Origin: Escherichia coli | GTDB taxonomy: Bacteria; Pseudomonadota; Gammaproteobacteria; Enterobacterales; Enterobacteriaceae | Assembly: GCF_003334765.1 (NCBI RefSeq) | Contig: NZ_QOWT01000062.1 | Reading direction: 5' to 3' (one strand) | Length of the DNA stretch: 6,186 bases | Shown: positions 1 through 6,186 of the stretch, one piece after another | Numbering within the stretch: the stretch's first letter is position 1 | Layout of the letters: each line of letters opens with the position of its first letter | Made by a program: the position numbers and the translations under genes | Notes under the pieces: generated by a model | The model's database searches: none | What the model saw: only the letters and a program-made list of their open reading frames with translations | Told to the model about the DNA's origin: nothing

Positions 1-171
1 CCGGATTATACGGTGAAGGTGAGAAAGTGGTTTTGTGTGATGTGTGACGAAGATTATGAGGGGGAAAAGTGCTGCCCACGCTGCGGTACCGGGGTATACA
101 GCAGGGCGTGGGGGCGGCAGGAGGTGCCGTCGGAAGATGCCAGGGCTGATAATCCGTTACAGAGGCTGTAA
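1..171 (+). CDS. 3' end of an unidentified ORF (5' end outside window) with a C-terminal Cys-rich zinc-ribbon-like motif
   Basis: Frame 1 is open from base 1 to TAA at 169-171. Translation: ...PDYTVKVRKWFCVMCDEDYEGEKCCPRCGTGVYSRAWGRQEVPSEDARADNPLQRL. Cys spacing CxxC-x8-CCxxC resembles a zinc ribbon. The stop overlaps the next ATG (TAATG). Absent from the ORF track because it has no start codon in the window. Family not recognised. Confidence 0.3.
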   Translation, partial: PDYTVKVRKWFCVMCDEDYEGEKCCPRCGTGVYSRAWGRQEVPSEDARADNPLQRL

Positions 172-407
172 TGGTTGCCTCCGGAGCAGTTTGCGGTGAT
201 GCCTTTCCCGGGAATGGATTGCCGGTGCGGGGACTGTGGAGCTTAATTCCGGTGTTGGTGGCCTTTCCGTTGATTTTATGCCAACAGCCCCCTGTGACTG
301 ACAGGCTGCCTCGTCATTCCATTCGTATCTCCAGTAACAGGGGGTTGTATTGTATTTTATTGTGCCGGTTCAGGTGTGCGTTTCCCGGCGCGTCTGCACC
401 GGCTTAA
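171..407 (+). CDS. hypothetical small protein (78 aa), stop/start-coupled to the upstream ORF
   Basis: ORF track 171..407. ATG overlaps the upstream stop (TAATG). No recognisable motif; GC-rich DNA can give spurious ORFs of this size. Ends 27 bp before the IS66 left inverted repeat. Confidence 0.25.
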   Translation: MVASGAVCGDAFPGNGLPVRGLWSLIPVLVAFPLILCQQPPVTDRLPRHSIRISSNRGLYCILLCRFRCAFPGASAPA

Positions 408-433
408 CCAAATTCAACAGGGATAAAATAGTG

Positions 434-459
434 GTAAGCGTACAGCCTGAACCGTCTGG
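434..459 (+). repeat. IS66 left terminal inverted repeat (IRL)
   Basis: First 13 bp (434-446) are a perfect inverted match to 2710-2722. Further inward the match is imperfect, so the inner boundary is approximate. Confidence 0.7.
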
Positions 460-504
460 TCAGAATCTGACGAATTAGACAAAGTGGTGTCCACCAAATA
501 AGTA

Positions 505-906
505 GTGGGAACCAAAGTGTCAGATATGCAGAAAAATGTGACTCCCGGCAGGCGAAAAGGCTGCCCTAATTATCCTCCCGAATTTAAACAGCTGCTTGTT
601 GCTGCCTCCTGTGAACCCGGGATATCCATCTCAAAACTTGCTCTTGAAAATGGCATTAACGCCAATCTGTTGTTCAAATGGCGACAACAATGGCGCGAGG
701 GAAAGCTGCTATTACCTTCTTCAGAGAGCCCCCAGCTACTTCCTGTGACTCTCGATGCAACTGCCGAACAGCCAGAATCGCTCGCAGAGGCCCCGGAAAC
801 CCTCAGTATCAGCTGTGAGGTAACGTTCCGGCACGGGACGCTCCGCTTCAATGGCAATGTCAGCGAAAAGCTCCTGACTCTGCTGATACAGGAACTGAAG
901 CGATGA
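505..906 (+). CDS. tnpA: IS66-family accessory protein TnpA (Orf1)
   Basis: ORF track 505..906. Position as first ORF inside the IS66 IRL and coupling to tnpB fit IS66 Orf1. The track start at 505 is a GTG; an in-frame ATG at 526 (MQKNVTPGRRKG...) is an alternative start. No strong Shine-Dalgarno for either. Confidence 0.8.
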   Translation: MGTKVSDMQKNVTPGRRKGCPNYPPEFKQLLVAASCEPGISISKLALENGINANLLFKWRQQWREGKLLLPSSESPQLLPVTLDATAEQPESLAEAPETLSISCEVTFRHGTLRFNGNVSEKLLTLLIQELKR

Positions 907-1250
907 TCCCGTTACCTTCCGGGACCAAAATTTGGCTGGTTGCCGGTATCACCGATATGAGAAATAGCTTCAACGGCCTGGCTGCGAAAGTACAAACGGC
1001 GCTGAAAGACGATCCCATGTCCGGCCATATTTTCATTTTCCGGGGCCGCAGCGGCAGTCAGGTTAAACTGCTGTGGTCCACCGGTGACGGACTGTGCCTC
1101 CTGACCAAACGGCTGGAGCGTGGGCGCTTCGCCTGGCCGTCAGCCCGTGATGGCAAAGTGTTCCTTACGCAGGCGCAGCTGGCGATGCTGCTGGAAGGTA
1201 TCGACTGGCGACAGCCCAAGCGGCTGCTGACCTCCCTGACCATGCTGTAA
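903..1250 (+). CDS. tnpB: IS66-family TnpB (Orf2)
   Basis: ORF track 903..1250 (115 aa). ATGA overlap with the tnpA stop at 903-906 implies translational coupling. Size and sequence (MIPLPSGTKIWLVAGITDMRNSFNGLAAKV...) are typical of IS66 Orf2 as I recall it. Confidence 0.85.
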   Translation: MIPLPSGTKIWLVAGITDMRNSFNGLAAKVQTALKDDPMSGHIFIFRGRSGSQVKLLWSTGDGLCLLTKRLERGRFAWPSARDGKVFLTQAQLAMLLEGIDWRQPKRLLTSLTML

Positions 1251-1278
1251 ATCTCTTTATCCTGGTTGTCACAGAATA

Positions 1279-1298
1279 AGCCCGGTAAAATACGGGCT
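1279..1298 (+). promoter_or_regulatory. hairpin (6-bp stem AGCCCG / CGGGCT, 8-nt loop) ending one base before the tnpC start codon
   Basis: Seen: AGCCCG(1279-1284) GTAAAATA CGGGCT(1293-1298) then T, then ATG at 1300. It occupies the position where a ribosome-binding site would be; no canonical Shine-Dalgarno is visible. A regulatory role is inference. Confidence 0.3.
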
Positions 1299-1299
1299 T

Positions 1300-2685
1300 A
1301 TGAACGACATCTCTTCTGACGACATCTTCCTGCTGAAACAGCGCCTGGCCGAACAGGAAGCGCTGATCCACGCCCTGCAGGAAAAGCTGAGCAACCGGGA
1401 GCGCGAAATAGACCATCTGCAGGCGCAGCTGGATAAACTCCGCCGGATGAACTTCGGCAGTCGTTCCGAAAAAGCCTCCCGCCGTATCGCACAAATGGAA
1501 GCCGATCTGAACCGGCTTCAGAAAGAGAGCGATACGCTGACTGGTAGGGTGTATGACCCGGCAGTACAGCGTCCGTTGCGTCAGACCCGCACCCGTAAGC
1601 CGTTCCCTGAATCACTACCCCGTGACGAAAAGCGACTGTTGCCTGCGGCGCCGTGCTGCCCGAACTGCGGCGGTTCACTGAGCTATCTGGGCGAGGATAC
1701 CGCCGAACAGCTGGAGTTGATGCGTAGCGCCTTCCGGGTTATCCGGACGGTACGGGAAAAACATGCCTGTACTCAGTGCGATGCCATCGTGCAGGCACCT
1801 GCACCTTCGCGGCCCATCGAGCGGGGTATCGCCGGACCGGGGCTGCTGGCCCGCGTGCTGACCTCGAAGTATGCAGAGCACACCCCGCTGTATTGCCAGT
1901 CAGAAATATACGGCCGGCAAGGTGTGGAGCTGAGCCGTTCACTGCTGTCGGGCTGGGTGGATGCATGCTGCCGGCTGCTGTCTCCGCTGGAAGAGGCGCT
2001 TCATGGCTATGTCATGACTGACGGCAAACTCCATGCCGATGATACCCCGGTCCAGGTACTGCTGCCGGGTAATAAGAAGACGAAGACCGGGCGGTTGTGG
2101 GCGTATGTTCGTGATGACCGCAATGCCGGGTCAGCGTTGGCACCTGCAGTGTGGTTCGCTTACAGCCCGGACAGAAAAGGCATCCATCCGCAGACTCATC
2201 TTGCTTGCTTCAGCGGTGTGCTGCAAGCGGATGCGTACGCCGGGTTCAACGAGCTGTATCGCAATGGTGGGATAACGGAAGCTGCCTGCTGGGCTCATGC
2301 CCGCCGAAAGATCCACGATGTGCACGTCCGCATCCCGTCAGCACTGACGGAAGAAGCCCTGGAGCAGATCGGTCAGTTGTACGCCATAGAGGCGGATATA
2401 AGGGGAATGCCGGCAGAGCAGCGGCTTGCTGAACGTCAGCGAAAAACGAAACCGCTGTTGAAATCCCTGGAAAGCTGGTTGCGTGAAAAGATGAAGACCC
2501 TGTTCTTCGGCTCTGGCCATGGTGGTGAGCGGGGAGCGCTACTGTACAGCCTGATCGGGACGTGCAAACTGAATGACGTGGATCCAGAAAGCTACCTTCG
2601 CCATGTGCCTGGCGTCATAGCAGACTGGCCGGTCAACCGGGTCAGCGAACTGCTTCCGTGGCGCATAGCACTGCCAGCTGAATAA
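1300..2685 (+). CDS. tnpC: IS66-family transposase TnpC (Orf3)
   Basis: ORF track 1300..2685 (461 aa), the longest ORF in the element. N-terminal heptad-like, leucine-rich region (LLKQRLAEQEALIHALQEKL...), a CxxC...CxxC zinc-finger motif (CCPNCGG ... CTQCD), and an acidic-residue-rich core consistent with the IS66 transposase. Ends 12 bp before the IRR region. Confidence 0.88.
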   Translation: MNDISSDDIFLLKQRLAEQEALIHALQEKLSNREREIDHLQAQLDKLRRMNFGSRSEKASRRIAQMEADLNRLQKESDTLTGRVYDPAVQRPLRQTRTRKPFPESLPRDEKRLLPAAPCCPNCGGSLSYLGEDTAEQLELMRSAFRVIRTVREKHACTQCDAIVQAPAPSRPIERGIAGPGLLARVLTSKYAEHTPLYCQSEIYGRQGVELSRSLLSGWVDACCRLLSPLEEALHGYVMTDGKLHADDTPVQVLLPGNKKTKTGRLWAYVRDDRNAGSALAPAVWFAYSPDRKGIHPQTHLACFSGVLQADAYAGFNELYRNGGITEAACWAHARRKIHDVHVRIPSALTEEALEQIGQLYAIEADIRGMPAEQRLAERQRKTKPLLKSLESWLREKMKTLFFGSGHGGERGALLYSLIGTCKLNDVDPESYLRHVPGVIADWPVNRVSELLPWRIALPAE

Positions 2686-2696
2686 CACATCCCCGT

Positions 2697-2722
2697 CAAT
2701 ACGGCCCTCGCTGTACGCTTAC
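2697..2722 (-). repeat. IS66 right terminal inverted repeat (IRR)
   Basis: 2710-2722 GCTGTACGCTTAC is the exact reverse complement of 434-446. Inner boundary approximate. Confidence 0.7.
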
Positions 2723-2923
2723 TTTTGTTCGGACTGCTTATGGCCTTTTTCCACTGGTGGCGCAGGAAAGTTAACCGGCTGCCACCATGGGATGACGTGT
2801 AAACCGTGCAGGCATGTTTTCACGTGGTGACGCTTTCATTGGGGGTCTACGCCGGAACCCCAATATTGTTCACATACATGAATTTGAAAAACTAAGCGAT
2901 ACTGCTGTCCGTACCTTATAAAC

Positions 2924-4297
2924 TTATTTCAACGCTTCCGGCAGCGTCACAATCCACAGTTCACTGTCAGACTCCGGTTTCTCCAGTGGCTTCACTCTGA
3001 GGGTCGTTTCAACCTGCTTGTCGTCAAGCGTCAGCTTTCCTTCCGCGTTCACCCGATAATCCTTGAATGTCTTGCCCTCGACCGGATGTTGCATCGCCAC
3101 CTTCACGCCAAAGTCGTTATCGTTCGCCACCGCCAGCGTTTTGCTGTCGATCAGCGCCAACCCTTCAGCCTTCTCCTGCTGCCAGCCCAAGGAGCGCAGA
3201 TCAACAACCTGCGTTTTCTGCGCAAGGGTAATGCCGCGCTGTGACAGGGTTTTCTCATCATCAAACTCCGGATACTCACCCGGCTTGTCGAAGCCTGACA
3301 GGTCGCTCGCCTTATTGAGATCGACCTCGTAAATCAGGTTACGCATTCTGTTGTTTTTATCTCTTCCCTGTTCGATCAGCAGGATGTGCTGGTTATCGAG
3401 CGCCACGATGTCTCCGATTTTAGCGTCGCTGTTTTTGCTGTAGGCCGCGCTGTCGATAGGATAACCGTACATCGCGGTTTTTCCGCTTGCCGGATCGAAG
3501 CTCACCAGACGCGTAAACAGCGCCTTTTTCTTGCTCTTAGTGTCGATATCCAGCGTACTTTGCACGGCGACAATAATACGCCCGTCCGGCATACGGGTGA
3601 GGCCTTCAAAGCCGCGGTTCGCCTGACGCCATTTGAGGATATTTGGCAAACCGCCCGCAATCGCTTTTTCCCCTTCCGCCGCCTGCGGACCGTGGATTGC
3701 CAGGATTTTCCCTTTACTGTCGATGTTAATCAGGAACGGGCCATACTCATCGCACAGCCAGTAACCTCCTTTACCATCCGGAGTGATCCCTTCCGTATCC
3801 AGCCCGCGATTATCCCCCTTCAGTCTATGTAACGTGTCGCTGAAGGCCACTTCATTGGTGGAGCCAATCACGTCGCTTGCCAGCGGCAGACCGTTGATCG
3901 CGCCTTTATCGTCATGCAGAGGACGGGGATCGATGGCCTCCGCTTTGCCGTTTTGTACACGAATCGTCATCAGCAGCGGCGCGAAATCTGGCGTAACGAA
4001 AATTTTAGTTTCGTTTTTCCCCTCTTTCGGTGAATCCGCGTTCGGACCGCGATCGGTAATGGTTGCGAATGTCAGGGCATCGCCCTGTTTACCGGTGAAC
4101 AGCAGGCCAGAACCTATCCCAACCGGAAGGCCGTTCGGGAATGCACTGGCAAATGCGCCGGCATAGTTCACGTGCGTGCCTTCTGGAAAACTGACGACAT
4201 AGCGCTCAGCCGTAGGTTGTGCCGCCAGGGCAGAGAAAGAGAGCGTACAACCGATTAGCACGGGAATAATTTTTCTTTTCATATTGTTAGCATCCAT
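2924..4297 (-). CDS. secreted or lipoprotein-type beta-propeller protein, phytase-like / SdiA-regulated-domain family (function unknown)
   Basis: ORF track 2924..4297 - (457 aa). N-terminus MDANNMKRKIIPVLIGCTLSFSALAAQP has a signal peptide with a lipobox-like LIGC; an alternative start is the internal Met giving 2924..4282. Motifs ANRGFEGLT and AEGLA resemble the GFEGL and AEG(V)A motifs I recall in E. coli YjiK (SdiA-regulated / phytase-like beta-propeller clan). Family assignment is from memory, not a search. Confidence 0.7.
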   Translation of the reverse strand: MDANNMKRKIIPVLIGCTLSFSALAAQPTAERYVVSFPEGTHVNYAGAFASAFPNGLPVGIGSGLLFTGKQGDALTFATITDRGPNADSPKEGKNETKIFVTPDFAPLLMTIRVQNGKAEAIDPRPLHDDKGAINGLPLASDVIGSTNEVAFSDTLHRLKGDNRGLDTEGITPDGKGGYWLCDEYGPFLINIDSKGKILAIHGPQAAEGEKAIAGGLPNILKWRQANRGFEGLTRMPDGRIIVAVQSTLDIDTKSKKKALFTRLVSFDPASGKTAMYGYPIDSAAYSKNSDAKIGDIVALDNQHILLIEQGRDKNNRMRNLIYEVDLNKASDLSGFDKPGEYPEFDDEKTLSQRGITLAQKTQVVDLRSLGWQQEKAEGLALIDSKTLAVANDNDFGVKVAMQHPVEGKTFKDYRVNAEGKLTLDDKQVETTLRVKPLEKPESDSELWIVTLPEALK

Positions 4298-4397
4298 AAA
4301 GTGAAGATCACACTACACCATAAAGAAGAAACGAGTCAGGAAAATGACATCGAATGGCAACATGCGCGGGCCTGAGGCCAAAGAAATGTAAAACACT

Positions 4398-4415
4398 GTT
4401 GTTATTTGTAACAAC
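4398..4415. promoter_or_regulatory. perfect 7-bp inverted repeat GTTGTTA-TTTG-TAACAAC, candidate operator upstream of the beta-propeller gene
   Basis: Seen: GTTGTTA (4398-4404) and TAACAAC (4409-4415) are exact reverse complements with a 4-bp spacer. It lies about 100-115 bp upstream of the minus-strand gene start (4297 or 4282) in an AT-rich intergenic region. Confidence 0.3.
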
Positions 4416-4545
4416 GGAAACATTTACGGAAATTATTTGTCTTTCTTCGTGATCAAAAATGCTGTGTCTTGTTGGATTGGAGTGATGAGGGCTGCGTTTA
4501 GGAAACGCCCTATATTGTACGGTTGCATTATCGCGGTAGGGGTAA

Positions 4546-4695
4546 TGCACGTGTCAGTATGATGAGCTGACCACACTCACGTGGGTGGACTGGTATAACA
4601 ATCGACGATTGCTGGAAAGGCAGGGCCATATCCCACCGGCAGAAGCAGAAAAAGCTTATTATGCTTCCATCGGAAACGATGATCTGGCAGCCTGA
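4546..4695 (+). pseudogene. C-terminal remnant of an rve/DDE-type (IS3-like) transposase, 5' portion missing
   Basis: Open frame with no start codon translates to CTCQYDELTTLTWVDWYNNRRLLERQGHIPPAEAEKAYYASIGNDDLAA*, stop at 4693-4695. The W-x-x-YNNRR...PAE pattern matches the conserved C-terminal end of integrase-core transposases (IS3 family OrfB). No upstream transposase body is present. Confidence 0.5.
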
Positions 4696-5014
4696 GTTCA
4701 CAGATAAAACACTCTCCAGGAAACCCGGGGCGGTTCAATTGCTGGATAAGATCATAACGATACACCGGGTTAAACAGGTGGTCACTGCTTCACTGAAGCT
4801 GCGTGATTATGATGGTCAGGTAGCAGAAGCTATGCCCATGATACAAAAATGACGAAAGCCGAAATGTCTGAAAGCGTGTGTATTACCTGAAAATATGACC
4901 GGCTCCGGGGTACGTAACCGATTCAACAAAGCCAATCGATATTACAAAACGAGAGGAACTATATATTTCGTTTTCAGATAAGACTCCTTGAGAGATTATC
5001 TTTTATGTAAAATC

Positions 5015-5308
5015 TCAAATATCACCTGATGTAATGTCAATGATAATATTAAGTGCGCTCTGAACAACATCTTTCTTGGTGTGATTAACATCTGACAAAA
5101 AGAACATCAGCTTCTTTATTATGTTCTTGTTGTTTATTATTTCACGCTCACAGAATAAAGCGTTGACTGCCTCTTCTATGACATTTCTCTCGTAAAAAAA
5201 TTGAGAGTTAGCTTCATATAAAATATTGGCCAATTTTTCACCAAAAACCATATTATAATAATCACTGTGCATCTTTCTCCCCCAGGGTTCAGTCAATAAT
5301 TTTACCAT
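5015..5308 (-). CDS. hypothetical protein (97 aa) in an AT-rich segment
   Basis: ORF track 5015..5308 -. Complete ORF with an in-frame stop two codons upstream of the ATG. Codon usage is very AT-rich, in contrast to the IS66 region. No recognisable domain. Confidence 0.4.
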   Translation of the reverse strand: MVKLLTEPWGRKMHSDYYNMVFGEKLANILYEANSQFFYERNVIEEAVNALFCEREIINNKNIIKKLMFFLSDVNHTKKDVVQSALNIIIDITSGDI

Positions 5309-5610
5309 GCCTAATTATGACAGGTGTAACAAGCATATTTTGCTATATAAATAAAATACATAATACTGATTATTGTAAGAACAGGAAGCAGACTAATGGT
5401 TTTTTTTGTGAGCACATTCCTTCTTATGTAGGAAGAGGCTGTATTATATTCAGTCAACTCTTTTTTACTAAAAACATTATCTATGCCATCAAAGTTGCCT
5501 GCTAGCTAATTTTTAGGATATCGCCTTGTCGTGGATTATGCACTCTAAACATGTAGAAGGTATTCATTACAAATACACAGACGGCCATCTTTTGTAAAAT
5601 GGATGCCGTT

Positions 5611-5727
5611 TTAAGTGAGATTCTGATTTTCAAATTGTTCCGGACTGAGACCGCCACACCAACTGTACCATCGCCAGCGATTGTAATCGCACTCGATATA
5701 ATTAAGTAAGTTTGCTGATTTTGCTGT
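5611..5727 (-). pseudogene. C-terminal remnant of an IS3-family transposase (OrfB-like), degraded
   Basis: Minus-strand open frame without a start translates to [38 protein letters not shown], stop at 5611-5613 and upstream stop at 5728-5730. The YIE-x-YNR...[10 protein letters not shown] pattern matches IS3-family OrfB C-termini as I recall them. Only about 30 aa of homology is retained. Confidence 0.5.
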
Positions 5728-6017
5728 TTACTGCGACAGATGTAAAGCTGTGGTGATTCATGCAGACTAAGTTCACGGACTCCGGCAGTAACACCGATGC
5801 ATTCTGCAAGCTTCAGATCTTAACTACGAAATTCATGCGAATGGTGTTTACGTTTTTTTACTGGTTGAAACTGTTTTGTCTTGTGAGTCACCTCTGACTG
5901 AGAGTTTACTCACTTAGCCGCGTGTCCACTATTGCTGGGTAAGATCACAACACTTTAAAATGCCCTATATAGGGTTAACCAGTAATTATCTGTATGATAG
6001 CTTTGAGTTCGGGAGGA

Positions 6018-6040
6018 GGTAATGACTCCAACTTACTGAT
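6018..6040 (-). repeat. IS1 terminal inverted repeat (insB-proximal end)
   Basis: GGTAATGACTCCAACTTACTGAT differs by one base from the IS1 right inverted repeat as I recall it (GGTAATGACTCCAACTTATTGAT). Confidence 0.88.
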
Positions 6041-6186
6041 AGTGTTTTATGTTCAGATAATGCCCGATGACCTTGTCATGCAACTCCACCGATTTTGAGA
6101 ACGACAGTAACTTCCGTCCCAGCCTTGCCAGATGTTGTCTCAGATTCAGATTATGTCGCTCAATGCGCTGAGTGTAACGCTTGCTG
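6033..6186 (-). CDS. insB: IS1 transposase InsB, C-terminal part (5' end outside window)
   Basis: Codon-by-codon translation of the minus strand from the TAA at 6033-6035 reproduces the InsB C-terminal sequence ...[18 protein letters not shown]. Not in the ORF track because there is no Met in the window. Confidence 0.9.

Follow-up and report, generated by a model that had tools for sequence, protein, structure and literature searches.

A mosaic of IS remnants beside the fec genes in a chromosomal island of Escherichia coli

Does a stretch of Escherichia coli DNA riddled with IS belong to a plasmid or to the chromosome, and are its IS still functional? The question is raised by the 6,186-bp stretch analyzed here (the window), in which 3,184 bases (51%) are IS-derived and fall into five segments of four families (IS66, IS3, IS5 and IS1). 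GC content varies from 0.32 to 0.57 between segments, with values of 0.57 for the IS66 element, 0.54 for a phytase-like gene, 0.32 for the segment 4958–5611 and 0.43–0.45 for the terminal IS pieces. The high IS density and sharp compositional contrast reported in a first-pass annotation are thus borne out, although several of its element details have to be revised. That annotation left a plasmid and a genomic island as options. The window is part of a chromosomal genomic island and not of a plasmid. It is very probably a piece of the island at the GI-leuX/KpLE2 position, where an IS-graveyard mosaic with two intact captured genes lies beside fec.

Chromosomal setting of the window

The best matches of the window are chromosomes. 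The chromosome of E. coli strain H3 contains it at 667450–673635 with one base difference (99.98% identity), about 23–29 kb from tRNA-Leu (leuX, 644035–644119) and a site-specific integrase (644210–646120), a pair characteristic of a tRNA-associated island. The order of genes on the left is fim, nanCM, a truncated nanS, CbtA/YeeU, Inovirus Gp2 and zinc-ribbon genes, and on the right IS1, ykiE and fecIRABCDE, followed by IS remnants, a group II intron, IS30 and further island genes. The window lies between the leuX-ahr side and the nanS/nanM/nanC/fim-gntP side of the locus, with a prophage-like remnant on one side and the adjoining IS1F-ykiE-fecIRABCDE on the other. Variable presence between conserved flanks (ahr/leuX and fim/gntP), together with the IS content and the deviating composition, also agrees with a tRNA-associated island. 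At least 80% of the window is carried by 1,694 of 5,426 complete E. coli genomes (about 31%), and the phytase-like gene is found in 2,263 of these genomes. Carriers of the region include a BL21-derived laboratory strain and NCTC86. The neighborhood contains fec, a toxin-antitoxin pair, the integrase and the group II intron, and no replication, partition or transfer (conjugation) genes are present within 20 kb on either side of the chromosomal locus. This is not the conserved core region devoid of accessory genes that the first-pass annotation had set against its own reading; although chromosomal, the locus belongs to a variable island in which accessory genes are present.

GI-leuX carries fec, yjhATS, fim, IS elements and phage remnants (PMC4374849), and leuX is an integration hotspot with Fec-carrying islands (PMC7545054). 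The window resembles the GI-leuX/KpLE2-position island in its location from leuX-ahr to nanCM-fim-gntP and in the fecIRABCDE-ykiE-IS1F junction, which is 100% identical over the IS1F end. In K-12, however, IS1F is followed by yjhU-yjhF-yjhG and so on, and nothing of window positions 1–6017 is present at the locus, only the IS1F end. The form in the window is an alternative filling of this island. The island setting and the gene order of the region are already known, the latter being in print for orf26–orf39 of the Shigella flexneri SRL island (Luck et al., 2001; PMC6980539). There, fec (orf26–33) is followed by a phytase-like gene (orf34), IS66 genes (orf35–37), a hypothetical gene (orf38) and an Inovirus Gp2-family gene (orf39), the same order as in the window region (PMC6980539). 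The product of orf34, the counterpart of the phytase-like gene in the window, is 99.78% identical to an E. coli family protein, and orf35–37 are IS66 tnpC/tnpB/tnpA, first matched to L0015–L0013 (PMC6980539). This likeness is one of gene order and comes from protein matches tabulated in the literature. Unlike the island of the window, the SRL island has serX as its integration site and bears an additional 16-kb multi-resistance locus.

Within the complete E. coli genomes, the phytase-like segment (2800–4500) occurs at 2,306 places, of which 2,240 are chromosomal and 66 plasmid-borne, and it is present on 69 of the 72,556 plasmids in PLSDB. Because of these counts the virulence-plasmid option of the first-pass annotation does not apply, while its genomic-island option is upheld by the leuX locus and the variable presence. 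A few records labeled as plasmids contain the whole window; they are 655 kb to 4.9 Mb long and are taken to be mislabeled chromosomal sequence. It might still be supposed that the region originated on a large virulence or resistance plasmid and that the chromosomal copies are secondary, as window positions 1746–4934 are found between IS1 copies on several dozen E. coli plasmids, including those of MOBH and IncHI1B types, and as an omptin gene fragment in the window is close to plasmid-borne omptin genes. In plasmid pB27_2, for example, positions 1746–4934 are present with one IS1 abutting 4934 and a second about 315 bp upstream of 1746. However, the plasmid copies end at 1746 and already have the 153-bp tnpC deletion described below, identical in pB27_2, which points to transfer from the chromosome to plasmids. 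With the counts and the lack of replication and conjugation genes around the chromosomal locus also against it, a plasmid origin is highly improbable.

The ISEc8 copy and the other IS pieces

An ISEc8 copy of the IS66 family occupies 434–2722 on the plus strand (2,289 bp). It is bounded by inverted repeats of 22 nt with 82% complementarity (IRL, 434–455; IRR, 2701–2722) and contains tnpA (526–906), tnpB (903–1250) and tnpC (1300–2685), all with open reading frames. The inverted repeats starting with GTAAGCG, the tnpA-tnpB-tnpC layout and a DNA identity of 99.6% to 2,442-bp ISEc8 copies are those of ISEc8 (the L0013–L0015 genes of EHEC), and the NCBIfam models for IS66 TnpA, TnpB and transposase are all matched. 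Nevertheless, and contrary to the first-pass annotation, the element is not intact: 153 bp of tnpC are missing in frame, and an 8-bp target-site duplication is absent. The deletion junction is located at 2498–2503 (plus strand) by pairwise alignment with the ISEc8 of plasmid pPK8275-145kb and by comparison of protein blocks, and the lost 153 bp are flanked by two CCTGT repeats in full-length ISEc8. TnpC is shortened from 512 to 461 aa by the loss of residues 401–451 (51 residues). All of A410, Y413, G428, N434, E438, R442, G447, R448 and N450, near-invariant in 70 diverse IS66-family transposases, are located in the deleted stretch, and the conserved DNNxAE block is gone with it. Judging from its conservation, E438 may be the third catalytic residue, a role that we presume from the IS66 literature. 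The Pfam DDE_Tnp_IS66 match is confined to model positions 1–222 of 284, short of a full-length DDE domain. The 8-mers flanking the copy are AAATAGTG and TTTTGTTC, whereas a perfect 8-bp duplication is detected at three of five full-length ISEc8 copies used as a positive control.

These losses suggest a copy that probably cannot transpose autonomously, although its intact inverted repeats might in principle be used by a full-length ISEc8 located elsewhere in the cell. RefSeq lists tnpC as an ordinary IS66-family transposase gene despite the 51-residue deletion; the element is probably best treated as defective.

None of the remaining IS pieces has both of its ends. An IS1203/IS629-like 3′ end (IS3 family) at 4564–4754 on the plus strand, a pseudogene in RefSeq, is composed of the last 43 transposase codons and the terminal inverted repeat ending in ATTGCTGGATAAGATCA. 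It shares 95–97% identity with plasmid-borne IS1203-family elements at their ends and matches NCBIfam transpos_IS3 at model positions 344–369 of 369. It is followed on the same strand by a diverged IS903-like fragment (IS5 family) at 4758–4957, assigned from its 72–76% identity to the 3′ parts of IS903B-family transposase genes; RefSeq has an “IS5/IS1182 family transposase” pseudogene at 4760–4890. A relic of IS3 sensu stricto lies at 5612–5947 on the minus strand, consisting of the left inverted repeat with the first ~235 bp fused to the terminal ~94 bp of orfB, with an internal loss of ~893 bp and without the right inverted repeat. Its two blocks, 89% identical to a full IS3-like copy in plasmid pB27_2, are 893 bp apart in that copy but 7 bp apart in the window, and the plasmid matches of the relic carry IS3 annotation. 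Finally, 168 bp of one end of IS1F are found at 6019–6186 on the minus strand, in agreement with the H3 annotation. This end is 100% identical to IS1F of K-12 and occupies an equal position relative to fecI; the rest of the element lies beyond the window edge, and ykiE and fecIRABCDE come next. In K-12 the annotated insB of IS1F is broken, and in H3 the element is annotated as three separate pieces. Accordingly, the two IS3-family remnants of the first-pass annotation are confirmed as the IS1203-like end and the IS3 relic, and its IS1 copy is present, although only in part within the window.

The IS903-like fragment had been missed, as had two gene fragments. One, at 2725–2802 on the plus strand, comprises 25 codons from the C-terminal part of a DUF6404-family gene and is identified from the RefSeq pseudogene annotation and its translation; it is cut off where the ISEc8 copy ends on the right, and the plasmid and ST131 copies contain this fragment as well. 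The other, of about 72 bp, abuts IS1 at 5948–6018 (plus strand) and is derived from an omptin (OmpT/OmpP-like) protease gene, with the translation HFKMPYIGLTSNYLYDSFEFGRR and 95.8% identity to plasmid omptin genes. The window also holds, at 1–171 on the plus strand, the 3′ end of a gene for a zinc-ribbon-domain protein (WP_001221615.1 in the RefSeq annotation of the H3 locus). Its frame is open to the stop codon at 169–171, and it is part of a prophage-like island module with Inovirus Gp2-family and zinc-ribbon genes.

Could the IS66 element nevertheless be active and mobilize the cargo genes or fec as part of a composite transposon with IS1? ISEc8 does retain its two inverted repeats and three open reading frames, tnpC is not flagged as a pseudogene in RefSeq, and IS1-associated copies of part of the region occur on plasmids. 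However, TnpC lacks 51 residues including the nine near-invariant positions, the deleted form is seen in one sequence context only among the genome and plasmid matches and has no target duplication, and IS1F is annotated as broken in K-12 and H3. No IS occurs twice within the window, each being damaged or cut by the window edge, and no functional IS has been demonstrated in it. Such a transposon can hardly be expected here.

The two intact genes beside fec

Both genes free of IS sequence were fairly described in the first-pass annotation as accessory cargo, and they can be named to the family level, with putative roles. The first, at 2924–4282 on the minus strand, is intact and encodes a secreted protein of 452 aa belonging to PF13449 (“esterase-like activity of phytase”), with a profile match of E = 7.4e-43 between residues 60–396 and model positions 4–284 of 284. 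Its dN/dS of 0.095 against the Enterobacter orthologue indicates purifying selection on this beta-propeller gene, and identity is 99% or higher in almost every matching E. coli record. A sequence search detects no solved structure for the protein. The closest folds are those of glutaminyl cyclase, YjiK and a nucleotidase, of which bacterial glutaminyl cyclase and YjiK are five-bladed propellers. The structural matches share 11–16% sequence identity with the protein, and a phytase, including beta-propeller phytase, is absent among the best matches of the fold search. The protein would be a periplasmic, probably metal-dependent hydrolase.

The second gene, at 5015–5296 on the minus strand (33% GC), is also intact and encodes a YmgB/AriR-family protein of 93 aa (RefSeq WP_223349491.1). 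The match to Pfam YmgB (PF10798; E = 7e-6, residues 40–96) is weak, as is that to PDB 2oxl (YmgB; E = 0.0016), in which the alignment spans the whole YmgB chain. YmgB/AriR of E. coli K-12 is a regulator of biofilm formation and acid resistance. Unlike it, the window protein has about 39 extra residues at the N-terminus, and its gene belongs to an island instead of the ycgZ-ymgABC cluster. The segment around this gene is present in 1,701 of the 5,426 genomes.

The position of these genes raises the question of whether they are functional partners of Fec whose linkage has been selected. In such a partnership, the enzyme would hydrolyze, for example, phytate or another iron-sequestering phosphoester and feed the ferric-citrate transporter, and the block would be a functional nutrient-acquisition module, not a chance mosaic. 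The genes do adjoin fec in E. coli, as they do in the Shigella SRL island according to its published gene order, and the phytase-like gene is conserved under purifying selection as described above. Nevertheless, several dead IS pieces lie between the genes and fec, and divergent transcription leaves no shared operon. The Enterobacter orthologue is located between yfaZ and yjiA-yjiX-cstA without fec genes, K-12 has a functional fec locus without either gene, and the ST131 form is without the AriR-like gene. The phytase role is putative, and the closest folds are not that of beta-propeller phytase. A selected partnership of both genes with Fec is therefore very unlikely, and there is equally little to recommend the idea that acquisition of iron or phosphate in the gut explains why the PF13449 protein, alone or together with the AriR-like regulator, is retained beside fec.

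Remodeling of the fec neighborhood

The reading of the window as an IS graveyard in the leuX island is consistent with the variants of the locus. An ST131 genome lacks window positions 4738–5909, located between direct ATTGCTGG(A/G)TAAGATCA repeats (IS3-family terminal repeats); the AriR-like gene is missing with this 1,172-bp segment. The island block was probably built as IS inserted one after another, deletions arose next to them and their ends recombined, so that unrelated DNA was joined, leaving ISEc8 with its 153-bp deletion, the IS1203-like end, the IS903-like fragment, the internally deleted IS3 and IS1F, and today it would be inherited passively along with the fec region. We infer the historical order of events, including the ST131 form as a derived one, from a few representative loci. 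The ST131 and plasmid variants illustrate the remodeling of the fec neighborhood by IS1 and by short terminal repeats of IS, and the two genes that remain whole are uncharacterized accessory genes, common and conserved in E. coli.

Chromosomal setting in the leuX island

The sequence was first annotated as a mosaic rich in insertion sequences, belonging to a plasmid or a genomic island. When the whole window was compared by megablast with 5,426 complete E. coli genomes, it was placed on the E. coli chromosome, and the best match, strain H3, differs from it at one base (99.98% identity). At least 80% of the window is present in 1,694 of these genomes, in nearly all of which it is chromosomal. 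Among 72,556 plasmid records, coverage of the window reaches 80% in only three (two of 655 kb, one of 834 kb), which are presumably mislabelled chromosomal sequence. The genomic-island branch of the proposal is thus supported, and the plasmid branch does not apply.

In the annotated H3 chromosome, the order from gntP towards leuX is gntP, fimHGFDCIA, fimE, fimB, nanC, nanM and a truncated nanS, followed by several gene remnants, a CbtA/YeeU toxin-antitoxin pair, an Inovirus Gp2-family gene, two zinc-ribbon genes and the window. Beyond the window come IS1, ykiE, fecIRABCDE, IS3 remnants, a group II intron, IS30 and more island genes, and then an integrase and tRNA-Leu (leuX), after which lie the core genes ahr and yjgR. 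This neighbourhood, followed through to the integrase and leuX, therefore places the window 23–29 kb inside an island of about 36 kb at leuX. The reverse transcriptase/maturase gene of a group II intron, about 10 kb past fecE within this island, interrupts an IS3-family remnant next to IS30 (L001 36031–37539 and 35463–38637).

K-12 has the same fecI-ykiE-IS1F junction as H3, but yjhU comes after IS1F there, and the sole part of the window found in its leuX-fim region is the IS1F end (6018–6186, 100% identity). A BL21-derived laboratory strain and NCTC86 are among the carriers. The leuX region has been described as a genomic island with fec, yjhATS, fim, IS elements and phage remnants (PMC4374849). 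leuX is listed as one of the tRNA sites at which integration is most frequent, and Fec-carrying leuX islands occur in several strains (PMC7545054). The published gene order of the Shigella SRL island is the same as that at the window locus (PMC6980539). No part of the window is new in kind.

The ISEc8 copy and the IS fragments

The high IS density and the sharp compositional contrast that had been pointed out are both real: IS-derived segments total 3,184 bases (51% of the window), and GC drops from about 0.55–0.63 to 0.32 near 4950–5550. The listing of frames, composition and repeats gives an IS66-type unit at 434–2722 on the forward strand, with 22-nt inverted repeats and three consecutive frames (tnpA, tnpB and tnpC). 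The first-pass annotation called this element intact, which it is not, on account of a deletion in tnpC and the lack of a target duplication. Its nearest plasmid relatives are 2,442-bp ISEc8 copies of 99.3–99.6% identity, which align as two pieces, and in a pairwise alignment with one full-length copy the window copy lacks a single, sharply bounded stretch of 153 bp that lies between two CCTGT repeats. The deletion is in frame, with its junction at 2498–2503 in tnpC (1300–2685), and removes TnpC residues 401–451. It is seen in every copy of the locus examined (H3, ST131 and plasmid pB27_2), and RefSeq labels the deleted gene as an ordinary 'IS66 family transposase' with no pseudogene flag. In Pfam, only model positions 1–222 of 284 of the DDE_Tnp_IS66 domain are matched, with the C-terminal domain directly after, and NCBIfam splits the protein in the same way.

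Conservation was assessed by searching full-length ISEc8 TnpC against 1.8 billion representative proteins, from which 70 full-length relatives of 34–52% identity were aligned. D247 is invariant, and D311, C330, H333, R335 and R336 are invariant or close to it. The deletion takes out nine near-invariant positions (A410, Y413, G428, N434, E438, R442, G447, R448 and N450), and the DNNxAE block with them. In the IS66 family this block probably holds the third catalytic acidic residue, a view that its conservation supports.

The flanks of the element, AAATAGTG (426–433) and TTTTGTTC (2723–2730), do not form the 8-bp target duplication. Perfect 8-bp duplications are present at exactly the corresponding boundaries in three of five full-length ISEc8 copies used as controls; the pPK8275 copy, also one of the five, itself has none. 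A 25-codon DUF6404 fragment begins directly after the right end of ISEc8, where the gene is cut off, and this fits a rearrangement there. The missing partner sequence was not found, whether as the remainder of DUF6404 or as the original flank on either side, and no complete DUF6404 gene was found beside the phytase-like orthologues in Pantoea and Enterobacter.

Three other features were noted in and around the element. A stem-loop, AAGCCCG-GTAAAATA-CGGGCTT, with a perfect 7-bp stem and an 8-nt loop, occupies 1279–1299 in the tnpB-tnpC spacer directly before the tnpC start codon and belongs to ISEc8 itself. A 78-codon open frame (171–407), absent from the RefSeq annotation, takes up most of the 262 bp that separate the zinc-ribbon gene from ISEc8. 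When the window was scanned with Rfam using a permissive cut-off, the only match was to the isrJ sRNA within tnpB (903–968, reverse strand); its 22.6 bits fall below the gathering score of 37 (E = 0.8), and it is probably due to chance.

Of the remaining inventory in the first-pass annotation, the IS1 is present, only its end (IS1F, 6019–6186) lying within the window, and the IS903-like, DUF6404 and omptin fragments had been missed. A stretch with 95–97% identity to the 3' end of IS1203-type elements (4564–4754) codes for the final 43 residues of an IS3-family transposase, and after it comes an IS903-like fragment (4758–4957) with 72–76% identity to the 3' part of IS903B-type transposase genes. 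On the reverse strand, 5612–5947 is an IS3 relic with the left inverted repeat of IS3, TGATCTTACCCAGC, at its start. Two blocks of it align at 89% identity with a complete IS3-like copy, 893 bp apart there versus 7 bp here, and the alignment ends at the orfB stop codon, both of which indicate a single IS3, internally deleted and with its right end missing. This relic is separated from IS1F by 72 bp of an omptin (OmpT/OmpP-like) gene (5948–6018), a fragment with 95.8% identity to plasmid-borne omptin genes.

Long, short and plasmid-borne forms of the block

Genomes with the 1.7-kb phytase-like segment (2800–4500) number 2,263 and those with the AriR-like segment 1,701, and a shorter form of the block is therefore carried by about 560 genomes. 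In an ST131 chromosome, the window aligns as 1–4737 joined to 5910–6186 (junction L006 10936–10938), and the AriR-like gene is gone. The breakpoints fall within two direct copies of ATTGCTGG(A/G)TAAGATCA 1.2 kb apart, one at the right end of the IS1203-like piece (4736–4754) and one at the left end of IS3 (5929–5947), and the ST131 form is read as a deletion between IS3-family terminal repeats. The annotation had implied an IS1 abutting 4934 in this form; the alignment instead gives a deletion of 4738–5909.

Plasmid pB27_2 (MOBH/IncHI1B; L004 12918–17957) carries only 1746–4934 of the window, with IS1 on both sides, and several dozen other E. coli plasmids share this arrangement. The stretch comprises the tnpC 3' part and the DUF6404 fragment, then the phytase-like gene, and after that the IS1203-like end with part of the IS903-like fragment. 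In pB27_2 one IS1 abuts 4934, the other lies upstream of 1746 across about 315 bp of other DNA, and the copy already has the 153-bp tnpC deletion. This placement of IS1 and the shared deletion suggest IS1-mediated capture from the chromosomal form.

The two intact genes

A long open frame on the reverse strand (2924–4297) contains the phytase-like gene (2924–4282), whose 452-aa product matches PF13449 over its full length in Pfam. Its homologues occur across Enterobacterales with 64–89% identity. In Enterobacter hormaechei the 89%-identical orthologue stands alone on the chromosome, with yfaZ on one side, yjiA-yjiX-cstA on the other and no IS close by (L009 5044–10848), and from this setting the E. 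coli copy looks like a captured single gene. Some genomes have an inserted glycosyltransferase-8 gene and a Wzy_C gene behind the orthologue. The dN/dS between the E. coli and E. hormaechei genes is 0.095. In the alignment of the phytase-like proteins the N-terminal cysteine is not conserved, while A20 is invariant and A21 nearly so, which makes an ordinary secretory signal more likely than a lipoprotein one. The confident AlphaFold2 model (pLDDT 84, pTM 0.85) predicts a beta-propeller fold.

The AriR-like gene (5015–5296, reverse strand, 33% GC) encodes a probable member of the YmgB/AriR family, the match being weak but consistent. No NCBIfam family was matched by the phytase-like, AriR-like or zinc-ribbon proteins, and in a promoter and terminator scan of 2680–5700, sites were no more numerous than in shuffles. 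Of the speculative readings, just one merits keeping, in which the beta-propeller protein would be functionally tied to Fec-mediated iron uptake, and it is very improbable. The two non-IS genes are, as had been proposed, best regarded as accessory cargo of the island; their families can be named (PF13449 and YmgB/AriR).

Follow-up and report, generated by a model that had tools for sequence, protein, structure and literature searches.

A single insertion sequence (IS) that lacks flanking direct repeats can be the scar of an IS-mediated deletion, inversion or replicon fusion, as known for IS1, IS26/IS6 and Tn3-type elements. Members of the IS66 family typically have termini beginning with GTAAGCG, and to our knowledge their transposition chemistry, replicative or otherwise, has not been established. 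For the IS66-family elements ISPpa5a and ISPpa7, which were captured experimentally, direct repeats of 8 bp were reported (PMC3281130). The stretch of DNA analysed here (6,186 bp from Escherichia coli, referred to as the window) contains an ISEc8 derivative with the same termini and the same tnpA-tnpB-tnpC order as ISEc8 of E. coli O157:H7 and other STEC, from which it differs by the loss of 153 bp of tnpC and, at this locus, by the absence of the 8-bp target duplication. It resembles the scars left by IS1, IS26/IS6 and Tn3-type elements in that a single IS is bordered by unrelated half-target sites with breakpoints at the IS ends. Unlike in those cases, no reciprocal product was found for the window copy, and a choice between replicative transposition and homologous recombination is not backed by an established IS66 chemistry.

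The element spans positions 434..2722 (+ strand, 2289 bp). The sequence-only reading had described an IS66 element delimited by a perfect 13-bp inverted repeat, and the ends proved to be correct. The window contains exactly two occurrences of GTAAGCGTACAGC, one at 434-446 (+) and the other at 2710-2722 (−), versus a chance expectation of 0.01. The 13 outermost base pairs form the perfect part of extended terminal inverted repeats at 434..455 and 2701..2722 (both listed on the + strand) that match at 18/22 positions; they start with GTAAGCG, and the same ends were present in all family members compared. Three consecutive genes on the + strand show the layout of the IS66 family, tnpB overlapping tnpA by ATGA, and all three products scored above the curated NCBIfam cut-offs: the IS66-like accessory protein TnpA (526..906; IS66 TnpA, NF047595, 94.3 bits versus a cut-off of 74, in agreement with the RefSeq annotation), the IS66 accessory protein TnpB (903..1250; IS66_TnpB, NF033819, 119.3 bits versus a cut-off of 50) and the IS66-family DDE transposase TnpC (1300..2685; transpos_IS66, 353 bits in two stretches). 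TnpC comprises the Pfam domains LZ_Tnp_IS66, zf-IS66, DDE_Tnp_IS66 (E = 7e-77) and DDE_Tnp_IS66_C, the domain set of IS66 transposases. Compared with 2442-bp copies annotated as ISEc8, a name that rests on the RefSeq annotation of these copies and not on the ISfinder type sequence, 434..2722 is 99.2-99.3% identical at the nucleotide level over 2289 aligned bases and lacks an internal stretch of 153 of the 2442 bp. This type of element was found in thousands of E. coli genomes, and ISEc8-like elements are also common on plasmids (3,912 places).

The 8-bp flanks of the window copy, AAATAGTG on the left (426..433) and TTTTGTTC on the right (2723..2730, internal to a DUF6404 gene), are identical at only 2/8 positions; that they do not match had been noted in the earlier reading. 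E. coli strains 042, Nissle, CCUG 73778 and H3 carry identical flanks, likewise without a TSD. All 10 independent ISEc8/ISEc22-type copies examined elsewhere, which have the same GTAAGCG...CGCTTAC ends, are bordered by perfect 8-bp target duplications, as are two further IS66-family insertions; the expectation that IS66 insertions generate 8-bp repeats thus holds, and the missing duplication at 434-2722 is a real exception. A simple insertion is recognized by a matching duplication and by flanks that are contiguous in empty-site relatives, and 434-2722 shows neither, which has no bearing on its assignment to the IS66 family.

The left flank (1..433, + strand) is the backbone of a CP4/KpLE2-type genomic island and comprises the 3'-terminal part of a zinc-ribbon gene (up to position 171) followed by an intergenic region, an annotation taken over from E. 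coli 042 and H3, in which the locus is identical. The window is located between the fim/nan region and IS1F-fecIRABCDE, i.e. in the leuX/fec island. This island has the CP4-type backbone genes yeeU/cbtA together with zinc-ribbon genes and a gene of the inovirus Gp2 family; its likeness to the leuX-associated KpLE2/fec island is presumed from gene names. Alignment of 1..433 with IS-free paralogous islands (L007-L009) revealed 93-97% homology up to and including AAATAGTG, and this homology breaks exactly at 433/434. In the IS-free islands, AAATAGTG is directly followed by TAAATAACC, with the continuation given as TAAATAACCGAAG....

The right flank has a different origin. Positions 2723..2802 (+ strand) hold the end of a DUF6404 gene (78 nt), made up of its final 25 codons and the stop codon as determined by alignment, and are annotated as a pseudogene in RefSeq; around 268 bp of the 5' part are absent in comparison with the intact plasmid gene of 348 bp. 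Intact DUF6404 genes are found on ColIa/IncF plasmids next to the colicin 1A immunity gene; they read ...GGTGGTT followed by TTTTGTTCGG, and their homology to the window begins exactly at 2723. The remnant is part of a plasmid-type block (2723..4560) that also includes, at 2924-4282 on the − strand, the gene of a protein from the 'esterase-like activity of phytase' family and terminates at an IS3 fragment; a patchwork of IS3, IS5 and IS1 fragments lies to the right of the window copy. The IncF plasmid pKSE-C30_1, which carries no IS66 element here, is 99.6% identical to 2723-4560 over 1,838 bp and crosses the junction with 36 extra DUF6404 bases to the left of 2723. An uninterrupted full-length DUF6404 gene linked to the esterase-like gene was not found; the search brought up only pKSE-C30_1 with its 36 extra bases. 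Approximately half of all right-flank matches are located on plasmids, and in the ColV plasmid pE956_1 the IS66-family element ISEc22 has inserted independently into DUF6404 with a TSD of CATTGCCC.

Each flank consequently maps to a different IS-free locus, which supports the suggestion of the sequence-only reading that the flanks were not originally contiguous. With high confidence we regard the ISEc8 copy as a recombination joint, the left end of which keeps the island target AAATAGTG and the right end the DUF6404 target TTTTGTTC. On this reading the flanks stem from different insertions, into the island backbone on the left and into a plasmid-type DUF6404 gene on the right, so that the halves of each 8-bp duplication are separated and the partner halves lost; the missing target duplication is explained by flanking DNA stretches that never were neighbours. 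The homology breaks coincide to the base with both IS termini, which argues for an IS-end-precise event and against a random deletion. Wrongly assigned ends that hide a duplication are practically excluded by the 10 sibling copies and by the exact breaks at 433/434 and 2722/2723, and no shift of the termini that reveals a duplication emerged from the comparison with the siblings. It is equally hard to credit that a duplication decayed by point mutation or that an atypical insertion generated none. The copy is old and shows other decay in the form of the 153-bp deletion, but 6/8 positions differ, and outside the 8 bp the two sides are unrelated to one another and each match a different IS-free locus. 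The DNA around the joint is 99-100% conserved among genomes, so that an erosion of six of eight bases is not credible, and the flank homologies led us to reject a decayed duplication.

At least 80% of the window recurs, in one place each, in 1,694 of 5,426 complete E. coli genomes, where it forms part of the leuX/fec island; the joint is old and widespread. An assembly artefact in the form of a repeat-induced misjoin across the IS has virtually no probability left. Among the metagenome matches listed, 7/30 IS-spanning contigs have other left flanks, possibly as chimeras, and would fit such a misjoin, whereas the other 23/30 exhibit the known joint. The 1,694 complete genomes with the same joint originate from many laboratories and platforms, and together with the four named strains they demonstrate that it is no artefact.

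The rearrangement is best explained, in our estimate with a little better than even probability, by a fusion of plasmid and island through ISEc8 that was followed by deletions and fixation. Plasmid DNA with DUF6404 and the gene of the esterase-like protein would have been joined to the island in one of two ways, through homologous recombination of an ISEc8 copy in the island with another on the plasmid, or through cointegrate-forming transposition of an island ISEc8 copy into DUF6404; we know of no established case of cointegrate formation by IS66-family elements. Subsequent IS-mediated deletions would have eliminated the other IS copy along with the bulk of the plasmid, and the joint would have become fixed in the leuX/fec island, where its inheritance would now be passive. 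The 153-bp deletion in tnpC, between CCTGT repeats, would have followed the formation of the joint. Parsimony is the ground on which the fusion route is proposed, and both the cointegrate step and the sequence of events are presumptive.

An adjacent deletion within the chromosome is a possible though rather doubtful alternative. A single ISEc8 would have inserted normally, its target being either AAATAGTG of the island or TTTTGTTC within DUF6404 DNA already present there; an IS end would then have attacked a nearby site, or two direct island copies of the IS would have recombined, with removal of the intervening DNA together with the partner half of the duplication. Such a deletion requires one replicon only and yields exactly the IS-end-precise junctions observed, and the abundant IS scars nearby attest to repeated local deletions. 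However, it leaves the entry of a plasmid-type block into the island unexplained, the presumed arrangement before the deletion was found in no genome, and a transposase-made version is unproven for the IS66 family. Of the earlier proposal, a recombination between two copies or an adjacent deletion, the rearrangement as such is supported, whereas the two mechanisms were not told apart.

Traces of the precursors were sought with two chimeric queries, one combining the DUF6404 5' part, TTTTGTTC and the IS left end, the other combining the IS right end, AAATAGTG and the island continuation. Neither query gave a record with at least 80% coverage in the 5,426 complete E. coli genomes, and the DUF6404-5'/IS-left query gave none in 72,556 PLSDB plasmids. 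Exact patterns of the reciprocal junctions had no match in metagenome contigs or in contigs of species-representative genomes. A degenerate pattern that fits the right junction in its known as well as its reciprocal form yielded at least 120 metagenome contigs, and the 120 listed were all of the known type. Other copies with reciprocal half-sites, which the sequence-only reading had proposed to look for, were accordingly not found in genomes, plasmids or contig collections, and no TSD-bearing precursor was detected in complete E. coli genomes, plasmids or pattern scans. Such a missing reciprocal product is expected after an adjacent deletion when the excised DNA is lost. Neither the lost island continuation nor other plasmid segments were present within 20 kb (strain H3) or 12 kb (strain 042) of the joint. 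SNPs within the IS showed no hybrid pattern of two parental copies and were uninformative. Two candidates were discarded. An apparent partial reciprocal match (H141) is an unrelated ISEc8, and the likeness of its TSD, TTTTGTCT, to the query flank is a coincidence. Apparent full-length copies at the window locus, of the CFSAN027350 type, have the 153-bp deletion as well but harbour a nested element of the IS66 family.

Alignment to ISEc8 placed the junction of the 153-bp in-frame deletion at 2498..2503 (+ strand), between two CCTGT repeats. As a result, TnpC of the window has 461 instead of 512 amino acids and lacks residues 402-452 of the ISEc8 protein, as determined by alignment and translation. 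The 51 missing residues are conserved (SRHSELAKAFAYALNQWPALTYYANDGWVEIDNNIAENALRAVSLGRKNFL) and cover the final ~60 positions of the DDE model of Pfam; in agreement, the match to DDE_Tnp_IS66 stops at model position 222 of 284 and DDE_Tnp_IS66_C comes next. The deleted block would contain the catalytic glutamate. Judged from this loss of 51 conserved residues, the window copy is probably non-autonomous and unable to move by itself. A 50-mer across the deletion junction is present in 2,210 of the 5,426 complete genomes with a median of one copy per genome. In O145:H28 the joint carries a full-length copy, which may be either ancestral or the product of gene conversion. Another copy with the same 153-bp deletion is located in yehR of O26/O103 EHEC strains, where GAACGGCA borders it as a fresh 8-bp duplication; none of the complete genomes has a full-length ISEc8 at precisely this site. 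That the 2289-bp form is itself competent for transposition, in which case the conserved EIDNNxAEN block of TnpC would be dispensable, appears improbable. Two less novel possibilities are that full-length ISEc8, of which the strains with the yehR insertion carry at least 10 copies, mobilised it in trans, or that gene conversion took place after insertion.

The joint is an ordinary, old scar of an IS-mediated rearrangement of a kind already known, and it involves neither a new mechanism nor a new type of element; it is a further documented example of an absent IS66-family target duplication that signals a rearrangement. Its value is practical and not conceptual. The two sides of the IS differ in their histories, the left being island backbone and the right plasmid-derived cargo beside the fec operon, so that inferences from synteny across the joint are unsafe. 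The junction sequences and the 153-bp deletion are handy lineage markers for an island present in approximately a third to 40% of complete E. coli genomes.

An IS66-family insertion sequence occupies positions 434–2722 of the window. The 13-mer GTAAGCGTACAGC occurs exactly twice in the window, once at each element end and in inverted orientation (0.01 expected by chance), and the extended terminal inverted repeat matches at 18 of 22 bases. Between the ends lie tnpA (526–906), tnpB (903–1250), and tnpC (1300–2685), and all three products exceed the curated NCBIfam cut-offs (IS66 TnpA, TnpB, and transposase); TnpC has the IS66 leucine-zipper, zinc-finger, DDE, and C-terminal Pfam domains. The 8 bp that an earlier sequence-only reading had placed outside the element were read again outside these ends, with AAATAGTG on the left and TTTTGTTC on the right.

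Experimentally captured IS66-family elements are reported to be flanked by 8-bp repeats (PMC3281130). For comparison, ten other ISEc8/ISEc22-type copies at unrelated sites of E. coli chromosomes and plasmids were analyzed, the sites including yehR (twice), yeaR, an integrase gene, tnsE, phage tail genes, and pO157-type plasmids. All ten share the termini GTAAGCG...CGCTTAC and carry a perfect 8-bp duplication directly outside them (GAACGGCA, TTTTGTCT, GGATGTGT, GTTTATTC, TTCTGTTC, GTTTGATC, GTTTGTTC, TCTTCTTT, TTTTTTAC, and AAGCAATC). Two more IS66-family insertions, met incidentally, have 8-bp duplications too. Since the siblings define the same ends with target duplications, shifted element ends hiding a duplication are excluded, and the missing duplication at the window element, already claimed in the sequence-only reading, is a genuine exception.

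The flanks of the element match different loci that lack the IS. Three IS-free paralogous islands (L007–L009, 93–97% identical) are uninterrupted at the left site (...GGATAAAATAGTG/TAAATAACCGAAGTATTAC...), and their homology to the window stops precisely at 433/434. To the right, RefSeq annotates a DUF6404 pseudogene without N-terminus (2725–2802). The intact gene (348 bp) is found on ColIa/IncF-type plasmids, where it adjoins the colicin 1A immunity gene; it reads across the junction (...ATCACGGGTGGTT/TTTTGTTCGGACTG...), and window homology begins precisely at 2723. The IncF plasmid pKSE-C30_1 (CP124989) contains window 2723–4560 at 99.6% identity without the IS66 element and has 36 extra DUF6404 bases left of the junction. 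Thus, the window IS joins an island-backbone site to a plasmid-type gene, and its two flanks were never adjacent, in support of the earlier suggestion that they were not originally contiguous. The DUF6404 5′ part (approximately 268 bp) and the island continuation are both absent from the joint, and neither turned up in the neighborhood inspected (20 kb in H3, 12 kb in 042). Both homology breakpoints fall on the IS ends with single-base precision, which favors an event mediated by the IS ends or IS homology over an unrelated deletion.

Fusion of a plasmid to the island through ISEc8 is the route we favor, with modest confidence, because a single step would account for the joint and for how plasmid-type DNA reached the island, because plasmid-borne ISEc8-like elements are common (3,912 places), and because the DUF6404 gene of the ColV plasmid pE956_1 has been hit independently by an IS66-family element. 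The fusion could have proceeded by homologous recombination between an island and a plasmid ISEc8 copy, or the island copy could have transposed into DUF6404 with formation of a cointegrate; the second ISEc8 copy and most of the plasmid would then have been lost. The pE956_1 element (locus L022, 281–5377) is of the ISEc22 type, has the target duplication CATTGCCC, and is itself interrupted by an IS21-family element; its different site within DUF6404 indicates that this gene is a recurrent target of the IS66 family. The main rival, an intrachromosomal adjacent deletion, predicts the same junctions as those seen and is a possible, though less probable, origin of the joint. SNPs within the window IS gave no hybrid signal.

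The reciprocal half-sites, for which the sequence-only reading had proposed a search, were not found in the genomes, plasmids, or metagenome contigs searched. Chimeric queries for both predicted junctions (DUF6404-5′/IS-left and IS-right/island-continuation) gave no match with ≥80% coverage in any of 5,426 complete E. coli genomes. The former was also absent from 72,556 PLSDB plasmids and, as an exact 27-mer, from the metagenome collection; the latter was absent from species-representative genomes. Of two degenerate patterns covering known and reciprocal forms, the left one had no match in species-representative genomes, and the right one matched at least 120 metagenome contigs, which were of the known type throughout the matches listed (119 with TTTTGTTC, one with TTTTATTC among 120) and served as positive control. 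Among the listed contigs spanning the whole IS, 23 of 30 had AAATAGTG on the left; the other seven (L026, L033, L082, L084, L088, L113, and L122) combined the usual right junction with different left flanks, which did not include TTTTGTTC, and may be chimeric assemblies across the repeat or further left-end rearrangements. With neither precursor nor reciprocal product in the data searched, adjacent deletion stays compatible with the observations.

Alignment to 2442-bp ISEc8 copies revealed 99.2–99.3% identity and a loss of 153 bp after position 2498, between two CCTGT repeats in tnpC (junction 2498–2503). The deletion is in frame and removes 51 conserved residues of TnpC (402–452, SRHSELAKAFAYALNQWPALTYYANDGWVEIDNNIAENALRAVSLGRKNFL). 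The window element leaves the Pfam DDE_Tnp_IS66 model unmatched over its final ~60 positions, to which these residues correspond. The lost block probably includes catalytic residues, and this copy is probably non-autonomous. The deletion junction is present in 2,210 of 5,426 genomes, typically once (median one copy, maximum three), so the deleted form corresponds in essence to the island copy.

In two O145:H28 genomes, the IS at the same right junction keeps the 153 bp, with tnpC frameshifted, and another IS66-family element has replaced its first 15 bp; this version may be ancestral or due to gene conversion. In strain RM12761 (L021, 446–5377), the replacing sequence is an end of that other element, which is inverted and likewise has no target duplication, indicating that the left end was rearranged once more. 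In some genomes, a second IS66-family element is nested in the island-copy tnpC (CFSAN027350, L023 1666–4369, duplication GATATAAG). The deleted 2289-bp form is also found in yehR of O26/O103 strains with the fresh duplication GAACGGCA (O103 RM8385, L002 1501–3789), which suggests occasional mobilization in trans or conversion after insertion. Full-length ISEc8 is present in yehR of seven O157:H7 genomes, 52 bp downstream of the O26/O103 site as judged from one copy (FRIK944, L024 936–3377, duplication AAGCAATC); the two yehR insertions are independent. Plasmid pB27_2 (NZ_AP027426, L004 4019–7168), which has an A/C-type MobI gene and encodes a MobH relaxase, carries, flanked by IS1 copies, the 3′ part of tnpC, the DUF6404 remnant, the esterase gene, and IS3 and IS5 fragments; this arrangement suggests that the plasmid captured the chromosomal joint through IS1.

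Chromosomes of several E. coli strains, e.g. H3 (NZ_CP028732), match the window at 100% identity, and 1,694 of 5,426 complete genomes, 042 and Nissle 1917 among them, have at least 80% of it at a single place. It lies in an island between fim/nan and IS1F-fecIRABCDE. Left of the element are CP4-type backbone genes (yeeU/cbtA, an inovirus Gp2-family gene, and two zinc-ribbon genes); a 17-nt imperfect inverted repeat (284–300/332–348) follows the zinc-ribbon gene, with a 12-bp deletion beside it in two of the three IS-free islands (L007 and L008). To the right, the esterase-like (phytase-family) gene segment of approximately 2 kb is bracketed in pKSE-C30_1 by a ~19-bp direct repeat, ACGNGGTGACGCTTTCATT (L013, 7135–7154 and 9124–9143), which is single at the matching site of plasmids without the segment (L003, ~3099–3118), so that the segment resembles a discrete insertion. 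The window holds the left repeat only (2822–2840); an IS3 fragment truncates the right end of the segment at 4560/4561. The remainder (4561–6186) is an IS graveyard, a mosaic of IS3, IS5, and IS1 fragments, with IS3-family (4564–4695 and 5612–5710) and IS5-family (4760–4890) pieces, a YmgB/AriR-family gene on the minus strand (5015–5296), and the IS1F end from 6034 on toward fecI. The window element is an ordinary scar of ancient IS activity, of a kind already known, and the mosaic island that carries it is well known.

Follow-up and report, generated by a model that had tools for sequence, protein, structure and literature searches.

The window analysed here, a stretch of 6,186 nucleotides from Escherichia coli (contig NZ_QOWT01000062.1), holds one copy of ISEc8, an insertion sequence of the IS66 family, which lies on the plus strand at approximately positions 434–2722. 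The element is bounded by a left terminal inverted repeat at 434–456 (GTAAGCGTACAGCCTGAACCGT...) and a right terminal inverted repeat at 2700–2722 (...CGCTGTACGCTTAC), both recognized from the sequence and present as a pair in a full-length relative (L004) as well. These repeats start with GTAAGCG, reading GTAAGCGTAC at 434 with the complement ending at 2722, and they recur in L004 and L047. Between them, the list of open reading frames places three genes on the plus strand: tnpA, which runs from an ATG at 526 (or a GTG at 505) to 906; tnpB, which encodes the IS66 accessory protein TnpB at 903–1250 and stops with the TAA at 1248–1250; and tnpC, which encodes the IS66-family DDE transposase, here of 461 amino acids, at 1300–2685. 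All three products score above the NCBIfam cut-offs, with 94 bits for IS66 TnpA, 119 bits for IS66_TnpB (cut-off 50) and 353 bits for transpos_IS66, the last match being split into two stretches of the tnpC product. The N terminus of TnpA resembles a helix-turn-helix and shows weak similarity to the repressor-type TnpA of IS2/IS3. In the accounts of Han et al. from 2001 and Gourbeyre et al. from 2010, IS679 and IS66 reportedly carry tnpA, tnpB and tnpC, with an ATGA overlap between the first two genes; the window shows the same three genes in the same order, an ATGA overlap of tnpA and tnpB at 903–906 and tnpC set apart behind a spacer. At the nucleotide level, thousands of E. coli records contain annotated ISEc8 sequences that share 99–100% identity with the element, and matches to IS66-family elements occur in 4067 of the 5426 complete E. 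coli genomes. Relative to full-length ISEc8, tnpC has suffered an internal in-frame deletion of about 51 amino acids, which explains both its product of only 461 amino acids and the alignment of full-length ISEc8 records with the window in two pieces. The octamers flanking the element, AAATAGTG and TTTTGTTC, are unlike each other and hence do not form an 8-bp target duplication. The ISEc8 of the window is thus a member of the family, but a defective, non-autonomous copy.

At the end of the tnpB–tnpC spacer, the sequence forms a stable hairpin. The original prediction had described it as a 6-bp stem with an 8-nt loop that ends one nucleotide before the tnpC ATG. The stem-loop does exist, and both its loop and its core (1279–1284 paired with 1293–1298) were drawn correctly, but the stem is incomplete in that description: it extends by three further A-U pairs and, instead of ending before the start codon, includes A1300 and T1301. 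The repeat finder and folding place the 5′ arm, ATAAGCCCG, at 1276–1284 and the 8-nt loop, GTAAAATA, at 1285–1292 of the plus strand; the 3′ arm, CGGGCTTAT, follows at 1293–1301 and comprises the discriminator of the promoter together with the first two bases, A and T, of the start codon. According to the repeat finder, this amounts to a stem of 9 bp whose arms are 100% complementary and lie 8 nt apart. When folded in isolation, the 35-nt segment containing the hairpin reaches −15.4 kcal/mol, whereas 200 dinucleotide shuffles give −3.9 ± 1.8 kcal/mol (z = −6.3) and never attain this stability. Within the 71-nt context of 1250–1320, the hairpin is present in both the minimum free energy and the centroid structure, and the folding energy of −20.1 kcal/mol (z = −3.6) is far from negligible. 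The original prediction had also seen no canonical Shine-Dalgarno (SD) sequence in front of tnpC, and we agree: among the 20 nt upstream of the gene, the best duplex with the anti-SD sequence is worth only −3.0 kcal/mol. A comparison with the covariance models of Rfam 15 assigned the hairpin to no family, and the sole match in the window (isrJ, 903–968, minus strand, E = 0.8) is at chance level. The scan for intrinsic terminators likewise returned none at the hairpin, whose stem is followed by TTATGAAC without a U-tract. We therefore rejected the idea that the hairpin is a Rho-independent terminator, given this blank scan and the lack of a T-run after the stem (CUUAUGAAC).

The loop of the hairpin contains a promoter element. 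The hexamer TAAAAT at 1286–1291 (plus strand) matches the −10 consensus TATAAT at five of six positions and scores 7.8 bits against a position weight matrix; it sits 8 nt before the tnpC ATG and is invariant in all 22 distinct ISEc8-type junctions that we collected. A weak −35-like hexamer, CTGGTT, is found 18 bp upstream of it (1262–1267); it scores −0.9 bits against our own matrix and is probably of little importance. The built-in promoter scan of 400–2800 reported no promoter because it requires a good −35 element. Most relatives read TGGTAAAAT as an extended −10 motif, for which the copy in the window has CGG. The tnpC promoter is of the −10 or extended −10 type.

Published transcription start sites (TSSs) locate the start of tnpC transcription precisely. 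In a Cappable-seq study of E. coli O157:H7 EDL933, performed under eight conditions in triplicate with reads mapped to NZ_CP008957, a plus-strand TSS at 346224, attributed to ‘IS66 family transposase ISEc8’ (locus 1705), was called in all eight conditions, as was a plus-strand TSS at 1275582 in a second ISEc8 copy (locus 6320) (PMC10469882). The gene table of that paper lists the corresponding coding sequences at 346224–347762 and 1275582–1277120 (PMC10469882), and the coding sequence of EDL933_RS01705 in RefSeq is likewise 346224–347762, so that the mapped TSS is its first base. The EDL933 ISEc8 junction equals that of the window base for base, with the A of the ATG at 346224, which places the tnpC transcription start at A1300 of the window (plus strand); the evidence consists of published data on an identical sequence in EDL933 rather than on the copy in the window, and, as reads from identical copies map to multiple places, the TSS belongs to the ISEc8 sequence and to no particular copy. 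For this TSS, bTSSfinder called a sigma-70 promoter with box10 ‘taaaat’ and box35 ‘ctggtt’ (PMC10469882), which map to 1286–1291 and 1262–1267 of the window. The start has a relative read score (RRS) of about 9–15 and shows no differential regulation (PMC10469882).

With its primary TSS on the first base of the ATG, tnpC is transcribed mainly into a leaderless mRNA, and this in turn accounts for the missing SD sequence; translation would be predicted to begin at the 5′-terminal AUG. Other bacterial examples of leaderless mRNAs are lambda cI transcribed from PRM and tetR of Tn1721. ISEc8 tnpC resembles these in having its TSS on the A of the AUG, no SD and a −10 box 6–8 nt upstream, and differs from them in being the transposase gene of an insertion sequence that has been treated as a three-gene operon and in that its translation from the 5′-AUG is a prediction. 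The junction thus combines a primary (5′-triphosphate) transcript end at the A of the ATG, a −10 box at the appropriate distance and no SD, in line with the published signature of leaderless genes, a Pribnow box 6–8 nt from the start codon (PMC6028130).

A primary start at A1300 also means that the main tnpC mRNA does not contain the 5′ arm of the hairpin. This speaks directly against the reading in which the hairpin, as part of a 5′ leader, holds down translation of the tnpC mRNA, or in which tnpC is coupled to, or read through from, tnpB, even though the inclusion of the A and U of the AUG in the stem and the absence of an SD would both be expected there. Moreover, ordinary termination–reinitiation would not span the distance from the tnpB stop codon, which lies 49 nt upstream of tnpC and approximately 26–28 nt ahead of the stem. 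We consider this reading extremely unlikely, and the mapped TSS contradicts the suggestion, made in the original prediction, that translation of tnpC may rely on tnpB through coupling or read-through. Other roles for the loop sequence were considered and rejected. Its TAA cannot serve as the stop codon of a frameshifted tnpB product followed by reinitiation, as the −1 frame already stops at 1277–1279, nor as the stop of tnpB or tnpC themselves, since in ISEc8 it is in neither frame. Similarly, we discarded the idea that the GTAA in the loop is a transposase-bound copy of the inverted repeat tip GTAAGCG, as the inverted repeats and the junction motif do not covary: the repeats read GTAAGCG in enteric and betaproteobacterial elements, while the junction motif varies between TAAAAT, TAAACT, TAACAT, TATAAT and others.

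We are therefore highly confident of the anatomy of the junction, with the −10 box in the loop, the TSS on the AUG, a leaderless mRNA and a hairpin confined to read-through RNA, this confinement arising because a TSS at 1300 excludes the 5′ arm at 1276–1284. The original prediction, that the hairpin could sequester the translation initiation region, can be divided along the same line. In a read-through RNA that carries both arms (1240–1389), opening the region from −20 to +15 costs 17.6 kcal/mol and sequestration is predicted; in the leaderless tnpC RNA, by contrast, the first 15 nt open for 1.4 kcal/mol, and it does not apply. RNA initiated upstream of tnpC does exist in EDL933, where read-in transcription begins at a plus-strand TSS 141 nt beyond the left terminus of an ISEc8 copy and where a stationary-phase TSS within tnpA corresponds to window position 686 (PMC10469882).

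Based on this anatomy, we propose that the hairpin brackets the tnpC promoter and insulates transposase translation from read-through transcription, an explanation that we regard, taken as a whole, as somewhat more probable than its negation. In this model, sigma-70 RNA polymerase recognizes the −10 box TAAAAT in the loop and initiates at A1300, yielding as the normal tnpC mRNA a leaderless transcript that needs no SD and does not include the 5′ arm. The 9-bp hairpin can form solely in RNAs begun further upstream, that is, in tnpA/tnpB transcripts or in those reading in from flanking DNA, where a stem of −15 kcal/mol would lock both the SD-less AUG and the landing zone of the ribosome. TnpC would then be made essentially only from the element’s own weak, constitutive leaderless transcript. 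The specific role that folding models suggest for the hairpin, namely, blocking tnpC translation from read-through RNA, we would put at even odds. It should be kept in mind that an internal AUG without an SD would be poorly translated anyway, and the benefit added by the stem may therefore be small.

The proposed arrangement is reminiscent of the fold-back inhibition of read-through activation that is said to operate in IS10/Tn10 and IS50/Tn5, reportedly described by Davis, Simons and Kleckner in 1985 (in Cell), by Krebs and Reznikoff in 1986 and by Schulz and Reznikoff in 1991. As in those elements, one arm lies upstream of the native TSS and the other covers the initiation region of the transposase gene, so that the structure arises only in transcripts from outside, in which the start is hidden, and leaves the native transcript free. 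The ISEc8 junction has this geometry, with arms at 1276–1284 and 1293–1301, a TSS at 1300 and a stem of −15.4 kcal/mol. The difference resides in the native mRNA, which in IS10 and IS50 has a leader with an SD, such that SD and start are sequestered together, whereas in ISEc8 it starts without any leader, the loop is the −10 box itself and no SD accompanies the internal AUG that would be buried.

We then examined whether the hairpin bears signs of selection. Across the 22 distinct ISEc8-type junctions, 97% of the stem cells are standard pairs; of 500 shuffles, a single one attains the pairing or covariation score of the real sequences. Compensatory changes are found at two stem pairs, where G-C has become C-G twice and C-G has become U-A once; the sample comprises 22 closely related sequences with just three doubly changed cells. 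The pair 1283/1294 is U·G in 14 of the 22 variants, with the U supplied by the T of the TGn extended −10 motif. At 1283 the window carries a C instead, so that its stem is perfect while its promoter context is weaker. Finally, the hairpin is more stable on the sense than on the antisense strand in 21 of the 22 variants (−11.7 versus −7.6 kcal/mol). This strand asymmetry argues for a constraint on the sense-strand RNA and against a palindromic operator in the DNA. An operator would be a DNA palindrome whose two arms, on either side of the −10 box, are bound by a dimeric protein, such as the helix-turn-helix protein TnpA or a host factor, that represses the tnpC promoter, and both the centring of the inverted repeat on the −10 hexamer and the helix-turn-helix-like TnpA N terminus, with its weak similarity to the repressor-type TnpA of IS2/IS3, would be compatible with it. 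The T·G pair of the 14 variants, however, breaks the symmetry of the DNA while preserving the RNA pair, the antisense strand folds 4 kcal/mol worse on average, and the arms vary by compensation rather than being conserved in sequence. In addition, the half-site centres are 17 bp apart, which would put them out of helical phase. We thus regard an operator as very unlikely.

To place the ISEc8 junction in its family, we gathered 344 loci encoding TnpB relatives from reference genomes and IMG/VR contigs and extracted 292 tnpB–tnpC junctions, which reduced to 122 unique sequences and 57 clusters (less than 70% shared identity across the 45 nt upstream of tnpC), 54 of them usable. In nearly all junctions, tnpC starts at the first ATG of its open frame. 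The recurrent feature of these sequences is not a hairpin but a T-A-N-N-N-T hexamer placed a constant, short way ahead of the ATG. ISEc8-type junctions read (T/C)GGTAAAAT-N8-ATG and ISEc22-type junctions TGGTAATAT-N7-ATG. In Oxalobacteraceae and others, the arrangement is TTGTAA-N17-TAAACT-N6-ATG, in which TTGTAA is the last Leu codon of tnpB plus its stop; Aeromonas has TTGTAA-N16-TAAGAT-N8-ATG, and L036, with a longer spacer, has a second TTGTAA exactly 17 bp upstream of its TAAACT. A Sodalis-related group carries TAACAT, TACCAT or TATCCT followed by N6-ATG, and distant members carry TATAAT-N6, TATATT-N7 or TGaTATAAT-N6. Using a matrix that approximates the consensus frequencies of the E. 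coli −10 box, we found a −10-like hexamer of at least 4.5 bits ending 5–9 nt before the start in 21 of 54 clusters, compared with 3.9% of 33,137 control ATGs from the same loci; a further 8 clusters score between 3 and 4.5 bits. Among the 21 clusters with such a box, the gap is exactly 6 in 16, so that transcription initiating at the modal position would begin on the A of the ATG, and a pyrimidine occupies position −1 in 19. In ISEc8, 8 nt separate the −10 box from the TSS, more than this family mode, and this counts against the explanation proposed above. An SD is present in only 4 of the 54 clusters, and the low-GC members L333, L338 and L340 have a perfect TATAAT 26–37 nt upstream, followed by a canonical SD.

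A second TSS data set covers further IS66-family members. Differential RNA-seq of plasmid pAA of E. coli O104:H4 reported a TSS at 61169 with a UTR of 0 and a step height of 890.5 for an IS66-family tnpC, and a 5′ end at 41370, also with a UTR of 0 and classed as a processing site, for an ISCro1-type tnpC (PMC5066232). The gene at 61169 is of the ISEc43 type in RefSeq, and its coding sequence starts at 61169; its junction reads TTGTAA-N17-TATAAA-N7-ATG, and its TnpB and TnpC are 66% and 64% identical to those of the window. The promoter box, not the hairpin, is widespread in the IS66 family.

The hairpin itself has a much narrower distribution. Just 4 of 29 clusters have a hairpin around the −10 box that is significantly more stable than in flank shuffles, and the Stouffer Z of −2.9 is driven by few lineages. 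The four clusters are ISEc8 (z = −5.9), the ISEc43-type in L002, Aeromonas and L309, with L310 and L336 being borderline, while the ISCro1 and pAA ISEc43 junctions fold weakly. The sister types ISEc22 and L010/L244, both abundant lineages, retain the −10 box while leaving the AUG accessible, which opens for 0.2–1.2 kcal/mol in these types as against 2.6–4.2 kcal/mol in most ISEc8-type variants. A family-wide structure that occludes the AUG was rejected, as most junction clusters are no more occluded than their shuffles. The strong hairpin is thus restricted to the ISEc8 subclade and a few scattered lineages, and it is best described as an optional accessory that has arisen in several lineages and not as a hallmark of the family. 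In this respect, the original prediction of a regulatory element of the IS66 family was too broad: the hairpin is maintained within the ISEc8 subclade, but is absent in its sister types and lacks support in most other clusters. That the sister lineages are abundant although they leave the AUG unburied is also a point that can be raised against insulation.

This patchy distribution brings in two further explanations. The first is that the hairpin has no selected function and is a chance, lineage-specific palindrome around the promoter that persists since ISEc8 copies are young. The restriction of the hairpin to one shallow subclade, with the related ISEc22-type and L010-type elements lacking it, and the absence of family-wide enrichment are what such a chance origin would leave behind. 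However, it does not readily accommodate the compensatory changes, a degree of stem pairing that one in 500 shuffles attains, the strand asymmetry of folding or the recurrence of hairpins around the −10 box in the unrelated junctions named above. We judge it unlikely. Alternatively, the hairpin might be a 3′-end element of the tnpA–tnpB transcript, either as a stabilizing stem that blocks 3′ exonucleases or as a site of pausing or weak termination; both would limit the entry of upstream polymerases into the tnpC promoter and hence promoter occlusion. A stable GC-rich stem shortly behind the tnpB stop, selection on the sense strand and upstream plus-strand TSSs, from which such transcripts are evidently made, all suit this explanation, but neither the blank terminator scan and the missing U-tract after the stem nor the sister elements that manage without a hairpin do, and we consider it quite unlikely. 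Insulation of tnpC from read-through transcription hence remains the reading that we prefer for ISEc8.

Taken together, the junctions allow a wider reading in which, for a large part of the IS66 family, tnpC is transcribed independently from a promoter located in the tnpB–tnpC spacer and does not belong to a tnpABC operon as its third gene; in combination with the details that follow, we hold this reading tentatively, at slightly less than an even chance. In most proteobacterial members the tnpC mRNA would be leaderless, the −10 box being 6 nt from the ATG and the −35 role often falling to the final TTG-TAA of tnpB, and low-GC members would instead have a short leader containing an SD. The supply of transposase would be set by leaderless translation, which would be weak and favoured under stress, and insulating hairpins, in which the AUG of read-through RNA is buried, would have arisen repeatedly in evolution. 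Our literature search found no account of a promoter in the tnpB–tnpC spacer, of a leaderless tnpC mRNA or of the hairpin; key IS66 papers (Han 2001; Gourbeyre 2010) fell outside this search, and an earlier description is possible. Both TSS data sets give the tnpC starts in their supplementary tables, uncommented in the text (PMC10469882, PMC5066232).

The data that reveal the tnpC start have therefore been public but uninterpreted, and what is gained here is an interpretation and not a new kind of mechanism. Its interest lies, first, in a compact natural case of a promoter inside a hairpin loop, where one and the same sequence is a DNA signal and an RNA structure. Second, it has consequences for annotating and engineering the element, as the absent SD of tnpC is no annotation error. 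Third, it bears on a family whose control of transposase is essentially undescribed, although its members are among the commonest insertion sequences of E. coli, Klebsiella and plant-associated bacteria: the prediction is that their transposase output would be decoupled from TnpA, from TnpB and from the promoters that flank the element.

Among the IS66-family tnpB–tnpC junctions compared with the window, one subgroup of loci (L163, L164, L166, L204, L212, L230, L232, L243, and L313), whose TnpB proteins are similar to the proteins P0243 and P0236, carries the conserved motif TGATTCnAT (or TGTTTTGAT) 6 to 7 nt before the tnpC start. This is the position that the −10 box takes in other IS66 members, and the prefix is TGn-like, with a hexamer that lacks the A at its second position. 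The motif may represent a promoter of atypical form or some other kind of signal. In the low-GC members L333, L338, and L340, a perfect TATAAT lies in the tnpB–tnpC spacer, 26 to 37 nt upstream of tnpC, and is followed by a canonical Shine-Dalgarno sequence. Thus, these members seem to follow the same internal-promoter logic as the others, but with a leadered mRNA. At the ISCro1-type junction (L345:1163-1188, on the E. coli O104:H4 plasmid pAA, with relatives L170 and L193), CCTCAC at codons 3 to 5 pairs with GTGAGG upstream of the ATG, which places the AUG in a 9-nt loop. Here again the 5′ arm of the fold lies upstream of the 5′ end mapped by dRNA-seq (PMC5066232), and the fold did not differ significantly from shuffled sequences (z = −1.3).

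We also considered other transcription starts within ISEc8 in the Cappable-seq data of E. coli O157:H7 EDL933 (PMC10469882; coordinates on NZ_CP008957). Both EDL933 copies show an antisense start within tnpC (347115 and 1276473) in 8 of 8 conditions, which maps to ~2191 on the minus strand of the window, where the hexamer CAAGAT stands 6 nt upstream; this start could give rise to an antisense RNA against tnpC. An internal plus-strand start (345610 and 1274968) appears only in the four stationary-phase conditions and corresponds to window position ~686, inside tnpA and 217 nt upstream of tnpB. No tnpA start inside the left end of the element was detected in the EDL933 list, and for one of the two copies the sole upstream start is located 141 nt outside the element. 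Separately, a weak match to the Rfam family isrJ within tnpB (903-968, minus strand) scored 22.6 bits, where the gathering score is 37, with an E value of 0.8, and was taken as chance.

Turning to the history of the window copy itself, IS66 elements normally produce 8-bp target duplications; the octamers bordering this copy, AAATAGTG at 426-433 and TTTTGTTC at 2723-2730, form no direct repeat, and this copy may have undergone rearrangement since it inserted. Its tnpC (1300-2685) carries an in-frame internal deletion of ~153 bp, with the junction near 2500-2510, and encodes 461 aa, compared with a 1,539-nt coding sequence in full-length ISEc8. The missing segment presumably includes the region of the last catalytic acidic residue of full-length IS66 transposases, and the window copy is therefore probably non-autonomous. 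Many E. coli chromosomes match the deleted form in a single piece with 100% coverage, which suggests that it is an old fixed copy.

Directly downstream of the element, a 457-aa open reading frame (2924-4297, minus strand) with an N-terminal signal-like sequence had no NCBIfam match at E ≤ 0.001. Further along, translations judged by eye resemble C-terminal ends of the transposases of other IS elements, namely, an IS3-family orfB-like fragment (4560-4700, plus strand) and an IS1 InsB-like fragment that crosses the window end (6030-6186, minus strand). The region, with these short transposase-like fragments, has the appearance of an IS graveyard.

Follow-up and report, generated by a model that had tools for sequence, protein, structure and literature searches.

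A probably defective ISEc8 copy with a 51-codon in-frame deletion in tnpC in Escherichia coli

We examined a 6,186-bp stretch of an Escherichia coli contig (NZ_QOWT01000062.1; the whole stretch is called the window here), which holds one insertion sequence (IS) of the IS66 family and parts of its surroundings (Table 1). In the ORF listing of the window, tnpC lies on the forward strand, starts with ATG, and encodes 461 amino acids (aa), at the coordinates that the initial annotation had given. The same locus in another strain (L001) is 99.95% identical to the window across all 6,186 bases, and RefSeq gives the gene an identical start and stop there (5001..6386), under the name "tnpC: IS66 family transposase." The 461-aa protein scored 353 bits against NCBIfam NF033517 (IS66 family transposase; cut-off, 180), carries the Pfam domains LZ_Tnp_IS66, zf-IS66, DDE_Tnp_IS66, and DDE_Tnp_IS66_C, and is already present in RefSeq (e.g., WP_000997960.1). 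The genes tnpA, tnpB, and tnpC follow one another on one strand, as is expected of an IS66 element, and all three score above the curated NCBIfam cut-offs. The tnpA and tnpB genes overlap by 4 bases, and TnpA differs from its counterpart in the O157 reference described below by 3 amino acids.

Table 1. Features of the 6,186-bp window
Feature	Position	Strand	Evidence or remark
Zinc-ribbon domain protein gene, C-terminal part	1-171		
ISEc8 (IS66 family) copy with 153-bp internal deletion	434..2722	+	blastn vs intact L002 1635..4076
Left terminal inverted repeat, perfect 13-bp core GTAAGCGTACAGC, partial matches further in	434..446	+	End-to-end comparison; same as L002 left end
tnpA, IS66-like accessory protein, intact, 126 aa from annotated ATG	526..906	+	NCBIfam NF047595, 94 bits; RefSeq annotation
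tnpB, IS66-family accessory protein, intact, 115 aa	903..1250	+	NCBIfam NF033819, 119 bits; annotation
tnpC with 51-codon in-frame deletion, 461 vs 512 aa	1300..2685	+	ORF, protein alignment, blastn
Codon 199, TGC (Cys); family-invariant Arg (CGC)	1894..1896	+	R199 invariant in 102 aligned sequences
D247 codon, first catalytic Asp, retained	2038..2040	+	100% conserved in 101 representatives; strand beta-1 of RNase H-like fold (model)
D311 codon, second catalytic Asp, retained	2230..2232	+	99% conserved; just after strand 306-309 (model)
C330-W-A-H333 codons, CxxH motif, retained	2287..2298	+	C330 and H333 invariant in family
Deletion junction, single CCTGT	2499..2503	+	Base-by-base vs L002 3700-3704 and 3853-3857
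Codon 406, GGC (Gly); Asp (GAT/GAC) in intact copies	2515..2517	+	12 bases downstream of junction; comparison with reference
Right terminal inverted repeat, reverse complement of GTAAGCGTACAGC	2710..2722	-	End comparison; same as L002 right end
DUF6404-family gene remnant, N terminus missing, just past IS right end	2725..2802	+	RefSeq annotation of identical locus, L001 6426..6503
"Esterase-like activity of phytase family protein" gene, 452 aa as annotated	2924-4282	-	Annotation; no NCBIfam match in scan
IS3 fragments	4564-4695, 5611-5709		Annotation in L001
IS5/IS1182 fragment	4760-4890		Annotation in L001
YmgB/AriR-family biofilm regulator gene, in low-GC stretch	5015-5272	-	Annotation in L001
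IS1F	from 6033		Annotation in L001

As the intact reference, we used the ISEc8 of E. coli O157:H7 strain 7636 (L002, 1635..4076). The window element matched it by blastn in two collinear pieces, window 434-2503 with L002 1635-3704 (99.3% identity) and window 2499-2722 with L002 3853-4076 (98.7%). An isoform of a named element is usually recognized, following ISfinder, by a DNA identity of at least ~95%, and both shared segments lie above this value. The inverted repeats at both ends begin GTAAGCG and are perfect over 13 bp, as in the intact ISEc8. By its sequence identity, gene organization, and ends, the element is a copy of ISEc8, with a length of 2,289 bp versus 2,442 bp for the intact form. 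An 8-bp target duplication is absent at its borders (window 418-433 and 2723-2738), where AAATAGTG ends the left flank and TTTTGTTC begins the right flank; the intact copy in L002 has GAACAACC on both sides. The missing duplication, together with the DUF6404 remnant at the right end, suggests that, after insertion, recombination or an IS-associated deletion altered one end; this points to a later rearrangement and not to a different family.

On the left, the constant neighbor of the IS is a module encoding an inovirus Gp2 family protein and two zinc-ribbon proteins, of which window 1-171 is a part; the Gp2/zinc-ribbon module recurs in an island associated with tRNA-Phe (L006). On the right, the esterase-like phytase-family gene is the constant neighbor of the deleted IS, including on plasmids. 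Window 4564-6186 is a patchwork of IS remnants around a low-GC stretch (31 to 36% GC at ~4800-5600), and the fec iron-citrate operon lies just past the window in related genomes.

The size difference from intact ISEc8 is located at a single point. The pentamer CCTGT occurs twice in the intact element, 153 bp apart, and once in the window, and the two blastn pieces overlap by exactly these 5 bases. The deletion is in frame and removes 51 codons; the lost peptide, LSRHSELAKAFAYALNQWPALTYYANDGWVEIDNNIAENALRAVSLGRKNF, comprises residues 401 to 451 of the intact TnpC and runs LSRHS...DNNIAENALR...GRKNF. A deletion between short direct repeats is a classic sign of replication slippage or illegitimate recombination. 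Because CCTGT repeats flank the missing segment, slippage or illegitimate recombination would be the mechanism that we infer here.

The initial annotation had raised an N- or C-terminal truncation as one source of the short protein, which would imply a wrong start, a premature stop, or a lost end of the IS. Apart from the short length itself, nothing favors this reading. In an alignment of nine protein sequences, a comparison with reference TnpC proteins that the initial annotation had also proposed, the window protein matched the 512-aa proteins over its entire length, starting at Met1, save for one 51-column gap inside the DDE domain. Residues 1 to 400 and 402 to 461 align with residues 1 to 400 and 453 to 512 of the 512-aa protein, so the Met start is the same, and the last 60 residues match through to the same ...LPWRIALPAE stop. 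Moreover, the terminal Pfam domains were both detected (LZ at the N terminus, DDE_Tnp_IS66_C at the C terminus), and both inverted repeats are present. The end-to-end alignment with the 512-aa protein refutes terminal truncation, to which we assign practically no probability.

The suspicion that a TnpC of 461 aa falls below the usual IS66-family size was borne out by the protein search. The nearest intact relatives are transposases annotated in RefSeq as ISEc8 family, 512 aa long, and the same length was found for relatives from Salmonella, Shigella, Serratia, and Klebsiella. Among 101 diverse full-length family representatives (33 to 52% identical to the ISEc8 TnpC), the median length was 535 aa, a value that reflects a prefilter to 495 to 580 aa. 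Close relatives of about 460 aa that aligned over their full length would have made 461 aa an ordinary size for this group; the intact ISEc8 protein, in contrast, has 512 aa.

Natural length variation, that is, an IS66 subfamily with a functional TnpC of ~460 aa, was the other source that the initial annotation had offered. The databases do hold thousands of 461-aa proteins (one cluster alone, P0002, has 4,664 member sequences), and RefSeq annotates the gene as an ordinary IS66 family transposase. However, these entries represent the same allele, with 99 to 100% identity and the same junction, and autonomous ISEc8 copies with 99.3% identical DNA encode 512 aa. All 101 of the diverse representatives have residues throughout the deleted block, where the gap fraction per column is 0.00 to 0.01, and the residues lost include near-invariant ones. 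We therefore regard a functional short subfamily as extremely improbable.

To describe what the protein has lost and kept, we compared profile matches and column conservation. The Pfam catalytic domain DDE_Tnp_IS66 (PF03050; 284 positions) is incomplete in the window protein, which matches positions 1 to 222 (259 bits); the intact TnpC matches positions 1 to 283 (355 bits), and the last 61 of the positions that it matches are gone. Similarly, the match to NF033517 (387 positions) covers positions 4 to 294 in the window protein and 4 to 384 in the intact TnpC, where the score rises from 353 to 459 bits. Only 24 columns in the alignment of the 101 representatives are at least 95% conserved, and 4 of them, A410, Y413, E438, and N450, fall in the deleted block (each at least 96% conserved; E438, 98%). 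Also lost are D433, N434, N435, R442, G447, and R448, which are 89 to 94% conserved among the same representatives. Four acidic residues are nearly invariant across the family: D247, D311, E364, and E438. The window protein retains D247 and D311, as well as C330 and H333 of the CxxH motif (these four being 99 to 100% conserved in the family), and also E364, the second near-invariant Glu. E438, the Glu of the DNNxAE helix, is missing with the deleted block; its catalytic role is a prediction from a structural model and from analogy.

Searches of PDB sequences and profiles returned no solved structure matching an IS66 TnpC, and full-text literature searches returned no paper giving the positions of the IS66 DDE residues. 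We built an AlphaFold model of the intact 512-aa TnpC from a 102-sequence alignment (mean pLDDT, 93.4; pTM, 0.82). In the model, the secondary-structure elements follow one another as they do in RNase H-like transposases that contain a helical insertion. A strand at 243-255 bears D247 and is followed by strands 260-271 and 283-289 and a short helix; D311 comes right after strand 306-309, and strand 325-328 is next. The CxxH motif (330-333) stands at the start of a run of helices from 331 to 426, beyond which a helix at 435-447, capped by D433-N-N, bears E438.

This arrangement resembles that of the transposase of ISCth4 (IS256/Mutator family; PDB 6xg8), in which D175, D241, and a CxxH motif (C262/H265) are followed by E348, with a four-helix insertion domain (261-325) placed between a strand and a helix (PMC7780238). 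Both proteins have the same order of D, D, CxxH, helical insertion, and Glu, despite only 12% sequence identity and no sequence-profile match. The two systems also differ: ISCth4 belongs to a different IS family and has a single ORF, whereas the IS66 TnpC has additional parts, namely a zinc finger, a C-terminal element, and a long coiled coil at its N terminus. Because the model topology and the ISCth4 order both place E438 on the helix that follows the insertion, E438 most probably completes the D-D-E catalytic triad. Conservation alone would leave room for E364 in this role instead, as it is near-invariant in the family and kept in the window protein; by analogy with ISCth4, however, E364 would belong to the insertion domain, on its second helix. 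Regardless of which Glu is catalytic, the deletion takes away the final helices of this domain along with the entire helix that follows, so the 461-aa TnpC is very probably catalytically dead, as judged from sequence, model, and analogy. The concern in the initial annotation that the short length might affect activity is thus given a likely basis, namely the loss of conserved DDE-domain residues that include E438. More generally, the structural comparison would group the IS66-family TnpC with IS256/Mutator-type transposases, which share the CxxH motif and the helical insertion domain, and it predicts specifically that E438 is the catalytic Glu of ISEc8.

We then determined how widely the deleted copy is distributed by searching 5,426 complete E. 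coli genomes with 49-bp queries, constructed in such a way that no match could be seeded by an intact copy. The deletion junction was found at 2,398 places (2,340 chromosomal and 58 on plasmids) in 2,221 records from 2,210 of the 5,426 genomes (41%). A query spanning the right end of the IS and its flank matched 2,204 places in 2,172 genomes, and the corresponding query for the left end matched 1,846 places in 1,760 genomes. About 190 of the junction places were unmatched by the right-flank query, and some genomes contained 2 to 3 junctions. It is important to note that the junction falls in a 5-bp direct repeat, which could be taken as the mark of a sequencing or assembly artifact that collapsed a short repeat. 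But a 5-bp repeat does not cause assembly collapse, and the identical junction recurs in 2,210 independently sequenced complete genomes. This recurrence refutes an artifact, which retains next to no credibility as an explanation.

Five extra copies of the deleted element were inspected, and all of them keep at least one flank of the window copy. Three are on plasmids (L003, L004, and L005); these have lost part of their left side, lie inside segments bounded by IS1 or IS26, and keep the right flank, where both the DUF6404 remnant and the esterase-like phytase-family gene are present. The plasmid copies are a piece of the chromosomal island that was captured by other IS elements. Of the two chromosomal copies, one lies beside the tRNA-Phe island (L006) and keeps the left flank, and the other (L007) keeps both flanks. 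The 8-bp target duplication is absent in the L006 copy, as it is in the window copy. In these five copies, we found no evidence of transposition of the deleted element, and spread by transposition was rejected as the main explanation since each of them shares a flank with the window copy. Because every copy examined retains at least one of the same flanks, the deleted allele is an inherited relic.

The same observations bear on a further reading, in which the element would be a nonautonomous ISEc8 derivative that is still mobilized in trans by the TnpC of intact ISEc8 copies. In its favor, neither the inverted repeats nor tnpA and tnpB are damaged, other ISEc8-like copies are present in many genomes that carry the deleted one (up to 12 matching places per record), and the multiple junctions in some genomes and the 58 plasmid places could be read as signs of movement. 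However, the flanks shared by all five inspected copies (the right flank on the three plasmids, the left in L006, and both in L007), the left truncation of the plasmid copies within IS1- or IS26-bounded segments, and the lack of a target duplication in both the window copy and L006 count against it. Many transposases also act preferentially in cis. We consider mobilization in trans improbable compared with inheritance of a relic.

To look for the state of the locus before the deletion, we used a chimeric query in which the 3' part of an undeleted tnpC was joined to the right flank of the window copy. This query identified an undeleted ISEc8 at the same right flank in two O145:H28 genomes. In one of these, E. 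coli O145:H28 RM12761 (L008, 1890-4317), codon 406 is GAC, a form intermediate between the O157 codon (GAT) and the window codon (GGC). This ISEc8 copy has a frameshift in tnpC, and a different IS66-family element, in inverted orientation, stands in place of its left 15 bp. The RM12761 copy may nevertheless keep the predeletion state of the locus, and a deletion that arose in place would fit an undeleted copy at the same right flank with the intermediate codon.

Beyond the deletion, the window element differs from the O157 copy at 17 bases. One difference replaces the family-invariant R199 with Cys; R199C is shared by the window, L001, and L007, and the second deleted copy, L006, keeps Arg. 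Judged by this invariance, R199C is a probable second inactivating change. Another, D406G (D457 in the numbering of the intact protein), is common to the deleted copies L006 and L007. Between the window and L006, two deleted copies, tnpC has 10 nonsynonymous and 3 synonymous changes, a count that roughly corresponds to neutral drift and argues against selection on the protein, with the reservation that the numbers are small. The tnpC ORF is open in all copies inspected and carries no pseudogene flag in RefSeq. Selection that keeps it open was considered, and the 10:3 ratio (two copies, small numbers) does not support it.

An open frame of this kind could also mean that the 461-aa TnpC has been retained as a dead DNA-binding inhibitor of ISEc8 transposition, similar to truncated-transposase repressors. 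The ORF is open in every inspected copy, the DNA-binding and coiled-coil regions are intact, and the allele occurs in 41% of the complete E. coli genomes. Set against this, the nonsynonymous changes between the two deleted copies show no sign of purifying selection, the window copy has lost the invariant R199, and genomes with the allele still hold many ISEc8-like copies. Further, inheritance of the surrounding island accounts for the wide distribution. Retention as an inhibitor is thus very improbable. Taken jointly, a dead TnpC that acts as a trans-dominant inhibitor of incoming ISEc8 and a nonautonomous passenger of intact ISEc8 copies make up only a small chance.

With high but not complete confidence, we interpret the gene as the tnpC of a defective ISEc8 that acquired an in-frame deletion between CCTGT repeats and has since been inherited as a dead copy. 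In the proposed sequence of events, ISEc8 would have inserted at a chromosomal site in an island adjoining the fec iron-citrate genes, and the deletion would have arisen there, in place, by illegitimate recombination or replication slippage between pentamers 153 bp apart, with the in-frame removal of 51 codons. With these codons, the protein would lose the closing helices of its alpha-helical insertion domain as well as all of the next helix, which bears the DNNxAE motif. What is left of the protein would still include its N-terminal coiled coil and C-terminal element, together with the DNA-binding zinc finger, the CxxH motif, and both catalytic Asp residues, yet it should no longer catalyze transposition. 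From then on, the dead copy would have been passed down and would have traveled with its flanking DNA, in some cases onto plasmids within segments bounded by IS1 or IS26.

The biological weight of the finding is small, as the element is a routine decayed insertion sequence. In RefSeq/PGAP, the deleted gene bears the normal name "IS66 family transposase," and intact copies are named "IS66-like element ISEc8 family transposase." Because the allele is common (2,210 of 5,426 genomes) and is not flagged as a pseudogene, an IS census based on tnpC genes would put the number of active ISEc8 copies too high. Dead and live copies can be told apart simply by the 49-bp junction sequence (window 2477-2525), which marks the dead allele.

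Among known systems, the closest is the ISEc8 of enterohemorrhagic E. coli, such as the copy in O157:H7 strain 7636, which matches the window copy in the order of tnpA, tnpB, and tnpC, in the 4 bases by which tnpA and tnpB overlap, and in its terminal inverted repeats; unlike it, the window copy lacks 153 bp of tnpC and the 8-bp duplication and has R199C and D406G. IS679 and other IS66-family elements, characterized by Han and colleagues in the Journal of Bacteriology (2001), have the same three-gene organization and belong to the same family. All three genes are reportedly needed for transposition, and, in contrast to those elements, tnpC is damaged in the window copy. Two features of a live IS66 element, a complete DDE domain and a target-site duplication, are missing here, and the element is therefore best described as a defective ISEc8 relic, a routine decayed IS and not a new type of short transposase. 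Internally deleted IS copies are commonplace, and the window copy shares with them an in-frame deletion between short direct repeats, preserved ends, and vertical inheritance at a fixed site. It is distinctive only in its prevalence of 41% and in having drawn no flag from automatic annotation.

Follow-up and report, generated by a model that had tools for sequence, protein, structure and literature searches.

The stretch of Escherichia coli DNA analysed here (6,186 nucleotides, referred to as the window) contains an intact open reading frame at 2924..4282 on the minus strand. It encodes a 452-residue 'Phytase-like' beta-propeller protein (Pfam accession PF13449; WP_000823248.1). The open reading frame list also includes a 457-residue version (2924..4297, minus strand) that begins at an in-frame upstream ATG at 4297. 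The true start is most likely the ATG at 4282, which opens the sequence MKRK, and the 4297 start is probably spurious and unused. MK.K is the N-terminus of nearly all aligned orthologs, an AAGGA Shine-Dalgarno sequence in [Enterobacter] lignolyticus replaces the upstream ATGGAT of E. coli, and PGAP annotation likewise starts at the MKRK ATG.

This gene is already known. Thousands of genome annotations include it, and it is the same locus, with no difference, as orf34 of the Shigella flexneri SRL pathogenicity island (PMC6980539), where the product appears just as a hypothetical or putative periplasmic protein. The literature searched contains no work on what the gene does or how it is regulated. 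Searches for PF13449, the WP accession and 'phytase-like' combined with Pho returned no characterisation of the enterobacterial clade, and no gene of this kind is mentioned in a Citrobacter rodentium pst study.

Mobile surroundings and distribution

The 3' side of the gene is bounded by an IS66-family element (434..2722, plus strand) with terminal inverted repeats GTAAGCGTACAGC at 434 and 2722. The element encodes tnpA (526-906), tnpB (903-1250) and tnpC (1300-2685). Next to it lies the 3' fragment of a DUF6404 gene (2725..2802, plus strand; PGAP annotation of an identical segment), which was cut by the IS66 insertion and is oriented convergently to the propeller gene. On the upstream side the module ends at the C-terminal remnant of an IS3-family transposase (4564..4695, plus strand), and an IS5 remnant (4760-4890) lies beyond it, both according to PGAP annotation. 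The first-pass annotation had described an IS66 element on one side and an IS3-like remnant on the other, and both are present. We rejected a composite transposon, as one IS66 stands on one side and truncated IS3 and IS5 on the other, with no pair of the same element.

Of 5426 complete E. coli genomes, 2192 carry the gene at ≥99% identity and with the same junctions. In these genomes it always lies between IS66 and the IS3 remnant, beside fecIRABCDE. The closest relatives of the E. coli protein are from Enterobacter (89-91% identity), and the promoter region can be aligned between E. coli and Enterobacter. Together, these observations bear out the earlier suggestion of a horizontal origin. In [Enterobacter] lignolyticus, Cronobacter, Serratia and three distant homologs the neighbouring genes are not conserved, which leaves no operon partner as a guide. 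None of the genomes examined has a regulator gene adjacent to it.

Family, export and fold

The protein matches PF13449 (E 7.4e-43) at residues 60-396, covering the full length of the model (positions 4-284 of 284). The PF06977 (SdiA-regulated) HMM does not match it, NCBIfam and PADLOC assign it no family, and searches of the PDB by sequence and by profile returned no solved relative, only generic blade matches. No characterised PF13449 member was found in PDB, NCBIfam, AFDB50 or the literature searched. Xanthomonas oryzae PhyA may be a relative.

The N-terminus carries a predicted Sec signal peptide of about 22 residues (4217..4282, minus strand; MKRKIIPVLIGCTLSFSALA, followed by AQP), which coincides with a low-pLDDT helix at residues 5-16 of the AlphaFold model. 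There is no twin-arginine motif. The sequence LIGC within the hydrophobic core fits the lipobox pattern [LVI][ASTVI][GAS]C, with 11 residues before the cysteine when counted from the MKRK start, and had earlier been read as the lipobox of a lipoprotein. Conservation does not support this reading. The cysteine is not invariant, since 7 of the 19 aligned orthologs have T, S or A in its place, whereas the two alanines of the AxA site are invariant or nearly so in the same alignment. On these grounds the protein is predicted to be periplasmic, with export through Sec and cleavage by signal peptidase I at AxA, which would leave residues 23-452 as the mature protein.

The AlphaFold model is of high confidence (pLDDT 96.3, pTM 0.92). 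Its nearest folds are those of YjiK (the top structural match), of glutaminyl cyclases and of the Ca-dependent nucleotidase SCAN-1. Lactonases and NHL domains are also among the closest folds, so that the set, glutaminyl cyclase included, contains non-phosphatases. Beta-propeller phytase and PhoX are not among them. Foldseek against the PDB returned only low-TM generic propellers, and all AFDB50 neighbours are uncharacterised family members (TM 0.85-0.95). The placement of the protein in the phytase-like/YjiK propeller clan, which the first-pass annotation based on GFEGL and AEG motifs, thus stands on both the PF13449 match and the YjiK-like model; the motifs themselves occur as RGFEGLT and KAEGL. 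An expectation of six blades is not supported. We counted five conserved inner-strand motifs, and the best fold matches are five-bladed propellers.

Alignment and model together place a nearly invariant Ser, Glu or Asp at the start of each of the five inner strands (S58, E164, E226, D291 and E373). Conserved motifs include DRGPN, DEYGP, NRGFEG and NDNDF. Conserved Arg, Lys and Tyr residues lie beside the acidic ring, as would be expected of a site that binds phosphate.

Relationships to characterised propellers are distant. The YjiK C-terminal domain (PDB 3qqz; PF06977) has the same fold, but it shares 17% identity with the protein, gives a profile E-value of 0.22 and is smaller by about 200 residues. 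Human SCAN-1 (PDB 2h2n) is 13% identical, with no sequence-level relationship detected. Beta-propeller phytase (PF02333; Bacillus PhyC/TS-Phy), to which the Pfam name 'Phytase-like' alludes, is an extracellular Ca-type propeller with many conserved Asp and Glu residues, a likeness that the protein studied here is predicted to share. Membership in that family was rejected, as we found neither a PF02333 match nor a close match to solved beta-propeller phytases.

Within PF13449, cyanobacterial members provide a link to phosphate. Nodularia nsp7010, labelled an 'atypical alkaline phosphatase', is one of them, and phytase-like annotation in Nodularia goes with strong induction by phosphorus limitation (log2 about 5.5; PMC9846622). 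A Synechococcus WH8102 protein annotated as phytase-like or 'esterase-like activity of phytase' is also strongly induced by phosphorus limitation (PMC11020310). These cyanobacterial proteins are secreted and linked to phosphorus limitation, as is the protein studied here through its Pho box. Long homologs carry fused 5'-nucleotidase, metallophosphoesterase and ParB-like nuclease domains. Compared with PF13449 at large, the enterobacterial clade is compact and single-domain (about 450 residues), with a predicted PhoB promoter of its own.

The upstream region and its Pho box

We defined a Pho box, following PMC2648988 and PMC4415409, as two 11-bp direct repeats with CTGTCAT cores that replace the -35 element and lie about 10 nt upstream of the -10. 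Upstream regions of the orthologs contain a conserved pattern of two TGTCAT half-sites 11 bp apart, followed by 10 nt and a TAnnnT -10. About 70 of 80 orthologs have this pattern 44-62 nt ahead of the ATG. They come from Enterobacter, Pantoea, Buttiauxella, Cedecea, Serratia, Yersinia, Cronobacter and Mangrovibacter, and also from Wohlfahrtiimonas, Tolumonas and a Neisseriaceae MAG; the boxes of Cronobacter and Serratia are perfect. The 88 loci contain 23 exact TGTCAY-N5-TGTCAY matches, every one of them at the Pho box position and on the gene's strand. Among control windows from the same loci (n=3204), 0.06% reach a score of ≥11 and, when the geometry is required, 0.06% reach ≥9.75. A 44%-identical homolog retains the same box and -10 geometry.

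In E. coli the corresponding site is ATGTCAT-TTTC-CTGACTC at the -35 position (4333..4350, minus strand), with a -10 hexamer TATGGT 10 nt downstream (4317..4322, minus strand). The complete arrangement is ATGTCATTTTCCTGACTC, 10 nt and TATGGT, from 4350 to 4317, and transcription would start near 4310. The first half-site is consensus (TGTCAT) and the second (CTGACTC) has two mismatches. The score of 9.75 is the lowest among orthologs with a box, and the match in the window alone is not above chance (3 matches, 1.48 expected). A generic sigma-70 scan of 2680-4620 found no -35/-10 promoter, as expected of a PhoB-dependent promoter. The first-pass annotation had overlooked the conserved box and -10 at 4317-4350.

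The spacing of box and -10 matches the geometry of the phoA promoter. This phoA-like spacing and a box at -35 are shared with the genes of the Pho-regulon phosphatases (E. coli PhoA; PhoX; PhoD; Psip1), which are secreted, as the protein here is predicted to be. Literature searches found no expression data for the gene, and E. coli K-12 is not known to carry it, so that published K-12 data would be uninformative on phoB-dependent induction.

Throughout the Enterobacter/E. coli clade the second half-site reads TGACA, so that the site has the form of an inverted repeat, TGTCA-N6-TGACA, and might serve a different regulator. Three orthologs from Pectobacterium and Samsonia have no box within 3 kb and stand behind ExbB-like and PLD-like genes. 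We considered phoBR as the pair upstream of the Pectobacterium copies and rejected it; the two genes are ExbB/TolQ-like and PLD/NucT-like.

Further upstream, a block at 4381..4440 (minus strand; TAATAATTTCC ... TGTTTC ... TTTACATTT) is conserved between E. coli and Enterobacter/Lelliottia in clade alignments. By eye it has a CRP-like look (TGTTT-N6-TCACA in Enterobacter, TGTTT-N6-TTACA in E. coli). Enterobacter has a 12-nt stretch between this block and the box that is absent from E. coli. A small hairpin at 4494..4508 (GCGTTT-AGG-AAACGC), found by a terminator-like scan and alignment, has a counterpart in Enterobacter upstream regions (CGTTTAG...CTAAACG) and marks roughly the far end of the native upstream DNA kept in E. 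coli. Rfam and tRNA scans of the window found nothing.

A perfect 7-4-7 palindrome (GTTGTTA TTTG TAACAAC) had been proposed as a dedicated regulatory site. The palindrome exists, at 4398..4415, but its frequency is at chance level. The window contains 7 perfect inverted repeats with arms of ≥7 bp and loops of 0-10, compared with 4.45 ± 2.6 in shuffles, and 17% of shuffles of the 281-nt upstream region contain at least one. In Enterobacter the corresponding stretch forms no palindrome and lies where the block varies. We therefore rejected the palindrome as an operator; it is most likely a chance feature in the variable middle of a conserved block.

A candidate phosphate-scavenging enzyme

The conservation of a promoter Pho box across enterobacteria makes a phosphate-scavenging enzyme, rather than a quorum-sensing lipoprotein, the most likely reading of this gene. 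We consider it fairly probable that the gene encodes a horizontally acquired, PhoB-controlled and Ca-dependent periplasmic phosphoesterase with a YjiK-like propeller fold. The Enterobacterales gene would be a stand-alone member of the PhoB (phosphate-starvation) regulon. At low phosphate, phosphorylated PhoB would bind the Pho box in place of a -35 element and switch the gene on. The product, exported by Sec and cut by signal peptidase I at AxA, would be a soluble periplasmic enzyme with its ring of conserved acidic residues on the central face of the propeller. With Ca2+ as its cofactor it would most likely cleave phosphate from an organic ester or anhydride in the periplasm, and Pst would take up what is freed. 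Candidate substrates are phytate, nucleotides or nucleic-acid products, and phosphodiesters. We infer PhoB binding, catalytic activity, Ca2+ dependence and a still functional E. coli box. PhoX and Psip1 are Ca-dependent beta-propeller enzymes (PMC11098088), as this one would be. The gene and about 230 bp of its native promoter region would have reached E. coli horizontally from an Enterobacter-like lineage. The gene lies on the island with fecIRABCDE, and IS66 and IS3 insertions would later have framed it.

The E. coli copy may belong to the same family and yet have lost PhoB control after transfer, persisting as a passenger of the fec island with little part in phosphate scavenging, whether silent, constitutive or under some other factor that acts on the upstream block. 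Such a loss would fit the low-scoring box, which has one mismatch more than that of Enterobacter and is not significant in the window alone, as well as the missing 12-nt stretch and the embedding of the module in IS debris. We nevertheless think it unlikely, since the first half-site is a perfect TGTCAT, the 10-nt spacing and TAnnnT -10 are intact, and over 2000 genomes keep the reading frame intact. One weak repeat is also tolerated in natural E. coli Pho boxes. Quite unlikely, in our view, is that the protein is no phosphoesterase at all and acts instead as another metal-dependent propeller hydrolase or lyase (lactonase- or cyclase-like) or as a YjiK/NHL-type binding protein, with Pho control serving a different starvation response such as envelope remodelling. 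The conserved Pho-box control, the induction of cyanobacterial family members by phosphorus limitation and the fusions to 5'-nucleotidase, metallophosphatase and nuclease domains all argue against this, as do the presence of the nucleotidase SCAN-1 among the nearest folds and the Arg, Lys and Tyr residues beside the acidic ring.

The original proposal of an outer- or inner-membrane lipoprotein of the SdiA-regulated/YjiK type, controlled by the palindrome and linked to quorum sensing or the host, is very improbable. LIGC does fit a lipobox, YjiK is the best structural match and the palindrome is perfect. Set against these are the cysteine missing from 7 of 19 orthologs and standing only 11 residues after the MKRK start, the conserved AxA site, a palindrome that is neither conserved nor above chance, and the lack of an adjacent regulator gene. 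The SdiA link itself finds no support, as PF06977 does not match and nothing related to SdiA was seen; what the promoter does carry is a Pho box.

Tentatively, we consider it quite possible that the PF13449 proteins of enterobacteria belong to the PhoB regulon as a widely conserved member that has gone unrecognised, and that they form a further structural class of periplasmic phosphate-scavenging enzyme, acquired by E. coli and Shigella on the mobile fec island. If so, this class would consist of YjiK-like propellers, Ca-dependent and apparently five-bladed, with no relationship to PhoA, PhoX, PhoD and beta-propeller phytase. The 'phytase' label has no tested basis and gives no ground for claims of phytase capacity such as those in some genome reports. 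About 40% of E. coli genomes, ST131 among them, now have the fec island. A candidate phosphate-scavenging enzyme would join the accessory genes of major E. coli lineages, beside a ferric-citrate uptake island. Such an enzyme could make gut organophosphates such as Ca-phytate or nucleotides reachable at neutral pH. The conserved Pho box provides a concrete and cheaply testable hypothesis for the whole of PF13449, an uncharacterised family whose representative clusters number more than 2000 and often come from gut bacteria.

The Pho-box promoter of the propeller gene

The main new result of our analysis is a conserved Pho-box promoter upstream of the propeller gene. Based on aligned start regions, we take the start of this intact gene (WP_000823248.1; 2924..4282, minus strand; 452 aa) to be the ATG at 4282, because nearly all orthologs open with an MK(I/R)K N-terminus and because [Enterobacter] lignolyticus has an AAGGA Shine-Dalgarno sequence in place of the upstream ATGGAT of E. 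coli. The 457 codons of the longer open reading frame in the first-pass annotation are indeed present (2924..4297, minus strand).

Pho boxes, the binding sites of PhoB, consist of a direct repeat of two 11-bp units, in each of which a CTGTCAT core is accompanied by 4 bp that are less conserved (PMC2648988, PMC4415409). When the upstream regions of E. coli, [E.] lignolyticus, Cronobacter and Serratia are aligned, a single conserved island stands out, which is a Pho box (ATGTCATTTTCCTGACTC, ACGTCATTTTCCTGACAC, CTGTCATTAATCTGTCAC and TTGTCATCAAATTGTCAT, respectively). In the window sequence, the box is located at 4333-4350 and a −10 element (TATGGT) at 4317-4322, both on the minus strand; transcription would start near 4310. 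By a simple score, ~70 of 80 further orthologous loci carry the box, exactly 10 nt and TAnnnT, 44-62 nt before the ATG. Their Pho-box scores are mostly at least 11 out of 13, a value reached by 0.06% of control windows from the same loci (n=3204); when the geometry is required, 0.06% of these windows score at least 9.75. All 23 exact matches to TGTCAY-N5-TGTCAY in 88 loci fall at the promoter position on the gene’s strand, with none elsewhere. A homolog at 44% identity has the same box/−10 layout, and the spacing upstream of the propeller gene is the same as in the E. coli phoA promoter. Across orthologs, the predicted propeller promoter agrees with how Pho-regulon promoters are defined by sequence.

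Among the orthologs, E. coli has the weakest box (second repeat CTGACTC), and the E. coli window by itself contains three Pho-box matches versus 1.48 expected, which is not above chance. Throughout the Enterobacter/E. coli clade the second repeat reads TGACA, which makes the box itself (window 4334-4349; ~2950-2970 in orthologous loci L008-L019) an inverted repeat, TGTCA-N6-TGACA, that is kept in several genera. PhoB may still use this site, or another dimeric regulator may have taken its place.

No Pho box was found within 3 kb of three Pectobacterium/Samsonia orthologs. At these loci (L058, Pectobacterium zantedeschiae; L062, Pectobacterium betavasculorum; L073, Samsonia; ~970-3000), the ortholog directly follows ExbB/TolQ-like and two-HKD PLD/NucT-like genes. 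This arrangement is different and possibly operonic, and it hints that breakdown of nucleic acids or phospholipids is linked to energised uptake.

A palindrome farther upstream had been proposed to provide dedicated regulation. The perfect 7-4-7 repeat (GTTGTTA-TTTG-TAACAAC) is present at 4398-4415, 101 nt upstream of ATG 4297 and 116 nt upstream of ATG 4282. Its regulatory role did not hold up: the window contains 7 perfect repeats of this size versus 4.45 ± 2.6 in shuffles, 17% of shuffles have at least one in the upstream region, and the stretch varies freely and without compensation in Enterobacter/Lelliottia (GTTGTCACAGATAAAGAC, TGTGTCACACAAAACAAC and others). Chance is the best explanation for the palindrome. 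Farther out than the Pho box, a block (4381-4440, minus-strand sense) is conserved between E. coli and 12 Enterobacter/Lelliottia genomes; of the two sequences that flank the palindrome, TAATAATTTCC is invariant and TTTACATTT almost invariant in the 12 otherwise alignable Enterobacter/Lelliottia upstream regions. These conserved flanks may bind something. The spacer between block and Pho box varies, and 12 nt of it are missing in E. coli.

The Enterobacter version of the block includes TGTTT-N6-TCACA, a CRP-like half match, as well as TTTACA with a possible −10 element (TATAC) after it. A small hairpin (GCGTTT-AGG-AAACGC) lies at 4494-4508, and in the corresponding position Enterobacter upstream regions have a related inverted repeat, CGTTTAG...CTAAACG, past which the E. 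coli/Enterobacter alignment is weak. The hairpin may be a repeat element or the terminator of a gene that once lay upstream.

Family, export signal and predicted fold

The sole Pfam match of the propeller protein is Phytase-like (Pfam accession PF13449, E 7.4e-43, residues 60-396). The modelled fold is shared with YjiK, and the proposed YjiK/phytase-like clan is correct. The suggested SdiA-regulated family (PF06977) gave no match; Pfam HMMs likewise place the protein outside the beta-propeller phytases (BPP, PF02333) and PhoX, and neither NCBIfam nor PADLOC offers a model that covers it.

We identified 2060 relatives at E <= 1e-3 among 1.84 billion cluster representatives. Orthologs at 60-91% identity occur throughout Enterobacterales (Enterobacter, Lelliottia, Pantoea, Pluralibacter, Scandinavium, Buttiauxella, Cedecea, Cronobacter, Serratia, Yersinia, Pectobacterium, Brenneria and Mangrovibacter), and orthologs at ~50% identity in Wohlfahrtiimonas, Tolumonas and Neisseriaceae. 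In the neighbourhoods compared ([Enterobacter] lignolyticus, Cronobacter, Serratia and three distant homologs), the gene stands alone. The AFDB neighbours come from many gut and environmental anaerobes, and they are uncharacterised throughout; neither sequence nor profile searches detected a solved structure of a relative.

The N-terminus consists of MKRK, IIPVLIGCTLSFSALA and AQP, and no twin-arginine motif was found in it. Its LIGC matches the lipobox pattern, but only 11 residues stand before the Cys when counted from the MKRK start. Of 19 aligned orthologs, 7 have T, S or A instead of this Cys (in Pseudescherichia, E. ludwigii, Buttiauxella, Cronobacter, Serratia and Yersinia), while the Ala-Ala of an AxA site varies little or not at all. 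Because the Cys is not conserved, the protein is probably not the lipoprotein first suggested. The best reading of the aligned N-termini is a Sec signal, cleavage by signal peptidase I and a soluble periplasmic product.

An AlphaFold2 model built from a 95-sequence alignment reached pLDDT 96.3 and pTM 0.92. Foldseek against the PDB returned nothing but generic propellers (TM < 0.4). YjiK, glutaminyl cyclases and SCAN-1 are among the nearest folds, and neither BPPs nor PhoX appear among the best 60 matches. Glutaminyl cyclases and SCAN-1 are five-bladed. In the alignment and model, each of five inner strands (59-66, 163-168, 225-230, 288-294 and 374-377) opens with a nearly invariant residue (S58, E164, E226, D291 and E373, respectively). 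This pattern suggests a core of five blades that carries an acidic ring, and the six blades expected earlier are probably wrong. Strands 24-31, 103-121 and 417-446 are predicted to be an extra addition to this core.

Insertion-sequence surroundings and distribution

The propeller gene lies in a module (2803-4563) that we identified at >=99% identity, with the same junctions, in 2192 of 5426 complete E. coli genomes, including O25b:H4-ST131, and at 66 plasmid places. IS66/IS3 flanks and these shared junctions confirm the proposed horizontally moved cargo. In the SRL pathogenicity island of Shigella flexneri the same gene is orf34, adjoining orf35-37 (IS66) (PMC6980539). The module is a fossil part of a mobile island; a composite transposon is ruled out because the two flanking IS belong to different families. 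Two other public loci, L007 (contig CAJKJS010000287.1, binned ‘uncultured Ruminococcaceae’; matching the E. coli module, IS3 junction included, at 99% identity) and L034 (contig CACSKA010000015.1, labelled Chryseobacterium sp. 18061; carrying a 78% ortholog whose Pho box is of the enterobacterial type), look like the result of contamination or mis-binning.

On the 3' side, an IS66-family element (tnpA, tnpB, tnpC) spans 434-2722, with 13-bp terminal inverted repeats (GTAAGCGTACAGC) at 434 and 2722; its flanks (...aaatagtg / ttttgttc...) show no matching 8-bp target duplication. Its tnpC product has 461 aa, and ST131 carries the same short tnpC; the element is therefore probably immobile. Compared with typical IS66 transposases, this product seemingly has an internal deletion around KMKTL/FFGSGHGGERG. 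The element has cut a DUF6404 gene convergent with the propeller gene, of which a remnant (2725-2802) is left.

On the 5' side, an IS3 transposase remnant (4564-4695) follows after ~280 bp, and beyond it lie an IS5 remnant, an AriR/YmgB-family gene, IS1 debris and fecIRABCDE. The AriR/YmgB-family (biofilm regulator) ORF (5015-5308, minus strand) lies in a 32% GC stretch, versus ~54% GC for the propeller gene, and is probably a separately acquired island piece. As annotated on the H3 chromosome, which is identical here, window 1-171 lies inside the 3' end of an island zinc-ribbon-domain gene and 6033-6186 lies inside an IS1 transposase fragment.

Proposed function

We propose that phosphate starvation would lead PhoB~P to switch on the propeller promoter, and that the protein would then be exported. 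Its acidic ring and conserved R78, R258, K371, Y180 and Y274 may hydrolyse organophosphates with Ca2+. Proteins annotated as phytase-like are induced by P limitation in Nodularia (PMC9846622) and Synechococcus (PMC11020310). Long homologs are fused to 5'-nucleotidase, metallophosphoesterase and ParB-like nuclease domains. The predicted hydrolysis is hinted at by this induction, these fusions and the presence of SCAN-1 among the nearest folds; ‘phytase’ itself is only a label for this protein.

The locus had already been annotated, and it is described in print as a hypothetical gene of the island. In the searchable literature, regulon databases and supplementary tables excepted, we found no Pho-regulon link for the enterobacterial propeller clade. 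The propeller protein would join the Pho-controlled periplasmic phosphate-scavenging enzymes, built on an uncharacterised fold family.

Follow-up and report, generated by a model that had tools for sequence, protein, structure and literature searches.

In Escherichia coli K-12, YmgB (AriR) is a cytoplasmic protein of 88 aa and a putative connector of two-component systems. When overproduced, it needs neither RcsF nor the RcsC periplasmic domain to activate Rcs, and the T411A mutation in RcsD blocks this activation (PMC11709261). YmgB also binds SpoT through helix 3, and the R74G mutant loses SpoT binding while keeping Rcs activation (PMC10704370). Orf131a (SPA-ORF10) of the Shigella virulence plasmid likewise has a YmgB domain, is 27% identical to YmgB and is located between transposase remnants (PMC5658099, PMC6489325).

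Here, we describe a locus in a stretch of 6,186 nucleotides from E. coli (contig NZ_QOWT01000062.1), which, at its full length, is referred to below as the window. The original prediction, made from the letters alone, had placed at positions 4546-5727 an AT-rich segment with an orphan 97-aa open reading frame (ORF), bracketed by two inward-facing IS3-like transposase 3' remnants. The segment is known, already annotated plasmid-derived DNA in the fec (ferric citrate) island of E. coli, and the AT-rich stretch is ordinary and unsurprising to a specialist, namely, an insertion sequence (IS) graveyard around an annotated, common paralogue of the YmgB/AriR family.

Results

Chromosomal setting and plasmid contexts

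Positions 4283-6186 of the window are 100% identical to many E. coli chromosomes. In the chromosomal copies, the segment lies between an esterase-like gene and an IS1 copy beside fecIRABCDE; the order in YZ22MPE54 is IS66 element, esterase-like (phytase family) gene, segment, IS1F, ykiE and fecIRABCDE. The segment is absent from K-12 MG1655, where IS1F is directly followed by yjhU. Of 5426 complete E. coli genomes, 1700 (~31%) contain the 574-bp core of the segment (4950-5523), nearly always in the chromosome and at ≥99% identity, and about 91% of the carrier genomes show the identical arrangement beside IS1-fec, also at ≥99% identity. The CMZE120 chromosome contains the esterase gene and the IS629-like relic described below, followed by other DNA after 4740, so that the right end of this relic is a variable junction.

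The same core was detected on 49 plasmids, from E. coli, Salmonella and Shigella. What pEc387 and similar IncF plasmids have in common with the window is exactly positions 4559-5947, relics included; in the pEc387-type setting, yacAB, a toxin-antitoxin pair, borders this stretch on one side and an ester cyclase gene on the other. For other plasmids, of the IncFIB type, the shared stretch is 4846-6186, and an extra IS1 inserted at 4846 places the gene between two IS1 copies in inverted orientation; the 9-bp flanks of this version differ, with no matching target duplication and, hence, no sign of movement as a block. IncFII plasmids carry a diverged allele (87.6% DNA identity, 87% protein identity) amid fragments of Tn3-family elements and IS1. 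These shared stretches link the segment to plasmids.

Relics of insertion sequences

The segment contains relics of at least five ISs (IS629-like, IS3-like stub, IS903-like, internally deleted IS3-like and IS1; Table 1). Both transposase fragments of the original prediction are transposase-derived, come from different transposases (IS629-like on the left, IS3-like on the right) and face the middle segment with their 3' ends, as had been noted; their limits had to be redrawn.

Table 1 Features of the AT-rich segment and its flanks, in window positions.
Feature	Positions	Strand	Description
IS629/IS1203-like (IS3 family) 3' relic	4564-4737	+	matches the end of an intact element (98.9% identity, 174 bp)
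IS3-like left terminal repeat stub, 17 bp	4738-4754	-	ATTGCTGGATAAGATCA, terminus at 4754
IS903-like (IS5 family) 3' relic	4755-4933	+	~75% identity to IS903B
AT-rich cargo	4934-5593		32.3% GC; single gene
15-nt imperfect inverted repeat, left arm	4935-4949	+	ATCGATATTACAAAA; 13/15 complementary to 5590-5604
YmgB/AriR-family CDS, probably 85 aa (MHSDYYN...)	5015-5272	-	Pfam YmgB; fold match to 2OXL
Conserved upstream non-coding region	5273-5523	-	conserved in diverged alleles, with indels
15-nt inverted repeat, right arm	5590-5604	-	overlaps the IS3-like right terminal repeat at its last remaining bases
IS3-like element, 3' part	5594-5709	-	84% identity to IS3 in strain GF31
IS3-like element, 5' part	5710-5947	-	89% identity to IS3 in many genomes
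Plasmid-type omptin (ompT-like) gene fragment, internal	5948-6017	+	95.8% identity to the pECAZ147_1 omptin CDS
IS1 (IS1F) end	6018-6186	-	terminal repeat GGTAATGACTCC starts at 6018

On the left, the fragment is an IS3-family 3' end, as proposed, with homology that begins at 4564, not at 4546. In L003, an IS3-family element is intact at 1313 bp, and the relic corresponds to its final 174 bp, comprising the last 43 transposase codons and the stop codon (4564-4695, annotated in RefSeq as an IS3-family transposase without its N-terminus) and an intact right terminal repeat that ends with ...GGGGCGGTTCA (...GGTTCA) at 4737. Positions 4713-4740 match the other end of the L003 element in inverse orientation, which reveals the terminal repeat. 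This relic retains the right end only, the other end having been lost; we take it to be IS629/IS1203-like from its end sequence, the databases giving 'IS3 family' only. Directly beside the IS629-like end lies an IS3-like end stub, and directly beside the stub an IS903-like end. Of the stub, pEc387 retains 35 bp, and the alignment shows an 18-bp deletion in the window; a direct repeat links this site with the right flank (4738-4758 vs. 5931-5951, 19 of 21 positions matching). The IS903-like relic contains frameshifts and two small deletions, retains an intact terminal repeat ending with ...TTCAACAAAGCC at 4933, and is annotated in RefSeq, at 4760-4890, as a frameshifted IS5/IS1182 fragment.

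On the right, the fragment had been drawn as 5611-5727 on the minus strand. Positions 5611-5709 are indeed an IS3-like transposase C-terminus, matching the last 27 positions of NCBIfam transpos_IS3 (E = 0.0025; the C-terminal matches to this model are weak and below the cut-off because the fragments are short), whereas 5710-5727 belong to the 5' end of orfA in the same relic. The rest of 5594-5709 is most of the right terminal repeat, of which the outermost ~13 bp are unrecognisable. Two things make up the 5' part of the relic: the left terminal repeat (TGATCTTACCC...), which terminates at 5947, and ~58 initial codons of orfA, in which AAG has replaced the ATG start. Given that the two parts are fused directly, they represent one internally deleted IS3-like element of 354 bp (5594-5947), which lacks ~900 bp. 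Transposase homology extends to annotated IS3-family elements on both sides (DNA identity 98.9% on the left and 84-89% on the right), and neither flanking relic has a complete orfA/orfB with two terminal inverted repeats (TG...CA).

Beyond the right-hand IS3-like relic, the omptin fragment covers 22 codons (5948-6013), the translation of which, QHFKMPYIGLTSNYLYDSFEFG, agrees with the omptin of pECAZ147_1; this fragment is characteristic of IncF plasmids. IS1F runs past the end of the window toward ykiE-fecIRABCDE. Two 'hypothetical protein' calls of RefSeq, at 5709-5913 and 5960-6022, fall within the debris. The IS903-like relic, the 17-bp stub, the 5' part of the IS3-like element and the omptin fragment had all been overlooked in the original prediction.

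The AT-rich cargo

The middle segment had been described, by eye, as far more AT-rich than the rest of the window, and computation bears this out: the GC content of the cargo is 32.3% compared to 55.3% for positions 1-4282, and it is the lowest-GC 660-bp stretch in the window (mean 0.508, sd 0.079). The proposal of a foreign-looking AT-rich cargo is thereby supported, and this GC content is compatible with H-NS silencing. The homology with the diverged IncFII allele (87.6% DNA identity) is confined to 4950-5523, with different flanks, and this 574-bp stretch is, therefore, the real gene unit; it occurs in several different mobile settings.

Two additional ORFs in the cargo, of 48 aa (5311-5457, minus strand) and 62 aa (5317-5505, plus strand), were rejected as genes because indels in the diverged alleles break or delete them. 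A search of Rfam with positions 4300-6186 yielded no family at threshold (the sole match, with E = 0.76, was below it). The 660-bp unit holds no partner gene beside the YmgB/AriR-family gene.

Identity and predicted fold of the gene product

The 97-aa frame at 5015-5308 on the minus strand is open, as originally reported, whereas its description as an orphan with no recognisable family does not stand. The product matches Pfam YmgB (PF10798) over model positions 2-59 of 59 at 26-27 bits (E = 7 × 10−6 for the 97-aa form and 4.7 × 10−6 for an 85-aa form), and 7 of the 7 aligned relatives match the same family at E ≤ 0.001 (best, 4.7 × 10−8). The sequence of PDB 2OXL (YmgB) is matched with E = 1.6 × 10−3, and in BLASTP the protein is 37% identical to the YmgB crystal construct (pairwise E = 2 × 10−7), with the NNKNII motif included. 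Its RefSeq entry is WP_000239862.1, under the name 'biofilm development regulator YmgB/AriR family protein', and this exact sequence is found on at least 998 contigs. Of the two outcomes that would have overturned the original prediction, namely fragments not derived from transposases, or an ORF with neither homologues nor expression or conservation in related genomes, neither was obtained.

Structure prediction, which had been suggested for the supposed orphan, also points to YmgB. The AlphaFold model, which was built with only 7 sequences as input and may lean on the known structure, has four helices (mean pLDDT 74.8), and its last three helices superpose on those of 2OXL_A (probability 1.00, TM 0.88, rmsd 0.7 Å, 33% identity), the only meaningful PDB match. 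In sequence databases, homologues are few: canonical YmgB was not reached when 1.84 billion representative proteins were searched with this one sequence, and word-indexed, profile and exhaustive searches for deeper homologues returned only the gene itself, fragments of it and one paralogue group with 46% identity (P0061). There is no specific NCBIfam model for this protein, and we found no paper that mentions WP_000239862; in two plasmid papers, ymgB/ariR appears only in resistance-gene tables. We consider it highly probable that the window protein belongs to the YmgB/AriR family. The gene is solitary between IS relics, outside the ycgZ-ymgABC operon, and is therefore a paralogue and not the orthologue of ariR. 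At the position of R74, a conserved surface arginine in helix 3 that defines one function (SpoT binding) and not the YmgB/AriR family, the window protein has glutamine (DVVQSAL vs. DVIRKTL in YmgB), which makes ppGpp control via SpoT less likely.

Start codon, upstream region and constraint

For an 85-aa form, the start codon would be the ATG at 5272, ahead of which lies GGGGGAG as a ribosome-binding site (5283-5277); no such site accompanies the more distal ATG, at 5308. The latter is thrown out of frame by a 1-nt deletion in diverged alleles, with the 85-aa frame remaining open, and the 85-aa form is already called by many submitters. The 97-aa product is accordingly disfavoured, on account of both the missing ribosome-binding site and the loss of frame in diverged alleles; judging from the sequence, the true product is probably 85 aa long (5015-5272), and the annotation is probably 12 codons too long.

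In a relaxed scan, TTAGTA-17-TATAAT came out as the best promoter candidate; its −10 box lies at 5448-5443, and the candidate is unchanged in the diverged allele; a stricter scan detected no strong sigma-70 promoter on the gene strand and no strong terminator. The 85-aa frame is free of indels in the allele that is 12% diverged in DNA, whereas ~316 bp of aligned non-coding flank contain at least 4 indels. The dN/dS ratio is 0.75 for the window vs. the diverged allele and 0.4 between plasmid alleles, values that come from only ~15 substitutions and are indistinguishable from neutrality. Some strains, and Shigella, have frameshifted copies; these form a 52-member cluster in which many members are from Shigella.

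Discussion

The best explanation of the locus, with a probability of roughly 0.55, appears to be a plasmid-derived mosaic beside fec, in which IS relics surround the gene of a divergent YmgB/AriR protein that would act as an Rcs connector. Plasmid-derived DNA would have been fixed as a mosaic in the chromosomal island beside the fec operon; IS629-like, IS3-like, IS903-like and IS1 elements would have inserted successively, in and beside one another; and deletions would then have trimmed these ISs to dead relics around a 660-bp AT-rich unit, that is, one gene with its own upstream region. By analogy with K-12 YmgB, the protein would be expected to form a small helical dimer that may act in the cytoplasm as a 'connector', binding a large signalling protein. 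The likeliest target would be the RcsC/RcsD part of the Rcs phosphorelay, with a consequent shift in capsule, biofilm and acid-stress genes. We regard the Rcs-connector mechanism itself as tentative, somewhat short of an even chance, if the protein is expressed at all.

As a rival reading, the gene may be a silent passenger. If it arrived with plasmid DNA and is unexpressed (e.g. H-NS-silenced) or roleless, it could persist through fec linkage and clonal spread; the ~91% of carriers with an identical IS1-fec arrangement at ≥99% identity fit clonal inheritance, dN/dS is not clearly below 1, the 52-member frameshifted cluster includes many Shigella copies, no convincing promoter was found in the scan, and K-12 does without the module at no obvious loss. 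However, the exact intact allele is present on at least 998 contigs, the frame is indel-free in the 12%-diverged allele when the flanks are not, plasmids of three genera carry the gene unit in differing mobile contexts, and the 46%-identical paralogue keeps both the length and the family match, so that we judge a mere passenger rather unlikely, although deserving of serious weight. Two other roles were considered. YmgB was reportedly described as structurally similar to Hha in the structure paper of Lee et al. 2007, and the gene is plasmid-associated and resides in AT-rich DNA, which would suit a small helical H-NS partner of the Hha/YmoA kind that tunes the silencing of foreign DNA, as do plasmid-borne Hha copies; given that the Pfam scans yielded YmgB only and no Hha, and that neither Hha nor YmoA is among the fold matches listed, such a role seems very improbable. 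The other is an immunity or effector-associated role, as speculated in the original prediction, or else an anti-phage one, for which nothing speaks except small size and a site amid mobile-element debris. PADLOC gives weak partial matches to very large profiles (E ~0.01) and PHROGs nothing significant, the 660-bp unit has no partner gene, and the YmgB/AriR assignment points elsewhere; there is hardly any probability left for this role.

The history of the cargo can be read in a different manner, which could hold together with the plasmid-derived mosaic preferred here. The original prediction had offered a decayed composite structure or repeated IS-mediated deletions. Repeated insertion and deletion of ISs is borne out by the nested relics, whereas a composite transposon formed by the two transposase fragments is rejected, these being different IS3-family elements of which the left one is without its other end. 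A composite transposon has the same IS twice, with usable outer ends; the flanks here are IS629-like, IS903-like and IS3-like, and the outer ends are missing. It is nevertheless conceivable that two inverted IS3-like copies once flanked and moved the AT-rich unit. A 15-nt inverted repeat (13/15) lies exactly at the cargo borders, with its right arm at the inner end of the IS3-like relic, and may be all that is left of a second, inverted copy; the chance expectation for such a pair at both cargo borders is ~0.001. The left arm, however, is only 15 nt long, the borders were defined post hoc, and diverged alleles lack both arms. A composite origin implies a left junction of an IS3-like 3' end with ATCGATATTACAAAACGAGAGG, and a chimeric query of plasmids found no such junction with an IS3-like 3' end on the left of the cargo (0 of 1740 matching records). 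A second IS3-like end does exist at 4738-4754, but this is a left end and faces the wrong way for this scheme; similarly, some IncFIB plasmids carry the gene between two inverted IS1 copies, but these show no matching 9-bp target duplication. On this balance, a composite origin of the cargo is unlikely.

An apparent orphan turns out to be a common, already named YmgB/AriR-family gene, and the surrounding 'hypothetical' calls turn out to be IS and omptin debris. If the protein is active, plasmids and islands would carry their own small connectors acting on host Rcs or stress signalling, and roughly one E. coli strain in three would have such a connector next to an operon for iron uptake. A more speculative extension, to which we attach a low probability, is that this is a mobile AriR-like connector, used by IncF plasmids and the fec island, which reprogrammes Rcs or another sensor kinase, not SpoT, given the loss of the key arginine, and which, together with virulence-plasmid paralogues, would form a class of plasmid-borne modulators of envelope-stress and biofilm signalling.

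In comparison with known systems, the relics match IS629/IS1203, IS3 and IS903 in DNA (98.9%, 84-89% and ~75%, respectively) and keep their typical end sequences, but every one of them is truncated or internally deleted and cannot transpose. The likeness to composite transposons consists in a cargo between inward-facing IS ends, and in the IS1-flanked version on some plasmids; in contrast to composite transposons, the relics in the window come from different elements, and the outer ends are absent. Orf131a resembles the window protein, by description only, in being small, low-GC, plasmid-borne and endowed with a YmgB domain; it differs in having a reported mass-spectrometry match in the type III secretome (PMC5658099, PMC6489325), and no secretion system is encoded near the window gene. 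The closest distinct relative, P0061 (86 aa, a plasmid YmgB-like protein), shares 46% identity, the length, the Pfam family and the plasmid-borne location, but retains arginine at the R74-equivalent position, where the window protein has glutamine. It also has a different neighbourhood, consisting of Polysacc_deac_1, DUF535 and glycosyltransferase-domain genes on ~150-kb E. coli plasmids, which may resemble the shf-virK-msbB2 cluster of virulence plasmids. YmgB/AriR of K-12 (88 aa; PF10798; 2OXL) is like the window protein in size, full-length profile match, the NNKNII motif and the predicted helical fold; the two are, however, only ~35% identical, and the K-12 gene is part of the ycgZ-ymgABC operon whereas the window gene stands alone amid mobile-element debris.

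A variable junction of the island

On the chromosome of strain CMZE120 (locus L018, 5001-5201), an IS66 element, an esterase gene and an IS629-like relic are arranged as in the window, followed by unrelated DNA past window position 4740, such that a DeoR regulator, rbsK and fucP are found in place of the ymgB-like module and fec. Because the CMZE120 DNA differs after 4740, the IS629-like end is a variable junction of the island. Upstream of this relic, a 53-bp stretch (4489-4541) shows an 85% match to a site on the IncFII plasmids of loci L005-L007 (positions ~153-261), where Tn3-family transposase fragments start. The same plasmids bear a diverged ymgB-like allele, and the order and orientation of the matching stretch relative to the ymgB-like gene differ from those in the window.

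Compared with a 512-aa copy, the transposase TnpC of the IS66 element lacks 51 aa internally and in-frame (junction KTL...FFGS), with the rest ~99% identical, and the IS66 copy in the window is probably inactive despite the open reading frame.

Features at the window start, in the IS66 element and on an IncFIB plasmid
Feature	Position	Strand	Remarks
Zinc-ribbon protein gene	13-171	+	Type usual for the island; window begins within the gene
IS66-family transposase TnpC, 461 aa	1300-2685	+	Open reading frame
DUF6404 gene fragment	2725-2802	+	Short; directly after the IS66 element; RefSeq annotation
IS1-flanked ymgB-like gene	L016 6231-8942 (plasmid pMRSN346647_113.1)		Adjoins evgAS and a phd/doc pair

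Relics around the ymgB-like gene

The IS3-like left-end stub (4738-4758) and the left end of the right IS3-like relic (5931-5951) form direct repeats. The 4 nt immediately outside the terminus are also common to both left ends (TAAC/CAAC in the window), and plasmid pEc387 has CAAC outside both; this likeness could be due to chance, target preference or a duplicated junction. The 'hypothetical protein' that RefSeq calls at 5960-6022 (+) lies in a piece of an omptin gene that continues into the end of IS1, and the one at 5709-5913 (-) lies inside the 5' part of the IS3-like orfA; both calls are likely annotation artefacts.

YmgB-like genes on plasmids

On several IncFIB plasmids, the same ymgB-like gene as in the window is enclosed by a pair of IS1 copies in inverted orientation, with 1174 bp between them; in L016, the 9-bp outer flanks of the IS1 pair differ (AACGTGCAG vs. 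CAGGAACGT). Another YmgB-like gene, P0061 (86 aa, 46% identical), is present on E. coli plasmids such as CP076275.1 (L010-L015, about 6001-6261), flanked by a gene for a polysaccharide deacetylase and an unknown 445-aa gene, with SMR, DUF535, PmrD-like and glycosyltransferase genes nearby. This neighbourhood is presumably similar to the shf-virK-msbB2 region that virulence plasmids carry.

Follow-up and report, generated by a model that had tools for sequence, protein, structure and literature searches.

The IS1 end at the edge of an Escherichia coli chromosomal island segment is assigned to IS1F, most likely the copy adjoining the fec locus

The window, by which we mean the whole stretch of 6,186 nucleotides of Escherichia coli DNA analysed here, is E. 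coli chromosome. At least 80% of it is covered in 1694 of 5426 complete E. coli genomes, many of them at 99.8-100% identity, and the closest genome examined, that of E. coli H3, differs from it by 1 mismatch in 6186 positions. A plasmid origin was considered and rejected because of these 1694 complete genomes, the matches listed all being chromosomes; coverage of at least 80% was also reached by 3 records labelled as plasmids, but these are very large and resemble chromosomes.

In H3, the gene order starts with CP4/P4-type island genes, comprising CbtA/YeeU toxin-antitoxin genes and genes for zinc-ribbon proteins. An IS66-family element occupies window positions 505-2685, with tnpA, tnpB and tnpC as ORFs of 133, 115 and 461 aa; the set looks complete and has the island genes on one side and a truncated DUF6404 gene on the other. 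At 2924-4297, on the minus strand, lies a gene annotated as belonging to the 'esterase-like activity of phytase' family, the 457-aa product of which looks secreted; its position is conserved, and many E. coli plasmids carry it too. IS3 and IS5 fragments lie between this gene and a YmgB/AriR-like gene at 5015-5296 (minus strand), and further on comes the decayed left end of an IS3-like element at 5611-5948 (minus strand), the reverse complement of which begins with TGATCTTACCCAGCAATAGTGGACAC..., a sequence that we take to resemble the IS3 terminal repeat. After this repeat there is an orfA-like start interrupted by stops; RefSeq annotates fragments in 5611-5948 as partial IS3 family transposase, and at the same position an ST80 genome (locus L004) carries a near full-length but frameshifted IS3-family gene. 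A spacer of 69 bp (5949-6017), the last 9 bp of which are TCGGGAGGA, separates the IS3-like remnant from the right-hand part of an IS1 element at 6018-6186, which reads on the minus strand and is interrupted by the end of the window. Beyond the 69-bp spacer, H3 continues with IS1 and then ykiE, fecI, fecR, fecA, fecB and fecC.

The 169 bp at 6018-6186 were compared in a three-way alignment with two copies of IS1 from E. coli K-12 MG1655 (NC_000913.3), IS1A at 19796-20563 and IS1F at 4518472-4519239, both carried as curated mobile_genetic_element features in that genome. All 169 bases are identical to the curated 'insertion sequence:IS1F', of which they represent positions 600-768, and the sequence from 6018 onward reads GGTAATGACTCCAACTTACTGATAGTG... 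Against IS1A, 154 of the 169 bases are the same (91.1% identity) and 15 differ, at window positions 6036, 6072, 6083, 6108, 6109, 6125, 6132, 6135, 6138, 6150, 6156, 6165, 6171, 6174 and 6177. The stretch is clearly nearer to IS1F than to the other K-12 types, since IS1B, IS1C and IS1D all lie within 9 mismatches of IS1A (PMC12428005). Over the full element, IS1F and IS1A differ at 73 of 768 positions, a divergence of about 9.5%, as also published (73 mismatches, 90.5% similarity), with IS1F given as the fourth IS1 type of K-12 (PMC12428005). By megablast, the 169-base stretch gives E = 2e-82, a match far above chance, and RefSeq names the product of identical copies 'IS1-like element IS1F family transposase'. 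The original prediction, which held that this end carries several nucleotide differences from the common IS1 and belongs to a divergent isoform, is thereby borne out, and exact identity to the IS1A reference was not found. Its further statement that the copy is not of the common K-12 type holds for the IS1A/E, B/C and D types but not for K-12 as a host, as IS1F is itself a K-12 resident, present there as a single copy beside fecI.

The edge of the element at 6018 can be set by two unrelated flanks, as the sequence GGTAATG follows ...GGGAGGA in the window and ...CATGGTC in K-12; in the window, the last bases of the flank, ...GTTCGGGAGGA, directly meet the first bases of the element, GGTAATGACTCCAACTTACTGATAGTGTTTTATGTTCAGATAATGCCCGATGACC... 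From this edge inward lies the right terminal inverted repeat (IRR), GGTAATGACTCCAACTTACTGAT, which is 23 bp long (6018-6040), begins with GGT and is identical to the IRR of IS1F. The predicted difference within the terminal repeat is found at repeat position 19, window position 6036, where the window has C and IS1A has T (ACTTACTGAT versus ACTTATTGAT). This C is the base carried by the left repeat (IRL) of IS1F and IS1A alike; with it, the two repeats of the element agree more closely, at 20 of 23 positions in IS1F as against 18 of 23 in IS1A. The change at 6036 is also silent for the protein, turning CAA into CAG in the last sense codon of insB. The window itself holds the IRR only, the IRL being present at the related loci. 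In some strains, an 18-bp unit (TACTGATAGTGTTTTATG) is tandemly duplicated over the inner part of the IS1F IRR, for instance in NZ_CP031215.1 (L004:3013-3048), the unit corresponding to window positions 6030-6047, of which the window has one copy. This duplication also accounts for the 187-base span over which the top 18 E. coli matches aligned to the 169-base query, and a different element was rejected as the explanation of that span.

Reading on the minus strand, the direction of insA to insB in this element, positions 6033-6186 encode the last 50 codons of insB with the stop codon TAA at 6033-6035, namely the part of the frame that gives the C-terminus of the InsAB' transposase and that ends about 15 bp inside the IRR end. 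The 50 residues are all identical to IS1F InsB, and 49 of them are identical to IS1A InsB, the one change being S to L, in agreement with the predicted closeness of this C-terminus to IS1. Within the window part, 14 codons are changed relative to IS1A, 13 of them synonymously and 1 nonsynonymously; for the full genes, synonymous and nonsynonymous codon changes between IS1F and IS1A stand at 30:17 in insB and 15:7 in insA. Because the changed codons of the window part are almost all synonymous, the pattern indicates an old divergence of two lineages, each of them selected for function, rather than decay of this copy or sequencing error. A rival origin of the differences would be an ordinary copy of the IS1A type that had decayed by mutation or was read with sequencing noise, and some decay has indeed taken place at the fec locus, where the linked copies are defective. 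However, thousands of independent assemblies share the same 15 bases without change (2332 records with at least 99% identity), and this recurrence, together with the complete identity to IS1F and a codon pattern that marks selected divergence as opposed to random decay, refutes such an origin, to which we give practically no chance.

Identity over 169 bp does not by itself separate IS1F proper from another isoform that is identical across that stretch, such as an IS1F-like plasmid variant, a type of the IS1G, IS1H, IS1X or IS1SD kind, or an IS1F/IS1A recombinant. IS1F-like variants do exist, as on an IncFIB plasmid (NZ_CP018207.1) a copy with the same left flank as in the window differs from IS1F at 12 of 768 positions (98.4% identity) and carries the IS1A allele at 6 of the 73 positions diagnostic between IS1F and IS1A. 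Nevertheless, this variant already departs from the window at 4 of the first 169 positions (63, 66, 92 and 96), whereas the window carries the IS1F allele at 15 of 15 diagnostic sites. Furthermore, in all six full-length fec-linked copies examined that share the window flank, five chromosomal and one on a small plasmid record, the element departs from K-12 IS1F by 0-5 substitutions; two of the six also have an indel, in one case a deletion of 2 bp and in the other a duplication of 18 bp. Another isoform or a recombinant is therefore very improbable here. Based on these comparisons, we conclude with high confidence, from 169 bp at one end of the element, that window positions 6018-6186 are the IRR end and the 3' part of insB of IS1F, specifically of the copy that adjoins ykiE-fecIR-fecABCDE in an E. 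coli chromosomal island, this fec-linked copy being most likely an immobile relic. The identity of such a copy as IS1F is already known, as it is a curated feature of MG1655, a named PGAP product and the subject of published work. For annotators, it is useful that the correct label for the window edge is IS1F and that the locus is the boundary of fec (ferric citrate uptake).

The distribution of the two junctions of this copy was counted with a 160-bp query per junction against the 5426 complete E. coli genomes. The junction between the island and the IRR of IS1F, as in the window, occurs in 2071 genomes (38%), IS1F thus standing beside the fec genes in about 40% of complete E. coli genomes, and strains sharing the exact flank and IS1F junction include 042, ATCC 11775, 83972 and E2865. 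The opposite junction, between the IRL and ykiE-fecI, occurs in 2597 genomes and is the same in K-12, where the IRR side instead faces yjhU. This K-12-type IRR junction is found in 357 genomes, the matches listed all being K-12 laboratory derivatives, and the window-type IRR junction outnumbers it about sixfold. On these counts, the window shows the common arrangement of the fec-linked IS1F, and that of K-12 is likely a derived one. The same numbers limit the suggestion that the isoform could help to place the lineage or replicon: because the same junction occurs in 38% of complete E. coli genomes, which are diverse, and the junction is also found on IncFIB plasmids, the isoform hardly discriminates among lineages, but it does mark the fec locus. 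On IncFIB plasmids, the IS1 end at the window-type junction is slightly diverged, with 97.5% identity over the 160-base probe.

In IS1, InsA is a transcriptional repressor that binds the terminal repeats, while the InsAB' transposase arises when ribosomes shift frame by -1 at an A6C motif and so join insA to insB'; this transposase acts on both repeats of about 23 bp and normally leaves a target duplication of 8-9 bp. Part of this mechanism is restated in PMC12428005. In related genomes with the same junction, alignment beyond the 169 bp of the window reveals insA and TTAAAAAAC, and the element has its usual length of 768 bp in E2865 and 042 but is shorter in H3 (766 bp) and longer in ST80 (786 bp). 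A simple insertion would have left 8-9 bp duplicated at its two ends; no 9-bp direct repeat was found at the flanks of the element in H3, ST80, E2865, 042 or K-12, the flanks being TCGGGAGGA and GAAATCCCC in the first four and AACATGGTC and GAAATCCCC in K-12. This bears on the history of the copy in these genomes and leaves its identity as IS1F unaffected: at least one flank has been replaced since insertion, or the copy arrived within a larger segment.

The coding frame of the fec-linked copies examined is broken as well. At element positions 541-543, where IS1A has TGG, the copies of K-12, 042, E2865 and ST80 have the stop codon TAG, while in H3 TGG is kept and a 2-bp deletion follows directly, as seen in the alignment of its 766-bp element; the RefSeq remark on these copies is 'internal stop'. 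Among the copies with a broken insB, that of H3 spans L003:12018-12783 and that of K-12 spans L001:973-1740, and others are at L007 and L009. The occurrence of two types of lesion at the same spot of insB suggests independent inactivation events. In strain 455 (L008:1296-2560), the annotation gives the fec-linked IS1F an N-terminal truncation and places an istB of the IS21 family (IS100kyp-like) as the gene that follows it; within the 1.2 kb examined beyond the truncated IS1F of this strain, there is no annotation of ykiE or fecI.

Because the copies examined lack a target-site duplication and have a broken insB, the fec-linked IS1F is probably an immobile relic that marks the edge of the fec region, a reading that, for the genome of the window itself, is drawn from the sequences of its relatives. 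It has been reported that K-12 strains keeping only IS1B, IS1C, IS1D and IS1F display essentially no IS1 transposition (PMC12428005). For the source genome of the window, we infer that the element beyond the 169 bp, lesions included, resembles that of the closest relatives; an intact IS1F copy may nonetheless be present there, as a near-identical copy with TGG is found on IncFIB plasmids with the same left flank.

The absence of a target duplication and the existence of two IRR junctions imply that this locus has a history of rearrangement. Since there is no target duplication and since the right-hand side has two alternative junctions, to the island and IS3 remnant in 2071 genomes and to yjhU in 357, we tentatively propose, as a possibility to which we give somewhat less than even chances, that the fec-linked IS1F may sit at the breakpoint of an adjacent deletion or recombination, mediated by IS1, from which the fec arrangement of K-12 arose, and that the flank on IncFIB plasmids with an intact IS1F-like copy may be the source or the product of an exchange between chromosome and plasmid. 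If true, this would add a minor detail to the history of the genome and not a new kind of element.

Three known elements stand close to the one at the window edge. IS1F of K-12 MG1655 (insA7/insB7) is identical to it over the 169 bp, with the same IRR, and has ykiE-fecI on its IRL side as in the closest genomes of the window; it differs in the IRR flank, which is yjhU in K-12 and a decayed IS3-like remnant within a genomic island in the window. IS1A/IS1E, the 'consensus' IS1 of K-12, has the same family and organisation, and is close at the protein end (49 of 50 residues of the InsB C-terminus) and in the IRR (22 of 23 positions identical), although it is separated from IS1F by the 15 differences in the window part and the 73 overall. 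IS1A and IS1E are the copies that do transpose in K-12, whereas IS1F does not detectably do so (PMC12428005). The IS1F-like copy on the IncFIB plasmid has the left flank of the window, that is, the YmgB/AriR-like gene, the IS3 remnant and the spacer, but diverges from the window at the 4 sites given above, keeps TGG intact with no internal stop in insB, and is followed by evgA/evgS-like genes where the relatives of the window type have fec. On the other side of this region (L005:4077-5850), the plasmid carries an IS1A copy, and a fragment of the chromosomal island thus appears to have an IS1 element on either side of it on an IncFIB plasmid.
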